Assembly (NCBI GenBank): GCA_035295545.1
Contig: DATGIT010000014.1
Span: 66,449 to 130,448, forward strand
Reading direction: 5' to 3'
Length of the DNA stretch: 64,000 nt
Source of the DNA: Candidatus Binataceae bacterium
Lineage (GTDB): Bacteria > Desulfobacterota > Binatia > Binatales > Binataceae
Positions 1 through 64,000 of this stretch are shown one piece after another (the stretch's first letter is position 1; each line of letters opens with the position of its first letter). The notes beneath the pieces were generated by a model, which had not been told where the DNA came from, ran no database searches, and worked only from the letters and a program-made list of their open reading frames with translations. The position numbers were made by a program, and so were the translations under genes.

Positions 1-1533
1 GCGCGAGGTGAAGTTGACGATGTCCGAGAACAGGATGGCCAGGTGGCGCCGCTCGCCGCCCAGGCGTAGGCCCTGCGGATCGTCAACCACCGAGGCCACC
101 ACCTCGGGGTTCAGGTAGTGCTCGAACGCGTTGCGCAGGTAGAGCCGCGCGCGGCCCTCGGTGAAGTACAGGTAGGTCGACTGCAGCATGTAGGTCAGCA
201 ATCCGGCCGTCAGCGGCAGCACCACGCTGATCAGCACACCGTCGTCCACCAGCCGGTACTGCGCGTAAGCCGAGAAGCCCGCGATCGCCCACAGCGCCGT
301 CAGCGCCAGCCAGAGCGGCGAAAGATAGGCCGCAGCGAGGCTGATCGCGAGCACCAGCACCAGCGCCGCCGCGTCCTCTTCGGCGGTGCCTTCGACCCGC
401 GAGCGCCGGACGAAGTCGCCGTGCAGGACGTTGTCGATCGCGTTGGCATGCACTTCCACGCCCGGAAAATCGCCCGCGGTCGGCGTCACGTCGCGATCGC
501 CGAGCGCATGCGCGGTCAGACCCACCAGCACGATCTTGCCGGCGATCGCCGCGCGCGGCACGCGCCGCGCGATCAGGTCAGCAACCGACCAGGCGGGAAA
601 CGTGCCCGGCGGACCGCGAAAATTGATCAGCATCCGTCCCAGCTCGTCCACCGGAACTTCTTCATCGCCCAGCGTCAACCGGCGCACGCCTTCAGGGCCG
701 ATCACCAGCCGCAGCGGCGCATTCCCGCGATAAGCCGCGGTCAGCGCCAGGTAGAGCGGAACGCAATAGCGCCGACCGAAGCGAATCACGGCGATCTCCG
801 AGCGCAGCACGCCGTCCGAGTCGTGATCCACGTCGACGTAGCCGGTTCCGCGCGCCGCGCGGTTGAGAACTTCGATCGGCGGCAGATAGGCGCGCGCGGT
901 GATCAGGTCCGGCGGCGGCCCTGGCAGCTCGCGCACCATCCCGAACGCGAGCGGCGGCGGCGCGACCTGCTCGGTTTTGAACCCCGTGGGTACGGCGGAT
1001 TCGAGGATCGCGCGCTCGCTTGCGCGATCGAAATGCTTTTCGAATGCGTAGCCGAGAAAGGTCGAACCTTGCTGCCTGATGGCATCGGCGAAAGCCGCGT
1101 CGTTGCCGGTGCCCAGCGTTTCCTGGACGGCGGTGTCGCTGACGCCGCGCCGCTTGAGCCGCTGCGCAATCTGCTCGGCCTCGATATCGTCGCCGTCGCG
1201 CTCGCTGAACAGCACGTCATAGCCGATGGCCGCAGCCCCGTAGTCGCGCAGAGCGTCGTTGAGCCGCGCCTCGACGCTGCGCGGCCACGGCCAATGCCCC
1301 AGCTCGGCGACGCTCTTCTCGTCGATCGCGGCGATTGCGACCGCGCCCGTGAGCGGCGGCCGGCGTGTCACGTACATGCGCAAATCTGAGGCCTTCAGGT
1401 CGGCCAGATCGAAGACTGCCGGGTGCTGCTCGTTGAAGACGAACACCGCGATAACCGTGGCCAGCCCGATGAGCAGCGGACGCCACGGGTGCCGATGATA
1501 GCGGCGGGTTTTGACGCTGGTCGTGGTAGCCAT
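1..1533 (-). CDS. CHASE2 sensor domain-containing adenylate/guanylate cyclase, 3' end outside window
   Basis: Minus-strand frame with no stop from 1533 down to position 1 (not in ORF track because the stop lies outside the window). Begins MATTTSVKTRRYHRHPWRPLLIGLATVIAVF (TM helix). CHASE2-like core (LVGLTAHALGDRDVTPTAGDFPGVEVHANAIDNVL), C-terminal TM helices, then ILFSDIVNFTSR, the typical start of a class III cyclase catalytic domain, at the window edge. Confidence 0.8.
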   Translation of the reverse strand, partial: MATTTSVKTRRYHRHPWRPLLIGLATVIAVFVFNEQHPAVFDLADLKASDLRMYVTRRPPLTGAVAIAAIDEKSVAELGHWPWPRSVEARLNDALRDYGAAAIGYDVLFSERDGDDIEAEQIAQRLKRRGVSDTAVQETLGTGNDAAFADAIRQQGSTFLGYAFEKHFDRASERAILESAVPTGFKTEQVAPPPLAFGMVRELPGPPPDLITARAYLPPIEVLNRAARGTGYVDVDHDSDGVLRSEIAVIRFGRRYCVPLYLALTAAYRGNAPLRLVIGPEGVRRLTLGDEEVPVDELGRMLINFRGPPGTFPAWSVADLIARRVPRAAIAGKIVLVGLTAHALGDRDVTPTAGDFPGVEVHANAIDNVLHGDFVRRSRVEGTAEEDAAALVLVLAISLAAAYLSPLWLALTALWAIAGFSAYAQYRLVDDGVLISVVLPLTAGLLTYMLQSTYLYFTEGRARLYLRNAFEHYLNPEVVASVVDDPQGLRLGGERRHLAILFSDIVNFTSR

Positions 1534-1720
1534 GGCCGGGCGAACCGCCCAAGCTTAGCGCGCGCCGGAGGCGCGACCAACCAGGCATCCGGCCTGTCCG
1601 CATAACCGGATTGAGCCGCCGGTCATCGCGCCGCCGGCCGCTCAGCGCAGCCAGTGAATCAAAGACCGAGCGGGTTCGGGATCGCTGATCAAAAGCGAAG
1701 TCGAGAGAAGCTCGCGATGT

Positions 1721-2536
1721 TTACTGATTCGGGCTTTGCGGGTTACGCGGAGCGTGGCTGCTGCCGCCGCTGAAAGCTCCTCCCGCGCCAAGTCCGCCCA
1801 CGGCACCGCCCACCACTATGGCTCCGCCAAGGAACAGCCCCGCGGCGCTGCCGGTGCCGGCGGCGGCCGCAGCCGCTCCCGCCGCAGCCGCGGCGATTTC
1901 GCTGGGCGGGAATGGCGCCAGACCGCATACCACGAGCGTCTTGTGGCCTGCCGGTACCTGCACCGATCCACCGGCCGGGTTGGTGGTGTTTGTCACCTCG
2001 ACCGTGCCCTCATAGACCAGCACCTGCGAGAAGCGGCGGCAGTCCTTGTATTTCTGCTTGTCCTCCTCGCTCATCGTGTTCGGCGCTTGCGTCTGGGTCG
2101 AGGTGTCGTACTCGGTGCCGCGCGCCGAGGCGACCGCGTTGGGTGTATGAACTTCGAAATTGGGCTTCGGCGACGACGAGTACGAAACGAAGGATCGAAC
2201 AAGACCGCCGAACAGACTCAGCTTGGTGTTGCGCGAGCCGGCCGAGACCATCTGCTGATCGATCGCCAGCGTGCTGGACTCGTCCAGTTCGAGCTTGCTG
2301 TTATCGGTAAGGGTGATCGTGCCGCGGCTGTTGGCGGCGGTGATGATTCGGTCGCCCACATCGATGGTCATCCCGGGAGTGGCCGGCACGGTGGTCCCGG
2401 CGCGCTGCACGCGCACGTCGCCCGTTAGCGCTGCAACAGATCCGGCAGGCGTCTGCGCTCTCGCAATATTAACAAACAATAGCATCGATGAGGCAATCGA
2501 AGCTAACAGAAAGCGTAAATTGGTATAGTTATTCAT
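1721..2536 (-). CDS. FecR domain-containing secreted protein with Gly/Ala-rich C-terminus
   Basis: 271 aa. N-terminal signal peptide (LLFVNIARAQTPAG). FecR-like motif (VGDRIITAANSRGTITLTDNSKLELDESSTL). Lies directly upstream of, and co-directional with, the CHASE2 cyclase gene. Confidence 0.75.
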   Translation of the reverse strand: MNNYTNLRFLLASIASSMLLFVNIARAQTPAGSVAALTGDVRVQRAGTTVPATPGMTIDVGDRIITAANSRGTITLTDNSKLELDESSTLAIDQQMVSAGSRNTKLSLFGGLVRSFVSYSSSPKPNFEVHTPNAVASARGTEYDTSTQTQAPNTMSEEDKQKYKDCRRFSQVLVYEGTVEVTNTTNPAGGSVQVPAGHKTLVVCGLAPFPPSEIAAAAAGAAAAAAGTGSAAGLFLGGAIVVGGAVGGLGAGGAFSGGSSHAPRNPQSPNQ

Positions 2537-2667
2537 GCAAAGGCGTTTTTGAAGAGTGATGACGCCTCACATCGCGCATTTCTAGCGTTCCGTCACATCC
2601 GTGTCAATTGCCCACAATCCGAGCAGGCATCAGCATAGATGGGCGAAACCGATAATCCAAGAGCGTT

Positions 2668-3987
2668 TTAAAATAAAGTTTTGAGCGACCGTTCGAGTCC
2701 CCGCTCCAGTTCAACCAGATTGCCGCATGGATAGAGCGCATCAACCTCGCGCGCGTATTGGAAAATCGCGCTGTCGCCCGTTCCCCATCGCTCACGCGGC
2801 TCCGGAATGAGCCAGATCGCCGTACGGCAGAGCCGACGCAAATCGCGCAGCACGTCCGCGCGCGCCGGCCGCCGATTATTGCGTCCGTCTCCAAGGATCA
2901 GCATCAGGGTCGCCCGCGAGACGAATTCTGAGCGCCGTTGCCACAGGTCGCCGAGTACCCGTCCAAAATCCGAGCGCGCATAGAGATCCAGTCCCGGCTC
3001 GCTTGCGACATGTCCGTCGGCGAATTCGGCTTCTTTGAGGTGGTCCACAAAGACAAACGTGTGCACCCTGCGGAAATATCGCTGCACGCCGGCGACCAGC
3101 TCCAGCATCAGGTTCGAGCAGTAACTCACCGAGCCCGAGACGTCGGCGAGGATGAGGAGGTCGGCGTGGCGCGGACGGCGCGCGCGAAAGCGCAAATCGA
3201 CGGCGACCCCGCCGTGCTGCAACGAGGCGCGGATGGTGCGCCGGAAGTCCATCCTTCCGCGCGGGGCGGGATGGAGTCGGCGGCCTAGGCGCAGCCGGAA
3301 GCGGCGCGCGAGCGGCGCGAGCGCCTCGCGCGCGGCCTCGTACTCGAGGGCGGTGTAGGCGGCGAACGGGGTGCGGCGCGCGACGCGCGCCGCGGCCCGG
3401 CGGCGCGCGTCGCCGTCCGCGCCGTCCGCCGCCGGCAGCTCGCGTCCGCGCGCTGCGGCGCGCGGACGCGAGCTGCCGGCATCGAGGGCGCCGGCTGGAT
3501 GTTCCCGGCCAGCCGCGCCGGCCGCGCGTTCCGTCGGCCGGTCGCCGGCAGCGGCGGCGGACGCATCCGCGTCCGCCGCCGCTGCCGGCGAGCGCTGTTC
3601 GGCGGCCGGCGCATCTTTGGCAGCGCCTGCTGCCCCCGCCGGCGCCGGCGGGGGTGCGCCCTCATCGAGGGCGCGCGCCACGGCGCCGGAGGCGCCGCGG
3701 CCGCCGCCGGCGGCTGCGGCGCGGTTGCGGGAGGCGGGGCGGCCCGCGTCGCGGGCCGTCCCGCCTCCCGCGCCGAAGAAGCGCGCGAAGGTCTCGTCGA
3801 ACGCAGCACGGTCGGCTTCGTCCTTGATCAGCGCGGCGGCCAGCGCTTCGCGCACGCGCACGCGGTCTTCGAGCCCCGCCGCCGCCACCGCCCGCATCGC
3901 ATCGAGCGTCTCGGCCACCGAAACCGCGATTTGCGCATCGCGCAGCGCGACGATGAAACGGAGCAGCTCGGCGCTGAGCGCGTTCAT
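2668..3987 (-). CDS. VWA domain-containing protein (CoxE-like)
   Basis: C-terminal 390 aa are VWA/CoxE-like (ADLLILADVSGSVSYCSNLM, LILGDGRNNRRPARADVLRDL). Start moved to Met at 3987 (MNALSAELLRF); the ORF-track Met at 4128 gives an Arg/Ala-rich extension that overlaps the upstream gene. ATG at 3987 overlaps the MoxR stop (ATGA). Confidence 0.75.
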   Translation of the reverse strand: MNALSAELLRFIVALRDAQIAVSVAETLDAMRAVAAAGLEDRVRVREALAAALIKDEADRAAFDETFARFFGAGGGTARDAGRPASRNRAAAAGGGRGASGAVARALDEGAPPPAPAGAAGAAKDAPAAEQRSPAAAADADASAAAAGDRPTERAAGAAGREHPAGALDAGSSRPRAAARGRELPAADGADGDARRRAAARVARRTPFAAYTALEYEAAREALAPLARRFRLRLGRRLHPAPRGRMDFRRTIRASLQHGGVAVDLRFRARRPRHADLLILADVSGSVSYCSNLMLELVAGVQRYFRRVHTFVFVDHLKEAEFADGHVASEPGLDLYARSDFGRVLGDLWQRRSEFVSRATLMLILGDGRNNRRPARADVLRDLRRLCRTAIWLIPEPRERWGTGDSAIFQYAREVDALYPCGNLVELERGLERSLKTLF

Positions 3988-4856
3988 CGCGGGCGTGCGG
4001 CGAGCGTGCCGGCCTTGGCTTCCACGCGCGCGCGGTCGTCCTCGTGCTTGAGCAGCACGCCGAGCGCGGCGCGGATCGCGGGAGCGTCGATCTGCGTGAC
4101 GCCCAGGCGCAGAAGGGCGCGCGCCCAATCGAGGGTCTCGGCGATCGACGGCGGTTTCTTGAGCCCCAGCTTGCGCAGGGCGTTGACGAAGCGCGCGGCG
4201 TCGGCCGCGAGTTGGGCGTCGAGCTCAGGAATTTTCAACTCGATGATGCGCCGCTCCTGTTCGAGTCCGGGAAAGTCGATGAACAGATGCAGGCAGCGCC
4301 GGCGCAGCGCCTCCGACAGCTCGCGCGCGCGGTTCGAGGTCAGGACCACCGCCGGGTACTCGTGCGCGCGCAGCGTGCCCAGTTCGGGCACCGTGACCTG
4401 GAAGTCCGAGAGCAGTTCCAGCAGAAAGGCTTCGAACTCCTCGTCGGCCTTGTCGATCTCGTCAATCAGCAGCACCACGCGGCGTGGCGACAGGATCGCG
4501 CGCAGCAGCGGCCGCTCCAGCAGGTACTCGCGCGTGAACAGGTGCTCGGAGGTTTCCTCCCAGCGCATGCCCTGATGCTCGTCGGCCTGCAGACGCAAAA
4601 GCTGCTTCTGATAATTCCATTCGTAGAGCGCGCGCGCTTCGTCGAGCCCTTCGTAACATTGCAGCCGGATGAGTTCGGCGCCGAGCATCTGCGCCAGCAC
4701 CTTGGCGACTTCGGTCTTGCCCGAGCCCGCGGGCCCTTCGATTAGCAACGGTTTGTCCAGCGCGAGTGCGAGAAAAATCGCGGTCTCGACGCGCTCGTTG
4801 GTCACATAGTTTGCGCGCTGCAGACCGGCGGTAACGAATTCCGGTGTGACGTTCAT
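3984..4856 (-). CDS. MoxR-family AAA+ ATPase (CoxD-like)
   Basis: Walker A (LLIEGPAGSGKTEVAKVL) and MoxR-like N-terminus from Met at 4856 (MNVTPEFVTAGLQRANYVTNERVETAIFLAL). The ORF-track start at 4994 adds a non-protein-like 46-aa extension. Confidence 0.8.
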   Translation of the reverse strand: MNVTPEFVTAGLQRANYVTNERVETAIFLALALDKPLLIEGPAGSGKTEVAKVLAQMLGAELIRLQCYEGLDEARALYEWNYQKQLLRLQADEHQGMRWEETSEHLFTREYLLERPLLRAILSPRRVVLLIDEIDKADEEFEAFLLELLSDFQVTVPELGTLRAHEYPAVVLTSNRARELSEALRRRCLHLFIDFPGLEQERRIIELKIPELDAQLAADAARFVNALRKLGLKKPPSIAETLDWARALLRLGVTQIDAPAIRAALGVLLKHEDDRARVEAKAGTLAARPR

Positions 4857-5173
4857 CCAAGTCGTCGCTGGCGCATTCGCGCCCGAGGCGCGCGCGCGGA
4901 TACGGTCGCGGATGCGCCGTGTGGTCGAAAGAGTAGTAGAGGCCGAACGGCTCGCGCCGTTCGGCCCCAAGCCAACCGGGAAAAGGGGGGGCAAACCCCG
5001 GCCAGCTTCCTCATTGTACGCCAGTTTTAATTAGTTGCAATAGGTTCTATGATGAATAGAAGCGCAATAACCTCAATTTACGCCTTATTGCCGCAACTCT
5101 AGCCTAAACTGACCAGCTTCGCTTTTGCCAATCCTCGTGCGCCGCGACGGCCTGCCCAATCTTCATTCATGCA

Positions 5174-7519
5174 CTAATCCGCAGCCGCGGTGTGCAATTC
5201 GGCGCCCGCACCCTGGCTGTGCACAATCGCCTTGAGCAGCCGCGGCGGCGATATCGGCAATTCGGTCATGCGCACGCCGACCGCGCGGTAGATGGCGCTC
5301 GCCACCGCCGGCATCGGCGAGACAATCGACACCTCACCCACGCCGCGCACGCCGAGCGGATGACTCGGATTGGGAACCTCGACCAGGATTGTCTCGATCA
5401 TCGGCAGGTCAAGACAAGTCGGCATGCGATAATCGAGCAGGCCCGTGTTCCGCATGGTGCCGCGTTCGTCGTACACGTACTCTTCGCTGAGCGCCCATCC
5501 GATGCCCTGCGCGGTCGCGCCCTGCAGCTGTCCTTCGACGTATGACGGATGAATCGCGCGGCCGACGTCCTGGGCGACCGCGCAGCGCAGAATTTTCACC
5601 TTGCCGGTTTCCGGATCGACTTCGACGTCGACACAGGTGACGGCGAAGGCGTTGCCGACCGCGCCGACCGCGCCGGCGTTGAGCGTGGCGCGGCCGGTGA
5701 TCGGTCCGCCGGTGCGGCCGAGCCGCGGCACCAGCTCCCTGATCGTCATCGGTTTGACCCCGTTGCCGATTGCGCTCAGGCGGCCGTCGCGGAATTCGAT
5801 CTCCTCGGGTTTCTTCTCCCACAGCTTTGCCGCGCGCTCTTTCAATTGCCGGACCACGTCCTGAGCCGCTTCATACACGGCCATGCCGGTGGCGAGTGTG
5901 ATGCGGCTGCCGCCGGTCACGTCGGTGTGGCCGATGGTATCGGTGTCGACCACCATCGGCCGCACGTCCTGCGCGCCGACCCCCAGGACCTCGGCCGCGA
6001 TCATCGCCATCGCGGCGCGCGACCCGCCGATATCGACCGAGCCGGTGACGACGCTGAGCGTGCCGTCGTTGTGCAGGTTGACCGCGGCGGCGGATTGCAG
6101 GCCGCCATTGAACCAGAAGCCGGCGGCGACGCCGCGGCCGCGGTTGGGACCCTCGAGCGGCGAACGGTAATACTCGCTGTTCTTCAACGCCTCGCAGGTC
6201 TCGATGAATCCGATGCGCTTGTACGGGGGGCCGGCCGGCTGCGGCGTGCCCTCGCGCGCGCCGTTGAGGATGCGGAAATCGAGCGGGTCGATCCCGCAGC
6301 GCAGCGCAAGCTCGTCCACCAGCGACTCGCAGGCGAACGCCGAGCTCGGCGAACCCGGCGCGCGGTAGGCCGCGACCTTGGGCCGATTGACCACCACGTC
6401 GTATGAATCGATCAGCAGATGGGGAATGTCGTAGGGGGCCGAACAGCACATCGCGCCCGGGGCGAAGGGCGAGCCCGGATAGGCGCCCGCCTCGTAGGCC
6501 ATCCAGAACTGCGCGGCGGTGATTTTGCCGTCGCGCGTGGCGCCCATCCTGCCCTTGATCCAGGTGCCCGAGGTCGGGCCGGTGGCGCGCAGCACCTCGG
6601 CGCGATTCATCGTCATCTTCACCGGCCGTCCGCTCTTTTTCGCCAGCAACAGCGCCAGCGGCTCGAGGTAAATCGTGGTTTTGCCGCCGAAGCCGCCGCC
6701 GATTTCCGCCGGCACGACCTTGATGTCGCCCTCGTTCATCTTGAGCACGGTGGCAGTCAGCGTGCGCACGTTGAAGGTGCCCTGGGTCGAGCAATAAATC
6801 GTCGCGTGACCGTCGGAGCTGAAGAGCGCAACGGCGTTGTGCGGCTCGATATATCCCTGATGCACCGTGGCGGTTTTGAACTCGCGTTCGACGATATGGT
6901 CGGCCGCGCGAAAGCCGGCCGCCACGTCGCCGCGCTGGAACTGGATATGCGCCGCCACGTTGGTCGGCCGGTCGGGGCCCTCGGGCGAGCCGGGATCGGA
7001 GCGCCCGGCGATAAACTTCTGGCGAATCTCGGGCAGCAGAACCGGCGCGTCCGGCCGCATCGCCTCTTCCGCAGTCATCACCGGCGGCAACGGTTCATAG
7101 TCGACCTCGATCAGCTTGAGCGCTTCCTCGGCGACGTGCGGACTGACCGCGGCGACCGCGGCGACCGCGTGGCCGTCGTAGAGCACTTTGCCGCGCGCCA
7201 TCACGTTGAGCGACAGATAGTGCGTGTTGATCACCAGCTCGCCCATCATCGCGGTGGTGCCGGGGATATCCGGGAAATCGTCGCCGGTGATGATCGCCTT
7301 CACGCCCTCGAGCGCGGCCGCCCGCTCCGTGCGAATCGCGACGATCCGCGCGTGCGCGTGAGGGCTGCGCAGGACCTTCCCGTGGAGCATCCCTGGAAAC
7401 GAGTAATCGGCGCCGTACCTGGCCCGGCCGGTGACCTTGTCCACGCCGTCGTGACGGATCGGCCGCGTGCCGATAACGCGAAAACTGTCGTGCGAAGCGC
7501 CGTTGCTGGAATTCGCCAT
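5174..7519 (-). CDS. xanthine dehydrogenase family protein, molybdopterin-binding large subunit
   Basis: 781 aa. N-terminus RVIGTRPIRHDGVDKVTGRARYGADY is typical of aldehyde oxidase / XDH / CoxL-type large subunits. Contains AAYRAPGSP, not the form I CO-dehydrogenase VAYRCSFR signature. No 2Fe-2S or FAD subunit gene adjacent. Confidence 0.85.
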   Translation of the reverse strand: MANSSNGASHDSFRVIGTRPIRHDGVDKVTGRARYGADYSFPGMLHGKVLRSPHAHARIVAIRTERAAALEGVKAIITGDDFPDIPGTTAMMGELVINTHYLSLNVMARGKVLYDGHAVAAVAAVSPHVAEEALKLIEVDYEPLPPVMTAEEAMRPDAPVLLPEIRQKFIAGRSDPGSPEGPDRPTNVAAHIQFQRGDVAAGFRAADHIVEREFKTATVHQGYIEPHNAVALFSSDGHATIYCSTQGTFNVRTLTATVLKMNEGDIKVVPAEIGGGFGGKTTIYLEPLALLLAKKSGRPVKMTMNRAEVLRATGPTSGTWIKGRMGATRDGKITAAQFWMAYEAGAYPGSPFAPGAMCCSAPYDIPHLLIDSYDVVVNRPKVAAYRAPGSPSSAFACESLVDELALRCGIDPLDFRILNGAREGTPQPAGPPYKRIGFIETCEALKNSEYYRSPLEGPNRGRGVAAGFWFNGGLQSAAAVNLHNDGTLSVVTGSVDIGGSRAAMAMIAAEVLGVGAQDVRPMVVDTDTIGHTDVTGGSRITLATGMAVYEAAQDVVRQLKERAAKLWEKKPEEIEFRDGRLSAIGNGVKPMTIRELVPRLGRTGGPITGRATLNAGAVGAVGNAFAVTCVDVEVDPETGKVKILRCAVAQDVGRAIHPSYVEGQLQGATAQGIGWALSEEYVYDERGTMRNTGLLDYRMPTCLDLPMIETILVEVPNPSHPLGVRGVGEVSIVSPMPAVASAIYRAVGVRMTELPISPPRLLKAIVHSQGAGAELHTAAAD

Positions 7520-7617
7520 GGCTCAACCTCGTGTGTCGGGCATGTCGTCAAAGGCTATCACGAGCGGCCGCGCCGCGTCACGGGTCGGGTGCGCGACGAA
7601 GGCGCCGCGGCCGCGGG

Positions 7618-8382
7618 TCAGCGTATGGCGTAGCCGCCGTCCACCATGACGGTCGCCCCGGTCACGAAATCGGAGGCGCGCGAGGCGAGGAAGACGGCTG
7701 CGCCCGCGCATTCCTCGGGAGTGCCGAAGCGTCCGGCCGGGGTGCGCCGAATGATGTCGTCGTAAAAGGCCCGGCCCTTGATCGGCCGGGTCATTTCGCT
7801 CTCGATCCATCCGGGCACGATCGCGTTGACCTGGATATTGTGCGCGGCCAGCTCGACCGCCATCGATTTGGTGAGCTGGACGAGCCCGCCCTTGGAGGCG
7901 GCGTAGGACGGCGCGATCGGGTTGCCAAAGGTCGAATACTCGCTTGCGATATTGATGATCTTGCCGCGCCCGCGCGCCGCCATCGAGCGCGCCGCGATCT
8001 GAGCGAGCAGAAAGCATGAGCTGAGATTGGTCTCGAGCACGCGGTCCCAGCTCGCGGCGTCGGCCTTGAGCACGCCGCCGGGAATCGCGATGCCCGCGTT
8101 ATTGACCAGGATGTCGACCGGGCCGAGCTCGCGCTCGACACGCTCGAGCGCAGGGGTCAGCGCTGAGCGCTCGGTCACATCGAGCTGGATCGCGATGGCT
8201 TTTGCGCCGGTCGCGCGAAGCTCCGCAATGACGGACTCGTTGCGCGCCGCGTTGCGCGCCAGGATGGCGATGGCGGCGCCGGCCTGTGCAAGGCCGAGCG
8301 CGATACCGAGTCCGATGCCGCCGTTGCCGCCGGTGACCGCCGCGACACGACCGTCGAGGTTGAATATTTCAGGGGAGGGCAT
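7618..8382 (-). CDS. SDR family NAD(P)-dependent oxidoreductase
   Basis: 254 aa. TGGNGGIGLGIA Rossmann motif. Catalytic YAASK (YxxxK). Confidence 0.85.
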   Translation of the reverse strand: MPSPEIFNLDGRVAAVTGGNGGIGLGIALGLAQAGAAIAILARNAARNESVIAELRATGAKAIAIQLDVTERSALTPALERVERELGPVDILVNNAGIAIPGGVLKADAASWDRVLETNLSSCFLLAQIAARSMAARGRGKIINIASEYSTFGNPIAPSYAASKGGLVQLTKSMAVELAAHNIQVNAIVPGWIESEMTRPIKGRAFYDDIIRRTPAGRFGTPEECAGAAVFLASRASDFVTGATVMVDGGYAIR

Positions 8383-8613
8383 TGCTCATTTTTTCTCGAT
8401 CGCGTTCAAGATAAGCGGATGGCGAATCAAGCTATGTAAAATTTCCTTTGTTTTTACCCGGATTAGGTGAGTTCTTTCGATGATATCAAGCATTGACGTG
8501 ATGAGGGCTCATTGATCCTAACAAATTTCGCATGTCCGGGCGTCTTCGCTTCTGGCATGTGTTTTGCGCTTCACGCGCTTGGCCAAAGCACAGTCGGCAA
8601 TTACTGCATTTAG

Positions 8614-9294
8614 ATGTCTGCAACAATAACCTCGTCCGCTGGCGCGTCCGAAACAGAAACCGAAACTCTTTCACTCGAGGGAAGCACGTGCGACTCGCAC
8701 TCGTCTGCGGCCCCGCGCTATCTTTTTTATCGATACGTATGCGGTGAGGCTAAGGACGAGCGGATCGAGGCCGAGAATGGGCTGGGCCGGCTCGGGCCAC
8801 AATATCGGTGCGTCATCTGGCGGCCTCGAGGCTGGCGCATCCTGCCGCATGGGTTGCCTGGCGCGCGCCTGCGGCTGAGATTCCTGTTCCGTTGGGTGCT
8901 CGACCGCCTGCACATCTTTGCCGAACCGGGATTCGGCGCGGTGTTGATCTACGATGGCGATCGGCTGGCGCATTATTCGGGATTCACGCCGCGCTACTGG
9001 CGTTTCCCGTTTATCGCCAACGGCGATTTTCAAATCGGCGACACCTGGACCGATCCCGCATATCGCGGCAAGGGGCTCGCGTCTGCCGGGCTCGCACGAG
9101 CAGTTGCGCTGCTCACCCGGCCGCACAGGCGTTTGTGGTACGTGGTCGAGTCGATCAATGAGCCCTCGATTCGAGTGGCTGAAAAGGGCCATTTCACGCT
9201 CGCCGCTGAAGGCGGCATTCTCGAACCGTGGGGACTCGGGTTCGCCCGAGCCTATGTCATCGGCCGGATATGCGCGGATGCGGAGCGTGGATGA
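8614..9294 (+). CDS. putative GNAT-family N-acetyltransferase
   Basis: 226 aa. GNAT-like motif IGDTWTDPAYRGKGLASAGLARAV. Stop TGA abuts the ATG of the next gene (tgATGAATGtca). Start uncertain; the N-terminal approx 40 aa are low-GC and low-complexity. Confidence 0.45.
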   Translation: MSATITSSAGASETETETLSLEGSTCDSHSSAAPRYLFYRYVCGEAKDERIEAENGLGRLGPQYRCVIWRPRGWRILPHGLPGARLRLRFLFRWVLDRLHIFAEPGFGAVLIYDGDRLAHYSGFTPRYWRFPFIANGDFQIGDTWTDPAYRGKGLASAGLARAVALLTRPHRRLWYVVESINEPSIRVAEKGHFTLAAEGGILEPWGLGFARAYVIGRICADAERG

Positions 9295-10434
9295 ATGTCA
9301 CGCACGATGTGCTGGCGCGAGGAACTTGCCGTGGCGACTTTGCAACAGGTGCTTGATGATCCCGCGCTCAAACTCGAGGCCGTGATGGACGGCGCGCCGG
9401 CAGCCGAGAGAGCCAGCATCACCGTTCTACCGCTGGACCAGGCGCTCGGCCAGTGGACGCGGCTTGGCCAAGCCGCCAAACACGCCACCCTCTTTCATAC
9501 CCCGGCATGGGCTGACGTGTTGCGCCGCGCCTATGGATTTCGCGTGCAGGCGGCGATGCTCGAATGGCGTGGACAGCCGCTCGCGGGATGCCTGCTCGCC
9601 CGCACGCGCAATCCGCTGGCGCGGCGAATGGTCGGACTGCCCTTTTCGGACTCGTGTCCGCCGCTGGGCGTGGACGCGGAGGCGGTTGCGCGCCTGATGG
9701 ATGCGCTGACGTCGGCGCGGCCGCTCGGCGGGGCCTTCGAGCTTCGCGGTATCCGGGGAGCCGCGCCGTGGCAGACGGTCGAGTGTTTCGAACAATGGTC
9801 AATCGATCTGGCGCGGCCGTTCCCGGCGATCGAACGCGGCGCGGACCGGAATTTTCGCCGCCAGGTCAAACGCGCGGCCAACGAGCAGTTCCGCATCGAA
9901 AACGGCGACACGCTCGCGATGCTGCGGCGTTTCTATGCGATTCAGCTCGAGACGCGCCGGCGGCTGGGTGTTCCGCCGCAGCCGCTGCGCTTCTTCAACC
10001 TCGTGCGCGAGGCGTTTGCTCCCGGGGGCGGTCTCGAGATCTGGATCGCCTCGTTGGCGGGGCACGATCAGGCCGCGGTCGTGCTGCTGCGCGACGAAGC
10101 GCAGCTCTATGCCAAGTGGTCGGCGCGCGCCGCGGAGAGCGCCCCCGGCGCTTCCCACCTGCTGTTCTTCAGCATCCTGGAACATCACGCGGGCCGGGCG
10201 GCGGCGCTCGACCTCGGCCGCACCGACCTGCGCAACAGCGGGCTTGCGCGTTTCAAGGCCGAAATGGGCGCCACGCCTTCGCCCCTGCCGTACAGCTTCT
10301 TTCCCGCCGCGCCGCGTCGTATCAGCGCCGAGGATCCCGACCGTTCCGGACGCCCCCTTACGCGCCTCTGGCGCCGGCTGCCGTTACCCGTGACGCGCGC
10401 GATCGGCGCCATCGCCTACCGCTACCTGGCGTGA
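9295..10434 (+). CDS. FemAB-like / GNAT (Acetyltransf_6-like) protein
   Basis: 379 aa. Fold-level resemblance to FemAB/CelD-type acyltransferases (AKWSARAAESAPGASHLLFFSILEHHAGRAAALDLGRTDLRNSGLARFKAEMGA). Translationally coupled to the upstream GNAT gene. Confidence 0.55.
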   Translation: MSRTMCWREELAVATLQQVLDDPALKLEAVMDGAPAAERASITVLPLDQALGQWTRLGQAAKHATLFHTPAWADVLRRAYGFRVQAAMLEWRGQPLAGCLLARTRNPLARRMVGLPFSDSCPPLGVDAEAVARLMDALTSARPLGGAFELRGIRGAAPWQTVECFEQWSIDLARPFPAIERGADRNFRRQVKRAANEQFRIENGDTLAMLRRFYAIQLETRRRLGVPPQPLRFFNLVREAFAPGGGLEIWIASLAGHDQAAVVLLRDEAQLYAKWSARAAESAPGASHLLFFSILEHHAGRAAALDLGRTDLRNSGLARFKAEMGATPSPLPYSFFPAAPRRISAEDPDRSGRPLTRLWRRLPLPVTRAIGAIAYRYLA

Positions 10435-10594
10435 ACCGCGGCGTTGGTCGCGTCTCGAAATAAGCCGCGATCTGTAGGACGATAAAGACGGCGCGCCGGC
10501 GCGCCAATCGCAATCGGCGCGCGAGCACGGCGGGCGGCTCTGGCCCGCACGCGCGAGTTCTCGATCGTCAAAACAACCGAAGGGCGGTGAGCCG

Positions 10595-11065
10595 ATGGCA
10601 TCCGAAGATCTCTCAGGCATCGAAGAAGTCATTCGCAAGGCCGGTCAGGCATTGGCCGATACGCTTGCGGCCGTCAACAAGGCGGCCAGGGACTTCGCCG
10701 CACAGACCGGCGCCGGCATCGACCGCGAGCAGATGGTCGAAAGCTGGATTCGCGCCGCGCGCATGAGCAAGGACGGCATGGTCGCGGCGCTCGAGCAGGG
10801 CTTTCAATGGTGGGAGCGCCAGCTCCGCGAGCAGGTGCGGCGCTCAGGCGGCGCGGCCGGCGGCGGCTCCGAAAAGACGCATGTCAATCCGATGGAAGCC
10901 TGGGCCGAGAACTGGCGCAAGGCGACCGAGCAGGCGTTCGGCGACTCCGGCAAATGGACCGAGGAGGCGCGCCGTCAGGCGGAAATGGCTCAGCGCACGC
11001 TGCAGGAAGGGCTGCGCGCGTGGCAGCGGCTGTGGGAGCCGGAGAAAAAGCGCGAAAGCTCCTGA
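10595..11065 (+). CDS. hypothetical coiled-coil protein (phasin-like?)
   Basis: 156 aa, Trp/Glu/Arg-rich helical protein. Weak SD (GAAGGG) upstream. No domain recognised with certainty. Confidence 0.45.
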   Translation: MASEDLSGIEEVIRKAGQALADTLAAVNKAARDFAAQTGAGIDREQMVESWIRAARMSKDGMVAALEQGFQWWERQLREQVRRSGGAAGGGSEKTHVNPMEAWAENWRKATEQAFGDSGKWTEEARRQAEMAQRTLQEGLRAWQRLWEPEKKRESS

Positions 11066-11214
11066 GCGCCGCGCCCGGCCGCCGTCGCCTATTCCGCACT
11101 CGGGCTCACACACGGCTCGTCGGCCATCGCGCGGCCATCAGCCGGCGGCCGGGCAATTATTCGTTCGCGCAGTTTACGCAGCGTTCAGTGCCACGCGCTC
11201 GCGCAGCAGTCTCG

Positions 11215-11676
11215 TCAGATTGCCTTCCATGCGGCCGCCCATTGGGCTCGTCGCGCATAGAAATATCCGGTCATGCAGAAATCGAAGGCTGCACAAAAGA
11301 ACCCGTAGGCGAGCGGTACAGGGGTGAGCCGACCGGGCTCAAAGGCGGCGTAAACTCCGTGCGCCTGAAGCTCGTGCAGCAGATCCCACATACCATGCAA
11401 CGAGTATCCGAGCATCAGGGCCACGGGTAAGCGCGCGCCCGGCAGAGCGATTGCCGCAAATGCCGCCACGGCGACTATCTCAAGCCGCCACGCCGTCGTC
11501 GCCCCAAAGTAGCTGGCGAAGGCCAAATAGAAGCCGGCGATCATCACCAGAAAAATCGCGTAGAAGATCTGCTCGCCCCTGGAACCCAGGATGTTCCGGA
11601 CGATGAAGATGGCGCCCGCCGCCGCCATCAGCCCGATCGTCGCGTAAAGCATCACGATCACCGCAAATCCAAACAT
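11215..11676 (-). CDS. hypothetical membrane protein (4 predicted TM helices)
   Basis: Start moved to ATG at 11676 (MFGFAVIVMLY), preceded by AAGGGA about 8 nt upstream. Hydrophobic helices throughout. Confidence 0.5.
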   Translation of the reverse strand: MFGFAVIVMLYATIGLMAAAGAIFIVRNILGSRGEQIFYAIFLVMIAGFYLAFASYFGATTAWRLEIVAVAAFAAIALPGARLPVALMLGYSLHGMWDLLHELQAHGVYAAFEPGRLTPVPLAYGFFCAAFDFCMTGYFYARRAQWAAAWKAI

Positions 11677-11844
11677 ATGAACCGTCCCTTTCCGAATGCA
11701 GGGTGCGCGCCGGTATCGCTTCACCGGCTCACCCGGTCGGGATCGAACGTCGACAAGCCGCAGACACGTTCAAGGCGGCAAAGACCTTCCGCGGCGACCC
11801 GCCAGAGCCTTGCCGACCTGCGGTTTTACCCGGCGATGGTTGTT

Positions 11845-12474
11845 TCAGAGATTGTTCTTGTAGTCGAGTTCGACCATGCGGTCGATCTTCTCGGCCGCGC
11901 CCTCGCCGTCGCTCCGGGTCGCGAGATACCTGCCCCACGAGAAGCGAATCTTCTCGCTCCAGCTCTCGGGCTTCCATAGCTGCGAGCGAATCAGCGCCTT
12001 GGCGCAGTGGAAAAAACATTCGCGCACGTGCACCCGGATGGCGAGCTGCGCCGGCGATCCGCCGGACGAAAGGCGCGACAGGATTGCCGGATCGACGCTC
12101 AGCTCCGCGGCGCCGTTGACGCGCAGCGTCTCGTCGGTGCCTGGCACCATGAAGATCAGGCCGACGTGCGGATTGGCGAGCACGTTCTGCAGACCGAAGA
12201 GCAGCTTGTTGCCCTTGCGGTCGGGAATGAGCAGCGTGTGGCGATCCTCGACCGCGACGAAGCCCGGCGCGCCGCCCTTGGGCGAGACGTCCTGGTTGCC
12301 CTCGGCGTCGGCCGTGCCGAGCACCATGAACGGCGCGCGGCGGATGAAATCGACCGCGAGGTCGTCGAGCGCGCGCAGGAGCTTGCGCGGCGTTGCCGGA
12401 TGCGGCTCGCCCATCAGCGTCCGCAAGTGTTCGACGGTGGTGATTCGGTAGTCGACCGGATTTTCCATCTTCAA
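11845..12474 (-). CDS. pyridoxamine 5'-phosphate oxidase family (split-barrel flavin/F420-binding) protein
   Basis: 209 aa. PPOX-class split-barrel motifs (DVSPKGGAPGFVAV, LLIPDRKGNKLLFGLQNVLANPHVGLIFMVPG). Confidence 0.75.
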   Translation of the reverse strand: MKMENPVDYRITTVEHLRTLMGEPHPATPRKLLRALDDLAVDFIRRAPFMVLGTADAEGNQDVSPKGGAPGFVAVEDRHTLLIPDRKGNKLLFGLQNVLANPHVGLIFMVPGTDETLRVNGAAELSVDPAILSRLSSGGSPAQLAIRVHVRECFFHCAKALIRSQLWKPESWSEKIRFSWGRYLATRSDGEGAAEKIDRMVELDYKNNL

Positions 12475-12584
12475 TGCTCCCGTGCGCGCGCGTCGCTTTG
12501 GAATCCCTCAATGAACGCTCTAGCACCTGGCCGCCGCTGCGGACAGACCGCCGTCGCCGACGGTTTGGCGTCCGGGATGACGCA

Positions 12585-13388
12585 TCAGCCAGCCTCCAGC
12601 GCGCGGGCGAGCCGCTCGAGCAGCAGCGCGACCGCCGCCGGGTCGGCCACGCGGAAGTGCGCGCGCGAGGGCCGCGCCTCACCCACCAGCACGCCCAGCC
12701 CGCGGCCGTCCTCCAATGCGGCGAACGCGTCCTCGTCGGTGCGGTCATCGCCGAAGTAAACCGGCTCGAACGCCTTGCCGACCGCATCGCTCAGCGCGCG
12801 CAGCGCCGTGGCCTTGGAGGCCGCGGCCGGAATCGCCTCGACCACCAGCTTGTTGTGCGCGACGTGCAGATGCGGCGCGTGGGCGGCGACGAATTCCTCG
12901 AAACGGCGGCAGAGCGCGATGGCCGTGGTGCGATCCGCGTTGCGGTAGTGCAGCGCCACCGAGAGATGCTTGTCCTCGATTTCAAAGCCGCCGTCGCGCG
13001 GAACGTTGTCGGCCAGCCATGCGCGGACGCGTTCGAGCTCGGGCAAATGGTGCGCGGCGTCTCCCAGCGTGCGGACCTCGGCGTCGTCGCGCAGCGCGAT
13101 TTCGAGCCCGTGCACGCCGGCGTACATCACTTCGCGTCCAAGCCCGGTCATCTCGCGCAACTGAGCGACCGGCCGGCCGCTCACGATCGCGACCGCGGCG
13201 CGCGTCGGATGGGCGGCGATGGCGCGCACCGCCTCGATCGCGCCCGCCACCGGCACCGCCATCGACGGCCGGCTTACCAGCTCGGAGATGGTGCCGTCGT
13301 AGTCGAGACAGAGCAGGAGAGGGCTGCGGGCGGCGAGCCGTTCGAGGGTTGCGGGGGGCAGGCGGGGCGGCTGCGGTCTAATAGCCAG
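12585..13388 (-). CDS. otsB: trehalose-phosphatase (HAD superfamily)
   Basis: C-terminal 225 aa (ORF-track Met at 13262) are OtsB-like. The catalytic HAD motif LLLCLDYDGTISELV lies in frame upstream of that Met (DYDGT encoded at 13304..13290). The only in-frame candidates between the upstream TGA and this motif are CTG (13388) or ATT, so the 5' boundary is uncertain; it overlaps the otsA 3' end. Confidence 0.65.
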   Translation of the reverse strand: MAIRPQPPRLPPATLERLAARSPLLLCLDYDGTISELVSRPSMAVPVAGAIEAVRAIAAHPTRAAVAIVSGRPVAQLREMTGLGREVMYAGVHGLEIALRDDAEVRTLGDAAHHLPELERVRAWLADNVPRDGGFEIEDKHLSVALHYRNADRTTAIALCRRFEEFVAAHAPHLHVAHNKLVVEAIPAAASKATALRALSDAVGKAFEPVYFGDDRTDEDAFAALEDGRGLGVLVGEARPSRAHFRVADPAAVALLLERLARALEAG

Positions 13389-14880
13389 CGGAGGCCTCCG
13401 CGGCAGGATTTCGCTCCGGCAGCAGCGCGCTCAGGAAAAGTTCGGACCAGTGTTCGAGGTTGTTGCGATGCACGTGCGTACGCATCGCGCGCATCCGCGC
13501 CGCGCGCTCGTTGGGCGCCATCGCAAGCGCCTGCTTGATGCGCGCCGCGATCGCGTCGATATCGTACGGGTTGACCAGCAACGCCTGGGTCAGCTCCTCG
13601 GCGGCGCCGGCGAATTCGCTGAGAATCAGCGCGCCGTCCTCGCCCAGGTGGGCCGCGATATATTCCTTGGCGACCAGGTTCATGCCGTCGCGCAGCGGCG
13701 TCAACAGCGCGACGTCGGCCGCCTGATAGTAGGCGACCAGGTCTTCGGCCCCGAACTGCGTGTACAGATAGCGGATCGGAACCCATCCCTCGGACGAGAA
13801 ATGTCCGATGATGCGGCCGACCAGCTCGTCGAGCTCGCGCTTGAGCGCGGCATAGTCGGCGACCTTGGTGCGTGAGGGCACCGCGATCAGCACCAGCGTG
13901 ACCTTGCGATGGTAGGCCGGATTGGTCTCGAGGAAGCGCTCGAAGCCCTGCAGGCGTTCGAGGATGCCCTTGGTGTAATCCAGACGATCGACGCCCAGCA
14001 CCACGTGCGGCGTGCGCAGCGCCCGGCGGATCCGCTCGGTGCGCTCCTTGACGCGCGGGGTGGCCGCGAGATTGGCGAAGTAGTCGGCGGGAATGCCGAG
14101 CGGGAAGACGCCGACCCTCACCGGGCCGCGGTAGGTCGCGATCTCGCTGCGGGTTCGGTCAACGCGCAGTCCCAGGATGCGCTCGCAGCAGTTGAGGAAC
14201 TGGACGACGTAAGAGCGGGTGTGAAAGCCAATCAGGTCGGCGCCGAGCATCCCCTCGAGCAGCTCGGCGCGCCAGGGAAAGACGCGGAAAATCTGCTCGG
14301 GCGGAAACGGCACGTGCCAGAACAGCCCAACTGGCGCGCGCGCCCGCTGCTCACGCAGCATGCGCGGAACCAGCGCGAGATGGAAATCCTGCACCCAGAT
14401 CACGTCATTGTCGGTGGACTCGGCCGCGGCCAGCGCCGCGAACTTGCGGTTTACGGTCTCATAATAGCGCCAGTGGAGAGCGCTGAAATGGCAATTCGCG
14501 GTCATGAAGTGCATCAGCGGCCACAGCCCGCGATTGCACATGCCGTAGTAGTAGTGCGAGACGTCGCGCTCGTCGAGCGGACAGAAGACGATTTGAAACC
14601 GCGCCGGATCCGCGTCAGGCGGCATCAGCAGCCGCCCGGGAGTCTTCTTCTGCGTTCCCGACCAGGCGATCCAGAGGCCGCCCTGATGCTCGAGCAGACG
14701 CAGGAAGGTGGTGCCGACGCCGCCCACGGTCGGCTCGATGCGCTGCCTGCCGCTCTCGCGCACGACCCGAATCGGCGCCCGGTTCGACATCACCACCAGG
14801 CGGCCGCTTCCCGGCGGATGGGCGGTGGGGACGGCGATCACGGAACCTGGCGATGAAGCCTGTTTGTCCTTGTAATCCAT
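13378..14880 (-). CDS. otsA: alpha,alpha-trehalose-phosphate synthase (GT20)
   Basis: GT20-like throughout (RLDYTKGI, LVAKEYIAA). Start moved to Met at 14880 (MDYKDKQASSPGSVIAVP). The 62 aa upstream in the ORF track are low-GC and Cys-rich, and contain a terminator hairpin belonging to the upstream prx gene. Confidence 0.8.
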   Translation of the reverse strand: MDYKDKQASSPGSVIAVPTAHPPGSGRLVVMSNRAPIRVVRESGRQRIEPTVGGVGTTFLRLLEHQGGLWIAWSGTQKKTPGRLLMPPDADPARFQIVFCPLDERDVSHYYYGMCNRGLWPLMHFMTANCHFSALHWRYYETVNRKFAALAAAESTDNDVIWVQDFHLALVPRMLREQRARAPVGLFWHVPFPPEQIFRVFPWRAELLEGMLGADLIGFHTRSYVVQFLNCCERILGLRVDRTRSEIATYRGPVRVGVFPLGIPADYFANLAATPRVKERTERIRRALRTPHVVLGVDRLDYTKGILERLQGFERFLETNPAYHRKVTLVLIAVPSRTKVADYAALKRELDELVGRIIGHFSSEGWVPIRYLYTQFGAEDLVAYYQAADVALLTPLRDGMNLVAKEYIAAHLGEDGALILSEFAGAAEELTQALLVNPYDIDAIAARIKQALAMAPNERAARMRAMRTHVHRNNLEHWSELFLSALLPERNPAAEASAGY

Positions 14881-15048
14881 CGGGCCGCCGAGCGATTGGA
14901 AGACTCGAATCGCGCGATCGACAGCAGTGTCGACAAGGGGCTCGTTAATTGACGATTCAAATCTAACGCCGGTTTCTTGGCTGAGGCAAGTGAATGATTC
15001 AACGTGGCAAACCATAGAACATGCGAACGAAACCAGGCGAAACGAAAT

Positions 15049-15083
15049 GCGCCGGAAGGAGCGCATCGCACCCCTTCCGGCGC
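15049..15083 (-). terminator. intrinsic terminator hairpin downstream of the peroxiredoxin gene
   Basis: Perfect 11-bp inverted repeat gcgccggaagg / ccttccggcgc with a 13-nt loop, followed on the minus strand by a U-rich stretch (auuucguuucg). Confidence 0.5.
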
Positions 15084-15154
15084 ATCGTCAGAACTCGGCT
15101 CGCGATGCGGAGACTCGTCGCGCAGCGCTCCGATCGCGAGACGAACCGGGAATT

Positions 15155-15817
15155 CTAGCCCTTGGGTTGCGACACGATCCGCAGATACGGGCGCGGCGCC
15201 TTCCATCCCTGCGGATAGAGCTTCTTCGCCTCGTCGTCGGATACCGAGCCGGCGATGATCACGTCCTCGCCCGGCTTCCAGTTGACCGGGGTCGCAACCT
15301 TGTGCTTGGCCGACAACTGCAGCGAGTCGAGCACGCGCAGCACCTCGTCGAAATTGCGCCCGGTGGTCATCGGATAAACGATGATGAGCTTGACCTTCTT
15401 GTCCGGCCCGATGACGAAGACGTTGCGCACGGTGAGATTGTCGGTCGGCGTGCGCGTCGACGCGTCGCCCGAGGCGCTCGCCGGAAGCATTCCGTAGAGC
15501 TTCGAGATCTTCAGATCGGTGTCGCCGATAACCGGGTAGTTGGGCGCGAAGCCCTGGGTCTCCTTGATATCGTCCGCCCATTTGGCGTGATTGGATACCG
15601 GATCGACGCTTAGCCCGATGATTTTGACCCCGCGCTTGTCGAACTCGGGCTTCATCCGCGCCATATAGCCCAGTTCAGTCGTGCAGACGGGAGTGAAATC
15701 CTTGGGATGCGAGAAGAGAACACACCAGGAATTCCCAATCCATTCGTGGAAGCGAATCCGCCCCTGCGTCGTCTCCGCTTCAAAATCCGGTGCAACGTCG
15801 TTAATTGCCAAAGCCAT
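15155..15817 (-). CDS. peroxiredoxin (1-Cys Prx / Prx6-like)
   Basis: 220 aa. Peroxidatic cysteine motif FTPVCTTELG. Conserved WCVLFSHPKDFTPVC region. Confidence 0.85.
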   Translation of the reverse strand: MALAINDVAPDFEAETTQGRIRFHEWIGNSWCVLFSHPKDFTPVCTTELGYMARMKPEFDKRGVKIIGLSVDPVSNHAKWADDIKETQGFAPNYPVIGDTDLKISKLYGMLPASASGDASTRTPTDNLTVRNVFVIGPDKKVKLIIVYPMTTGRNFDEVLRVLDSLQLSAKHKVATPVNWKPGEDVIIAGSVSDDEAKKLYPQGWKAPRPYLRIVSQPKG

Positions 15818-16091
15818 GACCGACCTCCTTCATGTTCTTATACGATCGGATCCGGGCACCTGTGCCCTGGCAATTCAAGCGTCGCGCCGGGCGCCCGTAC
15901 CTGACTGTTCCACGCTTCCTTATGTCCCTTCGCGCATCTCCCCGGAAACCCTGGGGAAACGTGATCGCAAAGCTCAATCGAGAACATGCGCGACGGACAG
16001 ATGAAAGAAACAAACCGGACTCGATAAGTTCTAAATATATTTCCTCATGCCGCCGGCGGCAAGGCGGCCGGCGTCGCCCGCGAAATTCGCC

Positions 16092-16196
16092 TCAGCGCTT
16101 TTTCTTCTGTTTGCGAGCTTCGCGCACCCGTGCCTTGAGACGCTTTTCGCGCCGCTTGCGCCGCCGCCTAATCTCGCGCTGTCGCTCCGTCGCCAT
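16092..16196 (-). CDS. putative small highly basic protein (34 aa)
   Basis: MATERQREIRRRRKRREKRLKARVREARKQKKKR. ATG at 16196 preceded by GAGGAA 4 nt upstream. Embedded in a longer track ORF (16092..16430) whose upstream part looks non-coding. Confidence 0.3.
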   Translation of the reverse strand: MATERQREIRRRRKRREKRLKARVREARKQKKKR

Positions 16197-16368
16197 CGAT
16201 TCCTCGTCCGTCCGCCTGAACTGAGACCGGTGCGTAGGCGGGCGGGGCGTCAAATGGCCCGCGTCTGCTGTCGCTTGAAGAGCCGGAATCGTCGGACTAC
16301 AAGCGACCTTAGACGCATGCGCGGTCAAGCGCAAATGGCGGCGCGCTGCGTGCAGGAGACTCGAATCG

Positions 16369-18114
16369 ATGTCCCGGATTATCATCGAGAAAGATATCGA
16401 AATTCCGATGCGCGACGGCTGCGTGCTCAAGGCCGACCTTTACCGGCCCGAAGGGCCGGCGCGGCTGCCAGTGCTGCTCAATCGCACGCCGTACGACAAA
16501 TCCTTCCCGCTGATTACGCTCAACACGCTCGACGTGGTCCGCGCCGCCCGCGCCGGCTACAACGTCGTGGTGCAGGACTGCCGCGGACTGTTCGCCTCAC
16601 AGGGCACCTTCCGATGCTTCGTCGACGAAGCGCGCGACGGTTACGACACCATCGAATTCCTCGCGCGCCAGCCGTGGGCCGATGGCAAAGTGGGCACCTT
16701 CGGCGCCTCGTATATGGGCGCCACGCAATGGTTGGCGGCGACCGAGCGTCCGCCGAGTCTGAAAGCGATGGTGCCGTCGATCACGGCGAGCGACTACCAC
16801 GAGGGTTGGGTTTACCAGGGCGGCGCGTTCGAGCTGTTCTTCGGCGTCAGTTGGCTGATGATCACGCTTGGGCTGAGCCGCCTGATGCGCGAGCGCGGCG
16901 ACAATCCCGCGGCGGCCGCGGAGTTGAGCGCGGTCATGGAAAGCATCGACGTGATGCGCGAGCGGATGGAGTTCATGCCGCTCAGCGAGTTTCCACTGTT
17001 TCGCACCGGGGCGCCGTACTTTTTCGACTGGCTCGCGCACCCATATTACGACGACTACTGGCGCGCGATCAGCATCGAAGAGCGCCACGACCGCATCGAG
17101 GTGCCGGCGCTCAACGTCGCCGGATGGCACGACATCTTCATGGGCGGCTCGCTGCGCAATTACCGCGGAATGCGGGCGCGCGGCGGCTCGCCCGCGGCGC
17201 GCTCGGGCCAGCGCCTGCTCGCCGGACCGTGGCATCACGCCGTGCCGTTCTCGAGCCTGGTCGGCCAGGTCGACTACGGCTTCCGCTCGGGCCCGGTGGC
17301 GATCGATTACGACGGCGCGCAACTGCGATTTTTCGATCACTGGCTCAAGGGGGCGGACAACGGCGTGGACCGGGACGCGCCGGTAAAGCTCTTCGTGATG
17401 GGCATCAATCAATGGCGCGAGGAGAAAGATTGGCCGCCGCCGGGCGCCGAGGAGCGCCGCTACTACCTGCACAGCCGCGGCAAAGCCAACAGCGCCTATG
17501 GCGACGGCGCGCTCGCGCGCGAAGCGCCCGGCGAAGAGCCGCCCGATTCGTTTCTCTATAATCCGCTCAACCCGGTGCCGACCGTCGGCGGGGGCCTCTG
17601 CTGCTACGCCAATGCGCAACCGGGCGGCGCGCTCGACCAGAGCATGGTCGAGCATCGCGCGGACGTGCTGGTCTATACGACCGAGCCGCTCGCCGAGGAC
17701 CTGGCGGTTATCGGTCCGGTGAGCGTGACGCTGTACGCGTCATCGTCAGCGCCGGATACCGATTTCACCGCCAAGCTGGTGGATGTCGGGCCCTGCGGGT
17801 TCGCGCGCAACCTGACTGACGGGATAATCCGCGCGCGCGTGCGCGAATCGCCAAGCGAGCCGCGCCTGATGGTTGCGGGAAAGGTATACGAGTTCAGGAT
17901 CGATCTGTGGGCGACGGCCAACGTGTTCAAGGCCGGCCATCGGGTGCGGCTGGAGGTCAGTTCGTCGAATTTTCCCCGATTCGACCGTAATCCCAACACG
18001 GGTCACGAATTGTTCGCCGACGCCGAGACGCGACCCGCACTGCAGACGGTCATGCACGAATGCGGGTTTGAATCGTACCTGAGCTTGTCCGTTGTGCCGG
18101 GCGCGGGGATCTGA
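16369..18114 (+). CDS. CocE/NonD family hydrolase (X-Pro dipeptidyl-peptidase S15-like)
   Basis: 581 aa. N-terminus MSRIIIEKDIEIPMRDGCVLKADLYRPEG..PVLLNRTPYDK. Ser hydrolase fold with C-terminal beta-sandwich region. Confidence 0.85.
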   Translation: MSRIIIEKDIEIPMRDGCVLKADLYRPEGPARLPVLLNRTPYDKSFPLITLNTLDVVRAARAGYNVVVQDCRGLFASQGTFRCFVDEARDGYDTIEFLARQPWADGKVGTFGASYMGATQWLAATERPPSLKAMVPSITASDYHEGWVYQGGAFELFFGVSWLMITLGLSRLMRERGDNPAAAAELSAVMESIDVMRERMEFMPLSEFPLFRTGAPYFFDWLAHPYYDDYWRAISIEERHDRIEVPALNVAGWHDIFMGGSLRNYRGMRARGGSPAARSGQRLLAGPWHHAVPFSSLVGQVDYGFRSGPVAIDYDGAQLRFFDHWLKGADNGVDRDAPVKLFVMGINQWREEKDWPPPGAEERRYYLHSRGKANSAYGDGALAREAPGEEPPDSFLYNPLNPVPTVGGGLCCYANAQPGGALDQSMVEHRADVLVYTTEPLAEDLAVIGPVSVTLYASSSAPDTDFTAKLVDVGPCGFARNLTDGIIRARVRESPSEPRLMVAGKVYEFRIDLWATANVFKAGHRVRLEVSSSNFPRFDRNPNTGHELFADAETRPALQTVMHECGFESYLSLSVVPGAGI

Positions 18115-18193
18115 ATTGCAGTTGTCTCGCCGGGATTCTTTAGCCCAGAGCGTGATTTGTTTTAGCTATAATCATCAATTCAAGTCTTAAAGA

Positions 18194-18223
18194 CCTATTT
18201 CAACTTTTCAAATCCGAAATAGG
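18194..18223 (+). terminator. hairpin downstream of the CocE/NonD gene
   Basis: cctatttc ... gaaatagg 8-bp perfect stem with 14-nt loop in an AT-rich spacer, followed by ttgtctgcttgtt. A TATAAT box at 18167..18172 nearby may serve the sulfatase gene. Confidence 0.35.
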
Positions 18224-18238
18224 TTGTCTGCTTGTTAA

Positions 18239-20209
18239 TTGAACGATACCATCTGCTTCAAGATGGGATCTTTCCTCTTATCGTATGACATCAGATCTCG
18301 CTCGGCGGCAAAGGAAGTCGAAGTTTCGCCTTTTTTCCGTCTGAATTGCAGCCGAATCACAGGTTCGGAATTCCTTTTTGCCGCTGTTTTGGGACTCGCG
18401 GTCGAGATGCTTCGGCAACGGGTAACCAACGTGTACTTCCTCTGTCGGCCAGTGCCATGGGTCTACTTGCCGCTGCTCGCCTACCAGGACGTGTTTGTCA
18501 TGACGGTGCTGGCATGGGTGGCGCACGGGTTTTTCTGGTTTGCACGAAGCCCGCGCGCGTCCCGAAGCGTGACACGCGCAGGCTACTGCGTGGTGTTGCT
18601 GCTCGCGGTCTGGGGTGCCGTGGATAACATCATCTTCTCGTATCTCCATACGGACGCCACCTACAAACTGTTTATTCTCTCTGATGATCTGCACCTGATT
18701 TCGGGCTCAATTCCGTACGCGATGGGTGCGGCTACGCCGTACGTATGGGTGCTCATAGGAATTCTGACCACGATAGCGGTGACCGAGGGTCTGTCGCGCT
18801 ACGCGCCCGATTTTCTGCGCCATGCGCGGGCGCGCTTCTATTCGCCGCTCTGCCTGGCTCTTATCCTGATTTATGTTGTGGGAGCGCATGCCTGGGCAGC
18901 GCGGCATCTCCGCTATCCGTCCGCGGCGCTCAATGCGGAATGGGCGTTCATCTCGCCGTGGTTCGAGAAGAAACCTCTGCCCAGCTCTGCACTGGCTGAT
19001 TACTACGACGATTTCGAACCCGAAGGGAGACGTCCCGCATATGCCTCGGTCTGGCCGGCGCTTTTGCCGACGACGCCGCGGTACAATGTGGTGATGGTGG
19101 TGATGGAGTCGGTGGGGGCGCACAACCTCGGCCTGTACGGGGCACCATACGATGACACTCCGCAACTAAAACGGTTGGAGAGCCACGCGGCGGTTTTCAA
19201 CCACATTTACGCGGCGCAGGGCAACACGTCCGCCGCAATGACGGCGTTGTTCTGCTCGCTGTATCCGCGGCTTGACTGGTTTCCGGTTCCGCGATGGCAT
19301 CCGGACCTGGCCTCTCGCGGGTTGCCCGCGCTGCTCGAGCAGCACGGCTATGCGACCGCGCTCATCGATTCAGGATCCATATCCGAGGATCGGCGCTCCG
19401 AGTTCCTGCTCGATCACGGTTTCACCAGCGTTGTGGCGGAGCATCGCGATCCGCGCCTGCCGCAGGATCCACCGCTGTTATCGGCCGCAGTCGATTGGAT
19501 CGACGCGCACCGGACGAAGCCGTTTTTTCTTACTCTGTGGACGATGGACACCCATCATCCGTATATCGCGGCCGGCGACCGAAGTTTCGCCGTGCGCGAT
19601 CCGATGCTCAACCGGTATTTGAACGGCGTGCAATCGATCGACGCGCTGATTGGCAGGCTGGCCGATCGGCTCCAGCAAATGGGGCTTGCAGACAACACCC
19701 TGCTGGTGATCACAGGGGATCATGGCGAAGCCTTCGGCGAGCACGGAGAGACCGTGCACGGCTTCACGGTTTACAACGAAGAATTGCAGGTGCCGCTGAT
19801 GATCGTGAATCCGCGCCTGTTCCGCGAGCGCCTGCCGGTGGACCAGCCGGGACGGCAAATTGATATCGCGCCGACGCTGCTGAGCCTGCTCGGTCTGCCC
19901 TCGCCGGCGCAGTGGCAGGGCGTGTCGCTGTTCCGTTGGCGGCCGCATCGGCGCGCCTACCTGTTCGCGGACGATACCAACTTCATCCTCGGCGTCATTG
20001 ACGCGCACATGATGAAGTACATCTACGACTTCAATCTTGGCCGCGCGCAGCTCTACGATCTGGCGGCCGATCCCGATGAGCGTCATGATCTCGCCGGCGA
20101 TTCGACTTATGCCGCAACGATGGCTCGTGACAAACTGCGTCTCCAGGCCTGGGCTTCGTTCCAGGACCCTTACCTGCGAAGCCTGGCCGCCACGGCGGAC
20201 AACCAATAG
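18239..20209 (+). CDS. sulfatase-like (LTA synthase / alkaline phosphatase superfamily) membrane protein
   Basis: 656 aa. N-terminal TM segments. Sulfatase-domain motifs (VVMVVMESVGAHNLGLYG, LVITGDHGEAFGEHGETVHG). True start may be downstream of the track start. Confidence 0.75.
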   Translation: MNDTICFKMGSFLLSYDIRSRSAAKEVEVSPFFRLNCSRITGSEFLFAAVLGLAVEMLRQRVTNVYFLCRPVPWVYLPLLAYQDVFVMTVLAWVAHGFFWFARSPRASRSVTRAGYCVVLLLAVWGAVDNIIFSYLHTDATYKLFILSDDLHLISGSIPYAMGAATPYVWVLIGILTTIAVTEGLSRYAPDFLRHARARFYSPLCLALILIYVVGAHAWAARHLRYPSAALNAEWAFISPWFEKKPLPSSALADYYDDFEPEGRRPAYASVWPALLPTTPRYNVVMVVMESVGAHNLGLYGAPYDDTPQLKRLESHAAVFNHIYAAQGNTSAAMTALFCSLYPRLDWFPVPRWHPDLASRGLPALLEQHGYATALIDSGSISEDRRSEFLLDHGFTSVVAEHRDPRLPQDPPLLSAAVDWIDAHRTKPFFLTLWTMDTHHPYIAAGDRSFAVRDPMLNRYLNGVQSIDALIGRLADRLQQMGLADNTLLVITGDHGEAFGEHGETVHGFTVYNEELQVPLMIVNPRLFRERLPVDQPGRQIDIAPTLLSLLGLPSPAQWQGVSLFRWRPHRRAYLFADDTNFILGVIDAHMMKYIYDFNLGRAQLYDLAADPDERHDLAGDSTYAATMARDKLRLQAWASFQDPYLRSLAATADNQ

Positions 20210-20414
20210 ACTTCACTGACTGCGGGGTCTGGTTCCAGCCTGTACCGCTCGCGGCAGTGGGCATCCGGAGTCGTTTGGCCCGGCCGGCGCCGGAGCGCGC
20301 GCGGCCCGGCCCCGCTCGCCAAAGCGCCCTGTCGGGCCCGAAGGACGGCTGGCGTATACTGTTGCAAGTCAGATAAACTCGATGAGCCGCTGGACCTGGC
20401 CGGGGAGCGGTCCC

Positions 20415-20831
20415 ATGTCTGAGCAGCAATCGATTCTTGAAGCGAATCGCGCTTTTTATCGCGCATTCGAAAGCCTGGACATTGAAAAAATGAGCGCGGT
20501 CTGGCTGCGCGACCCGCGCATCGTATGCATTCATCCCGGATGGCGTCGACTGGTCGGCTGGGGCCCGATCATGACCAGTTGGGAGCGCATCTTCGAGAGC
20601 GTGTTCGAAGTCAAGATCGAGCTGGGCGACGCACAGATAGTAACCAGCGGCGACCTGGCGGTGGTGATCGTCGAGGAGAACCTGGTCCAGCGCGGTTACG
20701 ACGGTCCGGCGCGTTCGCAGGTGCTGGCGACCAACGTGTTCGAGCGCGCGCAGGATCGATGGTGGCTCGTGTCGCATCACGGCTCCCCGGTGCTTGAGCC
20801 GTCGCAGTCGGGCGAGCCGCCGTTGCAATAG
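20415..20831 (+). CDS. SnoaL-like / NTF2-fold (DUF4440-like) protein
   Basis: Start moved to ATG at 20415 (MSEQQSILEANRAFYRAFE), with GGGGAG 7 nt upstream. Ketosteroid-isomerase-like fold features. Confidence 0.65.
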   Translation: MSEQQSILEANRAFYRAFESLDIEKMSAVWLRDPRIVCIHPGWRRLVGWGPIMTSWERIFESVFEVKIELGDAQIVTSGDLAVVIVEENLVQRGYDGPARSQVLATNVFERAQDRWWLVSHHGSPVLEPSQSGEPPLQ

Positions 20832-20853
20832 GAAGTCACAACAAGAGGCAATT

Positions 20854-21327
20854 ATGAAATCCGCATCGATGACCTGGGCGTTCAGTCTGCTCCTGGCCGT
20901 ATGCCTGACGCCGAACTTGCGCGGCATCGCGCCGCGAACCTCGTCAGCACGACCGCCCGTCGCTCTGGTGCAGACCGATCCGCCGGTCGCCTTGCCGGGT
21001 TCCGCAGACGTCCCGGCGCCCGGGATGGGCGATGAAAACGGGTCCGAGGCCGGGCAGACCGAGGGTGCCGACCCGGATGCGGCAACGCCTCCCGATGCCG
21101 GGGCGGCGCCTGAAGATCAGGGAGCAGGCGCAAACGGCGGCATGACCGACCCCAACGCGGGCGTCGATCGGCCGCAGGACAATCCCGATGCGCAGCTTCC
21201 GCAAACCAATATGCAGCCGCCCGCGGATGAGAATGACGACGGCTCGTCGGCCGAGCAGCGGAAGCAATCGTCAGATAACGACGCCGACCAGGACGCTCCC
21301 GTCGCTCCCGCCGACGACGACAATTAG
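20854..21327 (+). CDS. secreted acidic low-complexity protein
   Basis: ATG at 20854 preceded by AAGAGG. Signal peptide MKSASMTWAFSLLLAVCLTPNLRG, then a D/E/P/A-rich sequence. The ORF-track TTG start at 20794 overlaps the previous gene and is unlikely. Confidence 0.5.
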   Translation: MKSASMTWAFSLLLAVCLTPNLRGIAPRTSSARPPVALVQTDPPVALPGSADVPAPGMGDENGSEAGQTEGADPDAATPPDAGAAPEDQGAGANGGMTDPNAGVDRPQDNPDAQLPQTNMQPPADENDDGSSAEQRKQSSDNDADQDAPVAPADDDN

Positions 21328-21367
21328 CCGCGAATGATCGTCTGCGGGGTGCCGGCGCAGCGCCGGC

Positions 21368-22546
21368 TCAGTCCGTCGCGCGCATCGCGCGGGTCAGGAT
21401 CGCCGCGATCTCGGGCCGCGTGAACTCGGGCGGCGGCGCCTCGCCGCGGCGCAGCATCTCGCGCACCTTGGTGCCCGAGAGCAGCAGGCGGTCGGCGTCG
21501 TCGTGCGGACAGGTCTTGTACGAAGCCATCGCCGCGCATTTGCGGCAATAGAAAGTGTTCTCGAAAGTTAGCGGAACGATGCCGATTTCGTCCGGGCTGA
21601 AGCGGTCGAAGATCTTCTGCGCATCGTAAGTGCCGTAGTAGCTGCCCACGCCGGCATGATCGCGTCCGACGATGAAATGCGTGCAGCCGTAATTGCGCCG
21701 CACGATCGCGTGGAGAATCGCCTCGCGCGGCCCGCCATAGCGCATGTGCGCCGGCATCACCGCGAGCATCGCCCGATCGCGCGGGTAGTACAACTCGAGC
21801 ATCACCTTGTAGGTCTCCATCCGCACCGCGGCCGGGACGTCGTCGCCTTTGGTCTCGCCGACCAGCGGATGGAGCAGCAGGCCGTCACAGATCTCGAGCG
21901 CCGCTTTCTGGATATATTCATGCGCGCGATGGGTCGGGTTGCGAGTCTGGAACGCGACGATCTTGCGCCATCCGCGCGCCGCGAACGCCGCGCGGGTCTG
22001 GCGCGGCTCGAGCCGGTACTCGAGGAAGTTGCGGCTCGGGATTTCGGCGAGCAGCGTGACCTCGCCGCCGAGGCACCAGGGCGGCGTGGCGAGCACATTG
22101 GCGGCTCCCGGATGCGCCAGGTCGGCGGTCCCGAATACCGCCTGCGCCTCGCGCGCACGGTCCACGCGGAAAATCTCCGCCAGCTTCATTATCGCGAGCC
22201 GCGCGCCGGCGGCGTCGGCCAGCGCGACCTCGTCGCCCGGTTTGAGCGCGCGCGCTTCGGCCTCGCCCACGCCGAGTGTGATCGGGATCGACCACGGCGC
22301 GCCAGCGGCCAGCCGCATCTCGTCCCGGCTGCGAACGTAATCGGCCTCGCCCATGAAGCCGCGCAGCGGCGAGAACGCGCCCGACGCCAGCATCTCGAGG
22401 TCGGCGAGTTCGCGCGCGCCGAGCGCGATCGTCGTGAGACCCTCGGCGCGGCGCGCGAGCGCGGCGCGCTCGGGCGCCGGCGCCTTGAGATCGACGAGCG
22501 CGCCGCCGCCGTGCGCGCCGATTGCTTCACCGGGTCCGTTGCTCAT
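21368..22546 (-). CDS. sat: sulfate adenylyltransferase (ATP sulfurylase)
   Basis: 393 aa from Met at 22546 ([12 protein letters not shown]). Motifs [33 protein letters not shown] and GRDHAGVG. The first 174 aa of the track ORF are the overlapping frame of cysC. ATGA overlap with the cysC stop. Confidence 0.85.
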
Positions 22547-23103
22547 CGTCCGACTCCATCGCGGCTGATAAAACGGCGCTCTTCGAGACTGGCGAGCAGC
22601 CGGGCGAGACTCTCGTGCGGAGCTTCGCGGCTGGTGACGATCGTCAACTCGGGGGCGAGCGGCGGCTCGTAGGGATCGGAGACGCCGGTGAAGCCCTTGA
22701 GTTCGCCGGCCAGCGCTTTTTTGTACAGTCCCTTGACGTCGCGCTCGACGAGGGTTTCGAGCGGGCACTCGACGTAGGTTTCGAAAAAGCGCGCGTGCTG
22801 GGCGCGCACCTCGTCGCGCACCTCGCGATAGGGCGAGATGGCCGCGGCGATCGCAATCACGCCGTTGCGCGCGAGCAGCTTGCATACGTAGCCGATGCGC
22901 CTGATGTTGGTGTCGCGATCCTCTTTGGAAAAGCCGAGCCCCTTGGACAGATGGGTGCGCACTTCGTCGCCGTCCAGGACCTCGACCCGGTATCCGCGCC
23001 GGCGCAACTCCTCGGCGGCCAGGTTGGCCAGGGTGGACTTGCCCGCGCCCGAGAGACCGGTGAACCACAAGGTAAAGCCCTCGCTCATCGTGTTGGAATT
23101 CAT
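22543..23103 (-). CDS. cysC: adenylyl-sulfate kinase
   Basis: 186 aa. P-loop [14 protein letters not shown]-kinase-like LDGDEVR...G.GFS.EDR region. Confidence 0.85.
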
Positions 23104-23170
23104 CTCCCGATTAAGGATTAGGGATCGAGCAAATCAAGCTATTTAATGCAGGCCCGCGCCGCAATATTGC

Positions 23171-23905
23171 CTAGTCGGCCGCGTTCCGCGGTGCGAGACC
23201 GAGATGGAGGCTCATTTCCGCCGGCGAAGCAAAGACCGGCGACGCGCCCAGCGCGACGAGCCGCTCGCGCCCTTGTGGCCGCGCATTCACGCCGTAAAAG
23301 CGAACTCGCGCGGCGGCCGCGGCGCGAAGGTCGCTCTCGCTGTCGCCCACGAACGCCGCCTGCGACGGCTCGAGCCGGGCATCCGCCAGCGCGCGCTCCA
23401 GGGTTGCGGGCGAGGGCTTGAGGGCGAGGCGGCTGTCGCGTCCGACGATCCGATCGACGAGGCCGGCCGCGCCGCGCGCGCGCATCCATGCCGCGACCGT
23501 GCGCGACGAATTCGAGGTGACGATTGCGATCGCGGCGCCGGCGGCGCGCAACGCGCCGAGCAGCTCGAGCGCGCCGGGCGCCGGACTTACCGCATCGACG
23601 CCGGCGAGTTCGTAACGTTCGATTATCGCGCATGCGCCGTCAAGGAGCGCGGCCGCGGCGCCGCCGCGCGCCTCGCGCGCAAACGCGGCGCGTGCCGCCT
23701 CGGGCCATGTGGCGTGCGCGGGCTCGCCGCCGGCGGCGAGCCGCGCGCGCAACGCCTCGTACAACAACAGGTTGCCGCGCGGAATTTCCTCGAACAGCGC
23801 CGGCGCGATGCCCGCCGCGGCGAGCCATGCCTGCAATTCGCGCCTGCCGGCGGCCCAATCAACCGCCGGCTCGAGCGGCGCCAGTGTGTTATCGAAATCG
23901 AACAT
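23171..23905 (-). CDS. HAD-superfamily hydrolase
   Basis: Start moved to Met at 23905 (MFDFDNTLAP, the DxDxT nucleophile motif). HAD motifs III/IV (VTSNSSR, FVGDSESD). The first 103 aa of the track ORF are an Arg-rich shadow. Confidence 0.65.
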   Translation of the reverse strand: MFDFDNTLAPLEPAVDWAAGRRELQAWLAAAGIAPALFEEIPRGNLLLYEALRARLAAGGEPAHATWPEAARAAFAREARGGAAAALLDGACAIIERYELAGVDAVSPAPGALELLGALRAAGAAIAIVTSNSSRTVAAWMRARGAAGLVDRIVGRDSRLALKPSPATLERALADARLEPSQAAFVGDSESDLRAAAAARVRFYGVNARPQGRERLVALGASPVFASPAEMSLHLGLAPRNAAD

Positions 23906-23979
23906 CCAAAGTCTATGGCCGGCGCCTCGTTCGCGCGCTTTTCCGGGGATTGCGGCGAGGCCGGACGCGCGCGGCGTGC

Positions 23980-24651
23980 TCACGGCGTCTCGCAGGCGCA
24001 GCGCGCCGGCGCGACGCCCTCCGATGGGCGTCGAGTCAGTGCAGCTGTGCGGGTCGCCAAGCCGGTAAATTCGATCACTCGCGGTCCGGACATCTCGCCG
24101 ACGCCCGCCAGCATGCGGAGGCATTCGGCCACCGCGACCATCGCGACGACGCCGGCATTTGCGGCGCGATCGCCGATCGCGCTCAGCAGCTTCGCGTCGG
24201 CGCATAGCGGGCACGGCGGCGGCGCCGGCAACATCGCGATCCGGCCCGGTGAGTCGAGCCGCGCCAGGATCGCCGAGCGGGGGCGCCGTGCCCGGAAAAG
24301 CCGCTCGGCGACGGCGGCGGCCGCGGCGTCGCCGAGCAACGCGAGTACCGGATCGGCGCCGACGCCCGGCGCCGGCTCAGCATCCTTCGCGGCGATTTCA
24401 ACCGCGACATCGGCGTCGAGGTCGTTCATTCGCCCGACCAGCCTTCGATACGTCCGAGGTTCGGCCGCGGGATGGATCGCGATATGGCCGACACCCGCTC
24501 CTGCCAGGTACAACGCCGCGGTCTCGGCGGCGGCGGGCGCGGCAACGATCGCCACGCGGGCGGTGCGCAGGCGCTCCTGGGTGCCTGCGCCGAAGCCCGG
24601 CACGATTATCTGCCGGCTGTATCGCTCGATTTGTTCGTCGCTCAGAATCAT
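23980..24651 (-). CDS. ThiF/MoeB-like (E1-like) protein with degenerate nucleotide-binding loop
   Basis: 223 aa. N-terminal LSDEQIERYSRQI is the characteristic E1 motif, but the expected GxGxxG loop is replaced by RVAIVAAPAAAETAALYLAGAGVGHIAI. Single CPLC motif. Confidence 0.6.
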   Translation of the reverse strand: MILSDEQIERYSRQIIVPGFGAGTQERLRTARVAIVAAPAAAETAALYLAGAGVGHIAIHPAAEPRTYRRLVGRMNDLDADVAVEIAAKDAEPAPGVGADPVLALLGDAAAAAVAERLFRARRPRSAILARLDSPGRIAMLPAPPPCPLCADAKLLSAIGDRAANAGVVAMVAVAECLRMLAGVGEMSGPRVIEFTGLATRTAALTRRPSEGVAPARCACETP

Positions 24652-24713
24652 ACGCCGGCGGTTTCGGACGCGGCACCGCAGTGCTTCGCGCGGATGCGCG
24701 CCCAGCGGGCAGG

Positions 24714-24959
24714 CTACTCGATCACGTTTTTCTCGATCGGCTCGACCGTCACGCCGCTTTGCCGCAGCCAGGCAAGCGCGCGCTCGATCTGCTCGTTGGA
24801 GCCCTCGAATTCCACCGCGACCAGGCCCATCTCTTCCGAGACGCTCGCGCCGCGGATATTGAACACCAGGTCGAACTTCTTGACCAGGTGATAAAGCAGG
24901 GGCTCGCGGATGAGCGATTTGGGGTAAGTCAGGTAGTAGCGCTCGCGGAGGCGTTCCAT
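24714..24959 (-). CDS. NIL domain-containing small protein
   Basis: 81 aa from Met at 24959 (MERLRERYYLTYPKSLIREPLLYHLVKKFDLVFNIRGASV...). Resembles the NIL domain at the MetN C-terminus and in sulfur-metabolism-associated small proteins. The upstream part of the track ORF is a shadow of cysM. Confidence 0.5.
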   Translation of the reverse strand: MERLRERYYLTYPKSLIREPLLYHLVKKFDLVFNIRGASVSEEMGLVAVEFEGSNEQIERALAWLRQSGVTVEPIEKNVIE

Positions 24960-25975
24960 TTGCTGACGAGCTTTTCCAGGCGCTCCTTGCGCCACTGTTC
25001 CCATCCGATCCAGAGATTGGTGGATAGATACTTGTCGCCGAAATCCGGAAACACAGTCACCACGCAGCCGTCGCGCAGCTCGCGCGCGACGCGCAGCGCC
25101 GCAACCATCGCCGCGCCCGAGGACTGGCCGACCAGCACACCCTCGAGCTGGCCGAGCGCGTACACCATCTCGTAGGCGTCTTCGGTGCCGATCGCGATGC
25201 GGTCGTCGAGTTCTTCGGCGTGAAAGATGCCGGGGACAATCGAGGACGCCATGTGCTTGAGCCCCTCGAGCCCGTGCATTGCGTCGTCGGGCTCGACCGC
25301 GATCACTTTTATCGCGTCGTTTTGCGCTTTCAGATAGCGGCCGGTGCCCATCACGGTTCCGCCGGTGCCGATGCCGGCGACGAAGTGGGTGACTTCGCCC
25401 GCGGTCTGGCACCAGATCTCGGGCCCGGTGGTTTCAAAATGCGCCAGCGGGTTGGCCTCGTTGTTGTACTGATCGGGCTTGAAGTATTTTTCGGGGTTGG
25501 TGGCGATGATTTTGCGCGAGAGCGTGATCGCGCCGTCCGAGCCTTCGAGCGGATCGGAATAGATCGGCTTGGCGCCGAAGGCTTCGATGATCTTCTTGCG
25601 CTCGCGGCTCACGTTGGAGGCCATCACGATCTCGACCGGATAGCCGAGCGCCGCCCCGACCATCGCGAGCGCGATGCCGGTGTTGCCGGAGGTCGAATCG
25701 ATGATCACCTTGCCCGGGCGCAGCTCGCCGCGCTTGAGCCCCAGCTCGAGCATCTGGCGCACGGCGCGATCCTTGACCGAGCCGCCGGGGTTGAAGCCCT
25801 CGAGCTTGGCGAAAATCCGCACGCCCGGGCGCAGCAGGCCCTCGGTCACGCGCGTGATCTCGAGCAGCGGCGTGTTGCCGATGAGCTCGAGCACGCTGTG
25901 CGCGCGCGACGGCGGAACGTGCTCGAGGCTAGCGGCCGCCGGCGATTGCCGGGACGATTGAAATATCGTCGCCAT
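24929..25975 (-). CDS. cysteine synthase family PLP-dependent enzyme (CysM/CysK-like)
   Basis: 348 aa from Met at 25975 (MATIFQ). LELIGNTPLLEI and the PLP-lysine motif SVKDR. Overlaps the 3' end of the moaD-like gene by 44 nt and the NIL gene by 31 nt. Confidence 0.8.
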   Translation of the reverse strand: MATIFQSSRQSPAAASLEHVPPSRAHSVLELIGNTPLLEITRVTEGLLRPGVRIFAKLEGFNPGGSVKDRAVRQMLELGLKRGELRPGKVIIDSTSGNTGIALAMVGAALGYPVEIVMASNVSRERKKIIEAFGAKPIYSDPLEGSDGAITLSRKIIATNPEKYFKPDQYNNEANPLAHFETTGPEIWCQTAGEVTHFVAGIGTGGTVMGTGRYLKAQNDAIKVIAVEPDDAMHGLEGLKHMASSIVPGIFHAEELDDRIAIGTEDAYEMVYALGQLEGVLVGQSSGAAMVAALRVARELRDGCVVTVFPDFGDKYLSTNLWIGWEQWRKERLEKLVSKWNASASATT

Positions 25976-26207
25976 CCTTGACCTGCGAGTTGAGCTGGTT
26001 GAGGAATCGGATGTCGTCGCCGTTGAGATAAATGTTGACGAAGCGGCGCAGCTCGCCCTTGTCGTCGAGCAGCCGCTCGCGCATTCCCGGATGACGTTTT
26101 TCGAGGTCCTCGATGACCGCGCGCACGGACTCGCCGACGGCCGCCACTTCATCGGTGCCGCCGGTGAACCGGCGCAGGGGGGTGGGTACGCGCACCTTGA
26201 TTGCCAT
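25929..26207 (-). CDS. MoaD/ThiS-family sulfur-carrier protein (CysO-like), C-terminus GG-R
   Basis: 92 aa: MAIKVRVPTPLRRFTGGTDEV...IYLNGDDI...DGDDISIVPAIAGGR. Beta-grasp size and a Gly-Gly one residue before the C-terminus. Confidence 0.7.
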   Translation of the reverse strand: MAIKVRVPTPLRRFTGGTDEVAAVGESVRAVIEDLEKRHPGMRERLLDDKGELRRFVNIYLNGDDIRFLNQLNSQVKDGDDISIVPAIAGGR

Positions 26208-26277
26208 ATGCTGAATTTCCTACCTCACAAGAGATTATCTGTCATGCGAATGCTGCGCCACCGGCAAAAGCGCCGGC

Positions 26278-27540
26278 TCAGGCCGCGCCCTTGAGCGAGC
26301 GTTTGCCGTCGCCGAGCCGCTCGTAAATCGCGTCGAAATCCTTGAGCCGCGCTTCGATCACCAGCGGCGGCTCGATGCTTTGCGCGACCGCCTCGAGCGT
26401 CTTGTAGCCGTTGCCGGTGATCGATACCACCACGCTCTCATCGGTCTTGATGCGCCCTGAGGCGATGAGCTTGAGCGCCACGGCCAGCGTGGTGCCGCCG
26501 GCGGGTTCGGCAAAGATGCCCTCGGTGCGCGCCAGCAGCTTGATCGCCTCGATGATCTCGGCATCGGCGGCGGCTTCGCCCCATCCGCCCGATTCGCGCA
26601 CCGCGCGCAGCACATAGAAGCCGTCGGCCGGGTTGCCGATCGCGATCGACTTCGCGATGGTGTCGGGCTTGACCGGAGTTATCAGGTCGGTGTTCTTGTG
26701 CAGCGCGTGCACCACCGGCGCCGAGCCCGCGGCCTGGGCGCAATGAATCTTGAACTCACCGCCATGCACCAGGCCGACTTCCTTCAGCTCTTTGAAGGCC
26801 TTGGCGACCTTGGGCAGGATGGTGCCGCCGGCGGTCGGCAGCACGATGTGGTGGGGCAGCTTCCATCCGAGCTGCTCGGCGACCTCGAAGCCGAAGGTCT
26901 TGGCGCCTTCGGTGTAATAGGGTCGGAGATTGATATTTACGAAGGCCCATCCGTACTTGTCCGCGATCTCGCTGCACAGCCGGTTGACGTCGTCATAGTT
27001 GCCGCGAATCGTGATCACGCGCGCGCCGTAGATCGACGAGCCGACGATTTTGCCCGACTCGACGCCTTCGGGCATGAAGATTACCGAGCGCAGCCCGGCG
27101 CGCGCCGCGTGCGCCGCGACCGCCGTGGCCAGGTTGCCGGTCGAGGCGCACGAAACCGTGGTGAAGCCGAAGTCGCGCGCCTTGGTGATCGCCACCGACA
27201 CCACCCGATCTTTGTACGAGAGGGTCGGATGGTTGACGGTGTCGTCCTTGATGTAGAGTTTTTTGAGCCCCAGTTCCGCGCCCAGGCGCCGCGCGTGCAG
27301 CAGCGGGGTGAAGCCCGAGAACGGCCCGGCCTCGGGTTCGCCGTCGACCGGCAGCAGCTCGCGGTAGCGCCAGAGGTTGTGCGGGCGCGAGCCGATCGCG
27401 GCGCGCGAAACCGCCGCGCGAATCGCGGCATAGTCGTAGATCACCTCGAGCGGCCCGAAGCAGTCCTCGCATACATGGAGCGGCTTGATCGGATACTCCT
27501 GGCCGCACTCGCGGCATTTCAGATTGGTGACGTGGCTCAT
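26278..27540 (-). CDS. threonine-synthase-like PLP enzyme with N-terminal zinc ribbon
   Basis: 420 aa. N-terminal CRECGQEYPIKPLHVCEDCFGPLE (C-x2-C..C-x2-C). ThrC-family core (TLSYKDRVVSVAITKA with the PLP lysine, CASTGNLATAVAAHAARAG). Sits between a moeB-like and a moaD-like gene, downstream of a SAM riboswitch. Confidence 0.8.
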   Translation of the reverse strand: MSHVTNLKCRECGQEYPIKPLHVCEDCFGPLEVIYDYAAIRAAVSRAAIGSRPHNLWRYRELLPVDGEPEAGPFSGFTPLLHARRLGAELGLKKLYIKDDTVNHPTLSYKDRVVSVAITKARDFGFTTVSCASTGNLATAVAAHAARAGLRSVIFMPEGVESGKIVGSSIYGARVITIRGNYDDVNRLCSEIADKYGWAFVNINLRPYYTEGAKTFGFEVAEQLGWKLPHHIVLPTAGGTILPKVAKAFKELKEVGLVHGGEFKIHCAQAAGSAPVVHALHKNTDLITPVKPDTIAKSIAIGNPADGFYVLRAVRESGGWGEAAADAEIIEAIKLLARTEGIFAEPAGGTTLAVALKLIASGRIKTDESVVVSITGNGYKTLEAVAQSIEPPLVIEARLKDFDAIYERLGDGKRSLKGAA

Positions 27541-27550
27541 CGCATGATCC

Positions 27551-28279
27551 TCAATGGTTGGTCGTGTGCTCGCGCGCGGCCGCCTCCGCCGCGCTCGGCC
27601 CGATGCCGGGCGCTCGCGCGCATCGGCATTGCGCGCGCACGCTGACCGCGAGCGTGCGCAGCGTTGCGCCCGCGCCGGCGTCGTAGGTCAGAATCCTGCC
27701 CGCGAGTTCCGGCTCCGTGCCGCGAAGCCATCGCAATGCCTCGGCCGCCTCGACCTCGCCGATCGCCGCGGCCACCGGCCCGATGATTCCGGCTTCGCGG
27801 CAGCTTGCGATCTCGCCCGGCGCCGGGGGCTCTTCGAACAGACAGCGCAGGCACGCCGTGCGGCCGGGGATCACGGTCATCGCCTGCCCGCTCATCCCGA
27901 GCACGCCCGCATAAACGAACGGCCGTTGCAGCGCCACGCAGACGTCGTTGATGAGAAACTTGGAGGCGGGATCGTCGGTCGCATCGATGACGAAACCGTG
28001 ACGCCCGATCAGATCCGCGGCGTTGGCGGCGTCGAGTGCGACCGGGTAGGTTGCCACCGCCACGCCCGGGTAATCCTTGCGCAGACGTTCGGCGGCGGCC
28101 TCGACCTTGAGCCGGCCGAGACTCGATATGCCATAGATCACCTGGCGCGGCAGGTTGGAGAGGGCGACGCTATCGAAGTCGACCAGGCCGAGCCGCGCCG
28201 CGCCGCCGCGCGCGAGGGCGCACGCGGCGGGAACTCCCAGGCCGCCCATGCCGATGATCAGGATCGATTGATTTGCCAA
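27551..28279 (-). CDS. ThiF/MoeB-family E1-like adenylyltransferase
   Basis: 242 aa. Intact Rossmann loop ILIIGMGGLGVPAA and VDFDSVALSNLPRQ. Zinc motifs CLRC / CRC. Lacks the N-terminal RYSRQ helix present in the other ThiF-like gene (23980..24651). Confidence 0.8.
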   Translation of the reverse strand: MANQSILIIGMGGLGVPAACALARGGAARLGLVDFDSVALSNLPRQVIYGISSLGRLKVEAAAERLRKDYPGVAVATYPVALDAANAADLIGRHGFVIDATDDPASKFLINDVCVALQRPFVYAGVLGMSGQAMTVIPGRTACLRCLFEEPPAPGEIASCREAGIIGPVAAAIGEVEAAEALRWLRGTEPELAGRILTYDAGAGATLRTLAVSVRAQCRCARAPGIGPSAAEAAAREHTTNH

Positions 28280-28327
28280 GTCATCCTCACGCCCGGCCTT
28301 GCCATTCCGTGCTGCGTCGCGAGGGGC

Positions 28328-28367
28328 AAAAAATAAAAAACCCTCGTTCCGGATAAGGACGAGGGTA
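28328..28367 (-). terminator. intrinsic terminator (expression platform of the SAM-I riboswitch)
   Basis: Minus strand CCCUCGU-CCUUAUCCGGA-ACGAGGG followed by UUUUUUAUUUUUU. The loop CCUUAUCC is identical to the 5' strand of riboswitch P1, allowing an antiterminator/terminator switch. Confidence 0.75.
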
Positions 28368-28379
28368 CCAGGACTCTCG

Positions 28380-28490
28380 CCTTATCTACCGAAGCCTCGT
28401 GCGGGCTCCGTTGGAGTTAGCACCAGCACCCTGTTGCGGGCCGGTTGCTGCGGCATCATCGGGCCAGTCCCTCCGCCGCTCTGGATAAGG
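28380..28490 (-). promoter_or_regulatory. SAM-I (S-box) riboswitch aptamer
   Basis: Minus-strand RNA CCUUAUCCAGAGCGGCGGAGGGACUGGCCCGAUGAUGCCGCAGCAACC...GGUGCUAACUCC...GGUAGAUAAGG matches the SAM-I consensus (UUAUCaAGAGnGGcgGAGGGAcuGGCCCgAUGAagCCcgGCAACC ... GGUGCcAAuUCC ... AGAUgAG). P1 is formed by CCUUAUC / GAUAAGG. A possible -35 TTGACT lies at 28534..28529. Confidence 0.8.
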
Positions 28491-28738
28491 CCATCAGGCC
28501 CATTACGGTTACCGGAGCCCCGGCCCAAAGTCAACCGCCGACCTATCGGTCAGGCGCCATCGAAGCCGGCGCGCGAGCGCGAATTGCGCAAGCCGGCGGC
28601 AGGAGTAAGACGCGCCGCGTATCGCACGATGGGGCGTTTTTCCTTGCGGGATTTGTCGGGCGATGCTTTAAGGGGGCTTGCCACCGGAGCTTTTGCGGCG
28701 GATCGCGGCCGCAATTTTTCCCGGCACGGGAGGTACCT

Positions 28739-29638
28739 ATGCGTATTGGATTTATCGGGCTCGGCAACATGGGCGGCTCGATGGCGCTCAACCTGATGAA
28801 GGCGGGCCACCAGGTTACGGTCAATGACGTGCGCCGCCAGATGGCCGAGCCGCATCTTGCCGGCGGCGCAAAATGGGCCGACAGCGCGGCTGCCGTCGCC
28901 CGGGAAGCTGAAGTCGTCTTTACCTCGTTGCCCGGACCGCGCGAGGTCGAAGCCGTGGCGCTTGGCGAGGGCGGGCTCATCGGCGCGATGGCGCCGGGCA
29001 GCCTGTACATCGATCTCTCGACCAATTCGCCGACCGTCGTGCGCCAGGTTCACGCGCGACTCAAGGCGCGCGGCATCCGGATGCTCGATGCACCGGTGAG
29101 CGGCGGCGTGGTCGGCGCGCGCAAGGCGACACTCGCGGTGATGGTCGGCGGGAGCGAGGCGGATTACAACGAAGTCAAGCCGGTGCTCGACGCGATCGGC
29201 GATAAGGTGACGTATATCGGCGAGATCGGCGCCGGTTCGGTGGCCAAACTGGTGCATAACATGATCGCCATCTGCTCGACGCAGTTGCTGGCCGAGGCGT
29301 TCACGATGGGAGTGAAGGCGGGAGTGTCGCCCGAGGCGCTGCTGCGCGCGGTGCAGGGTGGCGCTTACGGGCAGGGGATGGTGTTGAACGCGGCGCTGCC
29401 CAAGATGATCTTTCGCGGCACTTTCGATCGGGTGACGTTCGCGCTCAAGCTGGCGCGCAAGGACCTCGGCCTCGCCACCGAGCTGGCGCGCGAGCTGAAC
29501 GTGCCCATGCCGATGGCCGCGCACGCAGAGCAGGACTTTCTCGAGGCGCTGAACAAGGGCTGGGGCGAGAAGGATTCGTCCGCGACCTTCATGGTCCAGG
29601 AAGAGCGCGCCGGCGTGAAGGTGCGCGCCGCCACCTGA
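28739..29638 (+). CDS. NAD(P)-dependent 3-hydroxyacid dehydrogenase (3-hydroxyisobutyrate dehydrogenase family)
   Basis: Start moved to ATG at 28739 (MRIGFIGLGNMGGSMALNL), with GGGAGG 6 nt upstream. Motifs DAPVSGG and KLVHNMI typical of the HIBADH/6PGDH-like family. Confidence 0.8.
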   Translation: MRIGFIGLGNMGGSMALNLMKAGHQVTVNDVRRQMAEPHLAGGAKWADSAAAVAREAEVVFTSLPGPREVEAVALGEGGLIGAMAPGSLYIDLSTNSPTVVRQVHARLKARGIRMLDAPVSGGVVGARKATLAVMVGGSEADYNEVKPVLDAIGDKVTYIGEIGAGSVAKLVHNMIAICSTQLLAEAFTMGVKAGVSPEALLRAVQGGAYGQGMVLNAALPKMIFRGTFDRVTFALKLARKDLGLATELARELNVPMPMAAHAEQDFLEALNKGWGEKDSSATFMVQEERAGVKVRAAT

Positions 29639-29705
29639 AGCGGCCCAGCCGCCGCGATTCGACCGCGCAAGTTCCGTCACTGGCTAATCCAAGGAGCAAC
29701 CGAAA

Positions 29706-30080
29706 ATGGCTGACGACAAGCACGAAAAGGGCATGGCGATACGCACGCAACTGTGGGGCGAGAAAGGCGCCAAGGCGGGCAACGATTTCTTGAGCGGCTT
29801 CGATCCGGATTTCGGCAAGTTCCTCAACGACGAGCTGTTCGGCGGTATCTGGGGACGCCCGGGCTTGCCGATCAAGACGCGCTCGATGATCACGATGGCG
29901 GCGCTGCTCGCGCTCGGCCGCGGCGCCGAGCTGCGCGTGCACATGCGCGGCGCGCTCAACCTCGGCATCACGCACACCGAGATCAAGGAGATGATCTTTC
30001 ATCTCTCGCAGTACAGCGGCGTGCCCACCGCGGTCGAGGCGATCCGCGCCTTCACCGAAGTCACCGCGCCCAAGAAATAG
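29706..30080 (+). CDS. carboxymuconolactone decarboxylase family protein (AhpD-like)
   Basis: 124 aa. CMD-family features (GIWGRPGL, ITHTEIKEMIFHLSQYSGVP). Confidence 0.8.
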   Translation: MADDKHEKGMAIRTQLWGEKGAKAGNDFLSGFDPDFGKFLNDELFGGIWGRPGLPIKTRSMITMAALLALGRGAELRVHMRGALNLGITHTEIKEMIFHLSQYSGVPTAVEAIRAFTEVTAPKK

Positions 30081-30162
30081 CCGCCGCGCGCGATCGAACC
30101 GCGCGCGCGCGCAATGCTCGAATCGCCCGCTGCGATTGCGCCGTCGACCGTCGATCGGGCGG

Positions 30163-30185
30163 ATGCGGGGCTGCTGCCCCGCATC
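30163..30185. terminator. bidirectional hairpin between convergent genes
   Basis: gatgcgggg-ctgctg-ccccgcatc, a 9-bp perfect stem, in the 105-nt gap between the CMD gene (+) and the tadE-like gene (-). Confidence 0.45.
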
Positions 30186-30683
30186 TCATTCGTACATCTG
30201 CGAGTCGGACGCGCTCAGCGTGGTCGGGAATCTGACCCCGAGGAACGGATTGGGCAGCGCGATCTTCGAGGTGGCGTTGTAGCTGAGGTTGATGACCAGG
30301 CGGTCGGTATATCCGGGCGAATTGGTCGTAGTGGTCGAGGTTCCGGAATACGACGCGATGGTTACGGTGAGATCCCTTCCGCCATTGGTCAAGATCGACG
30401 ACGACAAAAGCTGCTGCATCGCCGTCGTCATTGTAACGGTTCCATTCGGGCCCATCGTGCCAGGATTTACCGCCGCATAGCGCGCCAGCGCCGATGCGCC
30501 CTGGCTCAGCGCCAGCGCCGCCTGGCCGATCATAGCGAACTGGATGCCGAGCAGAACCACGATTATCGCGACGGGTGCGATAAACGCCATCTCGGCCATC
30601 GCCTGTCCGCGGCTGAACCGCCGCCTCCGGGCGCGCGTAGTGTCCTGGAAGTTCCGATTGCGCTGTCTGGTAGATCGACCCAT
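30186..30683 (-). CDS. TadE-like Flp-pilus assembly (pseudopilin) protein
   Basis: 165 aa. N-terminal RRRFSRGQAMAEMAFIAPVAIIVVLLGIQFAM matches the TadE/TadG N-terminal motif (RGQ..VEFAL plus TM). Ser/Thr-rich C-terminus. Confidence 0.6.
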   Translation of the reverse strand: MGRSTRQRNRNFQDTTRARRRRFSRGQAMAEMAFIAPVAIIVVLLGIQFAMIGQAALALSQGASALARYAAVNPGTMGPNGTVTMTTAMQQLLSSSILTNGGRDLTVTIASYSGTSTTTTNSPGYTDRLVINLSYNATSKIALPNPFLGVRFPTTLSASDSQMYE

Positions 30684-30698
30684 AACGTGTACCGGTTT

Positions 30699-31697
30699 TT
30701 ATTGAGTGAGCGTCGGAACCTGTAATGCGCCGAGCCCGGGCGCGCCCGATCCGGCGATGCTGTTAGGCGCGATCGCCTGGACGAAACATCCGTTGATATT
30801 CGTACTGGTGGTGGTCGAGGGTTCCAGGTAAATCAAGGCGAAGCCCTCGATGGTCAGGCTGCAGTTGCCGTTGCAGCCGTGATAATCGACCGCCGGAACG
30901 ACCACCAGGCAAGGATCGTTGGGCGGAATATTGTCCGGATTACCACCCCCACTGGTGCACGGATCGGAGATGGAATTGCAGCTGTTGAGGCGACTGGACA
31001 ACGCGCTCTTGACAGGCCCGGACTTGCCCTTGTTGCCGGGCTCGGACTGGATGCTGCCGCCGACCGAGAACGAAGCCGAGGCGCCGCTTTGTATCGCAGC
31101 GGCCAGGGCGGAGTCGCCGCCGCCCGATCCGCCTGTCGGGTCAAGCCACTGCCAATTTCCGGGTGCGAGTCCGCCCACGAATTTCTGGCCGAACGATACC
31201 GACTGGCCGGGGTCGAGGCTGGACAGACTGCATGGCGAGGTGCACTGGAGTCCCACGGGAAAGAGCCCCTGGGTGACGGTCTTGATAGGGCCGCCTGCGG
31301 CTGCGGTGGCGCTCGCCGCAACGCTGTACGTGCTAAGGCCGAGAACCTTCCAGAAGTAGTAAGGCAGACCGCTCTGCTGCGCCAGAACCCGAATACTTGT
31401 GCCGCTCGGCTCGCTTATGGTGAGACTCGCCGGCGCCAGGCCGTTGTCCGAGGCATATGTGCACGCGACTTTTTTCGCGTCATCCGATAGCGCACTACAG
31501 CCGCTCGCCGCGGTGCCGGTAAAGGCGTAGCCGGTAAGATAGTTGGCGCCGGCGAGCGCGGCAGCGTCCGCGACCTTCTGCACGTGCAGCCAGTTCACGT
31601 ACATCACGGCTACGTCTGAGCCGAGGGCGATCGCTCCGACGACGGCGACGATCACGACCGCATATAGCGCAGCTACCTGACCGCGAAAGGTACTCAT
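30699..31697 (-). CDS. TadG-like Flp-pilus assembly protein
   Basis: 332 aa. N-terminal FRGQVAALYAVVIVAVVGAIALGSDVAVMYVNWLHVQKVADAAALAGA. Paralogous to the gene at 32343..33425 (e.g. GLFPVGLQCTSPCSL and GQKFVGG..GNWQW shared). Confidence 0.6.
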   Translation of the reverse strand: MSTFRGQVAALYAVVIVAVVGAIALGSDVAVMYVNWLHVQKVADAAALAGANYLTGYAFTGTAASGCSALSDDAKKVACTYASDNGLAPASLTISEPSGTSIRVLAQQSGLPYYFWKVLGLSTYSVAASATAAAGGPIKTVTQGLFPVGLQCTSPCSLSSLDPGQSVSFGQKFVGGLAPGNWQWLDPTGGSGGGDSALAAAIQSGASASFSVGGSIQSEPGNKGKSGPVKSALSSRLNSCNSISDPCTSGGGNPDNIPPNDPCLVVVPAVDYHGCNGNCSLTIEGFALIYLEPSTTTSTNINGCFVQAIAPNSIAGSGAPGLGALQVPTLTQ

Positions 31698-32342
31698 CGG
31701 ACCTCACGTTGAAATCATCTATGCGAGCTTGAAATTCGTGTCCCGCGCTTAAAAAACCTCTTTACTCGCGTTGAGCAATCTGCGTGCCGCCGGACGCGGT
31801 CGAACTACATTGAGCTAAGATCATCTTAGCGCCCCGTCGATTTCGAAAGACGCGATTCCGGGTTCTGCGTGTGGCAAGGGTGCAACGGCTCGGTTCGAGT
31901 ATTCGCAACAGGCACTAATTTGATTTCATTTTTGTTTATCGGGCTTCAAAAGTCTCATCGCGAGCTATATCGAAATACTTTCACTCAATGTCTCGGAATG
32001 CCGGCGTTCGTTGCGTCCTCGATTTCGAGTGAAGCAGTCGAGCCATCCGTGCAATTGAGCGCCTAACTGCTTAATGCGCAGCGTGGCGACGAGATCGCAT
32101 GATCTTTGAGTTCTATGTTGTCGTTTCCTTTTCAAGGCAAAAGGTTTCGCTTGAGAACTGGCCAGTCTTCCAGTCAGTCGCACAGTGCCCTCGGGACAAC
32201 TTCACGCGGGCTTGCATTGATGTGTCCACTGATATAAATAAATAAAGCACGACATAGGCAGTTACAGCGAACGTTCGGGGGGCGCGTTGGCCGCGGCCGT
32301 CGTCAGTGCCCTTTGGGGCTACTTAAACACGGGGGTCACCAG

Positions 32343-33425
32343 ATGAACGCTCGTCCTCGGCTCGCCAAGGGCCAAATCATGGTCATCTTCATGCTGTTTA
32401 TGCCCGTGCTGCTGGGCGCAATGGCACTGGGCGCGGATTTCGCCGTTATCTATGTGAACTGGACGGTCATCCAGAAGGCGGCGGACGCGGCCGCGCTGGC
32501 CGGAGCGTCGCAGCTCACGGGGGTGAGTGGGTCGGCGTCGACGGTGCAGCCGGCCGTGGATCAATACGTCAACGGCTACGCCTGCCTTAACGGCATCTCG
32601 AATACGGGCACGAGCAGTCTTTGCGCCGCACATGCCGGACCCGACACCATGGTCTTCACCACCAATACCGACACCACGGTTTCGGTCGGCATCAAGCGAA
32701 CAGTGCCTTATTCTTTCGGCAAATTGATAGGTCTCCAGAATGCTTCCGTTGCTGCCAAGGCCACCGCAGGCATCTTTCCGCCGGGCGGAGCCAACGGGTT
32801 GTTCCCGGTCGGACTCCAATGCACGAGCCCGTGCAGCCTGGCCAACCTGAACCCCGGCCAGGGCGTTACCTTCGGGCAGAAATTTGTGGGATCGATCGGC
32901 GCCAGCGGAAATTGGCAGTGGGTTGATGTCGGACAAGGCAACGGAGCGAGCGCGCTCGGCCACGTGCTGCAATACGGCGCGTCAGGAACGTTCACGATCG
33001 GCGAAACGATCGGCAGCGACCCGGGCAACAAGGCGAACTCGGGTCCGGCGAAAAACGGGCTCGCCGCCAGGCTCGCCTCATGTTCGGCGGCGAGCAATCC
33101 TCTGACCAGTTCGACCGATCCGTGCCGGAACGGCGCCTTGCTGGCGAAGTCCAGCGGGAAGCAGAACGGCATCGGAGGAACGAACGTCGGCGCGGTGCCG
33201 CTCAACGATCCCTGCCTGGTGACCGTGCCCGCGGTTGATTTCACCGGATGCAACGGAAGCTGCAGCTTCAAGATAGAGGGGTTCGCGCAGGTTTACCTGG
33301 AACAGGACAGCACCACCAGCGCCATAGACGCCTGCTTCGTCCAGGGATCGACCACCAGCAATGTGCTGGGCAGCAGCAGCGCGCCACAGCTGGGCGCGCT
33401 GGCGCCGCCGGTTCTCACGAACTAG
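32343..33425 (+). CDS. TadG-like Flp-pilus assembly protein (paralog)
   Basis: Start at ATG 32343 (MNARPRLAKGQIMVIFMLFMPVLLGAMALGADFAV). Shares long conserved blocks with the 30699..31697 product but lies on the opposite strand. Confidence 0.6.
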   Translation: MNARPRLAKGQIMVIFMLFMPVLLGAMALGADFAVIYVNWTVIQKAADAAALAGASQLTGVSGSASTVQPAVDQYVNGYACLNGISNTGTSSLCAAHAGPDTMVFTTNTDTTVSVGIKRTVPYSFGKLIGLQNASVAAKATAGIFPPGGANGLFPVGLQCTSPCSLANLNPGQGVTFGQKFVGSIGASGNWQWVDVGQGNGASALGHVLQYGASGTFTIGETIGSDPGNKANSGPAKNGLAARLASCSAASNPLTSSTDPCRNGALLAKSSGKQNGIGGTNVGAVPLNDPCLVTVPAVDFTGCNGSCSFKIEGFAQVYLEQDSTTSAIDACFVQGSTTSNVLGSSSAPQLGALAPPVLTN

Positions 33426-33452
33426 GCAGAGCTATCGATACGGAGCAAAGAC

Positions 33453-34055
33453 GTGAACACGCGTATCAGCCGCCGGATTCGATGCCTGAGCCGCACGCCG
33501 CGGGGCCAGGCGATGACCGAGTTCATACTCGCGGCGTTCGTCGCCGCGATCGTTCTGTTCGTGGCGATTCAATTTGCCGTGCTCGGCAGAGAGTCGATGG
33601 CTCTGGGACAGCTGGACTATCAGGTAACGCGGTGGGCGACGGATTCGGCGAACAACACCCTGGCCAACACCAACAGCCCGCAATGCAGCGACGTCGCCAA
33701 TCTCATCTCGGGCACTCCGACCACTCCGCCTTCTCCCTACGAGGCCGAGCCTGCGATGGCCTCGGGCTACATGGGCAAGATCGGCTACGGCAGCGGTCGC
33801 ACCGTGTGCGGCGCGCCGCCAAAGGGCGGAATCGGGGTGGCCATGACCTGTCTGCAGGCGGACTCGAAGGGCGCGATAAATACCGCGACCAGTTGTGCGG
33901 CTCAGCGTGCGGCGGGCACAGCGGTGCAGATCACCCTGACCATGGACACCAGCTGGGTTCTTCTCTTTAATACCGGCAGCAGCGGCAGCCCGAGTTTTTT
34001 CGGCATCCCGTTTCCCGCAACGCTGTCGAGCACTCACACGATGCTCACCCAGTAG
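33453..34055 (+). CDS. TadE-like Flp-pilus assembly (pseudopilin) protein
   Basis: 200 aa. N-terminal SRTPRGQAMTEFILAAFVAAIVLFVAIQFAVLG (TadE motif). Paralogous to the 30186..30683 product. Confidence 0.6.
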   Translation: MNTRISRRIRCLSRTPRGQAMTEFILAAFVAAIVLFVAIQFAVLGRESMALGQLDYQVTRWATDSANNTLANTNSPQCSDVANLISGTPTTPPSPYEAEPAMASGYMGKIGYGSGRTVCGAPPKGGIGVAMTCLQADSKGAINTATSCAAQRAAGTAVQITLTMDTSWVLLFNTGSSGSPSFFGIPFPATLSSTHTMLTQ

Positions 34056-34110
34056 GGAGTCTTCTCAGGCGTCGCAATCGAGCGCGGATTTTCGATGGAG
34101 AAAGCAAGCC

Positions 34111-34554
34111 GTGGATAGCATGCGGGGCGTGGCCAACCGGCGCTTGAGGCGACTGTCGTTCCGCGCCCGTTTGGCGCTCATTGCGCTCGCGGTCATCCTG
34201 GTGCCGATCGAGCTGCTGGCGCATGGCCGGCTGGCCAGGGAGTACTACGACCTCAACGTTGATATTCTTCAACTGACCGCCAATAGCGCGGTAACCGTCG
34301 GCGCTCGCTATCTGCCGGCGCATCCGCACGCCGCGGTTCGAGAAGCGAACGCGTATGCCGAACGCCACGGCATCGCGCGCGCCGAGATCGTCTTCACCGG
34401 GCTCTCGGCGGATAACCGCGTGCTCACGATCCGACTCGAGCGCAAAGTCCCCCGCTACATGGCCCTGCTGGTGCTGGGCGGGCTGCCCGCGCGCGACATC
34501 AACGTCACCGCCTCGGCCACGCTCACCATGCGCCGGAGCGTCGTACAGCTCTAG
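34111..34554 (+). CDS. hypothetical protein, TadE/TadG-like N-terminus
   Basis: 147 aa. N-terminal basic stretch followed by a TM helix (LALIALAVILVPIELLA). Position immediately after the tad pseudopilin genes. Confidence 0.4.
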   Translation: MDSMRGVANRRLRRLSFRARLALIALAVILVPIELLAHGRLAREYYDLNVDILQLTANSAVTVGARYLPAHPHAAVREANAYAERHGIARAEIVFTGLSADNRVLTIRLERKVPRYMALLVLGGLPARDINVTASATLTMRRSVVQL

Positions 34555-34746
34555 ACAGCCGGGACTTCGCTCCGCGCGCCCGGCGAAAATCGCCTATCGC
34601 GCGTTCGATTCAAAGCCATCCGTCATCACGCCGTCGGCCGGTCCGGATCCGGCAACGAGGCCGGCGAAACTTGGCTTTCATCGCGCAAGCGCAGTAAAAG
34701 AAATCAGGCTGCCTGAACCTCGGCGGCGGGCGGAGTTTGAATCGCG

Positions 34747-35619
34747 ATGAAAATCGGACTGCTGGTTGCGCCCAACGAAAGGACGGTCAATCCCGCCGAT
34801 CTCGCGCGCGCCGCCGAGGCGCTCGGCTTCGAGTCGCTATGGATGCCGGACCATGCGGTGATGCCCGTGCACAGCGCGACGCCGTTGCCCGAAACGCGTC
34901 CGGGCGACGGCGGCATTCCGGACATTTACTACCACATCTGCGATCCGATGGTGGCGATGGCGATGGCGGCGGCGGCGACCACGCGCCTGATGGTCGCGAC
35001 CGGCGTGCTGCTCGTGCCCGAGCGCAATCCGCTGCTCACGGCCAACGAGCTGGCCACGCTCGACCGTCTCTCGGGCGGGCGCGTGATCCTGGGCATCGGC
35101 GCGGGCTGGCTCCGCGAGGAATCGGAAATTCTCGGCGCCGATTTCGCCCATCGATGGACCCAGACGCGCGAGTACGTCGCCGCGATGCGCGAGTTGTGGA
35201 CCAGGGAAGAGGCCTCGTTCGAGGGCCGCTATGTCAACTTCCCGCCGGTGCGATGCTATCCCAAGCCCGCGCGCAAGGGCGGCCCGCCGGTGATTATCGG
35301 CAGCAAGGACAGGAACGCGCTGCGCTGGGTGGCGCGATGGGGCGACGGATGGTGTCCCATTTTTCTCTCGCCCGCCGAGCTCGAGACGGCGCTGGGCCGG
35401 CTGCGCGCGGAATGCGATGCGGCCGAACGCGATTTCGCGCGTATGGATATCACGATCATGCGGCGCGAGCTGCGCGGCGCGCGCGCCGAGGTCCAAAGCG
35501 GGCTCGAGCAGTACGCCGCGGTCGGCGCGCATCGCTTTGTCGTCATGATGCTCGACGGCCGGCTGCGGCCGGATAATTTCCGCCCTGAACTGGAGCGCAT
35601 AGCCGCCCTGTACGTCTGA
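34747..35619 (+). CDS. LLM-class (luciferase-like) flavin/F420-dependent oxidoreductase
   Basis: 290 aa. N-terminal MKIGLLVAPNERTVNPADLARAAEALGFESLWMPDH typical of the bacterial luciferase-like TIM-barrel family. Confidence 0.8.
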   Translation: MKIGLLVAPNERTVNPADLARAAEALGFESLWMPDHAVMPVHSATPLPETRPGDGGIPDIYYHICDPMVAMAMAAAATTRLMVATGVLLVPERNPLLTANELATLDRLSGGRVILGIGAGWLREESEILGADFAHRWTQTREYVAAMRELWTREEASFEGRYVNFPPVRCYPKPARKGGPPVIIGSKDRNALRWVARWGDGWCPIFLSPAELETALGRLRAECDAAERDFARMDITIMRRELRGARAEVQSGLEQYAAVGAHRFVVMMLDGRLRPDNFRPELERIAALYV

Positions 35620-35644
35620 AATTCAGGGCCCGCGTCCCAAGGCC

Positions 35645-36298
35645 ATGAACGACGACGATCTGAAGCTGCGCATCGTCGGTATCGAGAACGATGGCGACAT
35701 CGGGGGCGCGCGCCGGCTCAGGCTCAGGACCACGCGCGGCGCGATTGCGCTGATCGTGCATCCGGCGGGAGAAACCGAACGCGTCGCGCTCTGTGTCAGC
35801 GGCGCGCTCGGCGGTTTCGACGGACCGGCCGAGCTTTACCCACGCCTCGGCGCGACGCTGCCGCAGTCGGGCATCGCCGTCGTGCGGCTCGACTATCGGA
35901 TACCCAACGAGTTCGGCGAATGCGTGCTGGATACGCTCGCCGGACTGTCGTTTTTGGGCGCGATGAAATGCCGGCGCGCTGCGCTCGTCGGCCATTCCTT
36001 CGGCGGAGCGGTGGCGATCAACGCCGGCACGCTCTCGCCCTTGGTCAGCACGGTGGTCGCGATTTCGAGCCAGCTCTTCGGTGCGCACGTGGTCGAGGCC
36101 CTGGCTCCGCGGCCGCTGCTGCTGGTGCACGGCACCGCGGATTCGATCCTGTCGCATGCCTCCTCCGAGCAAATCTACCAGCGCGCGCACGAGCCCAGGA
36201 CGTTGAAGCTTTTCCCCGGAGCGGATCATCGTTTCACGGATAACGGCGACGGTCTGCTCGCCGCGGTCGGCGAGTGGATCGAAGAACGGCTCGGATGA
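35645..36298 (+). CDS. alpha/beta hydrolase (dienelactone-hydrolase-like)
   Basis: 217 aa. Nucleophile elbow GHSFGGAVAI. C-terminal HGTADSIL. Confidence 0.75.
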   Translation: MNDDDLKLRIVGIENDGDIGGARRLRLRTTRGAIALIVHPAGETERVALCVSGALGGFDGPAELYPRLGATLPQSGIAVVRLDYRIPNEFGECVLDTLAGLSFLGAMKCRRAALVGHSFGGAVAINAGTLSPLVSTVVAISSQLFGAHVVEALAPRPLLLVHGTADSILSHASSEQIYQRAHEPRTLKLFPGADHRFTDNGDGLLAAVGEWIEERLG

Positions 36299-36434
36299 AT
36301 CGTCGCTTCGGCCGCGCCCACCGGCGCGGTCGGCTTTTTTCAGCAAGAGCTTGCGCGTTCTGAGACGATCGTTGCGAATCTCTGCCGAAAATTCGCGCTA
36401 ACGCGTTCAAATCGGATCCGCGCGGGCGATCCGC

Positions 36435-37724
36435 TTGGCGGCGCATGCTAAGAGAACGGTAGTCGGCCTCCGCCGGCCATCGGCAGCTCCCGCAAATCGC
36501 TTTCGCGGTTTCGACGTGCAGAGAAACAGGCACACCTACGTTGCGGCATTCGACGGGCTGCGCGGCGTCGCCATCCTGCCGGTGCTGATGCTGCATGTGG
36601 GCGTCGACGCGCTGCCGTCGTGCAACCTGCTGCGCGAACTGACGCGCGGCTGGTACGGGGTCGATCTTTTTTTCGTCCTCAGCGGATTTCTGATCACGCG
36701 GATTCTGCTGGGAGAACTCGAGAGCACCGGCACGCTGGACATCGGCCGCTTCTACCTGCGCCGCGTGCTGCGTCTGGGGCCGGCTTACGCCACCATGCTG
36801 GCGGCGGTGTTTGCCGGCGCGCTCGTGTTCGATCGCGCCGCCCTGGCGCGCGTGCCGCAGGTGCTGCCCGCGCTCGCCACCTACACCTACAACTATCAGC
36901 TCGCCGCGCGCGGGCCGCATTTCGACGTTCTGGTCGTGGTCTGGTCGTTGTGCGTCGAGGAGCAATTCTACCTGGTCTGGCCGTGGCTGCTCCGCTATCT
37001 CAAGGCGCAGCGCGCATTGTGGTTTTGCGCCGGCGCAACCGTTCTGCTGTGCGCCTACCGCACCGGGCTCTACGCGCTGCTCAACTGGGGCCATCTCGAC
37101 CGCCCGACGCCCGCCTCGGCAATCTGGATTTATTTCGCGAGCGACACCCGGATCGGAGTGATCCTGGTCGGCTGCACGGCGGCGCTGCTGCTGAACCATC
37201 CACATTCGCGCCGGCTCTGGGCGCGAATGCGGATGGCGCGATGGCTGCCGAGCCTGGCGCTGGCCGCTCTGTGCGTGTGCGTTTACTTCGTCACCGGCGG
37301 CCGGCCCTCGAGCGCTTCATGGCGCAGCGCGACCTTCGGCTATTCGCTCGGCGCATATACGGTGGCGATCCTGATTATCGCGCTGCTCGCCCGTCCATCC
37401 TCGATCGTCGCGCGCGCGCTGTCATGGCGGCCGCTGGTGTCGCTGGGCAAGGTCTCTTATGGCGTATATCTGTTTCACACGCTGATCGCGTGGCTGCTGC
37501 TGAGGGCCGCGGACCGGGCCGGTATGCTGCGTGCCGGCGCGTATTCGCTGAGCGCGTTTGCGATTGCCGCCGTGCTGGTGCTTGTCGCCACCTGGATCGC
37601 GGCCTGGCTGCACTATCGTTTTGTCGAGCGCCGATTCATGGCGATGCGCGATCGGCCGCGCGCCGGCAGCGGGGATGGGTCAGAGCGGCGGCTGCAGCAC
37701 GCGCCCGCGCGGGTCATCGCCTGA
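36435..37724 (+). CDS. acyltransferase family 3 (OafA/OpgC-like) membrane protein
   Basis: 429 aa. FDGLRGVAILPVLMLH N-terminal motif, about 10 TM helices. The start may be an upstream non-ATG codon. Confidence 0.75.
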   Translation: MAAHAKRTVVGLRRPSAAPANRFRGFDVQRNRHTYVAAFDGLRGVAILPVLMLHVGVDALPSCNLLRELTRGWYGVDLFFVLSGFLITRILLGELESTGTLDIGRFYLRRVLRLGPAYATMLAAVFAGALVFDRAALARVPQVLPALATYTYNYQLAARGPHFDVLVVVWSLCVEEQFYLVWPWLLRYLKAQRALWFCAGATVLLCAYRTGLYALLNWGHLDRPTPASAIWIYFASDTRIGVILVGCTAALLLNHPHSRRLWARMRMARWLPSLALAALCVCVYFVTGGRPSSASWRSATFGYSLGAYTVAILIIALLARPSSIVARALSWRPLVSLGKVSYGVYLFHTLIAWLLLRAADRAGMLRAGAYSLSAFAIAAVLVLVATWIAAWLHYRFVERRFMAMRDRPRAGSGDGSERRLQHAPARVIA

Positions 37725-37846
37725 GCGAAGGTTTCGGCGCGCCGCCACGCGGCAATTTTGAATAACAGACGCAACCTGTCCGCGCATCGCACGTATGGAT
37801 CGCAAGGCCTGATGGCTGTACCTTACTGGCTCGGTCATACGGGCCG

Positions 37847-38932
37847 TTGTCGATGAAAATCAAAGCGGCAATAGTTGGCGCCACCGGTATCGCGGGCCAG
37901 CAGGTGCTGGCCGCGCTCGACGGTCATCCGCATTTCGAAATTGCCGCGCTCGGCGCCTCCGAACGCTCGGCCGGCAAGACCTTCGCCGAGGCCATTACCG
38001 ATGCGCAAAGCGGCGTGCGGCGATGGTACGTGGGCGGATGCGAGCCGCCGCGCGAGGCGCTCGGGCTCGAGGTGCAGGAAGCGCGGAGGCTTCGCCTTGA
38101 TGGAATCGGCGTCGTATTTGCCGCGGTCGAATCGGAAGCGGCGCGCGAACTGGAGCCGCTCTACGCCGCGCGCCTTCCGACCATCAGCACCGCGCGGCCG
38201 TTTCGCATGGAGCCGGATGTGCCGCTGGTGATCCCGGGCGTCAATCTCGACCATCTGGCGCTGGTCAACGAGCAGCGCCGCCGCCGCGGATGGAAGGGCT
38301 ACATCGCGACGCTGCCCAACTGCACTGCCACCGGGCTCGCGATCACACTCAAGGCGCTCGATGAGCGCTTTGGCGTAGAGGCGACGATGGTCACGACCAT
38401 GCAGGGTATCTCGGGCGCCGGGCGTGACCTGCCGGCGCTCGATATCGTGGAGAACGTGATCCCGTACATTCCGCGCGAAGAGGAGCGCGTGATGCTCGAG
38501 ACGCGCAAGATCCTGGGGCGAATCGGCGAGGGCGGTATCGCGGAATCGGCCCTGCGCGTGAGCGCCACCTGCACGCGCGCGGCCGTCCTCAACGGTCATA
38601 CCGAGACGGTCGCGGTGGCGCTGAAAAAAAACGCCGCGCTCGACGCGGTCGGCGAGGCCTTCGAGGGCTTCGGCCGCGAGTTCACCGCGCTCAGGCTGCC
38701 CAGCGCTCCGCAGCACATGATCACGGTGCATCGCGATCCGATGCGACCGCAGCCGCGCCTGGACCGCGACGCCGAGCGGGGCATGACCACCTCGGTCGGC
38801 CGCATCCGCGCCGACGAAGTTCTGCCCAACGGCGTCAAGTACCTTCTGGTCACGCACAACGCGGCGATGGGCGCGGGGCGCGGCGCGGTCCTGCTGGCGG
38901 AATATCTGCGGCACGCCGGTTATCTCGACTGA
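37847..38932 (+). CDS. asd: aspartate-semialdehyde dehydrogenase
   Basis: 361 aa. N-terminal NAD(P) motif KAAIVGATGIAGQQVL. Active-site region PNCTATGLAITLKAL. Confidence 0.8.
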   Translation: MSMKIKAAIVGATGIAGQQVLAALDGHPHFEIAALGASERSAGKTFAEAITDAQSGVRRWYVGGCEPPREALGLEVQEARRLRLDGIGVVFAAVESEAARELEPLYAARLPTISTARPFRMEPDVPLVIPGVNLDHLALVNEQRRRRGWKGYIATLPNCTATGLAITLKALDERFGVEATMVTTMQGISGAGRDLPALDIVENVIPYIPREEERVMLETRKILGRIGEGGIAESALRVSATCTRAAVLNGHTETVAVALKKNAALDAVGEAFEGFGREFTALRLPSAPQHMITVHRDPMRPQPRLDRDAERGMTTSVGRIRADEVLPNGVKYLLVTHNAAMGAGRGAVLLAEYLRHAGYLD

Positions 38933-39119
38933 GCGCCGCCGGCGCCCCGGATGGGCGGGCCCCCCGGGGCGCACTCCCGGGCGTGCACACGAATCCGCCT
39001 CGGTGGTAATGCCGACGGCGCAGCCGTCGAGAGCTGACGTTCCGGCGCTCAAAATTGCTATAACGTTGCGCGCGCGCGGCGCCCGCGGGTCCGGGGCGGC
39101 GCGACGGAGAAGGTTCACG

Positions 39120-39536
39120 ATGGCAATCGGCAGTGAAAAGCCGGTCCCGGTTGCGGACGAACTTTCGCAGCCCTTCTGGGACGCGGCAAAGGAACGGCGG
39201 CTGGTGGCGCAGCGATGCGCGCAGTGCGGCTACTACAATCATCCGCCGCGTCCGACCTGCGACCGCTGCTCGTCGCAGGAGCTCGAGTTTGCGCCGCTCT
39301 CCGGCCGCGGGAGCATCTACAGCTTCACCGTGATGCATCAGCCGAGCATCGCCGGGTTCGAGTCGGAAGTCCCGTACGTCAATCTCGTGGTCGAACTCGA
39401 CGAGCAGCCGATGCTGCTGATGGTGGCCAATCTGCCGCGCGCCGAGCTCGAGCGCGTGCGCATCGGCGGCCGCGTCGAGGTCTGGTTCGAGGAGCGCGGC
39501 GCGGACGTGGTGCTGCCGCAGTTCCGGCTGGCGTGA
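39120..39536 (+). CDS. Zn-ribbon / OB-fold (DUF35) protein
   Basis: Start moved to ATG at 39120 (MAIGSEKPV), with GGAGAAGG upstream. Rubredoxin-like CAQCGYYNHPPRPTCDRC followed by an OB-fold region. Partnered with the thiolase-like gene immediately downstream. Confidence 0.7.
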   Translation: MAIGSEKPVPVADELSQPFWDAAKERRLVAQRCAQCGYYNHPPRPTCDRCSSQELEFAPLSGRGSIYSFTVMHQPSIAGFESEVPYVNLVVELDEQPMLLMVANLPRAELERVRIGGRVEVWFEERGADVVLPQFRLA

Positions 39537-39542
39537 GGCGAG

Positions 39543-40733
39543 ATGAGTGCGATGTGGCAAGGCAAGGGCAAGACGGCGATCGCCGGAATCGGCTTTTCAG
39601 AGCTGGTGCGCGAATCGAAGCGGCCGCTCGGTCTGCTCGCGCTCGACGCCTGCCGCGCGGCGATCGACGACGCCGGCCTGAGCCCGCGGCAGATCGACGG
39701 ACTCGCGACCTATCCCGAAGCGCCGTTCCTGGGCGCGGGCAATCGCGACGGCGTGGATATCGTCAGCGTGTCGTGGATCGTCAACCATCTGCAGCTCGCG
39801 CCCGAGGTGCGATGGTTTGCGCAGGTCGAAACCGGGATGATCGCGGCTCCCGCGATCGAGGGCGCGCACGCGCTGATCGCCGGCGCGTGCGATTACGTGC
39901 TGATCTGGCGCGCGATGCATCAGCCGCGCCGCTACGGCGCGTTCAGCGGCGCGCGCGCGGCGGGCGAGGCGCAGTTTCTCGCGCCCTGGGGATGCATCAG
40001 CGTGATCCAGTCGCACGCGCTGGCCTGGCGCCGCTACATGCATACCTATGGCGCGACGCGCGAGGCGCTGTGCGCGCTCGCGGTCAACTCGCGGCGCAAC
40101 GCCAATCTCAATCCGCGCGCGTTCTTCCGTGACAAACCGATGACGCGCGACGATTATTTCGCCGCGCGCATGATCGCGGAGCCCTTCTGCCTGTTCGATT
40201 GCGACGTGCCGGTCGAAGGATGCGTGGCGATGGTGATGACCACGGCCGAGCGCGCGCGCGACCTGCGCCATCCGCCCGCGTATCTCGCCGGCCATGGGCA
40301 GAACACCGTGTCCCGGCCCACGCTGCTCTTCTACACGCTCGACGACTACGTGGCATGCGGACAGTCGCTGGCCGGCAAACTCTGGTCCAACGCCGGGCTC
40401 GGCCCCGCCGAGATGGACGCGGCCCAGTTGTACGACGGCTTCGCCCCGTCCGCGCTGTACTGGCTCGAGGCCGCCGGCTTTTGCGCGCGGGGCGAGGCCC
40501 ATGAGTTCGTGCAGGGCGGGCGGATCGCGCTTGGCGGCGAGCTTCCGCTCAATACCTTCGGCGGCAGCCTGAGCGAGGGTCGGCTGCACGGGATGGGGCA
40601 CATCGCCGAAGCGGTGTTCCAGGTTACCGGGCGCGCCGGGCCGCGGCAGGTGCCGGGCGCGTCGGCGGTTTGCGCGATCGACGGCTCGCCGATGCTGCGC
40701 GGAAGCGGAATCGTGGTGACGCGCGACCCGTAA
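39543..40733 (+). CDS. thiolase-like (SCP-x / lipid-transfer) protein
   Basis: 396 aa. Thiolase-fold features (GLSPRQIDGLATY, C-terminal NTFGGSLSEG..GHIAEA). DUF35 partner upstream. Confidence 0.75.
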   Translation: MSAMWQGKGKTAIAGIGFSELVRESKRPLGLLALDACRAAIDDAGLSPRQIDGLATYPEAPFLGAGNRDGVDIVSVSWIVNHLQLAPEVRWFAQVETGMIAAPAIEGAHALIAGACDYVLIWRAMHQPRRYGAFSGARAAGEAQFLAPWGCISVIQSHALAWRRYMHTYGATREALCALAVNSRRNANLNPRAFFRDKPMTRDDYFAARMIAEPFCLFDCDVPVEGCVAMVMTTAERARDLRHPPAYLAGHGQNTVSRPTLLFYTLDDYVACGQSLAGKLWSNAGLGPAEMDAAQLYDGFAPSALYWLEAAGFCARGEAHEFVQGGRIALGGELPLNTFGGSLSEGRLHGMGHIAEAVFQVTGRAGPRQVPGASAVCAIDGSPMLRGSGIVVTRDP

Positions 40734-40946
40734 AGCGGCCGGCTAGGGCAAAATGCGCTCGGCAGGGCGGCCAGGGAACCGGGCGGCGGGTTTACCGGGG
40801 CTCGCTCGGCACCCCACTTCCATTGCGCCCGGCAATAGCATACGCTGTGTGCGACAACGGTCGGAGTGTTCCCTATCAAACGCCCGGGAATGAGCCCGGG
40901 TCCTCTGTTCGAGAGCTTCCCGACAAGTACCCACGGAGGGCAATTG

Positions 40947-41279
40947 ATGCCCAGCAAATTGTACGTAGGCAATCTGGCCTACGCGGTCACCAACGATGAC
41001 CTGCAGCAGCTTTTCTCGCAGGTCGGACAGGTGCAGAGCGTCGCGATTATCACTGACAAATTCTCCGGCCAATCCAAGGGGTTCGGCTTCGTCGAGATGT
41101 CCACTGCGGACGAGGCGGCCAAGGCGATTCAGCAGTTCAACGAGACCGAGCTGAAGGGCCGCAACATCAAGGTGAACGAGGCCAAGCCGCGCGAGTCGAG
41201 CTTCGGCGGCGGCGGCGGTGGAAATCGCGGCGGCGGCAACCGCGGCGGCGGCGGAAATCGCGGCCGCGATCGCTGGTAG
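40947..41279 (+). CDS. RRM-domain glycine-rich RNA-binding protein
   Basis: Start at ATG 40947 with GGAGGG upstream. RNP-2 LYVGNL and RNP-1 KGFGFVEM motifs. C-terminal GGGNRGGG repeats. Confidence 0.8.
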   Translation: MPSKLYVGNLAYAVTNDDLQQLFSQVGQVQSVAIITDKFSGQSKGFGFVEMSTADEAAKAIQQFNETELKGRNIKVNEAKPRESSFGGGGGGNRGGGNRGGGGNRGRDRW

Positions 41280-41293
41280 CAGACTGTCACTAA

Positions 41294-41335
41294 AACGGGG
41301 GTGCGTCGGTCGCGCCCCCGTTGCTTTCTTCGTCT
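41294..41335 (+). terminator. intrinsic terminator after the RRM gene
   Basis: aacgggggtgcg-tcggt-cgcgcccccgtt stem-loop followed by a T-rich tract (gctttcttcgtctctgtt). Confidence 0.55.
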
Positions 41336-41635
41336 CTGTTCGTTTCCGCCCTCGGCGGCCGAGGCGGTACATGCCGCTTTCGGCCTGCCCCTCGATGTGC
41401 GCGTTCATCGACGAAGACGCGGATTCTCGCATCAGGACGTCAGGACCTGCGCGAAGCAGCCGATGACCGCGCGTCCGCGCGAAAATAACTCGCGTAACGG
41501 TTCAAACATCGGCGATCCGTCTGCGCATGGCAGGATACAACGCGCGCGCTCCTCGCTTATTACATCAAAGGATAGCTGCCTCGCGCCGGCACTCCGGTTA
41601 GAATTAACTGGAGCAGCACACTCGGTGAGCATCTT

Positions 41636-44311
41636 GTGCCGACCAGCAGCCGACTTTCCGAATACCGCACCAAGCGAGATTTCAGCAAAACCGCCGAGCC
41701 CAGTGGCGACCTCACCGTGCCCGCGGCGGAACTCCGCCGATTCGTCATCCAGAAGCACGCTGCGACCCGTTTGCATTACGATCTCCGGCTCGAAGTTGAT
41801 GGCGTATTCAAATCCTGGGCAGTGACGAAGGGGCCGTCGCTCGATCCGCACGCCAGGCGGCTCGCGGTTGAAGTCGAGGACCATCCGCTCGACTATGGCG
41901 ACTTCGAGGGCACCATTCCCAAGGGCCAGTATGGGGGCGGCACGGTGCAGCTATGGGATCGCGGCTACTGGATGCCGGCCGGCGACGATCCCGCCTCGGC
42001 GATCGCCGAAGGCGAACTGAAATTCGCGCTGGCAGGCGATAAGTTGCGCGGCGAATGGGTGCTGGTGCGAATCAAAAATCGCCGGCCGGGAGAGAAGAGA
42101 AATAACTGGCTGCTGATCAAGCATCGCGACCAGTACGCCCGCGACGACAAGGACGACGCGCTTCTCGATCAGGACCGTTCGGTCGCATCCGGCCGCACGA
42201 TGGCGGAGATCGCTGCCGGCAAGGGGCGCCCGCCCAAGCCGTTCATCGTCGCCGGCGATCATCCGACGACCAACGACGCGGTATGGAATTCGAACCGGGA
42301 CGGGGCCGCCGATACCGCTCGTGACGCGCGCGGCATCGGACAGCCGGCGACGAGCACGACGCGCGCGCGGCCCGCGCCCGGCAGCGGCGCGAAGATGCCG
42401 CAGTTCATAACTCCCGAACTGTGCAAGCTGGTGAAACGGCCGCCGCGGGCGCCGGGATGGGTGCATGAAATCAAGTTCGACGGCTACCGCATCCAGGCCC
42501 GGGTCGAAGACGGGCGCGCGACGCTGCGGACGCGCAAGGGGCTCGACTGGACCGCCACATTCGGATCGATCGCGCGTGCGGCGTCGCAGCTTGCGGACGG
42601 AATTTACGACGGCGAGGTGGTCGCGCTCGACGCGAAGGGCGCGCCGGACTTCGGAGTTCTGCAGGATGCGCTGGCGCAGGGCAGAACCAACAGGCTGGTG
42701 TACTTCGTTTTCGATCTGCTGTTTTCGCAGGGTCGCGATCTGCAGAACAAGCCGCTGAGCGAGCGCAAACGCATCCTCAAGGCGCTCGTCGACGGGACCG
42801 GCGCCGCCGACTCGCCTGTTCGTTACGTCGACCATTTCGAAACCTCGGGCGAAGAGATGCTGGAGACGGCGCGCAGGATGTCGCTTGAAGGGATCGTTTC
42901 CAAGCAGCTCGACGACATCTACCGGCCCGGGGCGCGCGCATGGACCAAGACCAAGTGTCGCGCGGCGCAGGAAGTCGTGCTCGGAGGATGGACCAGCGAC
43001 GGCGAGCGATTTCGTTCGCTGCTTGTAGGAGTCAATCGCGACGGTCACCTCTCGTACGCGGGCCGCGTCGGAACAGGTTTCGGCCAGGATGTGGTCGGAC
43101 GGATTCTGCCGCGTCTGAAATCGCTCACCGTCGATAAAAGCCCCTTCACGGGCGAGAACGCGCCGCGCCCGCAAAAGGGCGTCCACTGGCTGAGACCGGA
43201 ACTGGTCGCGCAAATCGAATTTGCCGGATGGACCGGCGATGGCATGGTGCGCGCCGGCGCTTTCAAAGGACTGCGCGACGACAAGCCGGCTTCCGAAGTG
43301 GTCGCCGAGGTCGCGGCTGATCCGCCCGACGGGACCGAGCCGCCGGCACATCGTGGGCGCGCCGAGGCGCACCGCTGCGCTTCGCGCGGATCGAAGCCGA
43401 AGGGTGGCGCCGCCGTGATGGGCATCGTGATTTCCAATCCGGACAAGGCGCTGTGGCCCGTGGGGTCGGACGGCAAGCCGGTCACCAAGCTCGATTTGGC
43501 CGAATACTACGCCTCGACCGGCGCATGGATGATCGAACATCTGCGGGGGCGCCCGTGCTCGCTCGTGCGCGCGCCCGACGGCATCGACGCCGAGCACATC
43601 TTTCAACGACACGCCATGCGCGGCATGTCGAAGCATATCAAGTCAGTGAAAGTGTCCGGAGATCGCGAGCCATATGTGCAAATCGATACCGTGGAAGGCC
43701 TGATCGCGGCGGCGCAGCTTGCCGCCGTCGAGCTGCATCCCTGGAATTGTGCGCCGGACGAGCCCGCAACGCCGGGACGTCTGGTCTTCGACCTGGATCC
43801 GGCGCCCGACGTACACTTTGATGTCGTGATCGAGGCCGCGCAGGAACTGAGGGAGCGGCTCGAGCGGCTCGGCCTGGTCGCGTTGTGCAAGACGACCGGC
43901 GGCAAGGGCCTGCATCTCGTCGTGCCGCTGGCGCATCCGAGGAAAGGAAAGGGCCTCGACTGGTCGATCGCCAAAGCATTCGCGCACGAAGTTGTGAAGC
44001 GGATGGCGGCCGACGCTCCGCACCGCTATCTGACGACGATGTCCAAGAGCGCGCGCAGGGGGAAAATATATCTCGATTATCTCCGTAACGATCGCCTCTC
44101 GACCGCGGTAGCGGTGCTGTCGCCGCGGGCGCGGCCCAGGGCGCCGGTATCGATGCCGTTGCGGTGGACGGAGGTTGCCCCAGGACTCGATCCGTCTCGC
44201 TTCAACCTGCGCACCGCTCCTGAACTGCTCGCCGGTGCGGCTGCCTGGCGCGAATACCCACGTTCCGCGCGTCCGCTCGAAGATGCGATCGCGCGCCTGA
44301 CAAGAGGTTAA
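41636..44311 (+). CDS. ligD: multifunctional NHEJ DNA ligase LigD (phosphoesterase-ligase-polymerase)
   Basis: 891 aa. N-terminal 3'-phosphoesterase motif ([21 protein letters not shown]). ATP-dependent ligase motif [12 protein letters not shown]-terminal primase-polymerase domain ([14 protein letters not shown]). Non-ATG start per ORF track. Confidence 0.85.
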
Positions 44312-44818
44312 AGCGGCTCGATTGCGTGAGGACCGCCGGTGCGCCGGGAGGTTGGCCTCCGATCGTCCCGAAAACGCATTGGGTGGGGGGAAATCCACGC
44401 GTTGTGTATGACTATGAGTCGTAATCGCTTTAGCAGTTGACACTGCTCAGATCAGCATCTAGCCTCGCCGAAGCGGGAGGGGGGGAGAGTATCAGCCGCC
44501 GTGGTGTCCCAGGATACCGACAGCTCTCCATCGTAAAGCATTGACAATGCGCAGCGCGCGTTGGAAGTCGCGCGGTGCGGGCAACGCGCAACCGACCATA
44601 GCCGAATTGTAACAGCGAGTCGCCGCAATGAACCGCGGGCCGATCGGGACGAGTCAGCGCCATCGCTATCATGACACTCTCGCGGTTTGGCGAAGAGCGC
44701 GCCTCCGATCTCAAGACGCTTTATCCGTCGGGCCGACTCATTGCGGGGCGCGTTGCTCAATCCTTCAGAACGAGAGTTCCATTAAGATCGCGCCACGGGC
44801 ACGAGCAGGAGGGGGGGG

Positions 44819-45004
44819 ATGTTCGACATCGCGATCATCATCGAGCCGCACGAAGAACGCGCGCTGCGCGAGCTTCATCGGGAATCGCGCCGCTCGCGCC
44901 GCGCGCATCGCTCGAACGTGATGACTTTGCCGCAGGATTTCGACGTGCATGAAATTCTCGACCGGCTGATCGCCAAGATCGACGAATCCAAGAAGTATCC
45001 GTAA
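44819..45004 (+). CDS. hypothetical small protein (61 aa)
   Basis: Strong SD (AGGAGG) 8 nt upstream of ATG. MFDIAIIIEPHEERALRELHRESRRSRRAHRSNVMTLPQDFDVHEILDRLIAKIDESKKYP. No homology recognised. Confidence 0.35.
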   Translation: MFDIAIIIEPHEERALRELHRESRRSRRAHRSNVMTLPQDFDVHEILDRLIAKIDESKKYP

Positions 45005-45053
45005 GAGTCGCGGGCGCCGTCGGGCGCCGGCGATCTGCAATTGCGAGGCTGCG

Positions 45054-45980
45054 ATGCGCGCCGTATTCGTGGATGCCGACGAAGCCCTTGCCGGCATCGC
45101 CGAGCAGCTCAGGCGTTCGGGCGATCCGCCGCTCGCGATCAACCGCGAAGTCGATCTGAAGCCGGAGCGGGTCCCTGACGTGCTCGGCGACGCCGAGATT
45201 GCCGTCGTCGATCACACGCCATTGCCGACCGCGATTGCGGCTCAGTGCCGCGGCCTCAGGCACGTTGTCTTCCTCGGCACCGGCGCGCGGAGCTACATGA
45301 ACCCGGAACAGCTCGCCGAGCACGGGATCGCCGTTCACATCGTCAAGGGCTATGGCGATATAGCCGTCGCGGAATGCGCGATCGCGCTGATGTGGGCGGC
45401 GACCAAGGGCATCGCGCGAATGGACCGCGCGATGCGCGCGGGCCGCTGGCTGCCGGTCGAGGGCGTCCAGCTCACCGGCAAGACTCTGGGGCTGATTGGT
45501 TTCGGCGCCATCGCCACCGAGACGGCCCGGCTTGCACTGGGAGCGGGAATGAGGGTGGTCGCCTGGAATCGCAGCTCGCGGAGCCATGCAGGCGTCGAGT
45601 TCCTTTCGCTCGAACGCGTGCTCGCCGAGAGCGACGTGCTCTCGCTGCATCTGCTGCTGAACGACGACACCCGCGCCTTTCTCTCACGCGCGCGCATCGC
45701 GGCGATGAAGCGGGGCGCAATTCTCGTGAACACGGCGCGCGGTGCGCTGGTCGACGAAGAGGCGATGATCGAGGCCCTGCGCTCGGGTCATATCGCCCAC
45801 GCCGGCCTCGATGTTTTCGCGCTCGAGCCGCTGCCCGCCGGTCATGCGCTCACGTCGCTGGACAACGTTACGCTTTCCGCCCATTCGGCATTCCGCACCC
45901 GCGAAGCGAGCGAAAATCTCATCGGCGCGGCGCTCGACCATTGCCGTCGCATCGCAGGAGAACGCCGCCGGACGCAATGA
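45054..45980 (+). CDS. D-isomer-specific 2-hydroxyacid dehydrogenase family protein
   Basis: 308 aa. NAD-binding GKTLGLIGFGAIATETARLALGAGMRVVAWNRS. Catalytic-region LVNTARGALVD. Confidence 0.8.
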   Translation: MRAVFVDADEALAGIAEQLRRSGDPPLAINREVDLKPERVPDVLGDAEIAVVDHTPLPTAIAAQCRGLRHVVFLGTGARSYMNPEQLAEHGIAVHIVKGYGDIAVAECAIALMWAATKGIARMDRAMRAGRWLPVEGVQLTGKTLGLIGFGAIATETARLALGAGMRVVAWNRSSRSHAGVEFLSLERVLAESDVLSLHLLLNDDTRAFLSRARIAAMKRGAILVNTARGALVDEEAMIEALRSGHIAHAGLDVFALEPLPAGHALTSLDNVTLSAHSAFRTREASENLIGAALDHCRRIAGERRRTQ

Positions 45981-46158
45981 GAGGCTCATCACCGAGCATG
46001 CGCCCCGGCGCGGCTTCTGGATTGCGCGCTGACCCGGAGGTCAACACGTTTTGCGGTATAAGCCGCCGGCAACCGGGCCTGGACGCTGGTGTCGCGTGCC
46101 GCAGCTGCGCAATAGTACGGGACGAAGCCGCCCGCCGGGGACACTTAAGGAGAGGACC

Positions 46159-47064
46159 ATGAGAAGAGTCGGCAGGAATGTGTTTACCGAAGTCTACTTC
46201 TGGGGCTGCAATCCGGGATTTCTGCAAACCAGCGAGGGCGTGGTCATGATCGACTCGCCGCAGCAGCCAATCGATGCGATGCGATGGCGCGAGATGCTGC
46301 AGGAAAAAGGCCCCATTCGTCACCTGATCAACACCGAACCGCATGCCGACCATACCCTGGGCAATGCCTATTTTCCGGACGTGGAGGTTATCGGTCAGGT
46401 CAAGCTTCAGGCCTGCTTCGACCAGTATCTCAACATGATGTTCACTCCCGAGGTGCGCCTCGAACGAATGAAAAAAGAAGATCCTGACAGCGTATTCCTC
46501 CTCAATCACCCGGATTTTCCGGCTTCCAATCCGCCAAAGCGCACTTTCAACGATGAACTGACGCTGCACGTTGGCAATCACACGGTCAGGATCATCCATA
46601 TGCCGGGCCATACCGCTCCGCAGACCTCGATTCATCTGCCTGAGGAAGGGGTGGTTTTCACCGGCGACAACGTATTTCAAAAATGCAAAACATTTATCCA
46701 GGAAGCCGATCCCTGGGAATGGCTGGGCGCTCTCAAACGCATCGAAGCGCTCGACGTCGAAACGATCGTCCCGGGCCATGGCGAGCCCTGCGACAAGAGC
46801 TATCTTAGGCGCCAGGCCGAAATCATCGAAAACTGGATCGAACTGATTGAAGGTTTCGTGCAGAAGGGCATGAGTGAAAAGGAAGCCCTGGCGCAGCAGT
46901 TCGACGTCACCAGGCTGGATCCGTATCCGATTGGCCAACGGCTGTTCGAGATGAGCGATCGGCTGAACAAATGGAACGTGAGCAATGTGTACAAACACGT
47001 GGTGGCGCGAAAAACAGGCAAGCGTCACGATTCGGGCGGAATAGCCATCCAGTACTACACCTGA
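46159..47064 (+). CDS. MBL-fold metallo-hydrolase
   Basis: Start at ATG 46159, preceded by AAGGAGAGG. Metal-binding HADHTLGN-type motif (TEPHADHTLGNAYFP, HMPGHTAPQ). Confidence 0.75.
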   Translation: MRRVGRNVFTEVYFWGCNPGFLQTSEGVVMIDSPQQPIDAMRWREMLQEKGPIRHLINTEPHADHTLGNAYFPDVEVIGQVKLQACFDQYLNMMFTPEVRLERMKKEDPDSVFLLNHPDFPASNPPKRTFNDELTLHVGNHTVRIIHMPGHTAPQTSIHLPEEGVVFTGDNVFQKCKTFIQEADPWEWLGALKRIEALDVETIVPGHGEPCDKSYLRRQAEIIENWIELIEGFVQKGMSEKEALAQQFDVTRLDPYPIGQRLFEMSDRLNKWNVSNVYKHVVARKTGKRHDSGGIAIQYYT

Positions 47065-47531
47065 GAGCGGAAGATCGACGGAATTGAGCTGCTCGCAAGC
47101 TCGGCGGTCGTGCGGCAATGTCGCGCGGTCGCTGCGCCGGCAAACCGGCTTTGCCGTTCGTGATATTCGGAGGTTGCGGCTGGTGTTCGATCCGAGCAGC
47201 CGTTTCAGCGCACGCTACGGCGAGGGTATACAGGCTTCGCGGTAGCTCGTTACTTCATGGAATCCCAGGCTGTGGGTCTGAAATTCTATTTGGATCCTGG
47301 TGCAAAACGATCGGTGCGCACTCTTCTCACACCTGCGCAGGACGTGGGTTGTTAGCTTAGCGTTGCTTCAAACAATCCACGTCCGCCGCGAGTGCGCCCT
47401 GGTGATGTGGGGCCGGCAACGCGACAGGGGATGTGCGGCAACTTTGTTGCCGCAGGTTATCCGCCTTATAGCCAGCCGACTCTTATCGGGGTTCATGCCG
47501 CCCGAATCGATGAATCGAAGCTACGTCGGCC

Positions 47532-47780
47532 CTACGCAGTTTTGGCCTTTTTACGTCTTTCGGCCCAGCGCTTCTTCATCATCTCGGAAATGCGCTTTCT
47601 GGCGGCTGCGCTCATCCCACGACGCCTTCGCGTTCCCGTCCTTCCATTAGCCGCAGCGACATTCCGACTCTTTCCAGTAGACCTAACTCCCTTCAACAGG
47701 CCGATAGCCTGGTTGATGCGTTCTCTTTCGTGCTCAAGTTCCGCGACGATTCTGTCAATATCCAAGGCATACACCTCCAC
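47532..47780 (-). CDS. hypothetical small basic protein (82 aa) in a lower-GC segment
   Basis: MEVYALDIDRIVAELEHERERINQAIGLLKG... then an R/K-rich tail. GGAGG 3 nt upstream of ATG. Local GC about 55% versus about 68% for the window. Confidence 0.3.
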   Translation of the reverse strand: MEVYALDIDRIVAELEHERERINQAIGLLKGVRSTGKSRNVAAANGRTGTRRRRGMSAAARKRISEMMKKRWAERRKKAKTA

Positions 47781-48018
47781 AGTAACTACTAACTGTATCC
47801 TACAGGTTTAGAATGCCGGCGCAACCACGGAAAATAGCTTTATTGAGGCGGAGCCTTACTAGTCGCAGAAGCGATCAAGCCGTAAGTTGAACCATTACCG
47901 TCGAACTAGACCTGCATTGGGGTCGATTCTGACTACAATCGTATGGCTGAAGGTTGCGTAAAGACGTATAGAGCCGAGCGCGTTTCAAGTTCGCGTCAGC
48001 GCCTTGCCAGGGCCAGAA

Positions 48019-48459
48019 CTACAAGAACTTTTCTTCGGTATGCAGGCGTGTCAGATGAATCTTCTTGATTTTCCACTCACTGCCTTCTTTGACGTATTCC
48101 TCATGATAATGGCCCCAGCCCTTGAACTCGCACGTCGGTAGCATCACGTAGTCGAACATGGCCCAGATGCCGCGCGCGCTGGTTGGCGAGATCAGCTCGA
48201 GCTCCGGCATGAATCCCTGGTGAACCGATTTGCCGTCCGAAAGCAGAGTGCTCACGCCTTTAACCAGCTGCGACCGTCCCTGCAAAGTAACCGTTGTTGG
48301 CAGCTTCGAGTTCGCGCGCGGCGCGCCTTCGTATGAAGCCCATACGTCGGCGGTGAAGCAATTGGTCCAGGCCTCCCATTGCCGCGTGTCCATCAGGCGG
48401 AAATAGCGTGACTTGAGTTGGCGGATTGCCTCGAGTTCGTTCATCTGTTCGATGGTCAT
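48019..48459 (-). CDS. NTF2-like / SnoaL-like (DUF4440) protein
   Basis: 146 aa. MTIEQMNELEAIRQLKSRYFRLMDTRQWEAWTNCFTADV typical of the NTF2-like dehydratase/isomerase fold. Confidence 0.65.
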   Translation of the reverse strand: MTIEQMNELEAIRQLKSRYFRLMDTRQWEAWTNCFTADVWASYEGAPRANSKLPTTVTLQGRSQLVKGVSTLLSDGKSVHQGFMPELELISPTSARGIWAMFDYVMLPTCEFKGWGHYHEEYVKEGSEWKIKKIHLTRLHTEEKFL

Positions 48460-48541
48460 CAGCGTTTTCTCCTGACTCGCCAGTATCGCCTGGTTTACAA
48501 GATGTCAACGATGGTAAACCGGCGCGGGGCCGCAATCTGGC

Positions 48542-51500
48542 CTAGTCTTCTACCGCGGGAGTATGTGCCGCCTCGGAGGAGCGCGGTCGAGGCTCGTTTC
48601 CAATGAGCGCGCGCGTCAGGGCGGGCAGGCTTACCGGCTTGACCAGATGATCGTCGAATCCCGCCCGCCTAATCAGATTGCGATCCTCAGCGCGGCCATA
48701 GCCGGTGACTGCGATAAATCGCACGCCGGCCAAAGCCGGCATCGAGCGCAGACGTTTGAGCAGTTGGTAGCCGTTGATTTCGGGAAGGCCGATATCGATC
48801 AGCGCGGCGTCCGGTTTGAACGACTCTATTCGTGCCAGCGCCTCGGCGGGAGATTTCACCGCTGCCACTTCATGGCCGTCCAGACGCAGGAGTTCGGCGA
48901 GGCTCTCGGCCGCGTCCTGATTGTCATCAACGATGAAGATGCGCCGCGGAGGCGCGGCCAGCGGTTCGGCTTGCGCGTCAACCGATCTTTCCGGCTCAAT
49001 TCGCGGCAATCGAATCGTGAAAGTCGCGCCCGTATCGGCGCCCGCGCTATGCGCGGTAATGTTGCCGCCATGCATCTCGACCAGTCGTTTGACCACGAGC
49101 AGCCCGATTCCCAGCCCGCCGCGCGCCCGGTCGAGGCTCTGGTCTCCCTGCACGAACAGTTCGAAGATCCGCGGCAGGAGCTCTTCGGATATGCCGCATC
49201 CGTTGTCGCTGACCTCGATCACTGCAGTCGATCCTTCCGCGCGCGTTTCGACGCGGATGCGTCCGCCGGGGTCGGTATACTTGGCGGCATTGTTGACGAG
49301 ATTGCTTATACACTGCGCCAGCCGCGCCGCGTCGCCGCGCACGTACAGTGGACGCGGGCCGGAAATAATTGAAAGCTGATGGCGCTTCTCGCTGAGCAGC
49401 GGATCGACCGTCTCGACGCTCTGCGCGACCGCGCTCGACAGGTCGACCGGCCGGCGCTCCAGCGAGATGCGGCCCTGCGTGATGCGTGCGACATCAAGCA
49501 GGTCATCGACCATGCGTGTGAGCAGCCGGGTTTGCCGTTTGATTACGGCGATGCCGGCCTGCGCCTGCGGATGCCCGGCCAGCGTGCGCGAGAGGATTTC
49601 GCTCGTGGTATAGATCGGCGCCAACGGATTGCGCAGCTCGTGCCCGAGCAGCGCAAGAAACTCATTCTTCAACTGGTCCGACTCGCGCAACGCGCGTTCG
49701 GTCTCGCGCAGCGCCTGTTCGATCCTGCAACGGTTGATAAAATCGCTCGCCTGCCGGACATATAAATCCAGCCGGCGCAGTTGCCGCTCGGTGGGACGAT
49801 GAACGTCCCGGAAGTGCATCGATAGCACACCTTGTGGAGCGTCCTCGCCCGCAAGCAGCGGGATTGAAATGAGCGCGCGGTATCCGGCCGCGCGCCCCTG
49901 CGCACGCAATGGTTCGTAGAGAGGATCGTTTTCGACGTCCTCAATGATGACGCGTTCTCCGGATCGCAGCGCCCTCGCGCAGGCGGAGTTTCCCTGGTCC
50001 GTCACCTCCTCTGAATATTCGAGAACCTCGCTGTTGAATCCCTGTTGCGCAACGAGATTGAGTTTTCCGTCCGCATTCAGCAGCCGGACATTGCCCTTAT
50101 CCGCACCGAGCAGGTCGAGCACCGCCCCGAGCATTTCATTCAATCCGGTCTCAAGATCGCGGCATCGCCACAGCCGCGCACTCAATTCGTTAAGTCTGGC
50201 CATGGCCTCGGCTTCCGCTGACAGACGGCGTTGGTTCTCGAGCAGGGCCTGTTCCGTCTCCTGGCGCAGCAGCGCCATCTTCACGGTTGATTCGACGCGC
50301 GCGATGAGTTCGCGTCCGCTGAACGGCTTGATCAGGTAGTCGTCGGCGCCGCAAGCCAGGCCCTCGATGCGGCTCTCCTCGCCCGCCCGCGCCGAGAGGA
50401 AAATCACCGGGATCGCGCGCAGCTCGCGATCGGCGCGCAGTTCGCGCAACATCGCGAACCCGTCGAGCCCGGGCATCATCACATCGCTCAGAATTGCATC
50501 GGGCCGACCGGCGCGCGCCTGCGCCAGCGCGGTTCGCCCGTCGGACACCGTGCGCACCTCGAAGCGATCGCGCAAGAGGCTCGCGATGTAATCGCGCATG
50601 TCCGCATTGTCGTCGGCGACCAGTATTGAATAGCGCCTGTCATATCCCAGCGGGACTGCGAACCGGGGCGCGTCCAGTGAATCGAGCGTCAGGCCCGCGT
50701 TGCTCCCCGGCAGCCAGCGCAGGGCTTCGCTTACGAAGGCCTCCGCATTGACCAACGACGATCCCGCCGCGCCCTCGGATTTTATCTGCCTGGATGGCAA
50801 ATGGGCGGTACCGAACGGCAGCCGAACCGTGAACGTGCTGCCGCGGCCGGGCGCGCTTTCCACGCTGATCGCGCCCGCATGCAGCTTTGTAAGCTCCTGT
50901 ACCAGCGCGAGCCCTATGCCGGCGCCTTCGTGCGTGCGTCCGCGCGCGGCTGCTACCCGATGGAAGCGTTCGAAGATGAATGGCAGTTCGGGCTGCGGTA
51001 TGCCGATACCGGTATCGCTGACGCGCAGCGCGGCGTGAGCGTCTTCGGCGCAAAGCGCCACAGTGATGGTGCCGGAGAGAGTGAACTTGAAGGCGTTGGA
51101 GATGAGATTGAAGACAACCTTCTCCCACATCTCGCGATCGACATATACCGGCTCCGGCAGGGGCGGTGTATTTATGCTCAGAGTCAGGCCCGCCTTCTCG
51201 CACGCGGAGCGGAAGTTGCTCGCCAGGTCTCTGGTCAGCGAGGCGAGGTCGGTAGGCTGGAAGACGGCCTGAACCCGGCCGGCCTCGACCCGGGAAAAAT
51301 CGAGCAACGCGTTGACCAGTTTCTGCAGGCGCAGGCCGTTGCGTCGCACAAGCTCGAGCCGCTGGCGTTGCCGCGGCCCAAGCGGCTCCACGGCATCGTT
51401 GGCAGCGTCATCGATGGGCCCGAGCATCAGCGACAGCGGCGTGCGAAACTCGTGCGAAACGTTCGAGAAGAACACGGTCTTCGCGCGGTCCAGCTCGGCC

Positions 51501-52579
51501 AACGCTTCGGCGCGCCTTTTTTCTTCTTCATGGGCACGCGCGTTTGCAAGGGACGCTGCAATCTGGGTCTTCAACAGCTCGAGGAAATCGCGATAGCGCG
51601 CGTCGAATTTCAGCCGCGCACTGATTCCGATCACCAGCAGGCCGGCCGCTTCGTGCGGCTGGCTCGATGGAATCGGCACCACTACCGCGGTTTGGGGCGG
51701 GTCGCGCCAGGGCCCCTGCGGCACAGAATTGAACCGGCGCGACAGGTCCTCCACGATTTGCATGCGCCCACTGCGGAAGGCCTTGCACAACGGCCACCCC
51801 TGGCTCTCCGAGGCCAGCTCAATGCGCAGCGGAGACACGTCCAGGCCCTGGGTGACGCCGGCGGATGCGGCGAGGCGGGCGGTTCTGCTTTCCGCGTCAA
51901 GGAGATAAAGCAGGGCAAACGGGACATCCCTGTCGTGCGCGGCGATCGTTCGCGCGGCTATCCGGCACGCGTCCAGCGGTGTTTTGGCCTCTCCGGCGCC
52001 GGCCCCGAGATCGCGCAGCAGCAGCAGCCGGCGCTCGCCGATGATTTTGTCCGTGTTTTCGTAAACCGTACCGAGCACGCCGCCGATACCGCCTGGCGCT
52101 GTAGCGTCGGGCACCGGACTGTATGCGATTATGAAATGAGATTCCTCGACAAACCCGTGGCGTTGTACCTCGAGCAGGATGTCATCGTCCCATGCCGAGG
52201 GTCCGCCTTGAAAGCTCCGGGTGATCAGCGGGCCAATCGAATCCCAGATCTCCGCCCAGCATTCCTGTGCCGGCCGGCCCAGCGCCAGCTCGGGATGTTT
52301 GCTGCCGGGAATCGGCACGTACGCGTCGTTGTAGAACTGGACGAGTTGAGGGCCCCACCAGAGAATCTGCGGGAACCGATTGGCGAGCATTACCGGCAGC
52401 GTGCTGTGCAAAGTCGGCGACCATGATTCTCGCGGCCCGATGGCGGTTCGCGACCAATCGAACGCGTCGATTCGCTGAGCCATTTCTCCGCTGCACAACG
52501 GTTCGTTCCTATCGTGGGATTCCGGGCCGGCAAACGAACGGGCGGGAGACTGATCCTTGGTAGTGACCGAGCCAGGCAT
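48542..52579 (-). CDS. tandem hybrid sensor histidine kinase/response regulator (PAS-GAF-HisKA-HATPase-REC-GAF-HisKA-HATPase-REC)
   Basis: 1345 aa. Two H-boxes (SHEFRTPLSLM and GHELRNPLAPI). Two HATPase_c G-boxes (GIGLALVQEL, GLGIGLLVVKRL). Two receiver domains (ILVADDNADMRDY...DAILSDVMMPGLDG and IFIVDDNQDAAES...DAALIDIGLPEING). Confidence 0.85.
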   Translation of the reverse strand: MPGSVTTKDQSPARSFAGPESHDRNEPLCSGEMAQRIDAFDWSRTAIGPRESWSPTLHSTLPVMLANRFPQILWWGPQLVQFYNDAYVPIPGSKHPELALGRPAQECWAEIWDSIGPLITRSFQGGPSAWDDDILLEVQRHGFVEESHFIIAYSPVPDATAPGGIGGVLGTVYENTDKIIGERRLLLLRDLGAGAGEAKTPLDACRIAARTIAAHDRDVPFALLYLLDAESRTARLAASAGVTQGLDVSPLRIELASESQGWPLCKAFRSGRMQIVEDLSRRFNSVPQGPWRDPPQTAVVVPIPSSQPHEAAGLLVIGISARLKFDARYRDFLELLKTQIAASLANARAHEEEKRRAEALAELDRAKTVFFSNVSHEFRTPLSLMLGPIDDAANDAVEPLGPRQRQRLELVRRNGLRLQKLVNALLDFSRVEAGRVQAVFQPTDLASLTRDLASNFRSACEKAGLTLSINTPPLPEPVYVDREMWEKVVFNLISNAFKFTLSGTITVALCAEDAHAALRVSDTGIGIPQPELPFIFERFHRVAAARGRTHEGAGIGLALVQELTKLHAGAISVESAPGRGSTFTVRLPFGTAHLPSRQIKSEGAAGSSLVNAEAFVSEALRWLPGSNAGLTLDSLDAPRFAVPLGYDRRYSILVADDNADMRDYIASLLRDRFEVRTVSDGRTALAQARAGRPDAILSDVMMPGLDGFAMLRELRADRELRAIPVIFLSARAGEESRIEGLACGADDYLIKPFSGRELIARVESTVKMALLRQETEQALLENQRRLSAEAEAMARLNELSARLWRCRDLETGLNEMLGAVLDLLGADKGNVRLLNADGKLNLVAQQGFNSEVLEYSEEVTDQGNSACARALRSGERVIIEDVENDPLYEPLRAQGRAAGYRALISIPLLAGEDAPQGVLSMHFRDVHRPTERQLRRLDLYVRQASDFINRCRIEQALRETERALRESDQLKNEFLALLGHELRNPLAPIYTTSEILSRTLAGHPQAQAGIAVIKRQTRLLTRMVDDLLDVARITQGRISLERRPVDLSSAVAQSVETVDPLLSEKRHQLSIISGPRPLYVRGDAARLAQCISNLVNNAAKYTDPGGRIRVETRAEGSTAVIEVSDNGCGISEELLPRIFELFVQGDQSLDRARGGLGIGLLVVKRLVEMHGGNITAHSAGADTGATFTIRLPRIEPERSVDAQAEPLAAPPRRIFIVDDNQDAAESLAELLRLDGHEVAAVKSPAEALARIESFKPDAALIDIGLPEINGYQLLKRLRSMPALAGVRFIAVTGYGRAEDRNLIRRAGFDDHLVKPVSLPALTRALIGNEPRPRSSEAAHTPAVED

Positions 52580-52778
52580 GGACGGCTTTGCCTCTTCAGG
52601 TGTTCAGCACGCCACAGATCCGGCGATGCTTTCCGGTTTCGGCGCGGTACAGTTGCAATCCCTGAGTTTACATCCGGCTGCGTTAACCGGGTCAAGCTCC
52701 AGAGTGGATGCCGGCACCTGGTGCCGCTGCAAGCGCGCTATTGATTCGCCCGGGCGCGGTGGCTAGTGTCGGCACAGA

Positions 52779-54032
52779 ATGCCGGTCATAGATTGGCAGC
52801 TTGCGGCGGCTGTCGCGACGGTTATTTCCACCCTCGCCTTCATCGCGAGCGCGATCGTCGTTATCCTGCAACTTCGCCAGGCGGCGCGCGAGCGCTACTT
52901 CACCATCACAGCGCACCTGTTCGAGATCTGGCAGAGTCCTGACTTTCAGCACGATCAGCTCTACCTGCTGCATTTTCTTCCATGCGCGACATGGGAGGAC
53001 TTTTGCCGGCTTGGCAGGGGCGAGCGCTGCGAGCGTGCGATACATCGCGTGGGCGGTTACTACGACCGTGTCGGCAATCTCGTGCGCCACGGGCTGATTG
53101 ACAAAAATGATATGCTGCCCACGATCGGCGGCTACGCCGTGGCCGTATGGCATCGGATCGAACCGCTGGTCAAGGAACTGCGGCTGCGCGAGAACGCGAT
53201 GCTGTTCCAGAACTACGAAGCTTTGTTACCCGATTGCCACGAATGCTACGTTCCCGGGATCGCACCGCTTGCTCCGCCTTCGAGCACGGTATTCGAAACT
53301 CCGCTGGCGCCGGTTTGCCTCGTCGAGGCGAGCGGCGGCGCGCAATCCGGCTTCGGTGCCGAGGGCGCGCCGCGTCTGGAGGCCGCGGACTCAACTAACG
53401 GTACCGGCATGAGGAGCTTCAACGACATGGCTAATGGCAATGCGAGCCCCGCGACACCGGCTAAGTCAGCTCCGGACCTGACTCTCAAGGACACCGACGG
53501 TATCGCGCGTGCGCTTTCCGAATTCACCGCATCAGGCCCCACCGTGGTCGTCTACGCGCGCGGCGCATGGTGTCCGTTCTGCCTGCGCCAGCTTTCGGAC
53601 TACGCGGAGCACTACTCGGAGTTCAGACGCTCCGGAGTCGAGGTGCTCGCGCTTTCGCCGGAGACTCCGCGCAAGGCGCGTCGCATGCGAACCGGCCTTA
53701 AACTTCCGTTCGCGGTGTTGTCGGACGCGCATTTCACCGCGGCGCATACGTTCGGCCTCATGGACCATGAAAAGCCCGGCCTGCCGACTCCGGCCACGCT
53801 GGTCCTCGATACGCAGAGGAACATCAGATTGTCGACGCTCAATGAGCGCGAGAAAGCTCTTTTCGCGCGCGATGTGCTGAACTACGCACGGGCTCTGAAG
53901 CAAATCGACGCCGGCGTCGCCACGGTCGGCGCTGCGGCGGCTATTCCGAGGCCGCAGGTTCAGGCGCCCAAGCCCGGCCTGCTGTGGGCGCGCGCGCTTG
54001 CGAATATGGCCATCGGCGTCGTCAGCCGATAG
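52779..54032 (+). CDS. membrane-anchored protein with C-terminal redoxin (AhpC/TSA-like thioredoxin-fold) domain
   Basis: 417 aa. N-terminal TM helix plus an approx 200-aa uncharacterised domain. C-terminal Prx/thioredoxin-like region TVVVYARGAWCPFCLRQL...VEVLALSPETP. Confidence 0.65.
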   Translation: MPVIDWQLAAAVATVISTLAFIASAIVVILQLRQAARERYFTITAHLFEIWQSPDFQHDQLYLLHFLPCATWEDFCRLGRGERCERAIHRVGGYYDRVGNLVRHGLIDKNDMLPTIGGYAVAVWHRIEPLVKELRLRENAMLFQNYEALLPDCHECYVPGIAPLAPPSSTVFETPLAPVCLVEASGGAQSGFGAEGAPRLEAADSTNGTGMRSFNDMANGNASPATPAKSAPDLTLKDTDGIARALSEFTASGPTVVVYARGAWCPFCLRQLSDYAEHYSEFRRSGVEVLALSPETPRKARRMRTGLKLPFAVLSDAHFTAAHTFGLMDHEKPGLPTPATLVLDTQRNIRLSTLNEREKALFARDVLNYARALKQIDAGVATVGAAAAIPRPQVQAPKPGLLWARALANMAIGVVSR

Positions 54033-54208
54033 CAACGGGTCTGCAATCGGGCCGGCTGCGGAATAGCTTGCCTTGTCGGCAGCCGCGCTCGATGGCGAGC
54101 AGACCTCAGCACAAACTTCGCTTCGGTCGCTTTTGCGCCTGGTCTTGTAGGCTGGGTCGCGGTTGTCGAGTTACACTGTGATCTTGCTTCGACGAGCGGG
54201 AAATCAGA

Positions 54209-57200
54209 ATGCGCTGTGCCAAATGCGGAGCCGATAATCGAGACGGCGCCAAGTTCTGCAGCGAATGCGCGGCTCCGCTGGCAGCTACATGCGCTCGCTG
54301 CGCGACGCTGAACCAGCCCGGAGCCAGGTTCTGTGACGAATGTGGCGAACCGCTCGCGGCGGGCCGTTCGAAACCGAAAAGCCGTTCCGCATCGCCGGTT
54401 CCCGTGCTGCAGCAGGAGGAAGCTTCGGCGGACGCGTCCGAGGGCGAGCGCAAGACTATCACGGCGCTGTTCGCGGATATCAAGGGATCGACCGAACTGG
54501 AGCAGGACCTCGATCCGGAAGAGGCGCGCGCAATCATCGATCCGGCGCTGAAGCTGATGATAGACGCCGCCCGCCGCTACGAGGGCTATATTGTTCAGTC
54601 CACCGGCGACGGGGTTTTTGCGCTGTTTGGCGCGCCGTCTGCGCACGAAGACCATCCGCAGCGGGCGCTCTATGCCGCGCTGCGCATGCAGGAGGATTTG
54701 CGGCGGTATTCGAGCAAACTCGTGGCAAGCGGTGGCATCCCGCTGCAATGCCGCGTCGGCGTCAACACGGGGGAAGTTGTAGTCCGCTCGATTGCGACCG
54801 GCGGAGGACAGACCGAGTACACGCCCATCGGCCATGCGATCAACCTGGCGTCGCGGATGCAGGCGGTTGCGCCCGTCGGATCAATCGCCGTCGCCGACGC
54901 CACGCGCAAGCTCTGCGAGGGCTATTTCGCGCTCAAACCGCTGGGTCCGACCAGGGTCAAGGGCGTGAGCGAACCTGTCAACGTCTATGAGGTGACGGGC
55001 CTGGGACCGCTGCGCACGCGTCTCCAGCGTTCGGCCGGACGCGGAATGACAAAGTTCGTCGGACGCGAGCGGGAACTGGACACGCTGCGGCACGCGGCGG
55101 GCCTTGCCGCGCAGGGCCGCGGCCAGATCGTCGCGATGGTCGCGGAAGCCGGGGTCGGCAAGTCGCGCCTGCTGTACGAATTCAAGGCCCGGAGCGCGTC
55201 GGACTGGATGGTGCTGGAGGCGTACTCGGTCTCGCATGGCAAGGCCAGCGCATACCTGCCGGTGATCGAGCTGCTCTGCAGCTATTTCAGGATTGTCGAC
55301 GAAGATGACGAACGCAGCCGGTGTGAAAAGGTCGCCGGGCGACTCGCGATCCTCGATCCCGCCCTGGAAGATGCCAGGCCGTATGTGCTTGGGCTGCTCG
55401 GAATCAGCGAGGGCGAGCGCTTGCGCAAGCACTGGGAACACAGCTTCGACCGTCTGGAAGAGTACCTGCTGGGAGCGCAGGCGAAAGATCCTTTCCCGCA
55501 GATGGACGTGCAGGTGCGGCGGCGGCGAACGCTCGATGCGATCAAGCGCATCCTGTTGCGCGAAGCGTTGAACCAGCCGCTGATGCTGATTTTCGAGGAT
55601 TTGCACTGGATTGACGCGGACAGCCAGGCGCTGCTCGAGGTGCTCGCGGACTCAATCGCGGCGTCGCGGATCCTGTTGCTGGTGAATTACCGCCCGGAGT
55701 ACTCGCACGCATGGGCGAACAAGAGCTACTACACCCAGTTGCGCCTTGATCCGCTCAGCCTGGAAAGTGCCGAGCAGTTGATGGCGGTGCTGGTCGGCGG
55801 CGGAGCGGGCCTCGCGCCGCTGAGAAAACTGATCGTCGATAAGAGCGAGGGCAACCCGTTCTTCATGGAAGAGATTGTGCAGGGGCTGTTCGAGGATGGG
55901 GCGCTTCTTCGCAATGGGATCGTCACGCTCACCCGCTCGCTGGAGAGCCTGAGAATTCCCGCGACCGTACAGGCGGTGCTCGCCTCACGCATCGATCGGC
56001 TGCCGCCGGCCGAAAAGGACGTACTTCAGACCGTGGCGGTGATTGGCAAGGAGTTCGGGTTGGGACTGGTGCGCGAAGTGACCGGGAAGTCCGACGAGGA
56101 AATCATGCCGTCGCTGTTCAATCTGCAGCTTGCGGAATTTCTCTACGAGCAGCCCGCGATTGCCGAGATCGAGTACACTTTCAAACACGCCCTGACCCAG
56201 GAAGTGGCCTACAATTCGGTCCTGCACGAGCGGCGCAAGCTGCTGCATCAGCGAATCGCGACAGCTATCGAGCGCCAGTTCGCGTCCAATGTCGACGATC
56301 GGCTGGGTGAGTTGGCTCATCATTACAGCCGCAGCAACGATCTGACGAAAGCGTTCGAGTACATGGGCCGCGCGGCCGAGCAGGCGGGACGCCGCTCCGC
56401 CTACTCGGAGATGATCGCGTACATCGACCGGGGCCTGGCGCTGCTGGCTGAACTGCCCGAGAGCGAGCAGCGCGACCTGGACGAACTGAGCCTGCGCGTT
56501 AAGCTGGGGCCCGCGCTCATGGCGGTCAAGGGGTTCTCGTCCGAGGAGACCAGGCGGAGCTGCGAGCGGGCGTGCGATCTCGCGCGCCGGCGGGGAGCGC
56601 GGGCGCAGCTCTTCGCCGCGCTCAACTTCCTGTGGGCCTTTCACTACACGCGCGGCGATCCGAAATCATCGCTCGAAGTTTCGCAGGAGCTGATGTCGAT
56701 CGCACAGGATGTGCGCGAGCCCGGAATGTTGAAGGACTCCTATCGTGCGATGGGCAGAGCGCTGACCTACACGGGCGACTTGCTCGGCGCTCGGCGCTAT
56801 CTCGAGGAGGCGCTCACGCTGGACGGGTCGTCGCGAGCTTGGGCGCGCGGGGCAAACGTCGGACCGGATGCCGACATGCTGTGTCTGACGGGTCTGAGCG
56901 AGGTGCTGATAGCACTCGGTTATCCGGACCAGGCCCTGCAGCGGGCCCGCGAGGCGCTCGAGGCGGTTGATTCCCAAACGGATCCTTTCAGCTTCGCGAT
57001 GGCGCTGACGATCGCCGCCGAGATTTATAATTTCCGGCGCGAGCCGGACAAGGCGCTGGAGATTCTCGGCCGCGCATTGGCGCTGTGCGACCGCCACGGT
57101 TATCCCTTCTGGCTGTCGTTCGCGCGACGGATGTCAGGCTGGGCGCTGGCGTTGCAGGGGCAGGTCAGGGCCGGGATTGAGATGATGGAAGAGGAGATGG

Positions 57201-57634
57201 CGCGGTTCTCGAATACCGAAGCCGACGTGCTCCGTTTTTATAATCTGCTCTTCACCGCCGAAGCCTGTGTGAAGATTGGCGACGCGCAACGCGCCGCCGC
57301 GTTGCTCGAAGCGTGGCAAAGCACCCGGCAGAAAATCGCGATCGTGCTGAACGATGCCCTTTATCATCGCCTGCGCGGCGACGTCCTGCGCGCGACCGGC
57401 GACGACCGAGCGGCGGAAAAGGAATATCGCGAGTCGCTGACGATCGCGGCGGCGATGAATGACAAATATAGCGAGCTGCGCGCTTCCATGGCGTTGGCCC
57501 CGTTGCTGGCGCAGCAAGGACGGCGCGACGAGGCGCGCAAATCCCTGGATGGAGTCTGTAACTGGTTTACCGAGGGCCTGGACACTGCCGATCTGGTTGA
57601 AGCACGCAAGCTCCTGGAGCGGTTGAACGGATAG
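54209..57634 (+). CDS. class III adenylate/guanylate cyclase fused to STAND/AAA ATPase and TPR repeats, N-terminal double zinc ribbon
   Basis: 1141 aa. CAKCGADN..FCSECAAPL..CARCATLN..FCDECGEPL zinc ribbons. Cyclase domain (ITALFADIKGSTEL, FALFGAP). P-loop GQIVAMVAEAGVGKSRL. C-terminal TPR-like repeats. Confidence 0.85.
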   Translation: MRCAKCGADNRDGAKFCSECAAPLAATCARCATLNQPGARFCDECGEPLAAGRSKPKSRSASPVPVLQQEEASADASEGERKTITALFADIKGSTELEQDLDPEEARAIIDPALKLMIDAARRYEGYIVQSTGDGVFALFGAPSAHEDHPQRALYAALRMQEDLRRYSSKLVASGGIPLQCRVGVNTGEVVVRSIATGGGQTEYTPIGHAINLASRMQAVAPVGSIAVADATRKLCEGYFALKPLGPTRVKGVSEPVNVYEVTGLGPLRTRLQRSAGRGMTKFVGRERELDTLRHAAGLAAQGRGQIVAMVAEAGVGKSRLLYEFKARSASDWMVLEAYSVSHGKASAYLPVIELLCSYFRIVDEDDERSRCEKVAGRLAILDPALEDARPYVLGLLGISEGERLRKHWEHSFDRLEEYLLGAQAKDPFPQMDVQVRRRRTLDAIKRILLREALNQPLMLIFEDLHWIDADSQALLEVLADSIAASRILLLVNYRPEYSHAWANKSYYTQLRLDPLSLESAEQLMAVLVGGGAGLAPLRKLIVDKSEGNPFFMEEIVQGLFEDGALLRNGIVTLTRSLESLRIPATVQAVLASRIDRLPPAEKDVLQTVAVIGKEFGLGLVREVTGKSDEEIMPSLFNLQLAEFLYEQPAIAEIEYTFKHALTQEVAYNSVLHERRKLLHQRIATAIERQFASNVDDRLGELAHHYSRSNDLTKAFEYMGRAAEQAGRRSAYSEMIAYIDRGLALLAELPESEQRDLDELSLRVKLGPALMAVKGFSSEETRRSCERACDLARRRGARAQLFAALNFLWAFHYTRGDPKSSLEVSQELMSIAQDVREPGMLKDSYRAMGRALTYTGDLLGARRYLEEALTLDGSSRAWARGANVGPDADMLCLTGLSEVLIALGYPDQALQRAREALEAVDSQTDPFSFAMALTIAAEIYNFRREPDKALEILGRALALCDRHGYPFWLSFARRMSGWALALQGQVRAGIEMMEEEMARFSNTEADVLRFYNLLFTAEACVKIGDAQRAAALLEAWQSTRQKIAIVLNDALYHRLRGDVLRATGDDRAAEKEYRESLTIAAAMNDKYSELRASMALAPLLAQQGRRDEARKSLDGVCNWFTEGLDTADLVEARKLLERLNG

Positions 57635-57708
57635 CCAAAGCGGCGCGCCCGCGGAGAAGACAACGAGCCGCGTTGACCGCGCGGCCTGCGGCTTGCGCCA
57701 ATCGTTGA

Positions 57709-58563
57709 TTACTCAGACCTGCCGTCGCCGAGACCGGCCAGACGCTCGGCGAGACGGTTCAGCTCCCATTCTATGGCCAGCGCGGAGGCCCTTGCCCAGG
57801 TCGGGGTCTGGTCCGGCAGCGGCGGGATGGGCGCGGACTTGTCCATCGTGGCGATTCTCCGATAGAGGCGCAGTTCATCCGCGATCTGCCTGAACCTGCC
57901 TTCAGCCAGTAGATTCTCAAGCGAGCCGTACCGGCGCAGCAGGGCGGCCGCGCTCTTGGGCCCGACGCCCGGCGCGCCTGGCAGCTTGTCCGAGGCGTCG
58001 CCGCGCAGCGCGATGAAATCCGGCACCTGTTCAGGCTCGACGCCGTAGCGCTGACGCACCTCCTCGGGTCCGATGCGCGCCATCTCGCCCGCGCGCACGG
58101 GCTGAAGAATCGTCGTGCGCTCAGACGCGAGCTGAAAAGCGTCGCGGTCGCCGGTTGCGATGAAGGCCGTGCCGCCGCGGCGTTCTTCGTCGGCCATGGC
58201 CGCCGCCAGAAAATCGTCAGCCTCGTATCCCGCAGCCTTGGCATTCAGGAAGCCGCAGGCGGCAACGAATTGCGGCAGCGCAGCAAGTTGCTCGAGCAGC
58301 TCGGCGTCGAATTGGCGTCCGCTTTGATAGCCGGCGAACGCGACGTGCCGGTAGGTCGGGACGTCCAGCGTGTCCCAGGCGACCAGCACCGCACGCGGCC
58401 GCTCGCTCTCGTACAGGCGCAGCAGAAAATTGGCGAAGCCGACGATGGCGCCTGCGCCGAGATTGCCGCGTCGCCGGACAGTCTTCGGCAGTCCGTGATA
58501 CGCGCGATGCGCGAACGAATCGCCGTCGATTACCAGCAACGGCTGACTGGCATTCGCGGTCAT
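57709..58563 (-). CDS. 5'-3' exonuclease (flap endonuclease, Xni/ExoIX-like)
   Basis: 284 aa. N-terminal LLVIDGDSFAHRAYHGLP. H3TH region (GAPGVGPKSAAALL). Confidence 0.8.
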   Translation of the reverse strand: MTANASQPLLVIDGDSFAHRAYHGLPKTVRRRGNLGAGAIVGFANFLLRLYESERPRAVLVAWDTLDVPTYRHVAFAGYQSGRQFDAELLEQLAALPQFVAACGFLNAKAAGYEADDFLAAAMADEERRGGTAFIATGDRDAFQLASERTTILQPVRAGEMARIGPEEVRQRYGVEPEQVPDFIALRGDASDKLPGAPGVGPKSAAALLRRYGSLENLLAEGRFRQIADELRLYRRIATMDKSAPIPPLPDQTPTWARASALAIEWELNRLAERLAGLGDGRSE

Positions 58564-58599
58564 CTGATCATCAACGCGTGCGCGTTTGGGGCGCAGGGG

Positions 58600-59964
58600 T
58601 CAACGGCGGCGATAGCGCGCGCCGGGATGGGTTTGGGGCAGCCGCGCGCGTCTCGCTCCAAAGAGTTTCTCGCGATAGGTGCCCTCCCCGTACTCGCTCT
58701 GCATGAGCCCGCGCCGTTGCAGCACCGGAACTACGCCTTCGATGAAATCTTTGAAGGTACCGGGCGTAATCATGTAGGCGAGATTGAATCCGTCGGCCCC
58801 CGCGTCCACCCATTGCATGAGCTCATCGGCCACCTGCTCCGGAGCGCCGACGATGACCGGGCCGGCGCCGCCGATCGCGACCGCCTTGGCGACGTCGCGG
58901 ATGGTCCATCTTCGATCCGCGCCGGCCTGGGTGAAACCCTGGAGCAGACTGCGTATCGCGTTGGTCTCGATGTACTCGACCGGCCGGTCGGGGTCGAAGC
59001 GGCTGAAGTCGACTCCGGTCCAGCCGCCAAGCAATGCAAGGCCGCCCTCGTAATCGACATATGCCATGAACTCATCGTGCTTGCGCCGCGCTTCGGATTC
59101 CGTAGCGCCGGTTATGACCTTCAGAAACATGAAAAACAGCAGATCCCGCGGGTCTCTGCCTTGTTGCCGCGCGCGCTCGCGGGTGTCGCGGATGCACTCG
59201 GCGACGACCTGCGGAGTCGGCCCCGTCACAAAAACGCACTCGGCATGCCGCGCCGCGAAAAGCCGGCCGCGCGGGGAGGATCCGGCCTGGTAGAGCACCG
59301 GCGTTCGCTGCGGCGACGGCTCGGAGAGATGGCATCCGTCCACCCTGAAGTGTTCACCCGCGTGGTGAATATCGTGAACCTTGGCCGGGTCGACGTAAAT
59401 TCTTTGCCGTCGATCCTCCAGCACCGCGTCATCTTCCCAGCTCGACTCCCACAGCTTGTAGCAGACCTCGAGGTATTCGTCGGCGAAGGCGTAGCGCTCG
59501 TCGTGATCGAGCAGGCCCGCGAGTCCGAAGTTGCGGCCGGAGCTTTCAAGATAGGACGCGACAATATTCCACGCGATCCTTCCTTTGGTCAGATGATCCA
59601 GCGTCGAGATCTGGCGCGCGAAGGTGAACGGATGTACCTGCAGCACCGAGCTGGTGTAGGCGAAGCCGAGATGCTCCGTCGCATGCGCCATCGCCGGGAT
59701 GAGCAGGCTGGGGTCGTTTACCGGAATCTGCACCGCGCCTCGGGCAGCGGCGTCGCGACTGCCCCGGAACACGTCGTAGACGCCGATCACATCGGCCAGG
59801 AAGAGCCCGTCAAACCTGCCGCGTTCCAGCAGTTGCGCGAGTTCCATCCACGCGCCGAGGTCCTTGTAGCGATGCGTCTGGTCCTCGGGATGCATCCAAA
59901 GCCCGGGCGACTGATGCACCACGCAATTCATGTGAAACGCGTTGAAATAGATGCGTTTGTTCAA
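58600..59964 (-). CDS. LLM-class flavin-dependent monooxygenase (NtaA/SnaA/DszA family)
   Basis: 454 aa. N-terminal MNKRIYFNAFHMNCVVHQSPGLWMHPED characteristic of nitrilotriacetate monooxygenase component A-type enzymes. Confidence 0.85.
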   Translation of the reverse strand: MNKRIYFNAFHMNCVVHQSPGLWMHPEDQTHRYKDLGAWMELAQLLERGRFDGLFLADVIGVYDVFRGSRDAAARGAVQIPVNDPSLLIPAMAHATEHLGFAYTSSVLQVHPFTFARQISTLDHLTKGRIAWNIVASYLESSGRNFGLAGLLDHDERYAFADEYLEVCYKLWESSWEDDAVLEDRRQRIYVDPAKVHDIHHAGEHFRVDGCHLSEPSPQRTPVLYQAGSSPRGRLFAARHAECVFVTGPTPQVVAECIRDTRERARQQGRDPRDLLFFMFLKVITGATESEARRKHDEFMAYVDYEGGLALLGGWTGVDFSRFDPDRPVEYIETNAIRSLLQGFTQAGADRRWTIRDVAKAVAIGGAGPVIVGAPEQVADELMQWVDAGADGFNLAYMITPGTFKDFIEGVVPVLQRRGLMQSEYGEGTYREKLFGARRARLPQTHPGARYRRR

Positions 59965-60184
59965 GTGGCGTCAGACCGTTCCGCGATGCGATCCGCTTCC
60001 AGACTAATCCGTCATGCTTCGGCGGACGGTTGAAAAGCCCCGCCGCCCCCGGCATTGTACACTGCACCTCAATTCTAGCTGGGAATGCAACCGGCGCCGG
60101 CCTGGGGAAGAAGGTGCGGTCAATTGCTTGCCGCCCTTGTGGCCGGAGGGCACGCTTGCGGGACGACACGACCAGGTTTTGAAC

Positions 60185-62569
60185 ATGGCATCGATGGGAC
60201 AGAAGACCGCCGACTTCCTGCTTCGTTGGAGATGGCAGGTCATCGCGATCTATATCGCGCTCACGGGATTCTTTTGCGTCGGCGTGGTCCGCATCGCGCA
60301 CAGCTTCAAGGCTCAGACCTCGGTGGCCGACCTGGTGCCGGCGCACAATCCCATCACCGACGTCTTCAAGCGCTACCAGAGCTTCAGCAAGCCGGCCACG
60401 GTGGAGATTCTGCTCAAGGTAAAACAGGGCACGATCTACACGCCCTCGACGCTCGCCCGCATCTGGCGCATTACGCGCGCGCTCGACCTGGTGCCGGGGA
60501 TCGATCACGTCACGCTGACCTCGATCGCGAGCGAAAAGGTGCGCGTGATACGGCCGACGCCGCCGGGGCTCAGTTCCGAGCCGGTGATGACCAACAAGAT
60601 TCCGTCCACTCCTGCCGAGGCCGCGGCGGTGCAGGAGCGCGCCCGACACGCGGCGGGGGTCACCGGAATCCTGGTCTCGCCGGACGAGCGCGCGACGCTG
60701 ATCGATGCGGCGTTCTTCGAGCACGGGCTCGACTACACCGAAGTCTTCAATCGCGTGCATCAGATGCTGGCGGGCGAGAGCGACCCGAATATCGAGTACT
60801 ACACCGCCGGGCGCGTGATGCTGATCGGATGGGTGTATCGCTACGGGCGCCAGGCGCTGTGGATCTTCCTTCTGTCGCTGGCGCTGATCATCGGCGCTCA
60901 CATCGACTACATGCGCAGCCTGGCCGGAGCGCTCACCCCGATCATCGCCGCCGCGGTTTCCACCGTGTGGGGGCTCGGCGCGGGCGGATGGCTCGGCCTC
61001 AACCTCGAGCCGCTGACCGTGGTCGTGCCGGTGCTGCTGATGGCGCGCGCGCTCAGCCATTCGCTGCAGATCACGCGCCGCTACTACGAAATCCTCTACG
61101 AGACCCATGAGCGCGTGGCGGGCGCGGCGGGCGCGCTGGCCTCGATGCTCGCGCCGGCATTGCTCGGCATCATGTGCGACGTCGCCGGGCTTTATATGAT
61201 CTGCCTTGCGCCAATCCCGATCATCCAGAAGCTCGGAGTCCTGTGCGGCACGTGGTCGCTGCTGATCATCCCCTCGGCGGTGCTGCTCACCCCCGTGCTG
61301 CTCTCGATTCTGCCGCCGCCCCGCGACGTGAGCGTGTTCATCACGCACGAAGTGCCTTCGCTCAGCACCCGGCTGATCGAGCCGGTGCAGCGCCTGCTGG
61401 CGACGCTGCTCAGGCCGGGCGCGCGCATTGCCGCGGCGGTCGTCGCGGTGCCGGTTGCGGCGCTGCTCGCCTTCGTCGCGCTCAGCCGCCCGGTCGGCAA
61501 CGTCTCGATCGGCAGTCCGCTGCTATGGCCTGACAACGAGTTCAACGTCGCCGAGCGCGAGATCAACGCCAATCTAGCCGGTACGGCTACGCTGAACGTG
61601 GTGTGGGAGGGCAAATTCCCGCGCGCGCTTTACCGGCCCGAAGTTTACGATTCGATGCTGCGGTTTCAGAAGGCGATCGAGCGCAGCCACGGCGCGGTCG
61701 CCACGCTCTCGCTCGCCGACTACATCCCCTACACGGGCCTCATCCTGCGCGGCGGCAATCCCAAGTGGCTGCCTATCGACCTCACCGGCCATGACGTCGG
61801 CGCCTATCTGTTCTGGACCCGCACCGGCCATTCGCTGGAAAACTTCAGCAACATCATCCAGCCCAACGGCACCAACGGCGACGTGATTCTCTGGTACAAG
61901 GACCTGCGCGCGAGCACCGTGGACGAGGCGATGGCGCAGGCGCGACGCGCAATCGCCGAAATCCAGCCGCATCCCTCGCCCGTGTACCGCATCCGGCTCG
62001 CGACCGGCTCGGTTGCGCTGCAGTATGCGCTCGATCACGTGGTGCGCGCAGCGGACCTGAAGATCCTTCTCTACCTGCTCGCGACGATCTTCGCGATGTG
62101 CGTGCTGACGTATCATTCGGCGCTTGCCGCGGCGATGCTCCTGGTGCCGCTGCTGCTCGCTCAATTCGCGACGGATTCGGTGATGTACCTGCGCGGCGTG
62201 GGACTCGACGTGAACACGCTGCCGGTGGTCGCGGTCGGCCTGGGCGTGGGAATCGACTACGGGATCTACCTGTTAAGCCGCGTCTGCGAGGAGTTTCAGG
62301 GAGCGGCGGACCGCGATGTGCAGGCCGCGGTGACGCGCGCGGTCTTCACCACCGGCGAGGCGACCTTCTTCGTCGCATTTACGATGGTGCTCGGCGTGTT
62401 GCCCTGGTACTTCCTGTCGCAATTGCGCTTTCTCGCCGAGATGGGGCTGATGCTGGCGCTGGTGATGGCCTTTAACGGGCTGCTCGCGATGAGCGTGCTG
62501 CCGCTGGAAACGGTCATCCTGCGTCCGAAATTCCTCGGACGAGTCAAGTTGATGCGGCACACGCGCTGA
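60185..62569 (+). CDS. MMPL/RND superfamily transporter
   Basis: Start moved to ATG at 60185 (MASMGQKTADFLLRWRWQVIAIYIALTGFFCVGV). 12-TM RND-like topology with two large periplasmic loops. The track start at 60014 adds an unlikely 57-aa extension. Confidence 0.8.
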   Translation: MASMGQKTADFLLRWRWQVIAIYIALTGFFCVGVVRIAHSFKAQTSVADLVPAHNPITDVFKRYQSFSKPATVEILLKVKQGTIYTPSTLARIWRITRALDLVPGIDHVTLTSIASEKVRVIRPTPPGLSSEPVMTNKIPSTPAEAAAVQERARHAAGVTGILVSPDERATLIDAAFFEHGLDYTEVFNRVHQMLAGESDPNIEYYTAGRVMLIGWVYRYGRQALWIFLLSLALIIGAHIDYMRSLAGALTPIIAAAVSTVWGLGAGGWLGLNLEPLTVVVPVLLMARALSHSLQITRRYYEILYETHERVAGAAGALASMLAPALLGIMCDVAGLYMICLAPIPIIQKLGVLCGTWSLLIIPSAVLLTPVLLSILPPPRDVSVFITHEVPSLSTRLIEPVQRLLATLLRPGARIAAAVVAVPVAALLAFVALSRPVGNVSIGSPLLWPDNEFNVAEREINANLAGTATLNVVWEGKFPRALYRPEVYDSMLRFQKAIERSHGAVATLSLADYIPYTGLILRGGNPKWLPIDLTGHDVGAYLFWTRTGHSLENFSNIIQPNGTNGDVILWYKDLRASTVDEAMAQARRAIAEIQPHPSPVYRIRLATGSVALQYALDHVVRAADLKILLYLLATIFAMCVLTYHSALAAAMLLVPLLLAQFATDSVMYLRGVGLDVNTLPVVAVGLGVGIDYGIYLLSRVCEEFQGAADRDVQAAVTRAVFTTGEATFFVAFTMVLGVLPWYFLSQLRFLAEMGLMLALVMAFNGLLAMSVLPLETVILRPKFLGRVKLMRHTR

Positions 62570-62635
62570 ACATTGTCGCGCGCGCGCTGGCCAATCGCCA
62601 GCTCGGACGTGGCCGGATCGAAGCAGGATTTCAGC

Positions 62636-63712
62636 TCAACCCAGGTGCGCCAGGATCTCGGCGAAGGTGAGCTTGCGCGTCAGGGCGTCGCCCAGACGGT
62701 CGAGCAGCACGAACTCGACCTCGTCCCCCGCGCGCTTTTTATCCATCCGCAGCGCATTCACGAACTCTTCGCCGCGCCATCCCGCAGGCAGGGCGGTCGG
62801 CAAACCGGCCCGCGCGATGAGCTGCTGCAACCGGTCGGCTTCAGCGGGAGTCAGTTCAGCGAACGCCTGCGAAAGCTTGCTTGCCGCGACCATGCCGATC
62901 GCCACAGCCTCGCCATGCAGGAACGTCCCGTAGCCCGAGGAGGCCTCGAGTGCGTGGCCGACCGTGTGGCCAAAATTGAGAATTTTGCGCAGGCCGCGTT
63001 CGTGCGCGTCGCTCAGCACCACCGCCGCCTTGTGCTTCAACGAGCGGGTTACGACTTCCTCCAAAACGGCGGGTTCGCGGCGCAGGATCGCCTCGAGATG
63101 CGCCTCCAACGCCTCGATCATCGGCGCGTCCATGATAGCGCCGTACTTGATGACCTCGGCCAGTCCTTCGCGAAATTCGCGCTCGGGCAGGCTCGCGAGC
63201 GTCATCACGTCCGCGACGATCAGCCGTGGCTGGTAAAACGCGCCGACCAGGTTCTTGGCCCGCGGATGATTGATGGCGGTCTTGCCGCCCAGCGCTGAAT
63301 CCACCTGCCCGACCAAGGTGGTCGGGACCTGCACCAGCGCGATGCCCCGCATGTAGGTCGCGGCAGCGAAGCCGGCCAGGTCGCCGACTACGCCGCCGCC
63401 GAGTGCGAATACGGCGCCGCCGCGATCCAGCTCGGCCTCGATGAGCGCGTCGTAAACGAGTTCCAGCGTCGGCAGCGATTTGCTGGGTTCGCCGGGCGCG
63501 ACTTCGAGCACCCGCGGCGCGAAGCCCGATGCCTCGAGCGCGGCGACGAGCCGCGCGCTGAAAAGACGCGCGACATTTGCGTCGGTGACGACCAGCACGC
63601 GGCCGGCACCCAGGCCCGCCTTGCGCGCCAGGCGCCCGGTTTCGTCCAGCAGGCCGGCGCCCACGTGCGCGGCATGCGACTCGGCCCCGAGTTCTACGCG
63701 CAACGATTGCAT
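62636..63712 (-). CDS. aroB: 3-dehydroquinate synthase
   Basis: Start moved to Met at 63712 (MQSLRVELGAESHAAHVGAGLL). NAD/metal-binding motifs (VLVVTDANV, GGGVVGDLAGFAAATYMRGIALVQVPTTL). The first 79 aa of the track ORF are an Arg-rich shadow. Confidence 0.85.
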   Translation of the reverse strand: MQSLRVELGAESHAAHVGAGLLDETGRLARKAGLGAGRVLVVTDANVARLFSARLVAALEASGFAPRVLEVAPGEPSKSLPTLELVYDALIEAELDRGGAVFALGGGVVGDLAGFAAATYMRGIALVQVPTTLVGQVDSALGGKTAINHPRAKNLVGAFYQPRLIVADVMTLASLPEREFREGLAEVIKYGAIMDAPMIEALEAHLEAILRREPAVLEEVVTRSLKHKAAVVLSDAHERGLRKILNFGHTVGHALEASSGYGTFLHGEAVAIGMVAASKLSQAFAELTPAEADRLQQLIARAGLPTALPAGWRGEEFVNALRMDKKRAGDEVEFVLLDRLGDALTRKLTFAEILAHLG

Positions 63713-64000
63713 CGATGCCCGCTCCCGCCGTTGCGGGCGAACGCTTCGAGCACGCGCTCGGCCGATTCGGCGACCGAAAGATCCGACGTATCCACGGTGA
63801 AGTCGGCTCGCGCATAGGCCGCGCGCCGTTGTTCCATCAGCTCGGCGATGCGCTCGTCGAGCGGCTTGCCGCCCTCGAGCAGCTTGGGGCGCTTGTGCGG
63901 CGCACGCCGCACGCGCGCCGCGATGATTTCGGGCCGCGCGCTCAGGCATACGATTGTGCCGATGCGCTTGAGCATGAGGTAGTTACGTTCATCCGCCAGC
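63694..64000 (-). CDS. aroK: shikimate kinase, partial (5' end outside window)
   Basis: C-terminal region LKRIGTIVCLSARPEIIAARV...RPKLLEGG consistent with shikimate kinase. Stop at 63694 overlaps the aroB start by 19 nt. The N-terminus with the P-loop must lie beyond 64000. Confidence 0.55.
   Translation of the reverse strand, partial: LADERNYLMLKRIGTIVCLSARPEIIAARVRRAPHKRPKLLEGGKPLDERIAELMEQRRAAYARADFTVDTSDLSVAESAERVLEAFARNGGSGHRCNRCA

Follow-up and report, generated by a model that had tools for sequence, protein, structure and literature searches.

The locus raises the question of whether the region ahead of a minus-strand string of sulfur-carrier genes holds a real SAM-responsive switch, how this switch would act on expression, and which pathway it would control. 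The window, the whole stretch of 64,000 nucleotides of Candidatus Binataceae DNA that was analysed, had been described from its letters alone as carrying a SAM-I riboswitch with a terminator upstream of a moeB-thrC-like-moaD-cysM gene string. The reading favored here, with a probability of about 0.82, is an S-box OFF switch on a nine-gene sulfur-carrier operon, in which high SAM would terminate transcription ahead of the first gene. The leader contains the following features.

28540 to 28552, minus strand: inverted repeat TGACCGATAGGTC (GACC-N4-GGTC), putative regulator binding site.
28529 to 28534, minus strand: -35 box TTGACT of the predicted operon promoter, conserved in relatives.
28506 to 28513, minus strand: -10-like region GGTAACCG, aligning with the GATAAC/TATAAC boxes of relatives.
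28379 to 28491, minus strand: SAM-I (S-box) riboswitch aptamer, full-length RF00162 match with covariation.
28491 to 28484 and 28386 to 28379, minus strand: 5' strand and 3' strand of aptamer helix P1.
28352 to 28365, minus strand: switching strand CCCUCGUCCUUAUC, whose partner is either the P1 3' strand plus linker or the terminator 3' arm.
28340 to 28366, minus strand: intrinsic terminator hairpin (folding, -15.3 kcal/mol), its pairing kept in the leaders of relatives.
28328 to 28339, minus strand: U-tract, read from the sequence as U5-A-U6 after the stem-closing U at 28340.

A cmscan search against Rfam places a SAM-I match (RF00162) at 28379 to 28491 of the minus strand with 88.6 bits, about twice the gathering score of 44.4, and an E value of 1e-19, and the untruncated alignment spans model positions 1 to 108 of 108. 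This is the sole Rfam match in the 64-kb window at the gathering threshold, and between 28200 and 28800 no other match is found at E ≤ 1. The riboswitch sequence quoted in the sequence-only reading is present on the minus strand and its assignment to SAM-I holds; the span given there (28380 to 28490) has the right position, with the ends lying at 28379 and 28491.

Of 80 related loci from Candidatus Binataceae (Binatota), 73 carry the aptamer at the equivalent place, with RF00162 scores of 83 to 91 bits; among the seven loci lacking it, six have too short an upstream sequence and one (L042) is a rearranged locus. From the alignment of the relatives, RNAalifold recovers the four-way junction P1-P4, and across 68 distinct relatives the aptamer helices are paired in 96.2% of cells, as compared with 31 to 48% in shifted registers. 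For the same relatives the covariation score is 0.162 versus 0.093 in shuffles, a value reached by none of 500 shuffles, and 10 aptamer pairs are changed on both sides, bearing out the P1-P4 fold that had been proposed from the consensus. Covariation is seen in P1, P3, and P4, P2 being uninformative because it is invariant. The putative pseudoknot between the P2 loop and J3-4 covaries partly: two G-C pairs are invariant, the third is C-G in 54 of the 68 sequences, and a fourth pair, alternating between U-A, A-U, and G-C, is formed in only 25 of them. In the window, three of these pairs are possible (UGG with CCA). The element is a genuine SAM-I riboswitch, with SAM as its predicted ligand, and it leaves what is known of this aptamer class, already described from other bacteria, unchanged.

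Three plus-strand open reading frames running across the riboswitch were rejected as coding. In the one at 28445 to 29638 the dehydrogenase domain begins at ATG 28739, and the other two (28299 to 28796 and 27554 to 28336) are antisense shadows of the kind common where GC content is high.

Upstream of the aptamer, at a distance of 35 to 60 nt, TTGAC(A/T) is present in all 73 distinct upstream regions, and transcription would start from this TTGACT promoter, the predicted start probably lying a few nucleotides ahead of P1. The -10-like region of the window is a weak TATAAT match, and a consensus promoter scan reported no sigma-70 site. The edge of the region delimited in the sequence-only reading, 28534, coincides with the conserved -35 box. 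The inverted repeat lies 5 nt upstream of this box in the window and most often 6 nt across loci, and among 73 distinct related leaders, 53 carry GACC-N4-GGTY in the 30 nt preceding the -35 box, the chance expectation being ~0.003 per 30-mer. The recurrence of this palindrome at the promoter suggests a putative operator.

Downstream of P1, the transcript can form the hairpin ACCCUCGUCC-UUAUCC-GGAACGAGGGU (28366 to 28340). As had been noticed from the letters, this hairpin repeats the P1 5' strand: the 8-mer CCUUAUCC of that strand (28490 to 28483) recurs at 28358 to 28351, in the terminator 5' arm and loop. The alternative duplex of CCCUCGUCCUUAUC with GAUAAGGCGAGAG, the antiterminator, is worth -16.4 kcal/mol. 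The lowest-energy fold of the nascent transcript is the antiterminator, with -56.8 versus -55.7 kcal/mol for the P1 fold, and that of the full leader is P1 plus terminator, with -70.3 versus -63.6 kcal/mol for the antiterminator. The folding check supports the claimed antiterminator logic, the two structures being mutually exclusive and energetically balanced. Across 43 leaders, the antiterminator is 97.4% paired versus 37 to 62% in shifted registers, and the terminator 90.3% versus 28 to 64%. Neither helix shows significant covariation in these 43 leaders, since the sequences hardly vary; support for both comes from conserved pairing potential, position, and energetics. A consensus terminator scan did not pick up the minus-strand terminator that direct folding identified, probably because its loop exceeds the 8-nt limit of the scan.

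At low SAM, the P1 3' strand and the linker (GAUAAGGCGAGAG) would pair with the next-transcribed CCCUCGUCCUUAUC to give the antiterminator, and RNA polymerase would read into the operon. At high SAM, the ligand would stabilize P1, CCCUCGUCC would be freed to pair with GGAACGAGGG, and the resulting hairpin, together with U6AU6, would stop transcription ~50 nt ahead of the first gene. The P1-P4 junction, the core, the terminator/antiterminator platform, and probably the pseudoknot are like those of the Bacillus subtilis yitJ and metE S-box leaders, in which the P1 3' strand also serves as the anti-antiterminator. The locus differs from them in its host, an uncultured Binatota of ~65% GC, and in its operon, which is of the protein-thiocarboxylate type and not of the metA/metY or metE type.

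A real riboswitch could also act on translation initiation or via Rho, be it as its main mode or in addition to the terminator, one example being occlusion of the Shine-Dalgarno (SD) sequence by a CCCCUCGC...GCGUGAGG hairpin just 5' of the TTG start. A hairpin burying the GAGGA SD can form between the U-tract and the start codon at -20.4 kcal/mol, and the homologue from Nonomuraea, whose start codon follows P1 by 13 nt, is clearly of the translational type. Moreover, about two thirds of the related loci have a hairpin in the terminator position, and about a third of the leaders lack it; termination of transcription is therefore not universal in the family, and leaders lacking the terminator must work by other means. 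In about 25 of these, an SD-like sequence stays covered by a CUCUCG...CGGGAG hairpin that is invariant. The search for a SAM-dependent relay in these leaders revealed no consistent OFF logic, nor could a consistent relay from P1 to the SD hairpin be derived for the window. Against this alternative, the hairpin of the window is strong and correctly placed, is followed by a 12-nt U-rich tract and has one strand in common with the antiterminator; the relatives with a like terminator are the majority. Control at translation or via Rho is thus considered unlikely here, and transcriptional attenuation is retained as the preferred mode. The nine genes placed under it are listed below, with enzyme activities as predicted from homology.

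27551 to 28279, minus strand: ThiF1, ThiF/MoeB-type adenylyltransferase, 242 aa (Pfam ThiF, 2.2e-62).
26278 to 27540, minus strand: ThrC-like PLP enzyme with an N-terminal Cys4 Zn-ribbon, 420 aa (PALP, 9e-72; NF006050, 327 bits).
25929 to 26207, minus strand: CysO/MetO-type sulfur carrier, 92 aa, ending in ...AIAGG-R (Pfam ThiS, 5.4e-16).
24929 to 25894, minus strand: CysM-like PLP sulfhydrylase, 321 aa from GTG 25894 (TIGR01138 cysM, 373.9 bits).
24714 to 24959, minus strand: stand-alone NIL-domain protein, 81 aa (Pfam NIL, 3.2e-16).
23980 to 24651, minus strand: ThiF2, degenerate E1-like protein, 223 aa (Pfam ThiF on residues 11 to 59 only).
23171 to 23905, minus strand: HAD-family hydrolase, 244 aa from ATG 23905 (HAD_2, 6.5e-20).
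22543 to 23103, minus strand: APS kinase CysC (APS_kinase, 3.2e-61; NF002059, 273.9 bits, cutoff 244).
21368 to 22546, minus strand: ATP sulfurylase Sat, last gene of the operon (ATP-sulfurylase, 1.1e-97, and PUA_2; NF003166, 528.9 bits, cutoff 387).

The first gene starts with TTG at 28279, preceded by an SD GAGGA at 28288 to 28284 and ~48 nt past the U-tract, close to the 50 nt estimated beforehand. The four genes recognized initially are all present, but the operon is longer, with five further genes; the order is ThiF1, ThrC-like, carrier, CysM-like, NIL, ThiF2, HAD, CysC, and Sat. The genes are tightly packed, with intergenic gaps of -31 to 74 nt; 70 nt separate the ThrC-like and carrier genes, and the NIL gene begins inside the last 31 nt of the CysM-like gene. 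The start of the latter is uncertain, an alternative ATG at 25975 overlapping the carrier gene. No convincing internal terminator was found among the nine genes, which would be cotranscribed, and the genes downstream of Sat lie on the plus strand and are unrelated. Gene order is conserved across loci, the commonest pattern being all nine genes in order (43 table rows, that of the window included). The pair of ThrC-like and carrier genes is conserved in all 80 loci, the former being the most conserved gene of the operon, and the NIL protein shows 79 to 100% identity. Some relatives insert genes for sulfite reductase, PAPS reductase, siroheme synthase (CysG), and sulfate/sulfite transporter-family proteins. 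When 27 flanking ORFs, which take in most of ~4 to 46 kb of the window, were scanned with Pfam, no sulfite reductase or PAPS reductase (cysH, sir) and no thrB or met genes were found. The cysH operon of B. subtilis is an earlier case of sulfate-assimilation genes (sat, cysC, cysH) under an S-box.

According to the predicted activities, Sat and CysC would activate sulfate, and ThiF1, possibly with the pseudo-E1 ThiF2, would adenylate the CysO/MetO-type carrier on the way to its thiocarboxylate. A MetM-type ThrC-like enzyme would then convert the carrier thiocarboxylate and O-phosphohomoserine to homocysteine, and the CysM-like enzyme probably draws on the same carrier to make cysteine. Homology thus supports a match of the operon core to the MetM/MetO thiocarboxylate route to homocysteine. 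PMC12172450 and the GapMind 2026 preprint describe MetM/MetO of S. albulus as producing homocysteine from O-phosphohomoserine, metM being preceded by a SAM riboswitch; the study credited with this pathway is Hasebe et al. 2024 (AEM 90:e01247-24). SAM-riboswitch control of the ThrC-like/sulfur-carrier pair is therefore already published, and the core pathway is known from other bacteria. The comparison made here uses as proxy, in place of the S. albulus proteins, a riboswitch-linked pair from Nonomuraea gerenzanensis obtained by a plasmid-collection search (L081: SAM-I, then a Zn-ribbon ThrC-like gene, then the carrier), with identities to the window of 53% for the ThrC-like protein and 45% for the carrier. 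The likeness to the MetM/MetO unit, with SAM-I directly upstream of the ThrC-like gene and then a CysO-like carrier, extends to the Zn-ribbon, present in Nonomuraea and here. However, the actinomycete unit comprises two genes under a translational riboswitch, its carrier stopping exactly at GG, whereas the window has a predicted transcriptional platform and a GG+X carrier, along with a dedicated E1, a pseudo-E1, and CysM-like, NIL, HAD, CysC, and Sat proteins. Also, in Streptomyces the pathway relies on MoeZ and Mec from genes at other sites (GapMind 2026 preprint).

Two other assignments of the pathway have to be weighed against this one. The operon could encode a CysO-CysM cysteine pathway as in M. 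tuberculosis, with the ThrC-like protein as a true threonine synthase and the switch controlling cysteine and threonine synthesis. The best PDB matches of the carrier are the CysO chains 4n6e_B and 3dwg_C (M. tuberculosis CysO; E 5.5e-23, 84 bits), its gene adjoins a CysM-family gene as in that bacterium, NCBIfam threonine synthase models exceed their cutoffs for the ThrC-like protein, and every public annotation of the gene reads threonine synthase. Nevertheless, SAM-I riboswitches are a mark of methionine/SAM metabolism, and the ThrC-like protein, the Zn-ribbon included, is closer to that of a Nonomuraea unit without CysM (the 53% identity given above) than to ordinary plasmid-borne thrC (35 to 39%). 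Moreover, it is this gene that is most conserved in the operon, and MetM is commonly misannotated as threonine synthase (GapMind 2026 preprint). Solved threonine synthases align to the protein only from about residue 55. The CysM-like protein, at 373.9 bits under the TIGR01138 cutoff of 394.2, has its best PDB matches in the E. coli and Salmonella CysM enzymes and scores higher against enterobacterial CysM (240 bits) than against that of M. tuberculosis (202 bits); the window also differs from the M. tuberculosis CysO-CysM-Mec-MoeZ system in lacking the Mec (JAMM) protease and a rhodanese-fused MoeZ, and in its regulation by SAM. A cysteine and threonine role appears improbable, even more so than translational control, and the ThrC-like enzyme is a probable MetM-type homocysteine synthase.

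The remaining assignment, a molybdopterin or thiamin cluster (MoeB/MoaD or ThiF/ThiS) with the S-box resemblance as chance or relic, draws on matches to the generic Pfam families ThiF/MoeB and ThiS/MoaD. It conflicts with an aptamer kept with compensatory changes in 73 loci, with neighbors that are PLP sulfhydrylase-type enzymes and sulfate-activation genes, and with the lack of moaA/C/E or thiG/H/C genes within ~15 kb in the Pfam scans of flanking ORFs. The aptamer score and covariation, the CysO-like carrier, and the sulfur genes of relatives effectively refute this role and a chance match, leaving them a negligible probability. With CysC, Sat, and the actinomycete unit pointing the same way, the preference for methionine/homocysteine over molybdopterin or thiamin expressed in the sequence-only reading is sustained.

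The carrier C terminus consists of GG plus a variable extra residue in all 80 related loci and the window, except that in L079 three residues (SAV) follow GG. Such a predicted capped carrier needs a protease for the extra C-terminal residue. A scan of the six frames of the window for the JAMM motif (HxHx7Sx2D) found no ORF of the Mec/HcyD type, and the 27 flanking ORFs contain no such protease or rhodanese by Pfam; either could be encoded elsewhere in the genome. Thiocarboxylate-dependent homocysteine synthesis by HcyS/HcyF/HcyD/MetY of Wolinella succinogenes was reportedly described by Krishnamoorthy and Begley in 2011. The window resembles that cluster in the single residue after the carrier GG, the dedicated ThiF-type enzyme, and the clustering with sulfate-assimilation genes. 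However, the sulfur acceptor there is MetY (fold type I, O-acetylhomoserine) and not a ThrC-like enzyme, and the processing protease HcyD is encoded in the cluster, whereas the window contains no HcyD.

Regarding the activating enzyme, the Pfam ThiF match of ThiF1 begins at profile position 20, the N-terminal arginine-finger helix being absent, and this short N terminus is conserved in 76 loci. GxGxxG and most of the motifs shared with MoeB (PRQ, K58, TDD, and the first CxxC) are well conserved, although the protein scores under every MoeB and ThiF equivalog cutoff and carries no rhodanese domain in its 242 aa. Conversely, the GxGxxG loop has been lost from ThiF2, which keeps an invariant N-terminal RYSRQ arginine-finger motif and the Cys4 site. 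ThiF2 evolves fast, with little invariant beyond the finger, a glycine-rich segment, and the Zn site, and its AF2 model (pLDDT 88.6) shows the ThiF/MoeB/Uba4 fold with TM values of 0.62 to 0.69. Public annotation mostly calls it a hypothetical protein and occasionally MoeB/ThiF-type; an apparent NIL-ThiF2 fusion (P0230) was discarded as a frameshift artifact. The distribution of a fingerless ThiF1 and a finger-bearing ThiF2 resembles yeast Tcd1-Tcd2, where the inactive subunit donates the arginine finger, and the eukaryotic heterodimeric E1s NAE1-UBA3 and SAE1-SAE2, a likeness seen in sequence and in the ThiF2 model. A trans-acting finger is described for ThiF (R11) and MoeB (R14), with the Tcd1-Tcd2 precedent (PMC13139853). 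A split E1 formed by ThiF1 and ThiF2 is thus possible, but the finger is reported to be nonessential in ThiF and MoeB (PMC13139853), and therefore ThiF1 could act alone as a homodimer. For the HAD hydrolase, no NCBIfam equivalog model reaches its cutoff, generic HAD subfamily models alone reaching theirs.

Taken further, these parts could make up an expanded, Binatota-specific pathway in which a capped GG+X carrier feeds both MetM-type and CysM-type synthases, with a split E1, NIL and HAD components, and a palindromic operator acting along with SAM attenuation; this fuller scheme is put forward tentatively and is rather doubtful as a whole. The GG+X carrier without a nearby protease, the possible split E1, and the conserved palindrome upstream of the promoter are the less usual points of the operon.

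The ThrC-like gene bears the label threonine synthase in public records, and the riboswitch upstream provides an independent sequence-level reason to reannotate the operon as methionine/homocysteine and sulfur-assimilation genes, a change that would reach across a large uncultured soil phylum (Binatota). The MetM/MetO route, recently described in Actinomycetota and reported to have cyanobacterial homologues, would then also include Binatota. Finally, a single aptamer is combined with different expression platforms, transcriptional in the window and translational in Nonomuraea.

The sequence-only reading placed a SAM-I riboswitch on the minus strand, and the sequence it quoted is found exactly in the window. 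The Rfam family RF00162 (SAM riboswitch, S-box leader) matches 28379-28491 (-) with 88.6 bits (E 1e-19), the gathering score being 44.4, spanning model positions 1-108 of 108 and agreeing with nearly all strongly conserved consensus positions. This is the sole Rfam match at the gathering threshold in the entire 64-kb window, and a permissive rescan of 28200-28800 on both strands gave no second match. The score, the full-length match and the single-hit scan show that the SAM-I element is real, far outside what chance would give.

Downstream of the leader lie nine tightly packed minus-strand genes, spaced -31 to 74 nt apart, with no convincing terminator inside the string:

27551-28279 (-): ThiF1, the first ThiF-family (E1-like) gene
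26278-27540 (-): ThrC-like PLP enzyme with an N-terminal Cys4 Zn-ribbon
25929-26207 (-): ThiS/MoaD-fold sulfur carrier, 92 aa
24929-25894 (-): CysM-like enzyme
24714-24959 (-): stand-alone NIL-domain protein, 81 aa, its first 31 nt shared with the 3' end of the CysM-like gene
23980-24651 (-): ThiF2, a degenerate second ThiF
23171-23905 (-): HAD hydrolase
22543-23103 (-): APS kinase
21368-22546 (-): ATP sulfurylase

For the CysM-like gene two starts are possible (25894-25975 (-)): the GTG at 25894 lies 34 nt past the carrier stop and has no Shine-Dalgarno sequence, and with the ATG at 25975 it would share 47 nt with the carrier gene in a different frame.

A comparison was made with 80 related loci, retrieved with the ThrC-like protein from species-level genomes at 82-96% amino-acid identity. 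Their titles, mostly Candidatus Binataceae, Binatus or "uncultured delta proteobacterium", place the window in the uncultured Binatota. The nine-gene order is the commonest synteny pattern (43 table rows, the window's own included), the shorter patterns coming mostly from short contigs. In 73 of these loci a SAM-I leader stands in the corresponding position, and in six of the other seven the upstream sequence is too short to tell. The only long related locus with neither ThiF1 nor the riboswitch is L042 (5872-8000); ahead of its ThrC-like gene lie unrelated genes for a sigma-54 activator and a response regulator, plus a DUF4870 gene, and it is therefore a rearranged locus or second copy, differently controlled.

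RNAalifold recovers the helices P1-P4 from 68 distinct aptamers, in which 96.2% of cells are paired, against 31-48% in shifted registers, so that the aptamer fold proposed at the outset stands. By explicit counting, ten pairs show changes in both partners; covariation scores 0.162, shuffles give 0.093, and none of 500 shuffles reaches the observed value. Most of the covariation comes from P4 and a part from P1 and P3, P2 being invariant and thus uninformative; the pseudoknot between the P2 loop and the P3/P4 junction receives partial support only.

The elements that would govern expression are arranged around the aptamer as follows:

28540-28552 (-): inverted repeat TGACCGATAGGTC, 5 nt upstream of the -35 box
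28534-28529 (-): -35 box TTGACT, conserved as TTGAC(A/T) and followed by an A/T-rich -10-like box
28366-28340 (-): terminator hairpin ACCCUCGUCC-UUAUCC-GGAACGAGGGU, -15.3 kcal/mol, starting twelve nt after P1
28365-28352 (-): switching strand CCCUCGUCCUUAUC, comprising the terminator 5' arm and loop and containing CCUUAUCC of the P1 5' strand
down to 28328 (-): U-tract U6-A-U6, directly 3' of the terminator hairpin

A hairpin plus U-tract, its loop repeating the P1 5' strand, had been described, and CCUUAUCC does recur in the 5' arm and loop of the hairpin. A consensus terminator scan missed the 28366-28340 hairpin, probably since its loop exceeds the limit of the scan. Alternatively, the switching strand and the P1 3' strand with its linker (GAUAAGGCGAGAG) can form an antiterminator duplex of -16.4 kcal/mol. 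Constrained folding of the two alternatives shows the expected energy balance: with the nascent transcript ending at the terminator loop, the antiterminator gives the lowest energy (-56.8 kcal/mol) and the P1 conformer follows only 1.1 kcal/mol behind, whereas in the complete leader P1 plus terminator is favoured (-70.3 vs -63.6 with the antiterminator). According to this folding model, the leader would follow the classic S-box logic of a transcriptional switch, where, during transcription, ligand-stabilised P1 would decide whether the terminator forms. Among 43 leaders with a terminator, the antiterminator is 97.4% and the terminator 90.3% paired, both far above shifted registers; no significant covariation is detected in either helix because the shared strand is almost invariant. 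These comparative data are thus a measure of conserved pairing potential and not covariation evidence. Between the U-tract and the TTG start (28284-28327 (-)), CCCCUCGC and GCGUGAGG can pair, burying the GAGGA Shine-Dalgarno sequence (-20.4 kcal/mol); this predicted hairpin may be an extra translational layer or incidental.

About a third of the related leaders (~25) have the same aptamer and no intrinsic terminator. They keep a GGCGAG.G/C.CUCGUC helix, and 19 of them (L027, L030, L035, L036, L038, L045, L047, L048, L050, L056-L058, L061, L063-L065, L073, L031 and L066), aligned over about 10-120 nt after the aptamer, present an invariant CUCUCG-N-CGGGAG hairpin over a Shine-Dalgarno-like sequence, 12-20 nt before a GTG start. 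Further terminator-less leaders, outside this alignment, are L014, L024, L034, L072, L017 and L022. A switching logic was sought in the terminator-less leaders and none could be derived.

Upstream of the aptamer, TTGAC(A/T) is present in all 73 distinct upstream regions, 35-60 nt before it, and the predicted operon promoter is conserved across the related loci. Moreover, 53 of the 73 distinct leaders contain a GACC-N4-GGTY palindrome, whose commonest end lies 6 nt upstream of the -35 box (chance expectation, about 0.003 per 30-mer). This hints at a putative operator and, besides the riboswitch, a second, protein-mediated layer of control.

As regards the pathway, the best solved relatives of the carrier are 4n6e_B (E 7.5e-24) and Mycobacterium tuberculosis CysO (3dwg_C, E 5.5e-23), MoaD and ThiS proper scoring far lower, and the alignment of the ThrC-like protein with solved threonine synthases begins only near residue 55. 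In Streptomyces albulus, homocysteine is made from O-phosphohomoserine by the ThrC-like MetM and the carrier MetO, and metM has a SAM riboswitch in front of it (PMC12172450; GapMind 2026 preprint), and MetM is often misannotated as threonine synthase (GapMind 2026 preprint). A tblastn search of annotated records retrieved a Nonomuraea gerenzanensis gene 52% identical to the window's, against 35-39% for ordinary thrC. At this locus (5816-7506 of the extract from NZ_LT559118.1), a SAM-I element of 68.7 bits lies directly upstream of the ThrC-like gene, whose product has the same Zn-ribbon and 53% identity over 404 residues with the window protein; the next gene encodes a 91-aa carrier sharing 45% identity with that of the window, and GroEL comes after it. 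The region carries no annotation in its record, which is listed as a plasmid yet measures 11.85 Mb. Judged by these similarities, the Nonomuraea locus independently reproduces the published riboswitch/ThrC-like/carrier arrangement, making a MetM-type function the best reading, as a prediction, for the window's ThrC-like gene. This locus, the published MetM/MetO arrangement and a carrier closest to CysO all support the proposal that the cluster serves methionine/homocysteine synthesis rather than that of molybdopterin or thiamin. However, the Nonomuraea switch is translational, its ATG start codon lying 13 nt after P1, whereas that of the window is transcriptional; also, its carrier ends exactly at GG, as do solved CysO chains, whereas the window carrier has an extra residue.

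Altogether, a true SAM-I riboswitch is present, its terminator/antiterminator platform is canonical, and the initial functional inference holds. The SAM-I class and its coupling to the ThrC-like/sulfur-carrier homocysteine pathway are already known; the phylum is new. The unusual parts of the operon, inferred from sequence, sit beside the riboswitch finding and not within it, although the capped carrier, possible split E1, NIL and HAD proteins, dual synthases and promoter palindrome would be the more interesting leads.

The carrier ends in ...AIAGG plus variable extra residue(s) in the window (25929-25937 (-)) and in all 80 loci, this cap being one residue (R, E, D, N, Y, V, H, C, L or A) in 79 and SAV in L079. 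Such a poorly constrained cap past the GG would imply proteolytic C-terminal maturation; a JAMM/Mec/HcyD-type protease gene was not found in the window. Unlike the known actinomycete system, the operon has a dedicated E1, of unusual make-up. ThiF1 retains the nucleotide loop together with motifs common with MoeB (PRQ, K58, TDD, CxxC) and in every locus lacks the N-terminal arginine-finger segment (helix). ThiF2 is fast-evolving (34-60% identity) and variable in length, with an invariant N-terminal RYSRQII motif, a conserved Cys4 site and no GxGxxG loop, and its predicted fold is confidently ThiF/MoeB (pLDDT 88.6, TM 0.62-0.69). The arginine finger of ThiF (R11) and MoeB (R14) acts in trans across the dimer and is reported as non-essential, and the yeast ThiF-family heterodimer Tcd1-Tcd2 divides the labour exactly as proposed here (PMC13139853). 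With these precedents, the complementary defects make a ThiF1-ThiF2 heterodimeric E1 plausible. The public protein cluster P0230, annotated with NIL plus ThiF domains, was considered as a fusion and ruled out, being a frameshift read-through of the adjoining NIL and ThiF2 genes.

The CysM-like gene flanking the same carrier suggests that one carrier could serve both homocysteine and cysteine synthesis. The NIL protein is 79-100% identical across loci, and NIL domains have a genetic tie to homocysteine synthesis in the DUF39 pathway. Relatives' operons contain inserts: sulfite reductase, PAPS reductase, a small unknown 173-aa protein and siroheme synthase CysG in L067 (12341-16782), a Na/sulfate symporter-family gene in L024 (13556-15256), a TauE/SafE-family gene in L031 (14384-15301) and an ABC ATPase in L078 (10931-11986). 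The reductive steps seen in L067 are missing from the window's operon. By these inserted genes, the family operon would thus be a sulfate-assimilation-to-thiol-amino-acid module.

The genes on either flank are unrelated and on the plus strand: 5' of the operon, a 3-hydroxyisobutyrate-dehydrogenase-family gene (start 28739) and a CMD-family gene, and 3' of it, a SnoaL-like gene and a sulfatase; no other sulfur- or methionine-related genes were found within about 15 kb in the window. The main value of the riboswitch finding is annotation correction. Plus-strand ORFs 28445-29638, 28299-28796 and 27554-28336, which cross the riboswitch or run antisense to ThiF1, were rejected as spurious and typical of GC-rich DNA. 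The first lengthens the dehydrogenase ORF by 98 codons across the aptamer, and the RNA element could thus be hidden by automated gene calling. Finally, at 28693-28722 (+), about 17 nt before the divergent dehydrogenase ATG at 28739, there is a GC-rich hairpin, TTGCGGCGGATCGCGGCCGCAA, with TTTTT behind it.
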